Counted from the first letter of the stretch, positions 1 to 64,000 are shown. The stretch is DNA of 64,000 bases from Takakia lepidozioides (GCA_030704615.1 CM060731.1:32922001-32986000); one strand, 5' to 3'. Program-made: numbers and translations. The notes: generated by a model not told the origin, from the letters alone.

Positions 1-2040
1 GCATTAACCATAGCCTGAGATTTAAAGGAGAGCAGGGTTTAGCTTAAACACCTGCGCCCCTTACTTGAGCCTGGGATGACAAAATTCTGATCTCAGCATG
101 GTCATAATCTGGCAGCAGTACAGGGCCCAACGAGCACGGTTGTGCCCACGGAATTATGCCACTGGTGCAGTAGATGCGTTTTAGCCTAGCCATGACTAGA
201 TCCGGGGGGTTTCTGCAGTTAGACCAAGAGAAGCGCAGGTTCCGCTTCAGGAATGGAGATATCAATGAAACCAACGAAAGACATAGAATTTCCCAGGCGT
301 TAAGCTCATCCGGGGTGAGGGAGAAAGAGCCAGGATCTAGCCTATCCTGCATTCTATCCGTCATATTGAAATCTCCTGCTAAAATCTATTGATCAACATC
401 AGATCGCTGAAGAATCTTTGAATGCAAAAACTGCCAGAAGGAGATTCTTTCAGCAATAGAGTTAGGAACATAAACATTAATAAAGCCAATTTTGCACCCA
501 GGGGTAGGCAAAGAAAGGATGCCGAATTGTGCCCTGCCGACCATCCAAGTGCACACTTCTGAGACTTGACTGGCAAGGGTAGGAGAGACCAAAACTGCGC
601 CCCCCTCTGGAATCCATTACAGTTATGTTCCACCAAGCCACGTTAGCAGGCCAGAGCAGTTGTCCAAGGGATGCAATTTCGGAGTCATTTAGTTTGTGCT
701 CCTGTAAGAAGATGATAGAGTTATCCGATAACAAGGAGGCAACCCATCTTTTAAGTCTAGATTTCTTAGGGGTAGTAGCATCTGATCCTATGCCCCTAAT
801 ATTCCATGACCTAGTGTTAAAGGACATCAAAGTGGGTGCAAGGCCCGAGAGAACCTCTCAAAATGATGGCCCAGGAGAAGTGTGGAGAGTGATAAGTCCC
901 TTATCTCTGGGAGAGGAGGAGAGGGTCCAACTTATTCCATTGGGGGGAGGAGCGGTAGAGAGGGTAAAAACCCGGGAGGGAGTTACGCTGGTCTGGTGGA
1001 CTTTAGCGTTACGCAACCAAGCATGCAAGAGACACAATAATCTGCGACTAAGCACAAAAAATAGACAGATCTGAGAAGGATGTAGATTAACTTTCTGTAG
1101 GCAAGGAAGAAAACCGCGTGGCATAGCCAGAGCAGGTTTAAAGGAGGGGGCTGAAGGGGGTTTGCCTAGAGGGATCCACCAACTTGAAACATGCCACCTA
1201 CAGGGTATGGGCAGGCAGAGGGATGGAGCGATGGGGAAGCTTGCAGAGTAAGCGAGGCTTACCAGAGAAGGCAGACCTGCGAAGGTTGTGGGCGAGGGAG
1301 CAGAGGGGGATCCGAGAGGAGCCTTCTTTCCTGTGCTAGTGTATGGCTGAAAGCCAACATCCATAGACTTGCATGCAGCTGGTGATGGTGCAGGCGACGC
1401 CCCAGAGCCGAAGATGGCGTTGACAAGGGTGAAGCCTGCTCGCAGGACCTTGACGCTTCTGGCAAAACCTCATGCTGACGGGAAGACCCCAGAGGGAGCG
1501 TCCTTGCTGTTGGGGCAGGATCCCCCGGGTCCCTCTTCTAGAGACTGAAGCGTAGGAGTAGAGCTTGCACTTAGGTCTGTCAGCTACAATGTCCTCCCAT
1601 CGGAAAGCTAGCATAGTGTGCACCGTGGAGGCAGAGTCAAACTCATCTGTGTTCTCCCAGAAGGCACCAAAGTGCACAATAGTCTCGTTTGACAGATGGA
1701 ATTGGAAAGGCTCCTCGGCGAAAATATTTCCCACCAATTTGAGAGAAAGCTCAACAGCCTTGTTGTCTTTGTTATATGTGGCGTGGTGGGTGGTCACCCA
1801 AGATCCTGCCAGTCCTTCAGAGCCATTGGTCAGCATAATGGATGGGGGCTGATTGGGGCCATCCAGAAGAGCGTAAATGATAGGAGTGACCTTGATGGCC
1901 GCAGAGTTCCTTCTTACTGCATTCTCGGGAGACCATTCGCAGAGCTTTAGATTATCAAAAGATCTGACAACGTAAAAATTGCAAGAGTGACGCATTGAAG
2001 GACGAAGCGGGCCAAATTTCCTTTCTCTAATGGGGAGTTT
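1..2040 (-). mobile_element. L1-like LINE, 5' part: putative ORF1 (1336-1995) and frameshifted APE endonuclease of ORF2; runs off the window start
   Basis: Minus-strand translations SWNIRGIG...IIFLQEHKL (477-830), GFINVYVPN (386-592), ILAGDFNM...DRL and FSWSN...MARLKRIY (44-385) are APE/EN motifs, broken by a frameshift and a stop. Clearly related to the EN at 43269-44295. Confidence 0.85.
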
Positions 2041-2392
2041 TTGACATACCTAGTAGGTACTCCAGTTCTTTGGATGAGATGTTTTGAAAGTCCAAAATAT
2101 TACATTGTCATTTGACAGTAGTCTTGCAATTGCAGGCAAGTTCACCATGGCATGTTCCTTTTTTTCTTTTCTTTTTTAAATTTTTTAAATTTTTCCGTCC
2201 CTCACACTATGAAGAATCTTGCGTTGGTGCTAGATTAGATACTAACCTGCCAACCCGCCCATTCAGACGTAGCGATGAATCAGCCTCGATGGACTGTGCT
2301 GACGCTAAGACCACAAAAAATAATAAGAACGGGTAAAATATCATCTCCTCCTTGTGTTAGAATGCATGGGAGCTTCAATGTCGGAACAAAAA

Positions 2393-2821
2393 TATTGGAG
2401 ATACCAATACAGCTACAGTACCTAGGGTACTAACATATCACAACACTTACAAGCTCACTTCACACACTTGCTTGACATGCAGTCAAAATATATTAAACAA
2501 GTAGTCACTTACATACTGATCTGTACCAAAGGTTTGAACCAGAGCATACACTTTACTTAGCCTCTTGCTAATACCTAGCTCAGGCATATCTCCGTCACAC
2601 AGGACGCACTACTCACTCTCAAAGAACCAAGAAGAGACAGTCCTGCAAGATTGTCTTAGCCTTGACTCCACTCTCCCGCCCAGGAGAGCCTGCCATGATT
2701 GCCTGCTACGTGCACTAGCTAACCCTGCAGTAACCCCAATCCCTTAGTGTTACCGTTACGTGTTCAGTCTTCATAATTTGCTGGCTTGGCCTTCCACTAA
2801 ATGCAGTGGACATATCCAATA
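2393..2821 (-). repeat. 3' LTR of the Copia element
   Basis: Highly similar to 6468-6896; TATTG...CAATA termini; adjoins the PPT at 2822-2831. Confidence 0.92.
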
Positions 2822-5800
2822 CTCCCACTCAGCACTGTGTTGACTTAACACGTCTCCCACTTCAACACGGTGCTTTATTAAGAGTCCCGGGGAATTGTCA
2901 TTCCTCCTAAGTTGCGAAGTTGAACAAAGCGATCTCGGGGTAGCGGCTTGGTCAGCAAATTTGCGATCTGATCCGCTGTAGGTATGTACGTGATGGAGAT
3001 ATCACCATCATGCTGGGTGTCACGGGTCTTATGGAACTTCGTATCGATGTGCTTGGTTTTCTGATGGAAGACAGATTGATGACCAACCGTATCGCTGCCT
3101 GATTATCACATAATAAGGTCGTCCAAATAACTTGTGGAAAACAAACGCTTGACAGAAGTCTGCGCATCCATAGAAGCTCCTGAGTGGCAAGACAGGCAGT
3201 AACATATTCAAATTCGGTGGTGTTCACTGCGGTACATGTTTACTTCCAGCTCCCCCAAGCTCCGGGTCCATTGTTTAGCATAAGGATGAAACCCGACCTA
3301 GATTTCCTGTCGTCAAGGTCTGATGCAAAATCCGCATCACAGTAAGCGGTAAGTTGGTGTAGATGGTCACTAGGCCATACGTGATACAATGTCCCAACGT
3401 TCCCTTGATATACTTCAAAATTCGTTTGACAGATGTCACATGAATGCTCCTGGGGCTGCTAAAACGTGAAGCATTGCTGACAGAGTACGTGATGTCAAAC
3501 CGCGTACCTAGGGATGCCCATTGGGACTGCCAACACATTCTCGGTATGGATAGTTGGCAATTGGCTCAGTGATTGTGTCCTTGTCGCCAGGCACGAGTTG
3601 CCCTACGCTGTGAGGGTCTGCTGGGACAACTACTAGATTACAGTTCTCCTGACCAAAACGCTGAAGGACTCGCTCTAGATATCGCCGTTGGTCAATGTGG
3701 ATCAGACGGCGGTCTCGATCCCTTGTGATATGGTAGCTGGATAGGTATCGTGTTTGCAGGTGCTCCCACTTGTCTAAGTGCAGCAGGGATAAATGACAGC
3801 GGTAACGGTGCTGCCACTGGTGCTGGTGCAACAACTGGTGGCCGAATATATGCGGGCGGTGGAACAATTGGTGCGAAGACTGGTTCTAGGTTGCCCTCGA
3901 CTCGAAGCCATTGCGTGGGATCACGTTGGCTCCCGCTAAGGTCGGCTTCACTAAAGTTCTCATCAAAAAGAACATCCCCGCTTTCTTCAATACGACGCAG
4001 TTCATTGATCCATACTCGATATCCTTTACTTGTGGCGGAGTAGCCCATGAAAACACCCTTTCTACTCTTTGCCGAGAGTTTCTTTCTGAGCGCTTTAGGG
4101 ATGTGCACATATGCATCCGAGCCAAATGCTTTGAGAAGTGCTACTAATGGTTTGATCTTATACCATTCCTCATACGGTGTTCTCCCAGATGTCGTTCTTA
4201 ACACTGTTTGATTCAACATGTATACTGTTGTGTGGGCTGCTTCGGCCCAGAACCTGGTGTGTACATTTGCCGCATGTAACATGGTTCTTATAGCCTCAAT
4301 AATCGTTCTGTTCTCCCGTTCCGAGGCACCATTCTGTTCTGGCGTGAACGCAATGGTGAGATCCTGCTTGATCTGCTGTTCATCCAGGTATTTCATGAAG
4401 GCTCCATTCGTGTCCTCTCACGATCACTTCTGAGGATCTTCGCTGAGTTGCATGTTTCACGTTTGAGCTGAGCCACAAACCGCTTGAATGCAACAAAAGT
4501 TTCTGGCTTAGTCTTCAGACACTCTGAACCCGGATGAGTCATCCTTGAACAAGCCCCTCCCACTGATGGTACATTTAGAGGACCACACAAATCTGTATTT
4601 ACAAGATCACCTGGAAAATGTGACCGTTGCCTGGGCTCAGTGGTTGGGAATGGGTTTCGATGTTGTTTTCCAAATGCACATCCCGGGCAGTTCACCGATG
4701 ATCTTTACTGGTGAGCAACGGTCTTTCCACCAGTTCTTGCGACGCCATTATCTGTATCATCGCGTGATTGGTGTGTGAGAACCTCCGATGCCAAAGTTCA
4801 AGCGACTGCTTGCATTGAGCGACTGTCGGTGCACCAACTGTGCTGGTGGACATCGCAGAGATGGTGTCCTCAGGTGGGATAGCTTCAAAGTGCATTTGAT
4901 ACATCCTGTTGTCAACTACTCCAGCCATCATGTGCAACCTTCCCTTCCTCCAGCTATTGACATCCAATGTCTATGTGTAGTGTGTAATGCTTCCGCTGTG
5001 CTGCAACATATGACGAAATAAATTTCGGCCAAGATTTGGACCATACACTACACCTTTTAGCACGCCATAGGTAAACTCGTCAGCCTACTTGATCTTTGAT
5101 AATAATGTCCTCAATTCCAGCAGCTTGGAGCATCACCCCATCGATACCTTCTACTGGGCGATTCTCCGTCGAGATGTTTCTGCAAGTCAAGAAGAAAGAT
5201 TGATTCAATGTCCGTCATATGTTCAGTACACCCACTGTCAACATACCAGAAAGTGGACTCATGCGCTCTAGTGGAGCTGAAACTTGAGTCACTTGCCATA
5301 TAGGCCTTGAAGTACCCGCCGACATGTTCTTGCTACCTGAATCCGTCTTGGTGCTCGCTTCTTGGCATTCTGTGACTCTTGGAAAATCCGTTGGTCTTCT
5401 TCTGGTGTCATGCATTCATGGTCCCAATGGCCAGGACGACCGCACTTCCAGCAGTCGGTGTTCTTATTCCGATCATCAATCTCCTTGCGTCTTGCCGCAC
5501 GTTCTTCAGGGGTATAGTCCGATGGCTTCTTGCCTCTTGCAGATGCCAGATAAGCCGCTGCTGTTGTTACGCTCGCATCCGCACACAACGCACAAAAAAT
5601 TATGTTTTATGTTTCATTCAACATCTGAATACTTTCTTTTCCAAGCTCTTCTTATCGGTTTTAAATCAGACACTGGTTCATCTGAACCATCAGCTGTTGG
5701 TAGTTCCAATTCTCTGTTGAATGTTACGAAGTTTCTTTCTTTCTTTGACTCAGATACTACTCTTGAACGTCCCTTTTGTCTGAAGAAGCTGCAGAGTCAG

Positions 5801-6467
5801 GTTTGCAAAAGTCTTACTCTTTGCTGCTTGCATTCTCCATGCAGCAGGTATGAGAGTATCGAACCGTTCAGGAGGATTGCACAGGATCTTGGATATCACC
5901 ACTTGCTCATTGAACGTGGTATCTCCACGACTTGCTAACTGCTGGATTATGAGCCGTAAGCGACCAAGAAAACAGGCAACAATCTCCTCATCGACCATCG
6001 TGCACTTATAGAAATCTTGCTGGAGGGTGTGAACATTCTTGGAAGCATTCTGTTCGTGATACAGTTTGAGTGTATCCCAGACTTGCTTTGATGTCACACA
6101 ACTCATAATGTGTGGCAAGACCACCTCATCAAGCGCCTGTGTCAAAAGACTGTAGGCAGCATTATCCCTCTTCTTCCAAGCTACTTTCTCTTTTGTGGTT
6201 GCTGTTTTAGCGGGTTTGGCCTCTGTCCCGTCTACTACAAGTCTTTTCCAAGAAGTATGGCTCTCATCTGAAATTTCCAGAGGTGAAAGTTGGACCCCTT
6301 GAACCTAGATATGTAACCTAGCTGCTCACGGCTAGTCTCCACCATGGCAGATACCAAGAACTGACTACAGTGTATTGGGCTAATACTAAAAGCCCGACAA
6401 GAAAACGAATATACTTCGACACACACATGGAGGCGCAACGTACAAGATAGCACATGAGCCCATAACG

Positions 6468-6896
6468 TATTGGAGGTACCAATACAGCTACAGTACCTAG
6501 GGTACTAACATATCACAACACTTACAAGCTGACTCCAAACACTTGCTTGACAGACAATCAAAATATATTAAACAAGTAATCACTTACATACTGATCTGTA
6601 CCAAAGGCTTGGTACCAGAGCATACCCTTTACTTAGCCTCTTGCTAATCCCTAGCTCAGGCATACCTCTGTGATACAGGATACACTACTCACTCTCAAAG
6701 AACCAAGAAGAGACAGTCCTGCAAGATTGTCTAAGCCTCGACTCCACTCTCCTGCCCAGGAGAGCCTGCCATGATTGCCTGCTACGTGCACTAGCTAACC
6801 CTGCAGTAACCCCAATCCCTCAGTGTTACCGTTACGTGTTCAGTCTTCACAATGTGCTGGCTTGGCCTTCCACTAAATGTAGTGGACATATCAATA
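6468..6896 (-). repeat. 5' LTR of the Copia element
   Basis: Highly similar to 2393-2821; adjoins the PBS at ~6455-6467. Confidence 0.92.
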
Positions 6897-6898
6897 AA

Positions 6899-7047
6899 GA
6901 ATCCTGCTGAGAAGGCCATTTTGGGCGGTGTCCCATTTCTCAGCCTCCATGGCACTATGAAAGAGGTTATTTTCTCCTCTCACTATCAAGGGGCCTGATT
7001 TGTGCTGTTGCTCCCAGGAGTTTCCCTTTAAGAAAAAAACAAAAAAT
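6899..7047 (+). mobile_element. 3' part of a SINE-like repeat (same family as 39910-40525)
   Basis: Shares ggtgtcccatttct...gaaagaggttattttctcctctcactat...aaggggcc...gatttgtg...tttccc and an A-rich tail with 39960-40525. Confidence 0.6.
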
Positions 7048-7371
7048 CAGCATCCTTGGATGTGCAGCCAACGCATCATGACGACAAAATGTAAATGTAC
7101 ATTTTCACCCTGGCTGAGAAAATAGATTATGCGAAAGATGTGCAGGTAGGTGGGTTGTAAGGCTCTAAGGGAGGCTTTCTACTGACTGATACTAGCCATG
7201 CTGTTCAACAACACAAGCAGGCTGTGGATACCAGATACTTTAATGTTGGGTCCTCCTGCCCTTTCCACATCACAGTGCAGGCCGCGGGGCATGGGGCGGA
7301 GGAAGTGAGCAGGGGTGGTTGGAGGTGGAGAGCAGCAAGCTCTTTACAGGGATAAGGCTGAGGAAGCAGCC

Positions 7372-10300
7372 ATGGCCACGGCTTCTGTAATTGGTGTTGT
7401 GCCTTTGAGCTCTATTAGAAAGGCTGTGATTGTCGCCCCCCTTGCTCATTGCACCCACACATGTTGGCGGTCTCAATGCCATGCATTGGACATGAAGCTT
7501 CCCGCGCGGGGAAGGTGGGACAGGCGAATGCAATGGTCGCGGGCAGCGCTTGCCGTCGACACTCCCAGGCATTGGGGGACTCTGCAACGAATCCCGACTT
7601 CCCCCTCAATTTCTCCTGCACCGTCAACGTAGGCTATCCTTCCTTCTCGATCTTTTCATTGTCCATCACTCACTAGGCTTCGCGACGTCGTCACGGTGTA
7701 GTCTCCTCTTTCTCTTGTTATTCCAATTTCAAAGCTTCTTGACTTGCGAATATCAGCGCTTCAATCTGCGTATTCTCTTTGCATCAATTGTCGGATGCGC
7801 TGCTGAGCTGTTCACTGAGTGTGACTGGATGTTGAATGACCGATTTGCTATTTTTCACTGTTGTGGTTGCCTTACTTGTTGTGGTGCGGGGGCTTTGGCA
7901 GGGACTGGATGTTCGATCCGTTGGAGCTCGGAGACGCGGCAGCACCCAGTATGTGGGAAACTTTCGAAGCAGTTGTGATGCAAGCGCTCCGCGGGAGGCC
8001 CAACTCCGGTAGAGCTACCAATGCCACATCAGGCAAGGGCATGGCAGGTGCTCTCCTACACCGATTACATTTTTCTATAGAGAGTTGGGGAGAGGACGGG
8101 CAGGTCAGTAATTTCGTGGTGATCTAGGGGTGAATGGAGCCCTGTTCATGGTCTGCAGCTTTCAGAAACTTGTCTAAAGAATGGAAGTGGCAAAAGTCCC
8201 TGTTCTCCACGATTTATGGTCTGGCAGTTTCTGTACTTGGGGAGCTGTGTGAAAATTACTGTCTACGGATCCGCAAATGGAAAGAATATGATAATGAAAA
8301 TTGGGCACAGGGTGCTCCTATACACTGTAGGTAAGTCACAAATGCCCCCCCACGTTTATCTCTGTTCCTTGATCTATTCGCAGCCTCCATGGAGGACAGC
8401 TCTGTAGACTTCGGAGACTTTTTCAAAGGGAAACTTCCTCAAAAGTTTCTGCTGCTGCTGGGGTGGCTGGTGCTGTCAAGACTGGGCACCTACATTCCAT
8501 TGTGGGGAGTGAACCGAGCTGCCTTCGCAGGCAGCCTGGACCAAAGCAGCCTTCTGGGTACACTGGACACTTTCTCTGGTGGGAGCATTGGCCGTGTGGG
8601 AGTCTCGTCACTGGGCATAGTGCCCTTTATCAATGCCCAGATTGTGGTGCAGCTGCTGGGCACTGTCTTCCCCAAGCTTCAGGAGCTACAGAAGAAGGAA
8701 GGTGAGGCAGGCCGCAAAAAAGTGTTGCAGTATACTCGCTATGCATCCGTGGGTTTTGGCATCGTGCAGGTGGGTTCTTGTCCAGGTCTAGTTCCTTCTG
8801 AGTTGAATAAGGATTCTAAAGGTGAAAGAAGTACTACATCTCATGCAGATCTCTTCTAGAGCATTGATGGTGCAATCATAGAATTCCCTTTTGCCATGTG
8901 AAGGGCAATAAACTCACCATAGTTTTGTTTGTCTCTTTCTGAATCTGGGCAACTTCATTTTGTTTGGCTTGAGAGTCTCGAGACATCACTGAAAGCTGTA
9001 AGCCTGAAGTCTGGGTTGTATTTGGCATCAATTAATTCCATGCTAAGAGCTTTCTGGGGAGATCTGGGAGGCCAGATCTGACTACTCTTACAGGTACCAC
9101 ATTTGACTAACTCTTTGGGGATTTAGTAGTTCCTTGGGGTCTACATTCACACGTTCTAGAAGCAAAGTATAGATAGTGCAGGATACAATTGACAATGACT
9201 CTGAGTAACTCCAGCATACTATGTCAGCTTCGAGAGTGCTGCTAGCATAGGTAATTGGTCTTCTATGGATCTGGCTAGGCTCAAAACCATGAATACTGAT
9301 ACTTGTTGGGAGGTATGGCGGGACAGGCTGTAGGGCAAGTGACATACATACGGCCCTATGTGAATGACTTCAGCGGCGAATGGGTTGTGTCAGCAGTGGC
9401 AGCCCTCACACTAGGATCGGTGGTGACCATGCTCATAGGGGAAAAGATATCAGACCTGAAGCTTGGCAATGGCACCTCGCTGCTCATTTTCACCAACATT
9501 GTCTCCTACTTGCCAGCGTCGATTGGCCGCACTGTTGCACAGGCTATCAGCGAAGGCAATTATCCAGGGTTGGGGGGCAGTATTGGGGCTTTTTTGCTTC
9601 TTGTGCTGGGCATTGTCTATGTGCAGGTAGGCGACTTTTTTCCCACCCTAGTCAATTCCACATTGGCCCTTCCTTGCGCTCTCTTGCTGCAGGAGTGGAT
9701 CTGTCTACTATGATTTTCTCAACAAGTGCTTGGCTTGACAGTACGTTGGAAGTGCAGGAGGCAGAGCGTAAGATACCCATCAACTACGCCTCCAGATACA
9801 GTTTCCGTAGTAGAGGCCTTGGGAAGGCTGCATACCTACCTTTCAAGGTGCGTGATCACTTTTATCCATGTATAAAAATAATTGCTCCATTTTCTGCATA
9901 CATGTTGTCTCCCGCTGTTTGCAACCAATAGTGAGTAAGAAGACGTGCATCTGAGCAGGTAAACAGCTCTGGAGTGATGCCTATCATCTTCTCCTCGTCA
10001 TTGCTGGCTGTCCCAGCATCAGTGGCACGTTTCACTGGCCTTTCGATTTTGAAAAATGCGGCAGTTGCTCTCAATCCTGGAGGTAATACTCTTCTTAATG
10101 CTTAAGCCTTTAATTTGGGTTGTCTTTGTTTGGATAAGACAATGAGAATACATTGTTGATTTACAGAGCGTTCCAATTAGACTCCATTAATTCCCTTAAC
10201 CTCATTTTCGTCTATCACTGTATGACTGGAGGTGCCTTCCTACACTTAGAGAAAGAATAGAGGAAAAAGACGTCTCCATCTTTCTCTTCCTCTCACTCCC

Positions 10301-11357
10301 GAAGTAGTTGTCCCATCTTTGCTAGACACATTAGTAGTTCTGGAATCAAGGACATGTGTATGTCAACACTGAAACCATATGGTTGGCTGTGTGCAAGATG
10401 AACAACATGCTCCTTTTGAAACTTCCGCAAGTCTGTACCGTTTTGTCAGCTGAGTGCAGGCCTGATGCTCTGTCACTGGATTGTCATGGCTGTGGACAAG
10501 GAAGGTGACAATTTTTAGCAGTCATCATATCCTGGTGGCCAAATCTTCACAAAATGCAAGAGGGTTAATATTCAGCAGGGACTCTCTGCCCCAGGTTACA
10601 ACATGGCCACCCTTTTGTTTCTTACACAACAGTTTCCTCTGACCAACCTGAGCTGGTTCTGGCATGGCAGGTGTTTTGTATCTTCCTACAAATGTCATCT
10701 TGATAGCCTTTTTCAACTACTTCTACACTTTTTTACAGCTGGATCCTGCGGATGTGAGTGAGCAATTGAAACGGCAAGGTGCTTCCATTCCATCAGTGCG
10801 GCCTGGCCGGGCTACTGCCACTTTCATCACAAATGTACACAGATTACATCTTTGAACTTCCCTGCAAATCATAGTATTACATATTCAGGTGGCAGTTGTC
10901 TTGTAGTTTAATGCAAGCTACCGGCAACCATGAGTCAGCTGATTCTTGCTTTCTTCAGATTCAATCACACATCCTGTATGGGAACTTACATTGCATCATC
11001 CACAAGCAGGCATTACTAACCCTGGCCTGGCAAATCAGGACCAAGAAACAAGTGATCACATATGAAGATGAGACCACTATAGTTGTAACCATCAGCTTTG
11101 ACTTGTACTTGCAGGTGCTGGCCCGCATCTCCGTACTGGGGTCGGCCTTTTTGGGATTGATGGCAGTAGCACCATCTTTGGTGGAAGGTGTCACGCATCT
11201 GACCACGTTTCGTGGCTTTGCGGGCACCTCAGTACTCATCCTGGTTGGTTCTGCTACAGACACAGCCCGCAAGGTCCAAGCTGAGCTGATTTCACAGAAG
11301 TACAAAACCATTGAGTTCTATGATGTTGACAATGATGGCTCGAGCGGGTTGAGGTGA
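7372..11357 (+). CDS. SCY1: Chloroplast preprotein translocase subunit SecY (SCY1), 8 coding exons
   Basis: Exons ~7372-7628 (transit-peptide-like), 7902-8047 (FDPL..SMWETF), 8384-8769 (EDSSVDFGDFFKG..LSRLGTYIP..LGIVPFINAQIV), 9327-9626 (LGNGTSLLIFTNI), 9758-9847 (EAERKIPINYA..YLPFK), 9959-10082 (VNSSGVMPIIF), 10671-10834 (LQLDPADVSEQLKRQGASIP..PG), 11115-11357 (GFAGTSVLILVGSATDTARKVQAELISQKY). GT-AG junctions, phases compatible where checked. Confidence 0.95.
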
Positions 11358-11679
11358 CGTGCTATTTGCCAGAGCCCTGCAGGGTTTTGTCACGTCAACA
11401 CCAGATTTCCATAGGATGGGTGCTCTACAAGGGAAGAAACTGTGAAAGAATGGGTATGCCAAGCACAGTAGTTCTTCATCAATCATTAACAAATGTTGTA
11501 CTTGTGATGCTTTACTAGAGGGCCGCTTGTGTAAACAGGGTGAGGATAGTGTGGTTGAGTGCACACCCTGACCCTCAGGCCCTGCTTAATGTAGAACAAT
11601 GTCATGTGAGAGTTAATGCTCTTGGGTGCTCGTATAGAATTGCTCTTAGGGTCACTCTATGCTCTAATTTTTTCCACTG

Positions 11680-12712
11680 CAGAGGGGTCAACTCTGAGGT
11701 TAAGAAAACCATGCTTTGTCGCGTTATTAGACCTGCCTTGGAGTACGGATCTGCTATATGGGTTGATAACTCCAACCAGGCTAAGTCTCTAGAATCCATT
11801 CAAGTGGGGGTGCTTAAGGAGTGTATGTCAGCATGCTCCAAAACAGCCAATGTGGCTGTTCGGGGTGAGTTTGGCATTCCGTCCTTAAGCTCCCGACGAG
11901 ATGAATTCAAGGTCAGATGGTGGGGTCAGCTGCAACATATGCCCAACACCAGATATCCTAAGTTAATCGACTCTATATCTTGGAAACAGGACCGCCCTGT
12001 CAAACAGGCTAAGTCCTGGCAGAAGAGAGTAGAAGAGATTCTCAAGGACCTGGACCTGGATCCGCAAGTCTTGACCCTGCTGGATAAATCTGACTTAGAG
12101 GCTGTAGTGTCCTCAGCCATGTCTGTTGCCATGAGATTGTCTGATGAAAATGAAGTTAGGCAGAAAACTTCCCTGAACTTGTTTCCAGTCAGTGCCATGG
12201 GGGAGGACATCTTGGATGACCTCAAGGGTCTACCCGCTCTCGGCACTAGACTGAAATTTAAACTCAGGGCAGGAAGCCTACCTTTGAACAGCAAACAGAA
12301 GCAGAGAGGAAAGGGAGAGTGCAATTGCCCGCTGTGTGGGCAATCTGAAGACAGTATTCACTTTCTGATACACTGTCCGGGGTTCTCTCACCAAAGAGAC
12401 GCTCTCTTCAATTCTATCAAGGGAATTGTGCCTGTACCCCTGTTTAACAACTTTGAAAGTCTCGAGGCTGAGCCAAAAGCCCAGGCCCTCCTGAGGCCTA
12501 GTTTTTGGGCAAATCACACACAGCAGATTGATGCTTGTGTGAAGGGATTTCTAGAGGATATCTGGAAAACCCGGATTAATTCTATATATGATGGTAAGTC
12601 ACACTACCAACGTCAGCCCCTGACAGAGGTAGGTTCTGTCCCTTTTGTTCCCGCTCAAACTGGGCGCGGGGTCAATGGCCACAAGGCTACGGCAAACAAC
12701 GTCTTATGAGTC
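11680..12712 (+). mobile_element. 5'-truncated non-L1 LINE (RTE/RTEX/CR1-like): post-RT region and C-terminal zinc finger
   Basis: Open ORF 11540-12709 with RPALEYGSAIW, ANVAVRGEFG, RYPK, KFKLRAGSLPL, CPLCGQSEDSIHFLIHC. Its 3' end (...ggtcaatggccacaaggcta...caacgtcttatgagt) is shared with a second copy at ~21968-22205. Confidence 0.8.
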
Positions 12713-14074
12713 CAATCTATGCTGTTAGTAGAAGTTGTGGGAAATACCAGTGTGGATAGGAGAGACAGGAGGTAGCTATGTCAGTAGAAGTTCCTGCAAA
12801 TCCTTAGAACAAATGGCTGGACAGGATATTGACATAGAAGAGAGAGAATTAAGATCTTTACCAAGGCTTGTTTCCAGATGGATAATGTTCTTTCTCTGCA
12901 GGTACATAACTATAGATATCGTATGTGGTATCACTATCTGCAGGTATAACATATCTGTTGTTCACGCTTGATGATGGTTATCCCAGGTAAGTGCCAATTG
13001 GATAGCTGAATTTTAGAGAGTTGTGGCAGAAATAAGCACTCTAGTTTAACTATCTTAATCCCTTCTCAGGAGTCAGAGGAGAGGTTATACTATCTGTTGC
13101 TGGTACCTCCAAATGCGATTGCCAAGAGGTTAAGCAAATAATTTAACCATGTGCAGCCTGCCATGTGGCAATTTTTCAGAGATACGATACCTGTAATGGA
13201 GACAGCTATCCGCTACTGTGAATGGGGCTTATTGGGATTGTTGCTTAGGTTCCGCAGGATGATTCACCCTTTGCATGATGTTTTTTTGTTCTGGGTTTTT
13301 GAAAACCAGACTTTTAGCCTTGACCAACCAATTGGAGGGGTTTCTAGATCTTTGTGGGGTATATATCACGTATAGTCTTAATGTGTGCTAGGAATGCGAG
13401 GTTGGCATAAAATGAGGGCAATAGGCAAGTTCAGCATTATTTAGAGAGTTTGAACTTAGTGGAGATGCGATGATCCTCTGGAACATCGTTCTCAGATTGC
13501 AGGGGTGTAGTTATGAGAGTGAGACACCAGGACACGGAGAGGAGTTTCGCAGCCAGTGACAGGAGCTGTTCATCCAACATCAACACATTGAACACCAGCA
13601 CAGGCAAGATACACCAGGCTAAGTCCAAGAATGGACCCCTTTTCCATGGTAACTTTATGCACTGAACCTAAGGTTAAAGGCACAAGACACCTGTCAAAAA
13701 TAAAGAAGGCAACCGAGCTTACAACATTGATGAGGCCACCTAGGTTAAGCAGGGAACAGCGTACATTCCCAACGTTGGTATAACAGTCTCAGTCATCCAT
13801 GATGGGTACCTAACAGGTTTAATGATAAAGGAGAGTGTCACGCAAGGTAAGAACATTGCATCACACTGATTTGAGACACTCTCCTTAGTGTTTGATCTTA
13901 CTTGTATCAATGAGGGCTGCTCCGTGGCTTACACACTTAGGACGTGAACAGCGTAAGCAGGCCTAGCATAGAATATTGCTATGTTAATAGGGTCAGTTAC
14001 ATGGTCCATCAGTATATTTAAACTAAAAGCCTACGTAAAACATAAGTATTTAGTAACGAAACATTGAGCTTAAT

Positions 14075-14880
14075 ATTAAAAAATTATAGAGAGAGAGAAG
14101 AGAAGGCCGGCGTTGCCACTTCACCTTGAGGCTATTGTCCCTTGGGGGGTGGGCCCTATAATTAACGCAGGTGTATGGGGTAACCAAGGGATAGGAGCAC
14201 CATGGGGTACCCTGAGTACCATTGGTGCCCAAAGAGTCTAGGGTAGTCTAGGGCGCAGGAGGAGGATTGGATTCTAGTTGTCGTTTGTTCGTGATGATAG
14301 TTGTGAGAGAGTGTAAAGCCGTGAGGTGTATTGCTTTAAAGCACTTATGGATAGGAGAGATGAGTTTATGGAAATTGTCATGCAATGCAGCGATGCTAGC
14401 ATTATGGATACCACCTCGAGTACCTGCCGTAATGACGGAAAGCCAGTATTCCAACCTCTGCGGCGGAGAGCTAGAATAAGTGGTGCATACTTTTGTCGTT
14501 TTTCTAGGATGGAGGAGTGGGGTATCGATGGAGGAGTGGGGTATCGATCGTGGCAATATGTGAATTCTATAAAGTAGATGGTGATATGAGGATGGGGAGG
14601 CGGATGGGGGAGTATTTTAATGGGTAGGCCATGTGCAAGCAGGATGTTGGGGCAATAATCTGGCAGGGCAGGAACAGGGGCGGTGTGGGCAGGTGCATGG
14701 GGTAACCATGGAGGGACTGTGTTGTCAAAGGGCTTGCCTTTGTAGGTGCCTGCGTTTATAAGTGAGAACCAGCGGGTTTTGGAGCGTTGCATGAGAAGTT
14801 TGTGGATGTGCTAGACAGCATGGTTATGACGGGTGATATGCAGACCATGAATGACCGGGTGTGTGCATTGGCTCATGAGA
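14075..14880 (-). mobile_element. 3' remnant of a restriction-like-endonuclease (RLE) non-LTR retrotransposon, Dualen/CRE-like
   Basis: Minus translation CTHPVIHGLHITRHNHAV..HKLL..RWFSLINAG..PDYCPNIL..IYFIEFTYCHDRY..KRQKYAPLILALRRRGW: CCHC tail, RHN and PD-(D/E)xK-type RLE layout. Confidence 0.65.
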
Positions 14881-16064
14881 CTAATGACCCTCTTCTCTAT
14901 CAAATAAATAAAACAATATTTTGCTCGCGAAACTAATTCAAAATCTGTGCTCACAGGAGCACAAACAATTTCGTGTGCGAAATAATCCAAAAGAGAATAT
15001 CAGAAAAAAAAAATGATTTTTGTTTAAAAAAACAACAATATTTCGCCATTGAAACTAATTCAAATTTTGTGCTCATGCGAGCATAAACAGTTTCGTTTGC
15101 AAAAAATTATTCCAAAAGAGAATATCAAAAAAAATAAATTAAAAAAAATAGTTTTGCGTCACCATAAAATTTTCAGTAGTTTTGCATTTGAGTGGCGAGA
15201 GCGTATTTGCCCTTTTGCTGTAGCATATTCATAGGATATTTTGAGAATCTATCGAATATGCCTATATGATCGCGTAAGCAGGCTCACCTTCACGTGCTTA
15301 CACGCTACCCAACCTCCTCTGTTACGCCACCCACCCACACCAAACGTAAGGGGAGTAGGTGGGTTGCCACAAATCCCTTGTCCAAAACGCTTCAGGAATG
15401 GGCCCATCAGAGCATATATGTAAAAATTAGGTGGAAGTGAAATTTCAGAGCTACCGGATTCATCGCTTGGAAATTTAAGAATTAAGCAAGCCTAGTAAAT
15501 ATTTATTTTTGTGTTGTTTTGTTTGTTTGACGTAAGGACCTCCCAAATTGCAAGGCCTGTCTCCGGGTCTTGATACCAAGGGAATGCCCTCGATGAGTGC
15601 ATGGAGGCAGTTTCATTATTTTTTGACCGGTTTGGGAGATCTTGAATTTCAAGTTCTTTTCATCAGTGAAATAGAAAATTGGGTTTATTTGGTATATATA
15701 TATATATATATTGGTGTGCGAGATAATGAATTTTAAGTATTAATATATTATTATTATTATTTTTTAAGAAAGGGGACGGAAGCCCTTTTAATCAAATTAA
15801 AACGAGGAAAAAATAAACTCGAGGCCATAAGGAATATATATTATATTATATTATATTATATAATGTATTTGGAAGTTGAATATGTGCTCCAAGGAAAGAG
15901 TGACAGCTCACCATTCAGCGCGAGTGGGAAACATATTTCATTTTTCAAAATTTCGAATTTCCAGGCGTGAAAATTACGTAACGGGTTTCTTTTTCTTTTC
16001 TTTTAAATGAAAAAATATTTAAAAAACAATAAACAAAATCTAAAATAGATGCGGGTAAGGAAAG

Positions 16065-16520
16065 ATAAAACTTGGTAAGAGTAGAAGGTAAAGTAAGGTA
16101 AGATAAAGATAAAGATAAAGATAAAGTTACTTTAACGTCCAGAGTGGAGTAAGAGTGGATCTAAGAATAAAGAAGAGGGATCTTTGAGTGGGAGACGACG
16201 AGCAGGTAAGCGGAAGGGTGTGAGGGGAGCGATGAGGGTTTTGTTTGTTCTGGGGCCTTGGGAGTGAGGTTATACATGCGCTTCTTGTTCCCACTTGTGT
16301 AGTGAGAGCCACTTCCAGACCACAGTCTTCGGAGTACGCATCAGATCTTAGGGGTGATCCCAAGGTGAGGGTTACGAGAGAGGATGCGAGGGGTTTGCTT
16401 GTGTGGCTTGTATTTCTATGGCGCCTTAGGCCGAGCGTTGGCCCCTTGAGGAGTGGGGCAACGTGGTATTCCGCGAGAGAGGTTGAAACGCGGCGCACCT
16501 TGTGTGTGATAGGCGCATAC
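16065..16520 (-). mobile_element. Possible LINE 3' end with a (CTTTAT)n microsatellite tail
   Basis: (AAGATA)n run at ~16100-16126 abutting a GC-richer block; no diagnostic protein motif seen. Confidence 0.3.
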
Positions 16521-18723
16521 TAAGCTTGGGTTCTCTGTCCGTTGCGCTGCCCGCTTCTTGCAGTTAGCAGCGAGGAGTCGCCCAACATTTTCCCTGCTAC
16601 TGTACCCCGTCTTTAAGATTCATTTTGGCCACAGTATTGGGGCGATCACAACTGTTATAAGAAGATATTGGTGAATGGAGCTGCAGCACTAACCCTCGAC
16701 TTTGTTGGAGTTGAATAATACCTGTGTGTGAATCCTCCAGTCAGTGTGTTCCCGGAGTTCTTACGGTGGTTCGCACAGCCTTTTGTCTTCTTCTCTATTT
16801 CTGAATACCCCCCTCTTCCTGGACTGGTTGTGATGTTGTGCATAGTTGTATGGAAGGACAAAGGATTGGCCCAATCCGGAACGAGTTCGTCGGATCCAAA
16901 AGTAGCACATCACAATTTGAGCACTAACAGAAACGGGTCTGAACATGGGTGCAATGGGCGCATGCCAGTCATGGGTTCTGTGTCCATGATTGTGCTGTGC
17001 TCGGCAGTTTGCAGTTTCCACCAAGGGGCTGCCCCATAGTTAGTCGATTTGTGTCCACTGAGTTTTTTATGCACGTAAGGGCGGATTCATAGTGGGGTGG
17101 TGCAAGTTTAGGTCTTGGTTTCTGTTTCCGTAGCAGAATGAAGCCTTGCCCTCTGCATCATCTTGCGTGGAGATCGGTTGTAACCCTGGAGTCGTTTTGT
17201 ACCCACTAGCAGATTTTTCCATATAAACCAGCATTTCTAACGGGCGGGCTATGTAGTCTCGCGGATGCACATCTTGCTCCGATTTTGGTAACAGACAGAA
17301 ATTAGTACTTCTTTCAGCTGTGACCGGACGTTCTATATCTGTCCCTGCTATCAGCTCATTCCTTGAGATCATCTCCTTGGGTCGAACTCTTGACGCCCAT
17401 TCTTTGCGCTCCCACATTTGCACCAAGTACTTATGAGGGAGAGTAGGGAATACCTGGAGGCAATGGGTTGAACAGCGCCAAGTGCAAACCAAAACTGCAC
17501 AATGGCATTGAATTGTCCTTGCACTTCAGTTGAGCTACCAAAAATGACTTCAAATGTACGGAGGGCACAAAATTGAATGGAATTGTCCATTTGCAGTCCA
17601 ATTGCATTGCGCATTGGCAATTCAATTGAACTGCGAATTAGAATGGAGTTGAAGGTGTTTTTGTTGGTTCAATTGAACTTAACATTTTTGGTTTGCGAAA
17701 TTGATTTGTGGTGTTGGTTATACGTTCCTTTTTCCATAGGAGAGCTTTTCCAATTTGTGTCCTTGGGAGGGGATTTAGCTTCACCTTGCATGCTGGTGTA
17801 TAATCGAAAATGATAAGGACAGATCTACCAAGTTATCACTTGCGAGAGATTTAGCATTTAATGGAATATTTCGGACTTTGAGGGGCAGATTGAAGATTGG
17901 AGTCCACAATGAGAAGTTTCTTTTAATCTCATCTCAAGATGTCCAGATTGCCTCTCTTTTAAGGCATCTTATTGGGAGGTGGTTGAAGATCGGATGTAAC
18001 ATTGTCATTGATATTGTTGAAAATGTCAATGTTGGCTCCGATCTTCAGCTATCACATAATGAGATCTATTAAAAGAGAGACGATATGAACATTTTGAGAT
18101 GAGAATAAAGAAATAGCGTTCATCCATTCTCGAATAGAAAGCTTTATTGGTGCGAAATGGATATTGTTGCGCACAGTGAAGGGTGGAATGTTAAGACACT
18201 GGCCATTTTGGGGGTGATTTCGCATGGTAATCCTCCAATGACCTTGGGCCAGTGACTGGCTTGTGGGGTCCCTGCGCTCCTCTACCAAAAGGTAATCCAA
18301 ATTTTGGGTTCCCAGGTTTTTCCCTTTCCAAATTTGACTACCATTCCTAATGCTTTGGGCTTGTAGGGGGGTGGGGGCGAGGGATCCTAACCTAGGAATA
18401 GAGTGAATAAATGTACTTGGCATGATGTAGAATTCATTTGGGTTGATATTGTTCCGACACATCTCTCTGCCTTCCTTCCTCGAGAGTCTATTAGGCTGCG
18501 TGACAGCCAACCTTAACTTTTAATCCATCGTTTCGTATTTTATTTCCCTTTCTCGTTGCACGTTTGATTCCTCACCTAAAAAAGAAAAAACTTTCTCTGA
18601 GCTCCACGGGACTTCTCGGATTGTGAGATTTTTTGTATCAGCAGTTGGTTAAGACTGCATCTGCAATTTTTCAACCTCCAAGATTTGAAAGTAGTATGTT
18701 TGAAATATTATGTAATTACGGTA

Positions 18724-18777
18724 CTCACAAAGCAAAATGAACTCCTGGTGGGTCGCATAGCGATGGTGGGCTTTGCG
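18724..18777 (+). pseudogene. Isolated fragment of an LHC-superfamily helix (PsbS-like)
   Basis: Translates LTKQNELLVGRIAMVGFA, matching the recalled PsbS helix motif FTKQNELFVGRVAMIGFA; no flanking PsbS sequence seen. Confidence 0.6.
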
Positions 18778-20302
18778 ATAACACTTGCATCCTTCTGTAT
18801 TGCTTAATTTTTCTCTGCTTCTTGAGTTGATGTTGGATCCTTAGCCAGTGTTGCATTAATTGAACCACAATTAGCATACCTTTAAATATCAGGTATACAA
18901 GTTTTTGTGTAGCATCTTCGCAGATAGTGTTATCAAGTCAGCTCCAGTCACAAATAATGACCTTTTTAGTGGTTGCATATTTGAATTAATGTTAAAATTT
19001 GTTGCTCTACTGTTCTGTCTAGACAATGGGATAATCCAAACTCGTTTCTTTCAAGCCCTTGAATTTTATCCCTTTTATGAAAGATTGTTGTGTCTAGTGT
19101 GAAGATTAAATGTGATGTAGATTGGAGATTGAGAGGTTTAGTTCTTTCCCGCCTATCGGGCTAGTGGGCATCCGCTTGAACTTGTGATGTTGGAAGGGAA
19201 AAACAATGGAACCAAGGCATGTGGCCTCTATTACAATTGTCAGAATATAATTCTACATGACAGTCTTGTACATAGATCTATACTTGGTTTTCTATTACTA
19301 AGATTGTTAGATGTTCTTGTCCTCTAAGCTTTGTGAGCATGGATGTTATTAGTTCTCTCTTCTTTTTTCCTATGTGATGTGTGGTCTCAGCTTGATGCTG
19401 TCAAGAATCGTACATGAGTAGGAAAAAAGGTCTTTCTTCTGAAGACTTTGATGGTTGTTTTCTTTCTTTTCCTGCTAGGGTTGTCCAATCGTTAGGTTGT
19501 GCCATACTCTTTGCGCATTTTGTGTTGCATCATGTACTTTCTTTCTTTTTAAATAAATAAAAGGGAAACACCTGGGAGCAGCTCACAAATCAGGTGAGAT
19601 GTACTTGTATTGCCTAAATAGATCTTGATTCAGAAAGTTTCTTATACCATGTTTTCTTTGTCATTATTTTCTCTTGCAATTTCGTGTTTGCATTAATATA
19701 TGTTGCATCAACATAGAAGATAGTCAATCAATGTTATTAGCTGAAAGGCTATATGTGATCAAATTCTTTTTTGACATCCGTAATATCATTCCCGAAGCAT
19801 TGCTGTTGTTATCTTCCTCGTTCCATTCTCACCGCATACTGACAATTGTATGGCATGCACTAATTGAAGCCCAACTCTTCATATGGAATGAAATAGTTTA
19901 TAATCTCCAGGTCATGCAATTGAGATATTTCACCCTCTGGATGCAGCAACGCTCCAGTGAGCTTTGAGCAAGTTATCATAAAGTCTTGTGCTAAATGCTC
20001 GCTTGTAGTTTACTTGGAAAGAAGGTTGAAGTTCCCACATAAGTGGGTCACTAATGAATGTCAGCAATTTGCAAGTTTGATTACATGCAAGCTCATCATG
20101 TATGTAACATATGCGAACATCCTTATTGCAAAGACCAATAAGCAACCGAAGGTAAATTCCTTACAGTGATATGGCATGATTGTAGTAAGTTATGCACAGC
20201 AAATTCCAAAAATTTCTCACAATTCCAAATGCCCTAATTGTGTGTGCTATGTGACTCAGGTCATTGTCATTGTAGACTCGAGTTGCATGATGATTTTGTA
20301 CT

Positions 20303-20660
20303 CTAAGTTGGGGAGCTACTACTCGTGTTCTCGTTCACATTGCTGACGCACCATGCCATGGCACGCAGTTTCATAACGGGTCAGTGGGACACGATTACCC
20401 AAAAGGTGACAACCAAGGCCGCAGCATCGGCCGCCTGCTCAAAGTTCTCCGGGACGACTGTCAAATTGCGTCCTACCTCTTCTGCCACGTAAATGGTAGC
20501 ACTAGGAAGATGATGCTGGAATTCAAGAACTATGCAGCCGAGCAAGGTAGTAGGAACTGGATTGAGGAAGAGCAGTTGTCTAGCAACGTGAGCAATCTGG
20601 TGCACATTGTCGTTACAAATTCGTGCAGGAGCATCGCTCACACACTGACGTTGAGATTGC
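20303..20660 (+). pseudogene. Orphan exon/fragment of a vwkA-type VWA-domain protein (alpha-kinase associated)
   Basis: LSWGATTRVLVHIADAPCHGTQFHNGSVGHDYPKGD...YLFCHVNGSTRKMMLEF. The HIADAPCHG..DYP.GD motif is typical of this VWA subfamily. In-frame TGA at 20291; no adjacent exons found. Confidence 0.6.
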
Positions 20661-21189
20661 TGAGGCATCCCAGAGAGTTTTCGCTTCAACAAAAACGCAT
20701 GCAAATAATTTGATATTTCTCTATTTCTTTGGGAAGAGCTGACATGCAACATTGATCCACTGCCTCCAGTAAAGGCTTAGTGCATGAAATGGACAGAGAG
20801 GATGAGGGCAGGCCAAAGAAAAATATACAAGCCCAGCAAGCAGTGCCCTCTCACCCTTCTTACATTAACAAGGTGGGTATTTCAAGATACCAGCAGGCCA
20901 TGAATCATAAGGTCAACTTGCCATGACTGTTCATGTCCAAAGAGATTGGGACAATATAAGGTCTTGTAACTTCTGTGTTCAGAGCAAGCAAAAGATACTG
21001 CATGAATACATGTACGTACTACATGCTCTTGGTTTTGTTGAGTCCCCCACCATGGAATTGAACAATTCTAGACTCATCACAGTAACAAGAATCGGTTGTA
21101 CAGGTCGCTTAGGATGCAGGTTTGTAGATGAGACTACCATCAGCAACACCATGTTATTTGTTGACCTGGGCACAAATATAATTGTTCAG

Positions 21190-22640
21190 TGTCCACTTTC
21201 CCTCCACCTTGCTTGTCCTGCAGATACTGATACTGGATATCTATGTGCAGCTTCGTACTCCCTCTGACACTCTGGATTTCTCGCCAAACGAATAGCACTC
21301 TGATCATCTGACAATAAATCAGTTGCTCCCTCCTGCTCATACCCTATGTCCTTTAGCCACCTTGGAATCCAGATAGCCTGTTTAGTCGCTTGCACACAGC
21401 CACATATTCAGACTCGGTTGTAGAGGTTGATGCGTGGAGTTGGCTGCGCCTCCATGCTCTTGGACCTTCACTCATCAAGAAATCAACCACGTCCTGGACT
21501 TGTGATTCTCTTGATCGCCCCCATTGTCCACATCGCAATAACCCATCAAAACATTCTCAATTACCTGTTCACTGCTCCCACTAAAACAAATCCCATCCAG
21601 CTTGATGTGCCCTTTAGATATTTAAATATGTGTTTCACACCAGTCCACCAGTCCAGCGAGCTGTTCCCGGGCAATGTGAATACTTTGCTGTACAACTGAC
21701 AACATAGGCAATGTCAGAAGTGTGCCCAACATCCCAGACATCATTGAGCCAACTGTCTCCCTATAGAGCATGTACTCACCATTTTTCTCTTTGTCATCTT
21801 CATGTTGTTCAGCCATGTGAGCTTAATCTTGCATTAGGTAAGCTAGAACAATCACTGGACTTGTTTCATCAAATTTGAAACGCTTGATGATGTGGGCCCA
21901 ATGTACCTCTTATGATTGAGGTGTATCATTCTCTTCTCTCTTCTCCAATATACCTCTTCTCTTCTCCAGTCTCGAGGATGAGCGCCCAGGCCCTTTTGGG
22001 GCCTAGTTATTGGGCAAACCACACACAGCAGATTGATCCTTGTGTGAAGGGATTTCTGGAGGATATCTGGAACACTCGGATTAATTGTCTGTTCCAAGGT
22101 AAGTCATACTGCCGTGACAAAGGTAGTTTCTGTCCCTTTGTGTTCCGCTCAGACTGAGCGCGGGGTCAATGGCCACAAGGCTATGGCACACAACGTCTTA
22201 TGAGTACATTCTCTTCTCCTTGGCTGTGGTTATTCTTAGTCCCACATGTCCCACATAACGTAACAGTTGACTTCCCTTGCTTTCATGTCAAAATGTAGAT
22301 TCAAGTATTTGATGATCTCAATATCCAGTTTTGACTGATCACGACCGCAAACAATTCCATCGTTCACAAAGATCGCTGTAGTAGTCTCCAATGCACCATC
22401 ACTGTAATACACACAACAGTCAACTTGGCTAGGCTTTAGATCATATTTCACAAGAAAGTGATTGAACTTCTCGTCCACGCCCTAAATGCCAGCTGCTTGA
22501 GCCCATATAAACTCTTCTTCAGAATACAGACTTCATCTTTTTGTCCTCTTTCCACATAACTTTCCAATTGCATCATATAAAGCTCTTCATCAATAGGGCC
22601 CACCCACGAACGGGTGAACATTATGAACATAAGTTTAGAC
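21190..22640 (-). mobile_element. Degenerate Copia RT-RNase H remnant
   Basis: GPIDEELYMMQ..VCILKKSLYGLKQ, SQVDCCVYY, AIFVNDGIVCG, YRETVGSMM, STTESEYVA, LLSDDQSAIRLARNPE; many frameshifts. Confidence 0.85.
21968..22205 (+). mobile_element. Short 3' copy of the 11680-12712 LINE family nested in the Copia remnant
   Basis: Highly similar to ~12460-12712; flanked by a cattctcttctc duplication (~21927 and ~22207). Confidence 0.8.
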
Positions 22641-23207
22641 ATGGTACGATTGCCCTATATGGATGGGTAAAGGATATGCGAAAGATCCAATAATGATTGA
22701 GAAAGACCTCAGCATATCGCGGACAATCCAGACATACCTGTCATTCCCAGGTTGTAGAACATGGAATGATCATCCCCTGCAGTGGACACCATTCCATCCC
22801 CCTCTTGGTGCAGGAGATGTAAGAACTCCTCCTCTGTCTCTCGGTTTCTTTTCGATAGGCGACTGTGCAGTCCAACATCAGGCATGTGTCAACTCTGTAG
22901 CCAAATTAGGAGCTAAAGTACCCATGCAGGCATCCACATTGTTTTTCGAGCAGATCTAGGCCACCCTGCACATCAACAGTTAACTGTAACCAGATCACTG
23001 TTAGTTATCCAGGAGCATCTTGCAATTTCCGGCTGAATTTCCACCTCCTCATGGGTAGACCCCACAATCAGCTTAATATTACAGAGGAAACGCCCATGGA
23101 TGATACACCTTGTCACCAACATCCCTTGGGAACGGTCAACTAACCAGCAGCTGCATAGTTTTAATGATGAAGAAAAGACACTCGTACCTTACAAGAAAAA
23201 TATTGCT

Positions 23208-26200
23208 TCACCAGTACTCCCCGCAAGAACAAACCCCATCTTCGAAGTGATGAAAGCGGTTGGCATCCCGTACAACAATTGCTCGCCCGACAATCTTTGA
23301 GATGAACTTGGTGGCTGTGTGGCAGTCACCACACATCCGAAGGTTCTTGATGACACGGAGAGACGTCCCAGACGCTGTGCTGATCAGCCCAAAAGCAATG
23401 GCCAGCTTCTCACTGTGGTGGCAAAGAGTAAATTCCTTTTGCTCCTCCTCCACGTCATGCAATGCAAAGCGTGTGTCAGGCATGTACCCTGCCTCCTTGA
23501 TCTGCCCAGTCAACCTTCTCAGCTCCATCTGGATTTCCTCAATTTGTGGATGCGATTTGTCATCTACAACGAACGTGTGTATCCCGTTGCCAATCTCAAT
23601 CCAGCAGCGACCTGGCTCCTTTCTGACACCTCTGGCCTTCATCATTTTTCGCAACTTTGCAGTGTCATCCCACCTGCCAGCTGCAGCATAAATGTTTGAT
23701 AGCAGCACATAAGCTGCAGCATCCTGCGGGTCCCACTTGAGAACAGATTTTGCAGCACGTTCTGCTATGTCCACATTGCCATAAATTCTGCAGGCACCAA
23801 GCAAGGTCCCCCATGCCACAGCATCAGCTTCAATTGGCATTTTGCTGATAAAATCCTCTGCCTCACCCAATCGCCCTGCACGTCCTAGAAGGTCCACCAT
23901 GCAGCCAAAGTGCTCCACTGTAGGAGTGAGACCATAATCTCGACTCAGGGAGTCAAAGTAGTGTCTACCTTCATCCACTAGGCCAACATGGCTACATGCA
24001 GAGAGAACACCTATAAAGGTCACACTGTCCGGCTTCATGCCTTCCTTTTCCATTCCTTCAAATAGCTGCAGGACCTCCCTATGACGACCATGCTGGGCAT
24101 ATCCTGCGATCATCGCATTCCATGACACCACATTTCGTTCAGCCATATTGTTGAATACTCTCTTTGCATCCTCAATGCTGCCACATTTGGCATACATGTC
24201 CATGAGGGTATTGTCCAAGATGATATTTGGCACAATTCCAGCTTTCATGATGTCAGCATGGACCTCTTTGCCTTTTTCCAGGGCTGCCAAGCTGGCACAT
24301 GCATTCAGCACTCCAACGAATGTGATCTGGTTGGGAGTCACCCCTTCCCTCGTCATTTCCTCATAGGTCTCCAAAGCCTCCATCCCACACCCATGCTCAG
24401 CACATCCTGATATCATTGCACTCCATGATACCACATTTCGTTCAGCCATATTGTTGAACACTCCCTTTGCATCTTCAATGCTCCCGCATTTGGCATACAT
24501 GTCCACGAGGGCAGTGTTCAAGATGATATTTGGCACAATTCCAACTTTCATGATGTCAGCATGTATCTCTTTGCCCTTTTCCAGGGCTGCCAGGCTGGCA
24601 CATGCCTTCAGAATGGAAACATATGTGACCTGGTTGGGTGTCACCCCTTTCCTCGTCATTTGCTGATAGGTCTCTAAAGCATCCATCCCACACCCATGCT
24701 GGGCATATCCCGCAATCATCGCACTCCATGACACAACATTTCGTTCAGCCATGTTGTCAAACACCCCCTTTGCATCCTTGATGCTCCCACATTTGGCATA
24801 CATGTCAACAAGGGTAGTGGACAAGATGATATTTGGCACAATCCCAGTGTTCATGATATCAGCATGGACCATTTTGCCCTTTTCCAGAGCTGCCAGGCTG
24901 GTACACGCCTTCAAAACACAAACAAACGTGACCTGGTTGGGTGTCACCCCTTCCCGCATCATTTGCTCATATGTCTCCAAAGCCTTCATCCCACATCCAT
25001 GCTGGGCATATCCTGCAATCATCGCACTCCATGACACAACGTTTTGTTCAGCCATACTGTTGAACACTCCTTTTGCATCCTTGATGCTCCCACATTTGCC
25101 ATACATGTCCACCAGGGCATTGCCCAAGATCATATTCGTCAAAACTCCAGCTCTTATCATGTCAGCATGGACCTCTTTCCCCTTTTCCAGAGCTGCCAGA
25201 CTGGCACAAGCCTTGCAAGCCCAAAGATAAGTGACCTGGTCAGCCTTCACCCCTTCCTGTATCATTTGCTCATAGGTCTCAATAGCAATCCGGGCAAACC
25301 CATGCTTGGTATATCCTGCCATCATCACAGTCCACGAAAACATATTTCGTTCGGGCATTTTGTGAAACACTCGTTGTGCATCCACGATGCTCCCACATTG
25401 GACATACATGTGGACAAGGGTGTTGCATAGAAATATGCTTGGCTTCAGTCCACTTTGGATAATATGGGCATGGACCTGCTTTCCTGCTGCTAGGCCTTTC
25501 AACTTGATGCACTTATGCAAGAGACACACATATGTATCAGAGTTTACAGAAATGCCTCCTTGGTTCAAAATGTGCAGAGCCTCTTCAACTGGTCCTCCTG
25601 CCTCACATAGTTTCCTCAGATGCCCACAAGTGCCAGAAGAGATCTTGTGGACTCCTTCTCTTGGTCCTCTTTCAGAAGCAGTGGTCATAGTGGAGGTGCC
25701 TGACTCTATCAACTGTGTTGCTGCTGCTTCCACTTGACCATCTACCCATGCAGGTTTCATGTAGCTATCAACCCACAATGCCTCATTGGTACTTTTGTGC
25801 TTGATATCCGGTCCTCTTGGATGGATCTGACCCACAATCCATTACTGCATCCTGAGATACCCCTGCCTCCACAACAATAATGCGTAGATCCTCCCCTTAC
25901 TGCTAGAAGCTGACAATGACAGCACAAAATCTACCTAGCAAATACCCTACCCCTACTTATCATACAACTAGTTTCTGCAAACTTGACAATTTCCAAGAAA
26001 GCTTATTGATGCATCTTGTTATCTGCTCCAGCTTCAACATGACCAGGCTTCACCTGTCTGCCTCGATTGTCCCACCATGGACTGGGGTTGGAGAAATATT
26101 CCTTCCAAAGCTTCTCCTCGCCTTTATATTCAGTTCTTTGATATTTGCCTGTGATCCCATTGGCAGTAACATGTCAAACACACTCGGAGCCACCATGGAT

Positions 26201-26697
26201 CCACTCGACAAGCTACTTTAAAACAACCATGAGGAAAAAGTAGGGTGGAATCTGATAAGGGAAAAACAAGCCCAAATGCCTTGAAGAAGGGTGTCCTCAC
26301 CACATTGTCCTTGAACTTGTGTCATGGCAGCAGCTAGTTTTTCTTCCACCCAAGGAGGGTTCAACCAACCCTCAATCCAAAGGACCTCTTGTGCATGTTG
26401 CTTATGTCTGTAGTCCGGCGATCTTGTATCTGTCTGTGAAAACCACCAGGACGCAGCTGGGCAGCCATAGTACACAGCATCTAAGACCAAACTGATCACT
26501 TGTAATCACCAGGAAAAGTACATGCGCAACGTTTTTTCATGGTCTACTTAGGGAGCACACCCTCTGAAACTGGTAGTAAGCGCAAATTTTGCAGAACGGG
26601 CTCCTTCGCATCCTACATGAAGAAAGCGCACCTTGTCAGCGCTGCAGTCCAGCCATTGTGAAGGATCTTTAAAGAACTCCTGCCAGCGCTGTCCCAT
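23208..26697 (-). CDS. PLS-class pentatricopeptide repeat protein with E1/E2/DYW domain (putative C-to-U organellar editing factor) and two N-terminal OSB-type PDF motifs; true start may lie further upstream (e.g. ATG at 27125)
   Basis: Main exon 25826-23208 encodes 17 P/L/S motifs, E1, E2, PG box (PGRCWIE), HSEKLA...CGDCH and terminal CSCGEYW. Upstream exons 26697-26632, 26433-26301 and 26148-26054 splice in frame through GT-AG introns of phase 0, 1 and 0. Confidence 0.9.
25725..26690 (-). other. Two PDF (OSB-type ssDNA-binding) motifs encoded across four exons
   Basis: WQEFFKDPSQWLDCSADK|TDTRSPDYRHKQHAQEVLWIEGWLNPPWVEEKL and LWKEYFSNPSPWWDNRGRQ|IHPRGPDIKHKSTNEALWVDSYMKPAWVDGQV match the recalled OSB consensus W..FF.NP..WWDNR....P..PDFKHK.T.EALW....P.WV...L. 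Confidence 0.85.
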
Positions 26698-27429
26698 GCT
26701 CCATCGTTGATCTACGTGCCGGACATACCAAAGCTTCAAGAGGGCAAGATTGTCGATTATAGCTCTTGTATGACCCTCCTGTGTGCTTCTTTAACCAAAT
26801 TAGATTAGGCTCTGCTGGAGAAATCAAAGGACATAGCCTGGAGCGTACGTTGCATATAACATAGCGAACCCAAAATGGAAACTACAAAGTGTTTCATATA
26901 ATCACCTAGATTCATCGGCATTCCCGAAGACTTGGGAGGCGCCATGGCTACCAATTGCAAGGGACTCAGTCCTTGGTGCATTGCCAAGGAGGATGCGGCT
27001 GTCAGCTCCATAGCCCAGCCCCTTAATTTGCTACTTGATGCGGGGCCTCTCGCATCACCGAATTGAGAAGGAAGGGCCTTGGGTATGGAGTCCACATGCG
27101 AACTTGGGTACACGCAGGCTGCCATCCCCACCTGGCACTGAGCCTGAAGTAGAAGATTTTTCGTACAACCCACCCAGCACTTGGCCCCCGATGCAACAAA
27201 CGATTACCTCCTCTTCAATACTGAGAAAGACCATTCCGCGTCAAGGGTAACCTGCTTGGTTGACTAGCTTGATTCAGCCTGTGGCCCAAGGGGACCTTGA
27301 GGGGACCTTGTTGTCTTCTTCAAGTAAGCAGCAGCAGGACTAAATCCATACTACGCAGTTTGCAGGGGAGTGTTATCTTCTCTTTTAATCAACATAAAGC
27401 AGAAATATGTAAGGTGTAAATTTCTCTCT

Positions 27430-27752
27430 AATACCCGGCAGTTACCCATCCGGTTTTATATATATGACCTGCGGAGGTGAAAAAATGAAGTAACCGGTCC
27501 AATTAGGAACCGGCGGAGGTCAGGCATTCAAATAACCCTAGCAAAGAACCTTTTAAAGAACAGCCGGCCCATACCCGCGGTTATTTGATGAAAATCGCCG
27601 GTTCTTTGAGGTTTTTGCAAGTAACCGCAACCGCAGGTTATATCTAGCCATAAAAAATCTAATAACCGCAACCGCAGATTAATAGTTTCCTGAAATTTAA
27701 AGCAACCGGAACCGCTGGTTATAAATAAAATCAAATAATTGCCCAACACTGG
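27430..27752. mobile_element. MITE remnant of the same family as 40070-40427
   Basis: aaccgg/ggttat-rich interior and terminal aaataattgcccaacactgg, matching the right end of the 40070-40427 element. Confidence 0.6.
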
Positions 27753-30132
27753 TGTACACCAGACTTAGTAACATGCTTATGCAGTGACGAGTTGCTTCAG
27801 TTTACCAAGCTCTCTCGGTTCAAAGCATCTCTTGACTGTAATGCTTTCTGCCATTTTCAAGCTCGAGAGTAAGAAAGTGAGCCTGCAGGAGGCGAAATTG
27901 AAGTTCTCTTCACCCCCATAACATGATGGTATGGCATGTGTTGCAATGCCTTTTGGGATTTTACAAAGAAAGACCAAGGACTTGGTCCGCAATATCAATA
28001 ATTTCACCATCTTGTTTCCAAATTATGGTGAGAACAATCTTAAAGTTTTGTAGATTCACGGATGGAAATATCTTCCTGGATAAACAGGGTTTGTCAATCA
28101 TCACTAAGTGACTCTTAGTTACAATGGCGTCTTCTCTCTCTCCCTCTCTCTCTCTCTTTTGTTTCCTCTCTCATATATTCTTCCATTTTGTCCCATAAGC
28201 TCTATGAGCTTTCCGCGGACGTTATAAAGCACCTATTCATTTCATTTCTCTTTGAGAATCATCCTCTGGATTTAGGGTTTAACAAAACCTTTCCCCAGCA
28301 AGAGAAGGACAGAGAGAGGTTTCTGAAAAGATGAGGACTTTTTTCTTGCAGGGATTTCCAACATTCATGGTAGAAGCCACAATTGGGCTGAAGGTTTGTA
28401 GATTTATGTACTGGTATGGGGAAGGAAGTCATTGTGCTTGTATTGTGACATGAGACTGCATGGGAGGTTGTGGCAATGGGTAAAAAAAGGCATAAGAGTG
28501 GTAAGATCACAAGTTAGCACTGGTTGTCCAGGCACTTGTCCACTGCACTGATTCTTAGTGGATTAGCATTGGTGTCTCTGTAGGTAAGGATCCCTTTGGT
28601 TTGTTTGTTAGAAACAGAGTGTAGTAGCTACATGCATGATATTGCAGATGCTTGCAGTATTTGGTAAGGTACTTCCATTCTGTTTGATGTCTAGCAAAAA
28701 AGGGGAACGCAAGCTCACTGAGTGGTACCCCCTCTGGAAGTCACTGAAGACACCCCCAGCTCAATTCTGGTGAGTGTTTTGTACGTGGTTGGGAGGGGGA
28801 GGGAAGATCCAACTGAGAAAAAGAATAGTGTTTAAACTTCTCTATAGAAAGTGACTCTATCGCTGTCTCTGTGTTTGACTTCCTGTAGAAGTTTAAAGTA
28901 CCATTTTTCCTTTCTTCTTTTATCTTTAGTCCATGATTGACATGCAGTAGAAGAGGCTAACAACAACCCACCAAAACTGGAAATCCATAAATTGCCAAAG
29001 CAATACCAACTCTCAAGAAAACACAAGTCGGTCATCTACAAGTTCCATGAGCTCAAAGCCCCATCCCCTTATGTGCACTTCTGTAGTCCATGAAAAATTA
29101 TCTTTTACCCTGAATAATGGTAGATCATCTCACTCATTTTCGAAAGGAATACAAGTTTTTGAATCAAGTCCTGAGCATGGTGGTTTGGCACCATGAGCAT
29201 TTCTATGTTTCTAAAGAACCCAACGTGATATTGAATTTTTGAGGGAAGCCTATGATGGGATCCGTCTGTTAGGACGCCAACAGGAACATGTAATGTGAGA
29301 AAAACATCCCTGGGTATTGGTCAAAGAGAAGTTTGTAGCTCTCATGGAAGAGAAGTCATCCCCACATGAACCTGTGGAAGAGAATCTTTCCTCAGACGGT
29401 TGAGACAATTCATCATTGGACTTAAGGGACATCATACTGTAATATTTAGTCCTGACCCCAAAATATGTGAGCACCACCGTCTAAAGCCAATCTGATGCCT
29501 TTGAGTTGTAATGTAACAAGAGTTACCAGACTCTACATCAGCTGAGATCCATAATTACGAAATGCAAGTTCCATATTGCCAAACAGTTTTCTACCCCATG
29601 AGAGCCCAATATGCAAGTTCTGTTTAGCAGAAACCAGATTTATAGACGGGCTGCCAACCTATCATATGATTGTAGAGAATTTGGGAGAGTATGTGGAGTG
29701 AATCAAATCTTAGATTCCAGCCATTCCCTCTCTTGTTGCTTTTAGTTGGTGCTATCATGTAGGGTGTGGATAGTTAGAGTGTCTTCTTCATTTCCACAAA
29801 ATGTTTTGCATATCCGAGTGATTTGTTGTAGACCAGGAGCTTCACTGGCTTACAGGTATGACATCCAAGGATTGGGGAAACAGAAAAGACAGACCAAGAA
29901 AGATGCTAATAAAGCCAAAAGAGGCTTGAAGAGATCTATGCATCTAGTCTAGAAATGTTCTGGCGTGCAACAAAAAAGCACGCACTCAGGAGACATGTAG
30001 GCCCATGTGCCAACTACATCCAAATCTATAAATTACCCTTTCAGCTCTCAACACAAACTATTTGTCCATACAATTGTCAACTTAATCAAAGCAAATTGTA
30101 GCTCAAATGCCAATCTCAAGAATCCTTCTTAC

Positions 30133-30236
30133 CTTACATGAAGCTGCTTGTCAATGAGAATGTTGGCAAATTTTATATCCCTGTGTATGTAAGTTGTGTG
30201 CGGTACTCCAACCCTCTGGCAACGTCCAGGGCTATT
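30133..30236 (-). pseudogene. Receptor-like kinase exon remnant (subdomain VIa-VIb, LysM-RLK/CERK1-like)
   Basis: IALDVARGLEY, frameshift, then HTTYIHRDIKFANILIDKQLHV followed by a gtaag donor. Confidence 0.65.
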
Positions 30237-31269
30237 TAGCCCTCACAGTCCATGGTAGTAGTGATGTTGTCCCTGTTCCCCACCCAACCCCACACAGATA
30301 AGTAGGCAATGTCAATGCCGCAGCATATTCTAGATAGTAAACCGTATATCAACATGAGAGCTTGCACTGAGGAATCAAAAGGCCCTTATTTACAGTGCCA
30401 AACACTTCCTGGTGCTCAATCACAAAATAATCAGAGGCCAAATGCCTGATCTCGAATCGGGGTAAATCTGGTGGATCACTACTTCCTTGCAAAACGCTAA
30501 CTCAACATACGGGCATTGAATTGGTACTCTCAGGTGACCTGCTTCCCTTATTTTTGGCTTCATGCAGCAGTATATGACTCTCTCTTGCCTAATTAGACGC
30601 AGCATCTGCAGTGTTCCTGTTTCACGAAAACAAGAGGGAAAAGAGCTGAAGACCAGCCAATGCTACACCTTAGTTCATTCTTCCTAAGGGAAAGGTCTGA
30701 AGCTTTTGTGCCCTGTCTTGCTATTGTTATTGCGCGGACTCTATTCTAGATCGTCGTCATGGTGAACTGAGAAGTAGGCAATCGCATATTATAGCATCTT
30801 CTCCATACAGTTACCTAAGTACTTCAGGGCAGGAAGCAGGATGACTTCGCATAAGATCTCCCGATGCTAACACGAGTCAATTGGGGACCTTTTCCAATAC
30901 TATAGTGTTATCATAATTAATGGCGTTTTCCCGCAAATGTGGTCTGATCCAGATGGAGCAGATTCAACAGAAAAAAAAGTGAGAGAGACGAAGTGGGACC
31001 CCAGTGATGAACCTTAGTGCTGAGTCTGATTCTGTTGAAAAGTAGACAAATAGTACTCAGCTTAGCTATACCTTTTCAGCTCACTTAGCAATAGAAAACA
31101 GAAAAGACTGTCCCCTGCAGCTTAAATAACGCACAGAACGAAATAGACCATGACGTCTTTTTGGACTCCAAGATACAGTTGGACAATGTCCAAATTCAGA
31201 GAAATGCAAAGCTAAACTTGTCTCGCCGTTCCTGTCAGAATACCGGAAGAAGGAAAGGTCGCCAGTCTC

Positions 31270-31545
31270 CAGATCTTGGGTCACGAATTGCCTCTCTCGA
31301 AAGTTTACGAAGTATAATTCTCACTGGAGCGGTCAACTTGCGGCAGTCACATACTGAATCAGCGGGTCCCCGTCTGGATGCACAACAATTTAAACCTAGT
31401 CCATCTCTTCGTAGAATCCTAAGAAAATGTCAGCCAATTGATGCAATTCATCCAATGTAAAACTTCCGGATGCAAAGGTTCCCGTTGAGAATTTGTAAGG
31501 GGAGCTCCAACTCCATAGGAGCTTGACGTCTCCAGCTTCCTCATT
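31270..31545 (+). pseudogene. Degenerate LRR (NLR-like) remnant
   Basis: RIASLESLRSIILTGAVNLR and a frameshifted ELPNSIGSLTSLQ-like stretch at ~31500-31540. Confidence 0.4.
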
Positions 31546-31725
31546 CCAGATGCCCAGATACAGTGAAACAAAAGCGGGTGCCAGACAAGCAAAATATTGC
31601 AAGACCTAATTAATCAATTCTCTGCTCCGATGTGCGCACTGCCGCTTTTCTACTCTTCCTTCCCACCACGCTTTTCTCACTCTAGGTTTGTAACTCGAGC
31701 ATTTGACCATGGTCTTTTCGACCAG

Positions 31726-31777
31726 ACCCTAAACCATAAACCCTAACCCTAACCCTAACCCTGGCCCTGACCCTGAC
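31726..31777 (+). repeat. Interstitial telomere-like repeat (CCCTAAA/CCCTAA, decaying to CCCTGA)
   Basis: ccctaaaccataaaccctaaccctaaccctaaccctggccctgaccctga. Confidence 0.6.
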
Positions 31778-34700
31778 CAGGGGTGTAGCCATAAATGGAA
31801 GGTTGACCGTGCCATCCAAGAACGTACGTACGTACATATCCACATTTGGTATATGGCATGTGCAAAATAAAGCTGGCCGTAGATTCTGCAATCCCGCTTC
31901 GACCCCTAACACGTAGGCCCTATCGATAAGTTATATAATAAGCAGAAGTAGCTATCTCCCGAGTCCCTATCTCCCGGTTCCGTGTGCTTATCACTGGCCG
32001 TCCAGCATGCCTTATCAGCTCGTTTCTTCTTTTGCTCCTTATTTCTTAGCTCGTTTAACTCCAAATATAAAGTAAATACAGATAAGACAAGAAAGAGCGC
32101 ACAACCGACACATGGCAGCTGCATGGGTGGGCAAGATGATGCCGGATTGTGTGGCTCGTCGGTAGCTGCCAGGCTGCCCGCGCTCCCACACGTGCGGCGT
32201 GCCCATCGCCACGGCGGGCCCGCCCCGCTCAAGTTTTTTTTGTTTTTGGAAAATAGCACGTTTGGCTATAGTTAGCGGACACATGGCGCCGCCGTGGTGG
32301 CCCCTGTTCATAACTTTTTAAGAGAAGCAAGTGGGTAAGGGCCAGTTAGTAAGGTGGCTTGGAGCAGACAATCCAGTTTTATTTTTAGCAGAGTTTGGCA
32401 ATTATTTGATTGACCATGGTGATCGAATGTGGCTAAAAGAATGCAAACGTTATGCAGTTCTCTCCAATATTGTGGTTTCTATTAATTAATTGATTCATGT
32501 TTGCTGTTTTTTTTGGGGGACCTTGCCTTTGCAGAGCCCACTATTTACTAATTTAGTAGGTTGTAAGTTAGTAGGTAGTAAGAGGGGGCTTCCCTTATAT
32601 ACCCTCTCAAGGCGGTGGGACCCTTCTAGAAGCCCCCCCAACCCTTACCCTTCTAGAAGGCCCTGGACTCAACCCTACAGGACTCCCTATTCTAAATTTG
32701 GCCAATTCCTCCCTTCTTTTTTTGGACCCCCTCGTCTCGTTCCTTAATACACATGGCCTTCCTACATAAGCGGCCCACAGTAATTCCTGGACCACTCTAG
32801 AATCAAGACCCGAATGAAACTGCTCTATATATTGGTTGTTTTGGCTTCTTGTTCAACAATGACATAGAGTTGGAGGCTTTTTACTTTTTACATACTGAAA
32901 GTTAGAATTATATGGGCTGCATCTTTCGAAACATCTATGTTTTAGGCCATGAGATGAGAGAAGAATATGGCTTCAAAAAAGATTTAATACTCAAGCACAA
33001 TCAATCCTTCAAACACACAAAGTCTCTCCAGACACACCGAAGCCCCCAACAGACATGCCTATATTACATGTACCACCCCAACACTTGTGGGGAATTGAAC
33101 TCCTGGGACAACGCATTGCAGCACAAGTGATCTGCAGAACAAAGTTAGAGGAAACAAACACCATCAGACTTGCCAACATTTCGGAAACAAAGGGGGCAGA
33201 AATAAACCCCATCGGTATTCATGTAGCATCCGCCAGTACAGACAATTCTTAAATGCACCCAATAGTTGCCAGAAAACTTGTTGTTACACATCTGCCTTAT
33301 TACAAAGCTATAAAACACAGAACTTATGCATATGCATCAAACACATAACGAGCCCGGGCTGCCCTTCATTGGTCAATTGCCTCCACATTATATGGAAAAT
33401 TCTCCCAAATATAAAACTTCTACGAGAACATTCTGACTACAAAAGCCAGGTTTGTTGCCAGTCGGTTGCAGTAATTTGGACTTCGCAAAGCTTAAAGTAC
33501 TAAAGCAATGCTCGTCCTCAATGCTCATCCTCAACACCTCCAAGAACCTACAAGACTACTATCTCCACCAACTTTATGAACTTACCATCACAGAACGCAC
33601 AAACCGGTTGAGGGATTGGTGTTAAAAAGGGAAGCCATGGCTGCAGCTGCGCTGGACTTCCTAATCAACTTAAACATTCTTTTGCTGACTATCCAAGGCT
33701 GAGCTTGACACCACCTCAAACACCCAAATTTCCTTTGGTCCAACTTGCTTTAGGTGCCCATAAGCCCACTTCAAGACATTCAGGTGCTTCTTGAAAGATC
33801 CATTGTAGTCTAGTTGAAGCCAATACTGTGGGTATATTATTCCCAGCATCCATAATGTCATGGGTTGGATACAGATTACCTTTTGGACGGGCATGGAGAC
33901 GGAGGCTTTCCTCCAGGGCGATGGGTCACGGAGCCCATCATATGAGCGATGCCATTCACGGCCATGGCCGTGATTATCCGTGGCATCCATAGTCGTGACT
34001 TGGCAAAAGTCTGGAGCTATGCCAAAATAAGAGAAAATGGGATTTATGAAGTTGTTATGATTCCTTCCCCAAACTGCCCCATGAGTAAAGATGAATATGT
34101 ACTGGACGCTACATACATACTAGTAACTATACACATACCTGCTTAGTATCTAAGGATTTGCACTTACACCCAGGCTCTACCACAGAATTTCTTCCCCCTT
34201 TCTTACATTCGACTTTCTTCCTTTCTTGCTCAAAGTAAGTCCCACTACCTCTCGAATCGACTAGTAGGGCTTTGCATTTAGTTGCTCTGCAATGCTTCTG
34301 GTGAGGATGAGGAGTGAACAATGTCCAAGAAAAGGTAATGGACTCAATTGGTATAAAAAGTGTGCGATCTAAGTTAGTTGTCATCAAGGGAAATCATCAA
34401 GAGCTTGTTCTTGGTGCATATATTGAGCCAACGTCTACAAATAAATATGAATGAGAAGCTGAGATTAGTAGTTTCTGCACCCCATGATTTGCTTGATTGC
34501 AATTTTGAAGGCCATATTTTTACAATGATAGACAAGATCCTAAATGATTCCTTGCCAAAAATTCTTCTCAAACGGTCGTAGTCGAGCACAAGTTTAGAAA
34601 TCATGTATACATTTTCCATCTTAAAATAAACCTCATTTCTGCACCATCGCCAGTATCAACAAAGGAAGGTTGCTTACAGTCTAGAAAGTTACTATCAGTG

Positions 34701-34924
34701 TTCCAATAGCTTTGGACCAGTAAGTTCTGCAAAACATTCTGAAAAGAGAGGTTCAGAAATTACTTGGACTTAGAAAGAGCTCCTCCCGCTGCTCGCTGAC
34801 GTGGCAGATTATCCCAAGCATTAACATGAAACATGAATGCTAGCAGTTGGATACTCTTTCAAACAACATTAGAGCATTGATACTCACATTTGTGGATGGC
34901 CGGATGCTGCCTTGGAATGCAGAA

Positions 34925-35418
34925 TGAGGTACCTTATGTTCATAGAGATGTTTTTGTCGCCCGAAGTGCTTATGTCATCGGAGATGTGAAAGTTGGGAAG
35001 AGATCCTCTAATTGGTATGGGTGCGTGCCTCGAGGCAAGCAAACCCTCAAACCTTGGCCAACTTGGTATCGGCTTCCGCTATTTGCTTTTGTAATGTTTC
35101 GGTGACAGTAAGACATTGTTCTTAAATCCATTGCATGGATTTATGGCAGGGCAACAAAGTTACTATAGGTACAACTTAATTAGCCTCGCATAAAGGGGCC
35201 AATCCCAAATGTTTACAATCTAAGAAATTGGGGATTCACCCTAAACTATGTAGTGTCTTTGGCTTCTGTGAGATGGTGGTGACAATTGATGAGAACCTCA
35301 AGCATTCTCAACATCTATGGTGGATGTGAGGAGGGCATAACGCAGTTCTGCATTCATGCATAGTGGAGAACGAAGCATTTGTTGGCATTGGGGCCACTCT
35401 TCAGAATGGAGTGGTTGT
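34925..35418 (+). pseudogene. Gamma carbonic anhydrase (mitochondrial complex I CA subunit) remnant, two exon pieces
   Basis: VPYVHRDVFVARSAYVIGDVKVGKRSSNWYGCVPRG (~34928-35035) and GHNAVLHSCIVENEAFVGIGATLQNGVVV (~35333-35418) match recalled plant gamma-CA hexapeptide repeats. Confidence 0.8.
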
Positions 35419-38142
35419 GGCATATGCTAGCCGCTCAAACAATGATGCCGAGGCGAAGTATAGTTCATATGAAGTGGAGTATCTAGCTGCGGTATGGGCA
35501 GTAACACATTTCAGATGCTACCTCTATGGCAATCTCTTCACCCTTATCACGGATCACCAACCATTGAAGTGGTTGATGGAGTCAGACAAGCTTACAGGGA
35601 AGCTTGCACGGTGGGCACTTATGCTTCAAGAATATGACTTTCAGGTGGTGCATCGAGCCGGTATTGTCAATCGGGATGCAGATGGATTGAGTCGTAATCC
35701 ATGCACGAGTGAGCATGATGATACTGAAGCTCGGTGGCATGGTGAGACGGATGAGGAGATGGTGCCAGGATGACATGCATCTGCCTTTTTGTGCATCCTA
35801 GCAATGGGAGCTCAAGCTGGTCCATCCCATAGCATTGGTCATGTAGATGGTGTGCATGACGATCCGGAGATCAGTGAGGAGCTTGGTGGTGCTAAGGATG
35901 TGCATGAAGATGCAGCAGTGTTGGCCTACCTTTGTATTAGAGAGACAGCAGCCAGTGTGACTGCTAAGGAAAGAGATTGGATCCTACAACGAGCCAAGAG
36001 GTTCAAGTGGGAGGGGACTCATCTATTCCGAGTATGGGAGGATGGATGAGTGAGGATTGTGCCTCATCCAACACAACGAGCGCGATTGGTACGCCATGCC
36101 CATGAGGAGTTATGACATTTTTGGGTGCGACACACTCATAGTTTGTTGCAAGGACAGTACTGGTGGCCGGGCATGCACACGGATGTGCAACAGTTAGTGG
36201 CAAGGTGCATGGTGTGTGATAAAGTGGGAGCTTCTTACAATGCACCTACTCCACAATTGCATCCTTTACCCATTATGGGTTTGGGCTATCGTTGGAGTCT
36301 TGACTTCGCAGGCCCATTACCACTAACGACTCATCATAACAAGTATGTGCTGGTGATGGTGAAACATTTCTCCAAGTGGATTGAACTGGTGGCATTGCCT
36401 GACAAGGTAAGTGAGGGGGCTGCGTATGCATTCTTAGATCGAGTGCTTAGCCAATTTGGTGCTCTAGCCGAGGTACTCACAGACCAGGGGAGAGAGTTTT
36501 TGGGGGAGTTTCAGGCTTTGTGTAAGCAAGCCTTGATAGATCACCGCACTACTTCTCGGGATCATCTCGAGGCTGATGGCCTGGCAGAGAGGGTTGTACA
36601 AACAGTCAAGCGAGGCTTGCGCAAGTATGGCTTGCATAAGGGACACTTAGGAGATTGGGACCTTCAGCTACCTTGGTTGGCCATGGGCTACAGGTTTAGC
36701 AAACAAGCATCGCTTGCCTCGTTCTCGCCTTATTTCCTTCTCTTTGGCCGAGAGCCAGATTTGCCTGCATTTATTCACAGGGAGACTGCAGTAGTTCTCA
36801 ACCTTGATGATCCGGATGTGTAGACACAAGCATGTGCCCAGCGGGCAGAGTTGTTCATGCCTATGGCTTTTGAGAACCTTGCTATTGCCCAACACCGAGA
36901 CACATTGAGGTACGCCGCTATATGTGGAGGGGGATATCGGCTAGGTGTTCGGCGTTTCCACCCTGGGGACTATGTGTATCTGCAGCAGACATCATCTACG
37001 ACTTTGGATGTCACATGCAGCAGGGCGTGTGATTCTAAGGGTCCGGGAGGTGTTGCCTTCAGGAGTGTTGATTCAAGAGGGTCGAGATGGCATGGTATGG
37101 AAGGACCATGTGCGCAATTGTGCGCCATATCAGCTTCTACATGTGGATGAGAGGATAGATCCCAACCTTGCAGTGGTACCTGCAGGGTTGCGTTGCATGT
37201 TATGTGGGCATGCTGGTGGTGCCGCGACCATGTTGGTGTGTGACAAATGCTCAAGGGGGTGGCACATGGGATGCTTGACATCGCCACTTGAGGAGGTTCC
37301 TAGTGGAGAATGGTTGTGTCCACGATGCCTTGGACATAGATAGTGGGCATGACAATGGTGGAATTGACAAGTGATCCGAGGTCTAGCTGATGGGAGCTCA
37401 ACGCCATGGATACTTAATTGAAGATCATGGATTGCAGGAATGCGAGTAACAATGGGGCTACTTTTGCACCCGGCCTCTTGATCTATTGACTTTAGGTACT
37501 GGGACATGTGCGATTGAAGACCAAGCGATGATTTTATTGAGATGGATATTTGTCAGCTATCCGGTGTTAGAGAGACCTAATCACCAGCTAGGGGGGCGAT
37601 TGTGGCATAGCTTTCTAGGATTGTGTGCTTAGAAATATATGGTGGACAGCGATGTATGTTGTGGCACGATGCTTAGGTGCCCGACAGCTGTTATGGTTTT
37701 AGTCATGGTTAACTAGAATTACCTACTTCTAGTTAACTATGACATTTTGGATATTTATATTTGTATTTTGTGTGTTGGGACTTCATTTGGTCTCATATGC
37801 CAAGTGAGGTGTCAAACCTCACTTGGGACATGGGGATGGGTTTTCCCCTTGTGAGTGTTGAGGAGGGCTCATCTTCTTGTAGTTGAGCCTCCATGAGCCT
37901 TTCCCACCTCCATAGCTTTAGGTATTGAGAGGGGGTGTGGTGAGGGCTTTGTAGGATGGATTCCTTTAGCATATGTGCCCTTGGCTTGACTTAGTTTATG
38001 TGATTGAGTGGATTCATGAGTGGAGTGTTTCCATTGTGTGTTCACTTCCATTATCATTGTGGCATAGCTTTCTAGGATTGTGTGCTTAGAATGTATGGTG
38101 GACAGCGATGTATGTTGTGGCACAATGCTTAGGTGCACGACA
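35412..38142 (+). mobile_element. Ty3/Gypsy LTR retrotransposon 3' half: RNase H, integrase, C-terminal PHD finger, PPT and 3' LTR
   Basis: VVAYASRSNN..YSSYE..LITDHQPLKWL..ARWAL; YWWPGM..C..C; WSLDFAGP; VLTDQGREF; ADGLAERVVQTVK; PHD CMLC..LVCDKCSRGWHMGCL..WLCPRC (~37193-37330); PPT agctaggggggcgat; LTR 37601-38142 with TG...CA ends. Confidence 0.9.
37601..38142 (+). repeat. Gypsy 3' LTR with an ~85-bp direct repeat at both of its ends
   Basis: 37601-37686 is nearly identical to 38058-38142 (tgtggcatagctttctaggattgtgtgcttagaa...gcttaggtgc(c/a)cgaca). Confidence 0.75.
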
Positions 38143-38149
38143 AGTTGTA

Positions 38150-38660
38150 CTTGTTCATTCGGCATGAGCAATGCAAGTTGCCATGGCATAATAGACCCCC
38201 CTTGTGCAAATACAGTTTGTCCACTTTGTAGGTCCAAATATGTGTGGGCTCACATGCAGTGTAGGCCATTGACCTCAAATGCAAAGTGTTCAACCCCAGT
38301 ATTGATATTAGTAATCCAACACATCAAAATGGTATCATGATACGACAACACGCTCTTAAATGTCCAAATTGCATCTGAACATAGTGATAGGGTCAGTATA
38401 CATCGAATTCAACTTGGCACACCTTAATCGCTGCCACGAAATCACATTTAACAAAAACATCCCACAAATTGGAAGAATTCAATAAAGGAATGTGCAGACT
38501 CCAACAACGGAAGAATGCAAGCCAAACCAAGTAGAATTTTAACATCACATAGGAGCTCGCAGTGGATTTGGCTTGCTGGTTGGTAGGACTGTCCACAACC
38601 ATTTTAACCAACAAGGTCCTGTATTTTGCCATGACACACTTCGCATGACTCAACATAAAG
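38150..38660 (-). mobile_element. hAT-like (ZNF862-type) transposase remnant
   Basis: LSHAKCVMAKYRTLLVKMVVDSP..ELLCDVKILLGLACILPLLE..DVFV.CDFVAAIKVCQ, frameshifted; resembles bryophyte hAT-derived transposases from memory. Confidence 0.55.
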
Positions 38661-39909
38661 GTTCAACGTGGGTACATGCCTCTCCTAATTGGTACTTTTT
38701 CCTTATTCCGGAGGTGTACCAATTAACCAGGGTAGGCTGTAACATAAACACGGGCTGAAAATTACGGTTAAATCTAATATTGATTAGTATTAACAAAAAA
38801 TAATTAATATGTACCCCAGTCGCTGAAAAAATAAAATCGATGAAGAGCCGGATGATATCTATGAGTTTGTCTAGGTGGTAAGTTGCATGGACCCACATGG
38901 CTACCGGATGTGGGCCCATTTGCAGTCCATGCCCAAGCGAGATTTGGGGAACATTCTAGAATAAATAACGTTCTAGAGGGAGCGCCCAAAGTGTTTATGT
39001 CGTCACGTCTATAATGTTTCGGTAGTCGCGTAGGACTGTACCAACGTAAGAGGTCAGCGTAGTGCATAGTAGCAAAGGTGTAGAGGGTACAAGGGTGCAC
39101 AACAGCAAAGGCGAGCTACAAGGGCCAGCATGGAGGCAACGAAAAGCACCACCGTTGCAGTGGAAACGTGTGGGAAGAGAGGGAGGGGTCGACCTAGGAA
39201 ACTGATGACGATGAAGGACAAAGTTGCAACAAAAGCCTTTGAGGTGATGTATAGTTGGCATAGGAGGATGCGATGTCTAGGTGCAACTTTTTGAGTCTTT
39301 AAGAAAATTTATAACAGATAATCGTTTTGCTAGGTTTTTGGTTGTCGAACGTGGAGGTACGATGTCCCAATACATTTTCAAATGGTAATCAAAATATTAA
39401 CTGTAAGTATTATTCAGGTTAACGAACTGATAAAAATGTATCTAGAGTGGGACATATGTCCACCACTCAGACAAGATTTTATAAATCAGGTACGTTTTTG
39501 CGGAAGGGTATGAATCTGGCCAGGTGTGGAGCTTTGTGGCGGACAATGCTGATGCCAAAAGAACCCACTGTGGAAATAGTGAAAGATATCTTTTTCCATG
39601 ACGAGGTAAAGCGGGGTCCACGATATTTTGGAGGTGAAGTAGGTCCACCATATTTTTTATGAAGAGTCATATACATGAGAGCCCTTCAGATCTTAATATC
39701 GCATATGCTGATTGTTTTAGCGAAACAGTTATTAATCAAGAACCATACTAACATTCCTATGTATCATGGACATGTGAACCTTGACGTTTGTATCACCGGA
39801 CCAATGCTGATTGTTATATGAAAAATTACCTATCTATTGCAGTTACTCTCATCGCGTTATATGCTGCTGTCTTTGGAATTTTGGAAGATACTGATGTGAA
39901 TAACAATTA

Positions 39910-40525
39910 CCAACTCAATTGGTTAGTGCACTAAGTGCCGCCCAAATGATTCTAGGGTCAAATCCTGCTACTTGACGAATGTGGTATACTCTTCTCCCCC
40001 TTCCCTTCCCTTGGGTGGTGTCCCATTTCTACACCTTCATGGCGCGGTTATTGTGAAAGAGGTTATTTTCAGTGTTGGGAGGTTCTTTGATTCAGCTACA
40101 AACTACAAACCCCCGGAGGTTATCAAGAAGGTTATATGGATATATAACCCTGGTTCTCAAAAAACAAATAACTGGCAAAGGCTCATAACCGCCGGTTACG
40201 TAGATTTAAAGATAACCAGCCTGAAAACCGTCAAAGATCCGCCAAAGACCCGCTAGTTATTTGATGAAAACCACCGGTTTTTTTAGGTTCTTACAATTAA
40301 CTGGAACTGTGGTTTTTTTCCATTAAAAAAATCTTAAAAAACGGAACCGGGGTTCTTTGATCCTAAGATTTTGTTTGAAAACCGGAACCGGAGGTTATGA
40401 AAGAAATCAAATAACCGCCCAACACAGGCTATTTTCTCCTCTCACTATAACTAAGGGGCCTTGATTTGTGAGCTGTCGCTCTCAGGTGTTTCCCTTTTTC
40501 TCTTACAAAAAGATAAAAAATAAAA
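39910..40525 (+). mobile_element. tRNA-derived SINE-like element interrupted by a MITE
   Basis: A-box-like aactcaattggttag (39912), B-box-like gggtcaaatcc (39955), body shared with 6899-7047, A-rich tail at ~40505-40525. Confidence 0.6.
40070..40427. mobile_element. hAT-type MITE
   Basis: TIRs cagtgttggg...cccaacacag; 8-bp TSD gttatttt/gctatttt; the empty site is visible in the SINE copy at ~6965-6975. Confidence 0.85.
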
Positions 40526-41929
40526 TTAATATTAATTCAGGTCAACCCGGGTTAGCGCTGAGCGGGTATGCAAGCGACAACGGGCCAAGGCAGCAGGTGT
40601 TCCCCACACGTGGGACCCGCCCTGTTAAGTGACTTGTCCCCTCTGCGCCGTGCACCCTGTGTCAGCTCATATATCCGGCCTGCTCACCGGTCACCTGTTA
40701 GCTGCCGGTCATCAGAGACGGGCAGCTGGCCTGCATATGGCCACTTTTGGACGACTATGATTGGCTCTGACCCAACTCCTGGAATAGTATGCATCGTGCT
40801 GCAAGCTTGCAGGTAATTCCGCCAACGTAACTGCCACATTTACTCTCATATGCCACCAACAACGTTTAGTCAGGTTGTGAGAAGTTGCAGGACTGACGGC
40901 GACGTGTCAAGGATTTGAGCCCAAGACCTGCGATATTGTACGGTGGAATGGACCCATGATTGGTCGCTACTCATGCAACTTATCTGGCCGTGTTAGTTCG
41001 GGAGATCAGGACCTCTTTGAGGTGCCAAAGTCATCACCACCTCTCACTCTCTCTATCCACCAATTTCCTTGGATAACTGGTTCCGTCATGGGCCTATGAA
41101 TGGCCACTAGACTCCTTGTTTTTTGGCCACTTGGCAAACATTTTTTTTTAAACTTATTGACCATACCCTAAGAAAGTATGATACCTAGTACCTTGGCAAT
41201 TTCGACACAAATTATAATATTTCAAAGATTGTTGAAAATTTTGGAAATTGATTTTGTGAAATTAAATAACTTTGTGAATGATAATAAAGCATCTTTTAGG
41301 AATATTCCATGTGTTGAAATGAAATTCTCAAATTACAATAAATATTCGACAGCTGATTGTTGATCTTTCCAAGGTACTCGGTAGTCCAAGGGGGCAGGGT
41401 GCACAGAAACATTCTGATTGGTTCAATTTTTGAAACAACATAACTTTGTGTAAATTTCATGAAATCAAGTTGCTCCAAATGCGTTGGCATGATGTGGAAT
41501 GTGGGACATCTTATAAATTCTACCCGAGATAAGAATGACGAGAATTCATCGTTAGATTTTCCGCCATCATTAGATGAACGGTCACCTAACTTTGCAGCTC
41601 ATTCGGCTGGAGGCTTCTATCTCTTGATGAGAATGCCGCATAGCTTTATAAAAAGACCCAATTGGGGTGACTGTACAAAAGGGCCTCCACCGTCCCTTTC
41701 TAACCTTTGAAAAAAATAAAAAATCTTTAACCATTGGAACTTAGGGTGCCTTCCTCTCCCTTCCCACATTAATATCTCATGCTCCCTCACAACCACAACC
41801 AAATCTACAGAATGTTCCTCTGGAACCATATATTCCTACTGAATCAAATATGGCTCTGTTCCCTGTTCCTGCGGCTGGCATAAAACAGCACGAGCATTTC
41901 GAGTTGCTATTATAACATTTAAAGGCTGT

Positions 41930-44295
41930 ATTTTATTTTATTTTATTTATTTTTAAAGGGGGAGCAGGGGGCCCTTTTAATCAAATTAAATGAAACAAAG
42001 GTTCACATTAAGGTGGAAAAAATAACCACCAGGGAGGCCGTAGAGGCTCACTGAGGGGGAACTTCCCCGGACAAGCATACTAACTAAGAGCAAATCAGCG
42101 GAGGATCTGAAAAAGATGAGTGCAGCTAGAGTGCATGAGGAGAGATAAAGCAAGTGAGCCTAAGAGCAAGGCTGATAAGCAGCCACGGAGAATATAACAC
42201 GCAGAACAGTTGCTTGGGTGGCTAAAGAGTACCCAAGTCTGGAGCAGGTAGAAGTTTTGAGAAAAGATCTTGAGAAAAGATTCTTGAGCTATGTGCTAAA
42301 AACGCAGCTGAGTCCTAGACTTGGCAACTCGAGGCTTCTTGTGCCTCCAGTTGAAATCCACATCATCCCCATCACCAGGAGATATCCCATGAATTGGGAG
42401 TGGAGACTTTCCAGCAGTACCGCATGTTGGGAAGACAAGTTCCGAGAATGTCATTTTTACCCCAGGACTGTTGAAAGCTATTGATGAGCCACCTGCCACG
42501 TTGTTCTGAAGATCTGGAAACAGCTGCACACAACATATCCCAAGCCTTCCTTCTTTAAGAAAACCGGTCTGCTCTTTTCTGATGATCTGAGGGAGCAAGG
42601 GCTGGATTCTCAAAGCAAGCGCCTTGGCTATAATCTTGTATGTAGAGTTGAGTAGGGTGATAGGTCGGTAGTTAGTTACTTTGTCCCTCTCCCCCTTTTT
42701 GTAGATGAGAGTGATAAGGCCTTCGGAGATCTGAGAGGGCATCACCTGCTTCTGGAAGATGTCGTTGGCCATACCCAGAAAGTCATCTCCAAGAGTTCCC
42801 CACAAAGATTTGAAAAGCTCAATGGGCAGACCATCTGGACCTGGGCTTTTAAGGGATGCCAAGGCATCTACTGCCTTACCCAGCTCAGACTCAGTAAAGG
42901 GTTATGCTAAGTTGGATTTATCTGCAGCAGATAGGGCACAGGGTATATTTCTCAAGAGAGCATTTCTTGCTTCGTTTATCTCTGGAGTGTGTTTTTTTTT
43001 TTTCAAAGAGTTGTCTGAAGAAGTCGGCTGCAATGGTGGTCATCTTCTTCAGGACAACACTTGGAATGCCAGCATCATCACGCAAAGAGGGGATCAAAGT
43101 AGAAGCACGACGCTGAGCAGCTTTAGCAAAGAAATATTTAGACATTTTTTCCCCCTTCAACGTCCAATTTACCCCTGCCTTGACCCTAATGAACTACTCC
43201 CTGGATGTAACAACAAAGAGAGATTCTCTTTGGCTGTTTTGTAGGAGATCATGGTTTGAGGGTCATCTCTACCTTCTTGAAGCTGGTACTGACAGACATG
43301 AAAGGCATTGTGTGAGTGCCCTCTCTTTTCTAGAGGTGTCTTCGGCCTTTTTCCTAGACAATTCCTGACAGATGCCTCTCAACTTCTGCAGCTTGGATAG
43401 AAATTGGAGAGTGGGAGAGGTGAAAGGTAGGTCAGCAGAGGACCAAACTCTTTGAAGCTCTAGAACAACCCCTGGGTCTTTGAGGAGGGAGGGGTTGAGC
43501 TTAAAGAATCCCCTACCCTTTGCTCTTGTCCCCGGGGTGTGTAAAGAGAGATTGACAATGGAGTGGTCAAAACCAGGAGGCACTGGGAGTAAAGGGGATC
43601 TGATAGTCCAATTTAACAGGTGCTCAGAGCAATAGATTCTATCTAGACGAGCCAAGGAGAGATTTGGAGACTCCCTGTTATTCGACCATGTAAATTTCAG
43701 CTCTCCTTCAGCTGGGGTGGTGGCGTCGAGCAAACCCACCGCCATGCATAGAGAGTCCCAAGAGTCTCTTTCAGCAACAGACAGGCCATGAACGTTAGAA
43801 CCGAAGCGATCATTATCAAACTCCACCATGTTAAAATCCCCACCCACAATCCAATGTTGGATGTCACCAAGCTGCAGCATTTTCAACCTTATAAGAGACC
43901 ACAGCTCTATACATCCTTCCTCACCATTGGGAGCATAAAACATTTAACACCCCCACACTCCCAATCGCTGGACCCATATGCAGAACGACTAGCTGAACCC
44001 TACCCTGAAGCCATATGTCATTAGAAAAAACAGAGGGCCCCAAGGAGGGGGAAATAAAAGTTGTTGTGCCACCTCTAGTGTCAACGATCGTGGGGTTCCA
44101 GAATGCGGAGGTAGGAGGCCACATAGAAGTCCCCAAAGATGCAATTTTGGCTTGGTCGAGCTTATGCTCTTGGAGAAAGATTAGAGAAGATTTGTTTATG
44201 AGATTGGAGGCCCATTGTCTGATTCTGGCCCTTTTTGGGGCTGAGTGATCAGATCCAATGCCACGGATATTCCACGTAGAAAGAGAGAAATTCAT
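41930..44295 (-). mobile_element. L1-like LINE ORF2 (EN, start of RT, 3' end with A-rich tail) with a ~2.3 kb internal deletion
   Basis: TWNIRGIG, FLQEHKL, WIVGGDFN, ARLDRIY, DHS, FFKLN, KSPGPDGLP, NYRPITLLNSTYKIIAK, EQTGFLK, then an abrupt jump at ~42553 to C-terminal RKAWDML...SWGKNDILG...ISW*; (TAAAA)n tail at ~41930-41955. Confidence 0.9.
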
Positions 44296-44759
44296 TGTAT
44301 TGTCATTTCTTGAAGAAACAGGCCGAAATAATCATAGTTGCAAAACTTGAACCACCATTTTGCCATACTCAAACTTACCAACTTAATATGTTGTCGCCCC
44401 CAAGATTTAACCACTATCCCAGGTCTGAAAATATGACTTGTTTTATATCACATCATGTGTTATTTTCCAGAATTTCATTTTTTTAAATAATTTCTTAAAT
44501 ATGGTAAAAAATTAAAACCCCCCAAAAGCCATAAGCAGTTTCCATATTTTAAATCTTTGACAAATCATTTATTGTATATGCTTGCACCCTAATGATTGGT
44601 TTTTGGAACTGTGAGACCCTCACAAAAGTTTTCATTTTTCTACCCCCATTGTACGCACTGAAACAATGTCAAGCGTATCATTCTGACTAGTTTTTGAAGT
44701 GAATAATACTGGGACAAGCAGCTAGTCTTCTCCTAAGTTAGGAGTGAGTAGATTGTGAC

Positions 44760-45032
44760 CAGTGTTGTGCGGGTCCGGGTTTTGAAGGCGGGTACCGGCG
44801 GGTTAGGACCCGTGCTATCACAAAAAACCCGGACCCCTGACCCGGGAACCGGACCCAGACCCGCCTGCCGGGAACCCGCTACCTGCGGGCATTAGTGTTT
44901 TATTATATTGCCCCCAATATGTTCTGCCCGGAGTATTGCCAATTTCTTATACCCGCCCAGTTTGGTACCTTGCTGCAATACCCTTACCCGTGCTGATACC
45001 CCGCCTCGCCCCCATATACGGGTCCAACACTG
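44760..45032. mobile_element. hAT-type MITE
   Basis: TIRs cagtgttg...caacactg; 8-bp TSD attgtgac/gttgtgac; acccg-rich subterminal repeats. Confidence 0.85.
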
Positions 45033-45295
45033 GTTGTGACATGAAAGGGGAACAGACTCAAACTAAAATGTCAGGAAAAAATAACCCTGCTGAAACCGCC
45101 GTAAAGGCAAACAGCGGGGATACTACCCTCTACCCAGTCCACAACAACGACGTAACTAATGATAGGTAGCAGTTTCTGCCGCTTTTTATGTATGTTATTG
45201 GGGCATAAAAGGCGCGCTCAAATCACCTGCACGTTTTTTCATCTCGGGCAGGGAGCTTAAAAAATGGGCACCTTGTTTAAAGCTCGGGTATAATA

Positions 45296-45355
45296 GGCCT
45301 CTGGATTATAAGGGCTACCTCCCCTTTCAAAAAAAAAAAAAGGGCCTCTGGATTA
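45296..45355 (+). mobile_element. Extremely 5'-truncated retroposed insertion with poly(A) and TSD
   Basis: ggcctctggatta [taagggctacctcccctttc plus a poly(A) run] ggcctctggatta. Confidence 0.7.
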
Positions 45356-46369
45356 GTGCAGGCATTCAATTTTTTTTTTTAAAGGTGAAAGGGGAGGAAG
45401 CCTGCCCAGATTAACTTTATTCGAATTATTGAAGGGAAAAAAAATTAAACATTCATTTTCATTTGTGATAATGCAGACGGAAAACTGCCGCATATAAATA
45501 TTTACATGCTAGGAATCCAAGACCTGAGAGAATGAGCAGCAATGACAGGCCGCACCTACAAAAGCCATCCTACAAAATTTCCATTGGAAAAATTGGGTCG
45601 TCCCCATGCGTTAGCGCCTGGTTTCAAGATTCCACATTTTGGCGTTTGGTGGAATTTTGAGCCAAGTGCTTCACAAAAGGTAATGCCCTGCCCAAGGTAG
45701 TTGCAGGACTTTAGGGCCCCGCCACGAGGGCTCTATCACCTTACCCTAGGAGAAATGAAAGTCCGCAAAGATTTTTTTTCTCATTTTTCAGTACATCTGC
45801 AAACAACAGAGGAGAGGAGGGGAGTTGACTGTCATGTCTATTGGGAAGTGAGGGGTTTGCTGGACCTTGGAGTCCGAGGAGCAGTGGTAATGGGCACATA
45901 CCACGTTGGATGTGGTTGTGGGTTCAAACCACGGTCTCGTGTGTCATGAAGGTGTCCACCTTTCAGTTGGAAGGCTGTAGCCCTTGTGGTGAGGAGACAC
46001 CATAATTTACGCACCCTCTGGGAGGCATCTATGTTTTTTTTTTCTTACTTTGAACCCGGAATGCAGGATGGCTTGCCAAACGCTAAGAGAACACAAAATA
46101 TTCGTCATCTTGTAGGTAGAATCTGGCCACCCAACATATTTCCAAGAAGCCCACTCCTAAGAACAGGGAGGTAGAGTAATTCGATTGCAATTTGAAGTTT
46201 TTGGACAAAGGACCTGAAGTGGACCAAAGTTTGATGGGACACTCTGAACTGTGGGACTTTTGTGGGACTTTGCTAATGAACAAGGAGAAGAATAAAGAAA
46301 AAATCCACCCATAATCATCACAGAATCATTCATTAATTTCATCATCATCTCTTCATCCATTGTTGTTTT

Positions 46370-49271
46370 CTAGTGTGGCATGTGCCGTTGAGCACACATT
46401 GTACCATTGTTTTATTGGCTCCTCTTTATTCTAAAGAGGGGACGCGACTACGCATAGGTGTCAAAATCGCTAAGCCCCTCTTGTGCCTTCCCCAGATGTC
46501 ACCTCATCTCCTTTGCTGAAAACTATTTCCTATGCCTCCAGGTAACACCTCCCTCAGGTAACATCTCTCTTAGTGAATAATTTATGAAGAATAAATTGAT
46601 GAATTCTCAAGTTTATTATGGATGAAAGTAGATGTCACTATTCACAAAGAGGATCCATACGCGACAAGTCGCTTGTTAATATATACGTATTTACACTTAT
46701 GACCAAAAGACAAATGACAATAACATCCTGCTGGCCCATGAAGCGCTTCACCGGGCAAATCTGAACAATCAGCCTCTTGCTTTCTTGATGTTGGATTTTG
46801 AAAAAGCTTTTGACTCTATTGACTGGACATTCCTCCTCGCTGCTTTGGAAAAAACAGGTTTAGGTGGTCAGTTACTGTCTTGGGTAAGGATCCTTCTTCA
46901 GTCTGCCTCTAGTAAGGTAATGGTGAATGGTGTCATCTCCCAATCATTCCCTATCTCTAGGTCGGTTAGACAAGGGTGCCCATTGGCACCTTTCCTCTTT
47001 CTCATTGCGGCAGATTCTCTTGGGCACTTGTTTGAAGCCAGGCAGGACATTGTGGGCCTTCATTTACCTACCTTCCTGCCGGAAATGGCGAAGCTGTCAA
47101 TGTATGTTGGTGATACATCCTTACTGCTGGACAATTCATCCCGGGACAACATTGATCATGCACTTCAAGCCCTGCACATTTTCTGTCTTGGCTCTGGCTT
47201 GAAAATCAATTGGGGAAAGTCAGTGGGACTTCTCTCGGTGTTGCAGAGTCAGGCTTCTTCTGCTCACTGTGCTACTTGGGGGGAAGACATTGGCCTCCGA
47301 TGGCTTCAGGAAGGGGAATCCCACACGTTGTTGGGCCATCAGATTGGAATTAATGTGTCCCAAAAGAGCAGAATGTAGAACGTACTTTCCAGATTGAAAA
47401 GATTTCTTGCCCATGGAGCTCTTCCATGCTCTCAATTGATGGACGGGCACCGGTGGCAAACCAGGTTCTACTGGCCTCTTGTTGGTTCTCTGCAGCAGTG
47501 TGGGACCTAGGTACCTCCATGGTGAAAGAGATAAAAGCTCTTATTCGGAATTTTATTTGGGGCGCAATAGCGCAAACTCCGGTAAGACGGGCTCTGCTTT
47601 CTTGGGAGCAACTCTGCCAGCCCAAAAAGAAGGGGGGGCTTGCAATTTTGGATCCAACGGCACAGATCAAGGCTCTTTTAGCCAAGTGGATCCCTAGGGC
47701 CATTACGCACCGTCACAGCCCATGGAGTAAATTGATCCAGCCTTACTTGATGGGTGCCAAACCCTCTTCATCCCACTTGTGGGCAGATTCACTTCGCTGG
47801 ATTGTTCAAGGGAAAAATGTGAACGTGCACTTGGGATCCCGCCCATGGCAATCCATATGGGCTGCTTGGCAGTCTCTTAGGGACAAGCTCACTCAAAGAC
47901 CACCGGCAAACTCTGCAGAGGCCTGGCGACAACCTCTGTTTTGGAACAATGTTTTCCAGTCTCAAACACTGTCCCTGCAAAGACCAAAGTGGGCCTTATG
48001 GGGGCACAAAGGTCTTACTCATCTGGTCAAATACTTGGGAGCAGGGCAGTTACCTATCTCCAGCTGCAGTGACACAGAGTGTAGGGGCCAGACGAGCCGC
48101 TGCATGGCGTTCTCTTCTTGCAGACGTGCCAGATTCCATAACTGACCTATTGAGAAATGGAGGTGACTTGGAGGCCTTGCCAACTTGGACAGCTGAAACA
48201 ACCAACGGAGGTGGTACTGTCATGCTGGTCCTTTCTATGAATGATCAAATAACCTCTGGAATTTAGTTCATTTTAGACTGTGAGGACAACCTGCAGTTGA
48301 CAGGCTATGCGGATTTGCACAAGCAATCATTGTGCTTGATGACAAAGGAAATGCCAACCCAGCCCCACCGGGGGGGGGGGGGGGAATCGCAATGGGCCTT
48401 GCACTCCAGTTTCACTTGATTTCTACGCTATCCCTTGGCTGCTTTACAGTTCGACCCCGAGGAATGGAGCTGGAAGGATGAGCACCACTCTTCTTTCTTT
48501 GCTTATTCGGTGAAGTTAGGTTATTCGTTGTTGAGACCCATAACAACCTTCTTCTCTAGGTGGTCCGAAAAGTGGGGGCATTTGAATATGTCATCAGCCA
48601 ATTGGGACTCGGTGTGGAAAGATATTATATGGAAAAAACAAAGGGCTGCCAAAATCTCAGGCTTCTTGTGGAAGCTAGCTCATAGAATCTTGCCTGTCAA
48701 TGCCAAGACCTTATTCAACAATGCTACTTGCGGTTTGTGCATGTCACACCCTGAGGCCATCGAGCATTGCCTGGCAGACTGCCCCTTCCCTGCTAGAGTT
48801 TGGAGAGCTGTGTTACACTTTTACTCATGTTGGGAGTCTTTTCCATCCCCAGCCCCCTCCTCTCTTCTGCTCTTGAATTTTTTGCCTGCTCACGTGCCAT
48901 CTGTTTGCCCTGTGTGGGCAAGTCTAAGAGCTTTAACCTTATGGAACCTCTGGAAGGTTAGATGTGCTCTTGTTTTTGAAGGGAGACCCCCCAAGGGCAG
49001 GTATGTGTTTTTTTGCATTTATCAAGACCTGCTTACTGAGGGAAACCCAATTTGTTATTTTTCATTAACTTCTCTGAGTGACAAAAAAATACTTGAAATT
49101 CAATACTGTAGGTCCAAAAATTATGAAACCACCTTGATGCACTCTGCTCATCAAGGACTTTCCAGTGGTAGTAAGAACCTACGTGGAAGCCTGCTTGCAG
49201 TTTGGGAGATCTCAAGGTGACAAACAAAACAAAACAAAACAAAACAATCTATAGTGTCCTTAATATATTGA
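46370..49271 (-). mobile_element. Non-autonomous Helitron-like element carrying a LINE RT segment
   Basis: Minus strand begins TCAATATATTAAG (49271) and ends with hairpin gtgtgc-tcaacg-gcacat plus gccacaCTAG (46370); interior homologous to the 49272-50052 element. Confidence 0.65.
46718..49044 (+). mobile_element. Internal L1 ORF2 segment (RT core through zinc finger)
   Basis: NNILLAHEAL, LDFEKAFDSIDW, SRSVRQGCPLAPFLF, YVGDT, GLKINWGKS, KKKGGLAI, FLWKLAHRILP, CGLC..EAIEHCLADC, LWNLWKVRC; ends LLTEG. Contains stops and frameshifts. Confidence 0.92.
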
Positions 49272-50052
49272 CTAGTGTGGCCCTATGCCGTTGAGCACAT
49301 ACACTTATGACCAAGTGTACCAAAAGACAAATGAAAGGCCAATATTCCAGAAAGACCCAATTTCCTTATTTTCGTGAATTATCAATGACAAAAAAATACT
49401 TGGAGTTCAATATATCCCACATCATAGGTCGAACAATTATAAAATCACCTCGCTACACCCCTAGTCATCAAGAGCTTTTCAGCGGTATTAAGAACCTAGG
49501 CGGAGGCCTTGAGGTTTGGGAGATCTGAATGTGACATACAAAACAAGCCTCAAACGGGGCGATGGGTTGTAGAGGAAGGTAAGAGAGGGAGCATGACTAA
49601 GCACAACACACCAATAGGTGCTTTGATATGGTGTAAGGTCCTTCGACCACATTCATTGAACATGATGAACAAGAGAGCCAACAAAACAAGACTAATTGCG
49701 TACAGCTCCTCCTTGTAAGGAATCTATTTTCATCCATAATAAACTTGAAAATTCATTCATTTATTTTTCATAAGTTGTTCAATAGCAGATATGTTACCTC
49801 TAATTGCGTATAGCTCCACCTTGTGTGGAATCTACTTTCATCCATAATAAACTTGAGAATTCATCCATTTATTTTTCATAAGTTGTTCAATAGCAGATAT
49901 GTCGGAGAGGTGCTACCTAGAGAAGGTACATTCAGCAAAGGAAAAGAGTTGACAGCTGGGGAAGGCACAAGAGGGCTTAACGATTTACACTAGTCCCTAC
50001 TCTTGTCTTTAGAAAAAATAGGAGCCAACAAACACTCCCTTGCTTATATTGA
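49272..50052 (-). mobile_element. Second non-autonomous Helitron-like element, tandem to the first
   Basis: A|TCAATATAAG 5' end at 50052; tatgtgctcaacggcata hairpin plus gggccacaCTAG|T 3' end at 49272; internal tandem duplication 49695-49900. Confidence 0.65.
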
Positions 50053-50496
50053 TGGTACAACCAAAAGAGCTCTTTACTTGCCAGGGGGGAGTGGTGCCTC
50101 CTGCAAGGAAGAGCCAACAAAATAAACTGGGCTAGAAATAAGTCGGACATAGGTGTGGGCTAATCTGCGGCTAGGAAAGAAGGCCTACAGCCACCAGTTA
50201 ACTGAACGTCTGATCCTTCTGCTGTTGCTATTGACCAATTCAGCAAATCCAAGTCGGCCACATCAGCTCCTGATCGCCTCGAGATTGCAGAAAGTAGAAA
50301 CTCTTATTCCCAAACTGTTGTTTCCGACTCCCGAGCCGGGCAGCAAAAGATACTTCAGCCCGTGAAAAAGATGCGGGTCGATCCATCTCCTCACGATGGA
50401 GGGAATCCTGAGCTAAATTTGAAGGACATTTAGGGGACCTGGGTTGGGGACGTGGAGGCGCCGGCCGGGACCTGGGAGGGAGGGGTGAGGAGGAGA

Positions 50497-50891
50497 CCCC
50501 GCGAAAGGGGTCCGACGTGGCAGGCGAGGTGGCGCGCTCGGAGAAGAGGCGCGAGAGTGTATTCAAACCCTGGAAAGGAGAGGGCGGGTGAGCCGATGGT
50601 GCGAGGGCCGCGCAGGGTCGGCCACAACACAAAGGGCGGGGTTTCGGGGCAGTCCCGCCACAAGCAACATGAAGCCCGCCCAAATGTGCGCCTAGCTCCT
50701 ACGCCCCCCCCTCCTCTTCTTCTTCTTCTTCTTCTTCTTCCCCTTTTCATCCTCGACCCCCTCCCCTTGCGTCCGCCATAGCCATATCCGCCACAGCCTG
50801 CACTTCACCGCCTGTAGGCGGCCTCTGTGTGTGCTGCTCGATCTTCCGTGCGCTGTTTCGACCTTGTATCGGTCAACCTCTTTTTCCCGCC
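50497..50891. promoter_or_regulatory. GC-rich promoter-like region with E2F-consensus sites upstream of the E2F gene
   Basis: TTTCCCGCC at 50883-50891 (+), TTTCGCGG (minus strand, ~50499-50506), GC boxes, followed by a long CT-rich leader. Confidence 0.4.
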
Positions 50892-52239
50892 ATAGCCACA
50901 TCGACTTCTTTCCTGTCTGTCTTTCTCCGGCTTTCTCCGTCCAATCTTCGTCTTCTTCTTAGAAGTCTTGTTGCATCCTTCTCCCTCCCTCTCCCCGTGT
51001 TTCTCTCTCTCTTTTCCCCGCCATAGCCATACCCGCTCAGGCCGTCTTTCCTGCTCTGCTCCAACTTCCTTCATCCACTTCATTTTATCCTCGGCTTCTC
51101 TCGGGTACTCCTTCATCCTTCTTCCTCGTGGTGTAGCCATATCCGTGACAGGGCCGTCTTACCCGTTTGTTCTCAATCTTCCTTCATCCATGTTGCCGTC
51201 ATCTGCCTCCGCTGATTGTATGTATGTGGCATCGGCTCGGGTGTGACTTGTGGCCTCTTTTGGTAAGCTTTCTCCCGCTTTCCTTGGTTATTCGTTTTTG
51301 TCGGTTCTTTCTGTCTGGTATCGTGTGTGTCTTTGTGCAATACCTTTTTCTGTGGCTGTTCCGGTGGCACCCGGTTGTGTTTTTGCCTCTATTGGCGAGT
51401 TTTCCCTTCCAGTCCTCTCCGTTTGGCTCTTCGTTATCCGTGTTCTTTCATCAGGTCTCCCGCCATCTCTATCGGCTGTTTGGCTCTGTCACTGCCTGTG
51501 ACTTTTTGATTCATTTGCTGTTGAGCTTTCTCTCCGGCCCTTACTCCCTCTCATCTTTCATCCCCCTTATTCCCGCTGCCTCCTCCCGTATTTTCCACTT
51601 TCGTTTCTTTTGAACGTTCAATCTCCCTCCCCTATCTTCTTGTTGACTCTCCCACCAATCGCCCCGCTTATCCTTCTCTTTATACCTGGCTTGTCCCCTC
51701 CATATACGTCTGACTCTCTGTTCCCTTATCCGTCTTCATGGTCTCTCTGTCTGGTGTTTCTTGACACTCTTTCTATATGTAAGTATATGTTTTGCATTTT
51801 TCTGCCTGCTGTCTTCTTCCCACTTGTTTTCTTGTTGCATCTTGCGGTTGCCATCAGCTTCTGGATTCATTGTTACCATTTACCATCTCCACGCCTAGCC
51901 TACTTGTTACCGACTGTCCATACTCTCTATTTATAAGCTTGGAAGCCTCCTCTACCAATCTACCTGGCCTTTCTCTTTTCCTCGTCTTTGTCCTCTCAAT
52001 TGGTGAATCCCCCAGACATGTGTACTTCCTCCCTCTTCCCTTCTGCTTTTGATTCAACTGATGAATGGCAAGGCATTCGATCTGTAGGTTGGATGGGCGT
52101 CAAGGATCTTAAGTAGGTGGGTAACCACCTGGTGGAATAGGCCAAATCAATTTCCTACTTAGGTCAGGCTGTCGTCCCTCTTAGTTTTATTGGTACAACA
52201 CCTTCAACTCTGCTACGGTTTGCACTTCAGACGGTTCCA

Positions 52240-55200
52240 TGAGAAGGTCGTATTATGGTTCCGGCTGTGAACAGCGAAAGAGCCATGTAGAGATGCTTAA
52301 TCAACCAGCGCCGGCATGGAACCTCCTGCACCAAGGAAAAGCCAAGATTGAGATCAACGACCTTCAGAACAGCAATGTAGGTCCATAACTCCACTCCAAG
52401 AACCTTGGCATCCCTTCTAGCTGTTTTACTCTGATTTTTTTGGCCCAGTTGATTTCGGACTGCAATCTACTGTAGGTCAGGGCTTGAAAGGTCATTTCTT
52501 TGCATCATCTTATTTTGACCTATTGTGTGTAATTTAAGGTGAAAGAACTGGCAAGGAACTAAAAAACACTCTACGACATGAGCTTATCAGAGAGACCTAT
52601 GACTTCAAAGTAGACAGTGAAGAAGTAATTGTAGTGTTGTGGCCTTAGAAGATCATCGAGTTGTTCGGGCATCATTTCTGTAGAATAGAGCTTGATGCAC
52701 TATGTATTCTGCTCAGCAATACTCTGATGTCATTGTGCCAGATGAAGCGCAGGAATGATGTGGATGAGGATCATGAGATGGAGATTAGTGGTTGGAATGG
52801 TTTTGTAAGCACAGAAACTAGCCCTATAGTTACACCCAGCTCAGGTGGCGGAGGAAGGAGAGGGAACCGGCCTAAGTTTGTGAGACAATCAAAAAATGGA
52901 CCTCAAACACCTGGCCAGTCTGGCATTGGTAAATTTCTTTAACCTACTCAAATCCAGTTCTCACAGTTGCTTCCACTTCCTTCCATTTTCAGCAGAGCTG
53001 ATGCCAATTTTTTCTCTCTTATACCCTCGCGCACTCTTCCAAGTAATTCCATTGCCTCCAGGGGAGGAGCACTAGAAAAAACCAAGCCCCAAGTGCTCCT
53101 AGAAAACAATGTGCCAGGCGGGTGGGACTTAGTACACCTTCTCAGAACTGAACGTGGCTGTTAGTGACCAGGGGTTTCTAGGAAGTCGCCAATATCTTCT
53201 CTGGATCTCATAGTAGGTAGGGCATGGAAAGAAGAAATGATATTGTCTCCACACTGTTGAGAGGCATTGTATGCGCTTGATTGTAAGCCCTTACATGATT
53301 CTTCAGTGTTTCTCCTTAGTGGATGAGGCTGAAGAGTGGCACAGGGATATGCAGAGGGACAGATGGTCAGCCTGTGAATTGGTTACTATGCAGCCTTGCA
53401 AGCAAAAGCCATATAGCATAGGATGTCTCAGTATAATGAAGTTGGGGCTCTGTTTGATACAAGCTTAGATTGGTACTCTTCATTGACATGATGATGTAGC
53501 AGTGTATTGATCCTATTCCTCTATGTCTATGTCGTTAGCCTTTAACATGTGAGCTCAATATTTCTCTATGTTGAGGTTTTCAGTTGTAATCTTCACAGGA
53601 AGTAAGTTGCCTTCATTCAAACCTCGAAGTTGTTGGGCCATACTTCTGTCCTTATTTTGCTATTTGCTTTATTACCTTCTGAGATGGAAACCCCCCCAAG
53701 TAGCTCAAATGGTTATGAGGGTCTCTTAAAGTGGATTTATTGTGATTGCATGGGAAGATCTAGGCATTTTTTCGTGAATCTCAATCTGAGGCCACCAACT
53801 TCTATGAAGTATCAAAATTGTAAACAGTCTTCTGGAAAGGGAGGAGTGCTCAATCCTAGCGGTAAGCTGTCATCAATGGGTATCAATCGCTGTGTGTGCA
53901 GGATCTCCAACAAGTAGTGCACCCACACCAAACAGTACCTGTCGCTACGACAGCTCACTAGGTATGTCCTTCCATGTAGCTTAATTTCCAGGTTGGCCTG
54001 TACATGCTTTCCATTTTTAGCCTACATCCACTTGGAGTGGATGTACGTTGTTACTGTGAAAACCTTTTCACTCAAGTATCGTTGACTGTCTTCGTACTTG
54101 TGAGCTGACTGTCCCTCTGTTCCTCTCAGGATTGTTGACAAAGAAGTTCATTGACCTCATCAAGCAAGCAGATGATGGTGTCCTGGATCTCAATAAAGCT
54201 GCAGACACTCTGCATGTTGGTAGCTCATCCTTCACTGATGTTTACTATGTGAAAGTTTGCTGGTAAATTTTTCAAGGTAAAAGTTCCAATTGGCAATAGA
54301 TTTTGTAAAGCTGGCTTGTATGCATGAAGAAGTTGAGTGGATGTCTTCCTTTGACCCCACTGTTGGCTAATGAGTGTGAACATTCAGAAGACTCCGGATC
54401 TTTTTTGCATAAGCTGTAGTAAAACACCCAGTTTTCTTGAAGAGTCAATGATGGTAACAGGTACAGAAGCGGAGAATTTATGACATCACCAATGTGCTCG
54501 AGGGGATTGGATTGATTGAAAAAAAGTTGAAGAACCGGATACGCTGGAAGTAAGTGGTCTCTTTCTGCCTGGTGTGCTTCCTAACAGTTCCAGTGTGTAA
54601 GCTTCAGGAAAGCTAAGTGGAGACCATTACCCTCCTGGTTCTCCCGCACTGTTTATATTGTGATGTTGAAGGTCTCCACTCTAAGTAAGTGTAACAAAGA
54701 GATGAGCACACTCCTCATCTATTAGCTGCAGATGGGGGATTTCCTTTCTAGAGTGGGAACTTGGTTGAGCCTATTCTATGTCCTCTACATTTAAACTTGA
54801 GACACACATGAACTGCTCACAGCTACTCACTTCTTGACTTTTCATTGCTTGTGGGACAGGGGCCTTGGGGTGGCAAGGCCAGGGGAAGCTAAGGATGATA
54901 TTGCCATGCTTCAGGTAGTAATATCTCGCAGTCTAGCAATTGCGTTTGCACTGTCTTCCACTTCTACAACCATATCCAAATTCTTACGATATTCATACAA
55001 TCACCATCCGCATCACAACTATGTGCTAACCTATATCTCAGTGGAATGCTATGAAAATACTTCTCTTTTTGGACTTCATATGGTGTACATCAACAAAATA
55101 CAATGACATTGGACATTCCTATCTCCCCTTTACTTTGATTCACATACTCATGTAAGTGTGCTTTCACAGGCGGAGGTGGAGGACCTGCACGTGGAGGAGC

Positions 55201-57927
55201 GAAGGCTGGATGAGAGCATTCGGTAGGTTTGGTATTTTTTAGCTTGCTTTATATATTATGTCAGCATCCATTGGGATAAGGGAATCTCCATCAAGCTCCT
55301 TTCCTGACTGTGGTTGTGTGGATTGCAGGGAAATGAGAGAGCGGCTGCGCACCCTGAGTGAAGATGAGAACAACAAGCAGTATGCGTCCTTCCTCATCTG
55401 TGTTCAGCTTGGGGTTCGTTCATACTAGGCATTCCGGCTATGAGCTTTTGAGAAATCATCAAGATCTGGGCTTTCTGCATTCATCTCTAGTGGTGGCATT
55501 GTAGAACTCTCATTTTCTCTGGAGCAGGTCAATATCTAGACTGCATTCACTAGCCATTTTATTCTGCCCTCCTCTCCAGATGGCTTTATGTTACTGAGGA
55601 TGACATCAAGAGCTTGCCATGCTTTCAGGTCAGTGAAATTTCTCTGCAGTCGTTCAAGCTTTTCTGAACCTGTGTGCCTGAAACTGAGCTTTTGAAACAC
55701 TCACTAGACTATTTTGCAAGGCAATGAACAGTTTTGTGCCCTTTCTTGTGAGTCATGTATCTCACAAACACAGTATCAGGTTCTTTGCTATGCCTGGGAG
55801 ACTAATCTGCTTGTTATCTTTCAAACAGAATGAGACGCTTATTGCTATCAAAGCTCCACATGGCACCACTCTTGAGGTCCCTGACCCTGATGAGGTAGGC
55901 CATTAGTCACATCCTTCTGATAGATAATGTGAATGCCAATCACATATAACACGGCCGAAGTCTGTTTGTCTGTAATCTACTAGTCTGTTTCTTCCTTTCT
56001 GTGTACAGGGCATGTAGGTGGCAGACTCAGTAGTTTTGCAGAGTACCTGATAGGGTCTGGAAAGGTTGTTGCTTACTGACATGGTGAAATTTGGTTGCTT
56101 CAGGCAGTGGAGTACCCACAACGACGCTTCCAGATTCTGCTCCGCAGTACCATGGGCCCCATCGATGTTTACCTGGTCAGGTGTGTTTCTGTCTGTTAGA
56201 TGCAGAAGCATGCAGCACTTTTCCTCTTTGAGGTCACTTTGGAGGCAACAAGAGTCATTCTGTGCATGAGGATATTGTCTTCGGCAGATCCTGAAGAAGT
56301 GTGAAAGGATGTAACTTGCGTGCCTTGGATCTCTGGGCATGTGTATAGTGGTCGTGGTTCTTGCAGCTACTGCTTGGTGTGAACTGTGAACTCTCATCAG
56401 CATTAGTCAGATGATTAGTACTGTTCATTTGTTAAACCATCTGTTGTCCATGCAGTTTGAGCAGTGATTAAGTTACCATTGCATAATTGTCATTTTCAAT
56501 TGCCACATATACGTGATAAAGAACAGACTGCTTATTGCTTTGGGATGCTTATGGCAGTCGGTTTGAAGGGAAGTTTGAAGAGATGAATGCAGCTGAGATG
56601 CCAGTAGAGCTTCATCCAATGCCTCTGACGACAATGCTGTCTCCATCTGCCATGGCAATGGGTCATCATGACGGTGGCATGCCCATTGGACCTGAGGTGG
56701 GGCATCCCATGTCAGATCTGGGGCATCCTGGCAGTCATGACACAGCTTCTCCAAGCTCTGAACCCAGTAGCCCACAACATGATTTTGTGGGTGGAATTAT
56801 GAGAATTACACCTGCCGAAGTGAATGTGAGTGGATCCTACTTCTGTGTAAGGAATGTTGAGGAGGTTTCACACTATCATGTGGCTGGATGGTTGTGGGGG
56901 ATCCTCGGGTCCAGCTGTTTTAATGATAGTGTAGCAACTTGTCAATACTGCGATTCTAGTCTGTTCTGCCTTGTGCTTTCAGATGCATCCATACCAGGTG
57001 CTTGAATGAAAGCCTCTGTCATGATCGTGCTCATTTGTATTAATGCTTGGGACAGTGCTAGGCAGAGCACATTCACTGGCTTGTGCCTGTGAACATTTCT
57101 GTAGTGACACCTCAAAGGATTGTGCAATAGTTAGCTCTCATTGTGGTGCATTCACTATTGAAGTTCCTCTCTGCAGCTAAAGAACGCGCATTTGGTCTCC
57201 GCAGTTGGTCTTGACTGTCTAAGCCTTGAATGTGTGATTTCGTATTGTAGCAACATTTATTCACAGATCTCAGTGGGGTATTACTGCAGACGGATACGGA
57301 CTATTGGTTGCTGTCCGATGCAGGCGTTGGCATCACCGATATGTGGAGAAGTGATCGTATCCTTCTTATTCCACATGGATTGACGTCTTGTTTACTCCAG
57401 TCCTCTATTGAAAATGTATGTTTACTATGTGTATGCAGCTTGTATCAGTCCGATATCTTACTGTCTGTTTCCTTTGGATCTGTCCATCGTGGATATTCTG
57501 GGGGAGGGGAAGTTATGGAGCTAGAATCTGCCAATATTTTGCAAACCTGCATGAGCTACATCAAGTTGTGTGCCAAGCCTCATCTTTCAAGTGTAGTTGG
57601 CCAGGTGGGCCAAACGCACAATCACGTGCTAGGGGTTTTCCTTGTTCTATAGGCTTAAAAGGCATGTGAGTGAGTGAGTGAGTGAGAATGAGCAGTCTTG
57701 GAGTTGTGTGCTCCTTTTGTTCTTGCAGTCAGTTGGGTTCGTGAAAAAGAAGCACTTGCCATGTCTCCAGCATTTTGTAAGCCTTGACAGTTGACATCAA
57801 AGCTTCAAATGCCATGTGGGATGAGGTGGTGAGGCTTAATGCAGAGTTCGGAATTGGGGACATGGAGTCACCGCATCCCCACACTCCTCCATCTGGCAGT
57901 GCTCTCGAAGTGGACCCTGTGAGTTGA
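52240..57927 (+). CDS. E2F: E2F transcription factor (E2Fa/b-like), ~14 coding exons; first exon uncertain
   Basis: Exons incl. 52742-52928, 53902-53961 (CRYDSSLG), 54130-54215 ([27 protein letters not shown]), 54461-54550 ([30 protein letters not shown]), coiled coil, [52 protein letters not shown] (marked box), [16 protein letters not shown] (RBR-binding); stop at 57925-57927. Confidence 0.95.
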
Positions 57928-58148
57928 GCATTCTTCGGTGTTCTGGTCTGCTAGTTGGGCCCAACCGTCTGAAACCTGTGGATCCATCTGATGGTGTCTA
58001 TAGATGGTGGTGGCAAGCTTGTGGGTTGTTTTGCAGAGAATTTTGAAGTCAGTCTGATGCTGCTGCTGCACCAGTGAAGTGACCCAACTTTGTACATTAG
58101 AACAAGAGTTAAGCTTTGCTTGAGCAGTAGAGTGCTGCGTGTGCACTT

Positions 58149-58345
58149 TAGTCCCCAGGGCCTATATAGATTCTAAAGGTGCCAAAGGTGGTCCTCGTGA
58201 GTATTATTGCATCTTCCTGACTCTTGGGTATGAGCCTCTACACTAGTCCCCAGGGCCTATATAGATTCCAAAGGTGCCAAAGGTGCCAAAGGTGGTCCTC
58301 GTGAGCATTATTGCATCTTTCTGACTCTTGGGTATGAGCCTCTAC
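58149..58345 (+). repeat. ~95-bp tandem duplication in the E2F 3' region
   Basis: tagtccccagggcctatatagatt...gggtatgagcctctac occurs twice; the second copy has an extra aaggtgcca. Confidence 0.85.
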
Positions 58346-59322
58346 GTTCCCAATCAATTTGTAACCATGGCATCACAGCAATCCTTGTGGCTATGGTGGT
58401 TCGTTGTAGCATTGAAATAAGTCTAGGGGAATTAGTTAAAATGAGAAGCGCACCCCTGTTGAATGCCAAAGATTTTGTGGTGGATGACAACATTGTCAAA
58501 CTCCAGCAAACATTTGGGAAGGACACATGGGACTAAACTGAGCAGCTCAATTTCTTTGTGAAACTCAACCCAATAATATAGCTGCAGTTTATCTTTCCTG
58601 TGGTCGAAGATCACAACGTTTCAGAAAGATTGCTTTGAGTGGCACTCTTTCTAGTCTCAGATATTTGCGGTGAACCTGTAAACAATACCAGTGACCGAGC
58701 AAGAATATGACAAGTTTCTAGTAGATCTGAAGTTCTAACTTCACAAAGGTTCCATTGATGATGTATTGTCAATTTGATGTATAAAAGGGCTTTTGTTCCT
58801 GGCAGTAAGCAAGCAAGTTTGTATTTGCCTGTTGCACAGATTAGTGGGAGAAAAAGGGATTCAATTTGGAGGAAAGGTATTTTGTTTGTGTAGTATGTAA
58901 ATTAGAACAGATCTATCACAAATCCAACATTGATTATACCTTTCTAAACTGACACTTTACCATCTCAATCTATTCATACCATATACTTGACTGTAATCGA
59001 ACTGATCATGTATGTTCAAGATTTCCAAACTGCAGGGCTTGTTGATCCAAGCAATCGTAATGGTGTCCACACATCATTTACTTGTACTCATCTACTGTCT
59101 CCATCCTTTTTGAAAAGATGATATGTAATTGTGGAGAATGGCGGTAAGGACCTTTTCTCCAACTTTCACATTTACAGATCAATTTTCTCAACCTTTTACA
59201 TTTACAGATCAATGAACCGGTGAAAATGTTTTTCTTTAAAAGCCTAATACACACTATCATCAGCTTCAAGTAAGCACCCTGGACTTCTCTGACAAAAATT
59301 ACATTGTACTGTTTGCAGTCTC

Positions 59323-62045
59323 CTAGGAGGCGGTTGTACCAAAAATTGACTCTTGCTTGCTGACAAACACCCCACCTGCTTGTGACTGCTTTGATTTGGC
59401 CACATTAAATGAAACCCTATTGTGACCACTCCCCCTGGGAGCCGAAGGTGGGCCCGGAGCATGCAATGCACCTTCCACTGTTATCGTATACAGAGTGGAG
59501 AGAAAAGAACATGATAAGAGGAAAACCACCAAAACAACCTGTCAGTAGAGAATTACTCACAACTCACGATCTGAGCTGAATATAAACTTGTGATGAGAAG
59601 GAAAACATAGTGTACATACATGATGCAGTCCCGTGATCATACGGTGAATCGCCTTTCTAATGTAAGAAGCAAGGGAAATGCCTGAAAGCTTTTCCTGTTT
59701 TTGAGGGATGGGGGTTAGGAAAAAAAGGAAATGTTTTAGTATGAGGTCTCTCATTTCATGACCTCAGTCCCTCCCAGAGCCAACAATTACCTTGCCACTC
59801 CCAAACTATTTTGGACTCCCCCTTCACCATCTTGGGGTACTGATCAATCCGCGAGTCTTGTTGCACCATGGTCTCCACCTGAATGCATCCAACCATGCAC
59901 ATCCTGTTTGTGACTCAAACTTGAACCATCAAAAGTCCATATTACCAATCTGATGGCAATTGCTATCCAAAAGTACAGATTCCCAGGTTTACCCTCACCT
60001 GTTTCCATAGAGTAACCAACCTCCGTTCACTTGGCAGAAGCAGATGATCCCGTAGGCGAGATGCCACCACCCATTTGGCTTCTTCTATGCTCCCTGTTGC
60101 CTTCTGTGACAATACTTCACAAACCTGCAAGGATGCAGTTTTCAGTCGAAACTGGAATGGTGTTAGAGATCCCTAGTCCAAACAAGATTGTCTCATGCAT
60201 TCCCAAGACTGTCACCTACTACTAGATAAACAAAGGATTGATGGTCCCATAATACTTGACCTCCAGATAGAGTTGCTCGGCTCGTGCCCATTGTCTCTTA
60301 CGGCGCAAAAACTTCAGGACAGGGAACGCCACCATCACAACCTGTTGCAGTTGATGGAGGTCATGTCAAAAAGGGAAGAATTTGAGATTCCCCTGGCACG
60401 GACTGAATTTTCAATAAAATGACTCAATTTTCCTTCTGTAAGCTGACATCTTCTGTTGATGAATGATAGATGCTCCAGCAGCAGTCATGCACTTTGGTTG
60501 GAGGGTACTGCATTAAAGATTTTCCAGCAAGCACAAGAATTATGGACCAACATTACTCCCCTATGAAGGGTTTCCTGGAAACGAGCAAATGTCCATACCA
60601 AACATGGGGACAAAACATATCAAGAGAAGCAATGGAGGGAAGGAAAGCCAACCAGAAAACTGTAAAAGGAGAGACCCAAGAAGTTAGCCACGACCCACTC
60701 TCGAATGCGGCAACTGAACGGCTTGTAGTACTCTGCAACTTCACTGGGACAGAGGAACTCTCGCATCCTGGACAAGACATCAAAAGAATCTGCTTGGGTG
60801 TGATTCTAACCATTGCTTAATCTGCACAAGTAGTTCCACAAAGGAACTTAAATCAATGGATCTCCATAGCACGCGAATGCCTTGCAATGTCCCAGTATGA
60901 AGAGCTTAGGCTGAAAGATTTTGTACTTTTCTACAGCAAAATGCCAGTGAGGGTCCAAGGTGCAAACTCAAGAAGGTTTGTGTGGATGGCGAGTGTGTCT
61001 GAGGCCACAAGATCCAATGCTTTCTCTCTAGCCAGAGATAGCTTCTGAGCATCTAGACCCATCTTTGCTTCCATGCTAGGGTCCCAAAGCTCTTCTTCTG
61101 TCACCTGCACTCATTCCCCACTCCAAGCTATTGGATTCAGCTTGTGGTAACCCACATGCTCGATGAGGGACACTGAAAGCATGTCAATGGAAAAAGTGAC
61201 TGAAGTTGGCTAGGTTTGAAACGTGTACCCATCTGTTCCCGACGCCATCACATAGGGCACGGCCAGCAATCCGGCACACCTTATTCTGAATGAATTCTGC
61301 CTGCATGTCCATTCACTGAACATCAACTTTTGGACGTCGGGCGATCAAACAACTGCAAGCATAGCACAGTCTGCTAAATTCATCTGAAAGAAGAAATTAA
61401 TTAGTTCGAATGGGAAACTAGCATCCACTAAAGCTGGAGTCTCTGGCGATTTCACATATTGCTCAAACCGAGACCCAAAAAAACCCTCGTCCACGGTTGA
61501 TGAGGAATACCAGCTTTTGAGCATTTTGATCGATCTGCTTGTCGGATACACATAACTTGCCCTGGCGCTTGAATCCTGGCAAACATTCCAGCTTGCCATC
61601 ATAGCATACACCATTCTCCGGACATGGGATACAGTCATCTGCGGAAAACGTTCACATTCAGAACATTTTCGTCACTCCATATGAAGCATCCCTGCTGCGG
61701 CCACAAATCTAGTGGTACACGAAATTCACAACCCCGAGTGCTTTTCTTCACAAGAAAGATGAAGGAAATACCCGATGTAGGCTGCCCACTGTCACAGAAA
61801 GGTTTTCGAGCTTCCTTGATCCATCCAATGGATGCCAAGCTGGAAAAGTAGACAACAACTGCAACCACCAGAATTCCCACGACCTGCCACACCTGCTCTT
61901 TCCAAGTCAATGCACGCTCCTCCGACTGCGAGGCTCTGCCACGGCTCTTTTTGTGTCGGGGCTTGCCTACACTGGACGATCTCCCTGCTCGCTCCGATTT
62001 CACACCTGCATCGGTCTTCGCGCGCGGCGATGGCGGGAGGGGCAT
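59323..62045 (-). CDS. MAN1/Src1-like inner nuclear membrane protein (MSC domain), multi-exon
   Basis: Basic N-terminus, TM (VWQVVGILVVAVVVYF), KPFCDS, CIPCPENGVCYDGKLECLPGF, LCDG, YKPFSCRIREW, RAEQLYLE, WVVASRLRDHLLLPSER, VQQDSRIDQYPKMVKGESKIVWEWQ|VEG; last exon ends at TAG 59323. Confidence 0.85.
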
Positions 62046-62711
62046 ACCGCAATCTCAGAACAAACTCTGAATCCCACAGCAACGATCGCAGCCTGTTATT
62101 CTCCACCTCCACAGCCTCACTCTGATTCGGTCTGCTCCTGCAACACAATGTAACAGCAAGGAGAAGGTGTAGCTTAACTTTTAAGTCCAGTGCGATTTAG
62201 GGTTTCCAAGGGTGGGTGTGTGAGGAGGCAAGCACGGGTGAGTTCTGCAAAGTAAGCAGCGTCAGCGCCCGGCCCGCCTATTCGCCCCCCATAAATTAGT
62301 GCGCACAAGGGCGCAGCAATTGGCATCGACCAATCGCATTGTTTTCCTTACTCATTAGTTTAAGGCAGGGAGCCTATCGCGCTCCCACTACTTATAGGAC
62401 GTAAAGGCAGAGTTTGTTACAAAAGATATGGGATTATTCCAACCCCCAAATATGCCTCAATTCCGCACACTAACCCTTCCTCTGTCGCCGTTTTTTGGCC
62501 CCCTCACACGAAAGTTGAGGAGGATTCCCATGCCCACAGATTGCTCCTTCGATTAATTAGCTGATGGTACACACGGTAGACAGTGAGGTTATTGTCTAAG
62601 GTTGGTGATCGTCTCGCACCTCCGTCGCTGCTTGGCAGAGGAGGGGGTGAGCTCGTGGGCTCGCGGACAGTCTTGGAGGAGGGGAGGAGGGGAGGAGGGG
62701 AGGAGGGAGGG
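62046..62711. promoter_or_regulatory. Compact bidirectional promoter between the MAN1-like and thioesterase genes
   Basis: Head-to-head ATGs ~670 bp apart; telo-box-like tagggttt (~62198), GC boxes, CCAAT. Confidence 0.45.
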
Positions 62712-63880
62712 ATGGGATCCTCAGGGGACTCGACAGTAATCGGTGAGGCGGGCCCAACGCCGCAGAAGTGGCTGCAAGGGTTGAAATCCAAAGTGGCTGT
62801 GGCGAAGCCGGAGTATGAATTCCTCGGCTTCCATGACACGCTGCTGCTCCAGGACATTGTGGTGCTGCTGTTTGAGCCCGGCCATCTCACCTTCACCATT
62901 CCCGTGACTGCCCGTCTCACTGTATGGGTTTCCTGATCCGTTGCTCCTTCCGTCCCCCTTCCATTATCGCTTAGTAGATGGGTGTTTGACCAGGTTTTCA
63001 GACTCATTTTCAGCTTGGTGCAGTGATGAGTTGCTAGGAATCGGAGGTAAATGTCTTGGACGTCTCGGGCTAATGTGCCATGAGACGTGCGTCTGCTCAG
63101 AAATAGTCTTGTTCTGTTGTTTGAGAAGCAGATAAGACGGATTGCGTCTGTGGAACAAAGTAATGGCTGGAGGACCTTATGGATCCGATCCAAACAAAGG
63201 GCTTCAAAGCTGTGTTGGGCCCTTGCAAAGATTTCCGTAGAGTGTCAAGTAATAGGTCAAGGTTGAGTGGAAATCTCAATGTAATACATCAAATCTAATC
63301 ATGTGAATGGCAGTAGTGGACTGTATACAGATAATTCTGACCTAGAAATGTGTCTGGCACCAATTTGTGATGTCTATCATCAGTTCTTAGACTGAAATCC
63401 CACCCCTGGTGAGAAGTCTTCTGTAACTCTAGCACAACTATTAGTATTTGTAGAGTGACCTGGTAGACAGACTTTTGTAATTACTAAGTTGAAATGTCAA
63501 ATCGGGGTCTCCTCAAGATCATATGACCTGTAAAGCTTGGCAGCAATGGATGATTTGCTCAGTGCGCAGGACAATATGAACTCATGCTTGCATTGTTGTG
63601 CATTGGCAGTTGAGGTGATGAGGAAGACCATGGAGATGTCAAATTGCACCGTGGTTGTCTTTCCCAAACATGTTTACACAAGCCCCACAGCGTGAATGCA
63701 TAACCTTGTGACATGATGGGGCTGCTGGTGCAGAACAAGTATAACACGTTGCATGGAGGTGCCATAGCCTCGCTGGTTGACATGTCTGGAGCATTTGCAA
63801 TGACCAGTGCCATTGGTCGCGGGATAAAAGGAGTGACAACAGACATCACCATTTCCTATATATCCGCAGCTCCACTCAAT
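62712..63880 (+). CDS. PaaI/ACOT13-like hot-dog-fold acyl-CoA thioesterase (partial; continues beyond window)
   Basis: Exon 1 62712-62921 (..FHDTLLLQDIVV..EPGHLTFTIPVTARLT), exon 2 63734-63880 (NKYNTLHGGAIASLVD..GVTTDITISYISAAPLN); HGG..A.LVD signature. Confidence 0.88.
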
Positions 63881-64000
63881 GTGGGTCCCTCTGCCCACTG
63901 TTCTACTTGGTGTGTGGTGTCAAAGAAGTGGGGAAGTTCATCTAGAGAAAACACCGAAACAGGATTTGTAGTGGTTGTCTTAGATTGGGGGAAAGTCATT

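Follow-up and report, generated by a model that had tools for sequence, protein, structure and literature searches.

A PPR-DYW gene of Takakia lepidozioides with two OSB-type PDF motifs ahead of its PLS repeats, a probably expressed member of an apparently undescribed PDF-PLS subfamily

The gene described here lies on the minus strand of a 64,000-nucleotide stretch of the Takakia lepidozioides assembly (GCA_030704615.1 CM060731.1:32922001-32986000), referred to below as the window. Its features are collected in Table 1. A preliminary description had proposed four exons, of which the three small upstream ones splice in frame to a long PPR exon. The joined frame runs from the ATG at 26697 to the TGA at 23208 and encodes 970 residues with 0 internal stops, and the three introns all display GT..AG borders with phases 0, 1 and 0. 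The four exons were thus retained as proposed, whereas the 5' end had to be revised, as an additional upstream exon (exon 0) had been overlooked. The second half of PDF2 and the PPR array are encoded by one uninterrupted frame of exon 4, and the fusion therefore does not depend on splicing alone. Elsewhere in the window, RNase H and integrase fragments of an LTR retrotransposon (35330-36820, plus strand) and a reverse-transcriptase fragment, likely of the LINE type (46680-47375, plus strand), were observed.

Table 1. Coordinates of the gene and of the domains it encodes, in positions of the window
Feature	Position	Strand	Remarks
Exon 0	26906..27125	-	Ser/Ala/Pro-rich leader, putative organellar transit peptide; start ATG uncertain
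Intron 0	26712..26905	-	phase 1, GT..AG; predicted junction
Exon 1	26632..26711	-	N-half of PDF1; 19 bits alone; holds the ATG (26697) of the preliminary description
Intron 1	26434..26631	-	phase 0, within PDF1; position and phase as in Adiantum (L001) and Sphagnum (L003)
Exon 2	26301..26433	-	C-half of PDF1; 28 bits alone
Intron 2	26149..26300	-	phase 1, between the PDF modules; phase matches Adiantum
Exon 3	26054..26148	-	N-half of PDF2; 30 bits alone
Intron 3	25827..26053	-	phase 0, within PDF2; position and phase as in Adiantum and Sphagnum
Exon 4	23208..25826	-	C-half of PDF2, linker, PLS array, E1, E2, DYW, stop
PDF motif 1	26329..26691	-	split by intron 1; OSB-only profile
PDF motif 2	25725..26119	-	split by intron 3; OSB-only profile
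17 PLS repeats	23823..25541	-	motif parsing: L1-S1-(P1-L1-S1)x4-P2-L2-S2
E1 and E2 motifs	23619..23822	-	Pfam E, E+; motif parsing
DYW:PG cytidine deaminase domain	23211..23618	-	PG box, HSE, CxxC, stacking Leu, second zinc site

Contig 8 of a public run (X1, see below) is identical to the window over 26906-27200 (0 differences) and its alignment ends exactly at the GT donor at 26905, leaving 26 letters unaligned. The GC content is 0.56 in exon 0 and 0.42 in the following intron. When this donor is joined to the AG before 26711, the phases are compatible and the frame remains open into exon 1; a second in-frame acceptor is present at 26762. A phase-1 intron is also found about 9-21 codons before the first Trp of the PDF in Sphagnum, in Adiantum and in two OSB genes. 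It is very probable that exon 0, with its 3' end at 26906, is joined to 26711 in phase 1. With 27125, its first in-frame ATG, taken as an uncertain start codon, exon 0 adds 78 residues ahead of Met 26697 and extends the gene to 1049 codons. These residues are 42% Ser, Thr, Ala or Pro and include 6 basic and 4 acidic ones; they would supply the leader needed by an organellar factor in the form of a putative transit peptide. Upstream, the proposed start is overlapped by an out-of-frame ORF on the minus strand, which spans some 60 codons from 27234 to about 27055, and a TATA-like run occurs near 27460.

The small exons had been described as encoding two complete PDF motifs related to those of the OSB (organellar ssDNA-binding) proteins. 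An initial profile, made from PPR-fused motifs, retrieved 1275 of 1.84 billion representative proteins at E<=0.001, including proteins named OSB1-like or OSB2-like and proteins with the Pfam SSB domain. In order to avoid circularity, an OSB-only profile was then built from 135 PDF motifs found in 57 matches with an OB-fold. With this profile PDF1 obtains 48 bits and PDF2 65 bits, single exons reaching 19-34 bits (34 for the PDF2 half in exon 4), and a six-frame scan of the 64-kb window returned E<0.001 in these four exons only. The OSB homology is thereby upheld and the motifs are indeed of full length, but their consensus is not intact, PDY and PDI standing in place of PDF. Pfam family PF26713 was tried as a marker of the motif and rejected, being also present on matches devoid of PDF.

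An AlphaFold model of a homologous PDF displays a helix, short strands and a helix (pLDDT 92). In the ESM Atlas it resembles a cluster of the SSB family from streptophytes (TM 0.88) as well as three PPR clusters (TM 0.84-0.87), while comparison with the PDB using Foldseek and VIA-align gave no convincing match (best Z 3.6). A sequence search of the PDB likewise gave no convincing PDF match, the PDF exons searched singly matched no Pfam model, a word-index search with the part of exon 4 that encodes PDF sequence, a short and divergent query, returned nothing, and an ESM feature search produced no match. Searches and fold predictions took single exons or natural homologues as input, the spliced frame being analysed by local scripts. 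Since the PDF has no Pfam model, solved structure or clear PDB neighbour, the module could previously be overlooked. The PDF model also aligns, over about 58 residues, to two ESM Atlas clusters of hypothetical proteins (187-199 aa) from tailed phages, the Uroviricota (TM 0.64-0.69), and on this modelled likeness a phage origin of the fold is possible.

Some of the profile matches carry the motif in other settings. Two dinoflagellate proteins contain multiple PDFs, 9 in Effrenium voratum (P0157, without Pfam match) and 7 in Cladocopium (P0163), whereas the motif was said to be confined to green plants (PMC4166229). A Kingdonia uniflora protein of 1160 aa (P0155) contains 13, compared with a reported maximum of five in OSB proteins (PMC13393729). 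PDFs also occur in proteins named ICR2-like in Striga (P0180) and kinesin in Coptis (P0188), which are probably gene models merging OSB genes with their neighbours.

The window protein shares with Arabidopsis OSB1-4 a homologous tandem PDF, the predicted fold and a phase-1 intron shortly before the first PDF. It differs from them in several respects: its PDFs are N-terminal whereas those of the OSB proteins are C-terminal, the signature Phe is replaced, and each PDF is split by an intron that is absent from that place in the two angiosperm OSB genes checked. Moreover, Pfam detected no OB-fold or SSB-like domain, either in exons 1-4 or in the ORF that lies upstream at 26808-27203, and only 78 residues precede PDF1. 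On its predicted architecture, the window protein is an editor and not an OSB.

The PPR moiety is of a familiar type. Pfam detects PPR, E, E+ and DYW_deaminase (E=1e-43) in exon 4, and the DYW region of 136 residues retains the PG box (PGRCWIE), the HSE and the CGDC. Of the residues described in PMC13324415, the domain keeps the zinc ligands, the catalytic Glu and the Leu used for stacking. From the P2 repeat to the end, the protein aligns gap-free over 306 residues with the editing-active consensus PPR-DYW of PDB 9KFX. The 17 PLS repeats, E1/E2 and DYW domain with PG box and HxE/CxxC site attributed to the gene by the preliminary description are therefore borne out by motif parsing, Pfam and this alignment. 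The P/L/S array ending in P2-L2-S2, the E1/E2 motifs and the complete DYW place the gene in the PLS-class DYW:PG group; the KP box and altered catalytic motif of the U-to-C DYW:KP group are absent, a PG box and HSE being found instead. The middle PLS triplets are 303-nt tandem duplications, 76-87% identical. PLS triplets, P2-L2-S2-E1-E2, the PG box and HSE/CxxC are held in common with the PLS DYW:PG factors PPR56 and PPR65 of Physcomitrium and with 9KFX, with respect to which the window gene has four extra small exons for the two PDFs that stand between its leader and its array, and ends in EYW rather than DYW, the terminal Asp being conservatively changed to Glu.

PLS arrays bind RNA from N- to C-terminus along the 5'-to-3' direction, with the S2 repeat at position -4. 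The standard PPR code predicts nYGnYAnAAnAAnYUnn as the target of the array, at -20..-4, and this orientation places the PDFs beyond -20, on the 5' side.

Contigs of two public runs (X1 and X2), presumed to be RNA, were aligned to the window at 85% likeness, at which paralogue contigs dominate the table of joints. Intron 2 is skipped precisely in both runs (152-nt joint, CT..AC on the plus strand), possibly in a paralogue given this likeness. The junctions of introns 0, 1 and 3 are predicted for the exact copy, as none appears among the 15 joints listed out of 662. For the three junctions of the preliminary gene model, transcript data thus show the intron 2 joint, albeit perhaps of a paralogue, and introns 1 and 3 stay predictions within the same 15 of 662 joints. 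At the sites listed, about 56 paralogue contigs cover each of the exons flanking intron 3, compared with 1 within the intron. An exact X1 contig of 199 nt covers the first repeats (25296-25494), and the gene is probably expressed. Paralogue contigs at 26669-26710 reveal a tandem, diverged second copy of exon 1.

Two contigs, X2 record 16 (96% identical) and X1 record 7, spliced at intron 2 and running on into intron 3 (window 25884-26300), show PDF-only or incompletely spliced forms among close copies; such a close paralogue or isoform would yield a short product with PDF alone. One may ask whether the upstream exons belong to a separate PDF-only transcript that is never joined to the PPR exon. 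The frame of the 96%-identical X2 contig would stop soon after exon 3, and the pyrimidine tract at the intron 3 acceptor is weak. However, exon 4 opens with the second half of PDF2 (at the score given above) and has no other obvious leader, and in homologous genes the equivalent of intron 3 is present and the annotated products are joined. We consider a separate transcript very unlikely and retain the joined gene.

Similar N-termini had been mentioned, in the preliminary description, for unannotated bryophyte and fern proteins, and such proteins were indeed found in several Sphagnum species and in Adiantum, as well as in the lycophyte Diphasiastrum, carrying one to three PDFs on PLS proteins. 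Examples with the same architecture are KAJ7568880.1 and KAJ7558666.1 (Diphasiastrum complanatum), KAH8950713.1 (Sphagnum) and KAI5061374.1 (Adiantum capillus-veneris). These relatives are annotated merely as hypothetical or PPR proteins; most have consensus PDFs and many lack the DYW domain. In the list of PLS matches, which is not a random sample, the PDF is present in 19 of 29 Diphasiastrum proteins, several of the other 10 being models that start just past the motif. In the same list it is absent from 5/5 Adiantum matches and the 1/1 Selaginella match, some of these models being partial, and from all gymnosperm matches (0/54).

The intron phases of the window gene are those of the mapped Adiantum and Sphagnum PDF-PLS genes. 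The Adiantum gene shows the exact 0-1-0 pattern at the same motif positions, and the Sphagnum gene has a phase 1 intron before the motif and a phase 0 intron inside it. The common internal intron suggests a single old origin, and a phase 1-1 cassette explains changes of PDF copy number by exon duplication. A fast tree computed for P2 through DYW does not decide on the origin: 4 changes of the PDF label are required, the position of the window gene carries no star, and the sole PDF group joins moss and lycophyte sequences (SH-aLRT 93).

Constraint on the module was estimated from three sets of Sphagnum orthologues; a fourth (c3) was excluded as its leaders came from differing gene models. Variable columns amount to 3/171 in the PDF, 15/177 in the leader (Fisher p=0.006) and 90/2231 in the PPR region (p=0.21); the PDF is less variable than the leader and does not exceed the PPR region in variability. 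All three sets end in E motifs and are devoid of DYW, which indicates that selection acts on the PDF independently of a deaminase in cis.

Taken with its homologues, the window gene proves to be real and probably expressed, and belongs to an old PDF-PLS subfamily that apparently has not been described. A literature search, which covered mostly open-access articles and not the first OSB publication, found no account of PDF-PPR fusions; within the same limits no functional description was found either, in line with the preliminary description. Of two surveys from 2026, the one on OSB proteins demanded an OB-fold as well as a PDF and contains no mention of PPR, and the kingdom-wide one on editing-factor fusions does not mention PDF or OSB (PMC13386178); the extra domains listed for Physcomitrium PPR proteins are RRM, LAGLIDADG, SMR, NYN, CBS and SAP, without PDF (PMC9459714).

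The window copy departs from the family in the state of its motifs. All 61 fused and all 145 OSB motifs compared (100%) carry the signature Phe, which is replaced in both window PDFs (Tyr in PDF1, Ile in PDF2). PDF1 also lacks a near-invariant Arg (93-99%) and has Leu at the second Trp, and PDF2 has Gln at a near-invariant Lys (95-97%). By score the two motifs rank in the bottom 7% and 13% of the fused ones, relative to a comparison set that was picked by profile score and is biased towards the consensus. Their net charges are -3 and -1, the mean for the PDF being +0.8. The residue losses and low scores make it plausible that the PDFs of the window copy are weakened or partly redundant. These losses and low scores would also be expected if both motifs were decaying passengers on a gene that acts as an ordinary PPR-DYW editor, the function of the module being real elsewhere in the family. 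Paralogue contigs carry other letters than the window copy at some of the eroded sites, and a Sphagnum PPR-DYW gene has merely a stop-terminated PDF remnant upstream. This remnant, half a PDF at 4579-4700 of locus L005 ahead of P0006, whose annotated product has no PDF, is an apparent loss of the module. Decay is nevertheless rather unlikely: over four small exons neither the frame nor any splice site is damaged, the core Trp (all four) and the Pro, Asp, His and Lys positions survive in both motifs, and the comparison set has the consensus bias mentioned above. Because of the eroded motifs, the window copy is not the best family member for a first experiment.

The interpretation that we tentatively prefer, while giving it somewhat less than an even chance, is that of a C-to-U RNA editor whose PDFs form a putative clamp, binding single strands beside the PPR footprint without regard to sequence. 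According to this model, a nuclear gene of a seed-free land plant would produce a PLS-E1-E2-DYW:PG factor which, imported into an organelle by means of the exon 0 leader, would edit cytidine to uridine in an organellar transcript. The two PDFs may derive from a gene of the OSB type, taken over early in the evolution of land plants as a phase 1-1 cassette bounded by introns. They would grip the RNA just 5' of the footprint as a built-in, sequence-independent single-strand clamp, either raising affinity or holding the site unfolded, an analogous helper role being filled in seed plants partly by separate proteins (MORF, ORRM). The clamp is probably weakened in the window copy, because both PDFs lack near-invariant residues.

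The clamp reading draws on the intact frame and domains, the alignment with 9KFX, the OSB-only profile scores, the fold likeness of the PDF, the architecture found in moss, lycophyte and fern proteins, the intron phases and the constraint in Sphagnum described above. Also in its favor, the PDF of OSB1 alone is sufficient for ssDNA binding (PMC6963530). MORFs are restricted to seed plants (PMC13386178), and their distribution is opposite to that of the PDF in the match list, a correlation only, drawn from a non-random list. Among known systems, RRM-PPR fusions and ORRM/MORF proteins are comparable in that a PPR array is accompanied by a further domain that binds nucleic acids or acts as a helper (PMC13386178), the PDF being an unrelated domain. 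On the other hand, recombinant OSB1 and OSB2 prefer ssDNA over RNA (PMC4166229). Physcomitrium DYW factors are moreover reported to edit alone in E. coli (PMC6397227); to that extent, a PDF-like helper is not generally required.

The ssDNA preference of OSB PDFs and the equal conservation of core residues in fused and OSB motifs may instead mean that the fused PDFs still prefer ssDNA and hold the editor at nucleoids or R-loops for co-transcriptional editing, much as had been envisaged at the outset for nucleoids or transcription bubbles. The linker between PDF2 and the PPR array of the window gene (about 30 residues, with little structure-forming sequence) would suit such a tether. In Sphagnum and in one Diphasiastrum clade, however, about 10 residues separate the PDF from the first repeat, abundant free OSB proteins would compete for ssDNA, and, as a milder objection that concerns a bubble tether, PPR orientation would put the N-terminus of the array on the far side from the polymerase, at the 5' end of the RNA footprint. 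A nucleoid tether is accordingly judged unlikely.

The ordered junction in the AlphaFold model of a PDF+PPR homologue (P0288:78-300, pTM 0.82) fits a fixed packing. It is compatible with the PDF being a structural N-cap or protein-interaction module, which would stabilize the PLS solenoid or oligomerize editors and bind no nucleic acid; the near-neutral net charge of the PDF and the tetrameric state of OSB2 agree with this. Yet the long linker of the window gene and of the main Diphasiastrum clade disfavors fixed packing, the OSB1 motif binds ssDNA by itself, and the P0288 model was judged on its pTM and the order of its junction. We regard a purely structural role as quite improbable, and the clamp is kept as the preferred reading.

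It had further been speculated that the fusion directs deamination to ssDNA. Designer P-type PPR proteins bind ssDNA (PMC9508816) and SsdA, a bacterial member of the DYW family, deaminates it (PMC11789416), so that a PDF fusion retargeting the deaminase to single-stranded organellar DNA would be a natural C-to-T base editor. This possibility is disfavored: the PDF stays under constraint in Sphagnum groups devoid of DYW, the DYW domain is of the canonical DYW:PG type known from RNA editing, its nearest counterparts being gymnosperm editors (up to 70% identity) and 9KFX, and a factor that alters DNA permanently would be needed a single time. In the literature searched, no plant PPR-DYW protein was found to be reported as deaminating DNA. 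That the fusion acts in this way is highly improbable, and it is equally so that PDF-PPR-DYW proteins of seed-free plants engage and deaminate ssDNA such as the displaced strands of R-loops or replication intermediates. If it were true, PPR-programmed ssDNA deamination would link RNA editing to organellar genome mutation.

Seed-free plants have up to thousands of organellar edit sites and no MORF helpers. A conserved, apparently undescribed module of 55 residues on the PLS proteins of mosses, lycophytes and ferns is a candidate built-in helper, and could serve as an add-on for synthetic PPR RNA editors. The PDF-PLS fusion also ties the organellar DNA-maintenance toolkit of the OSB proteins to RNA editing.
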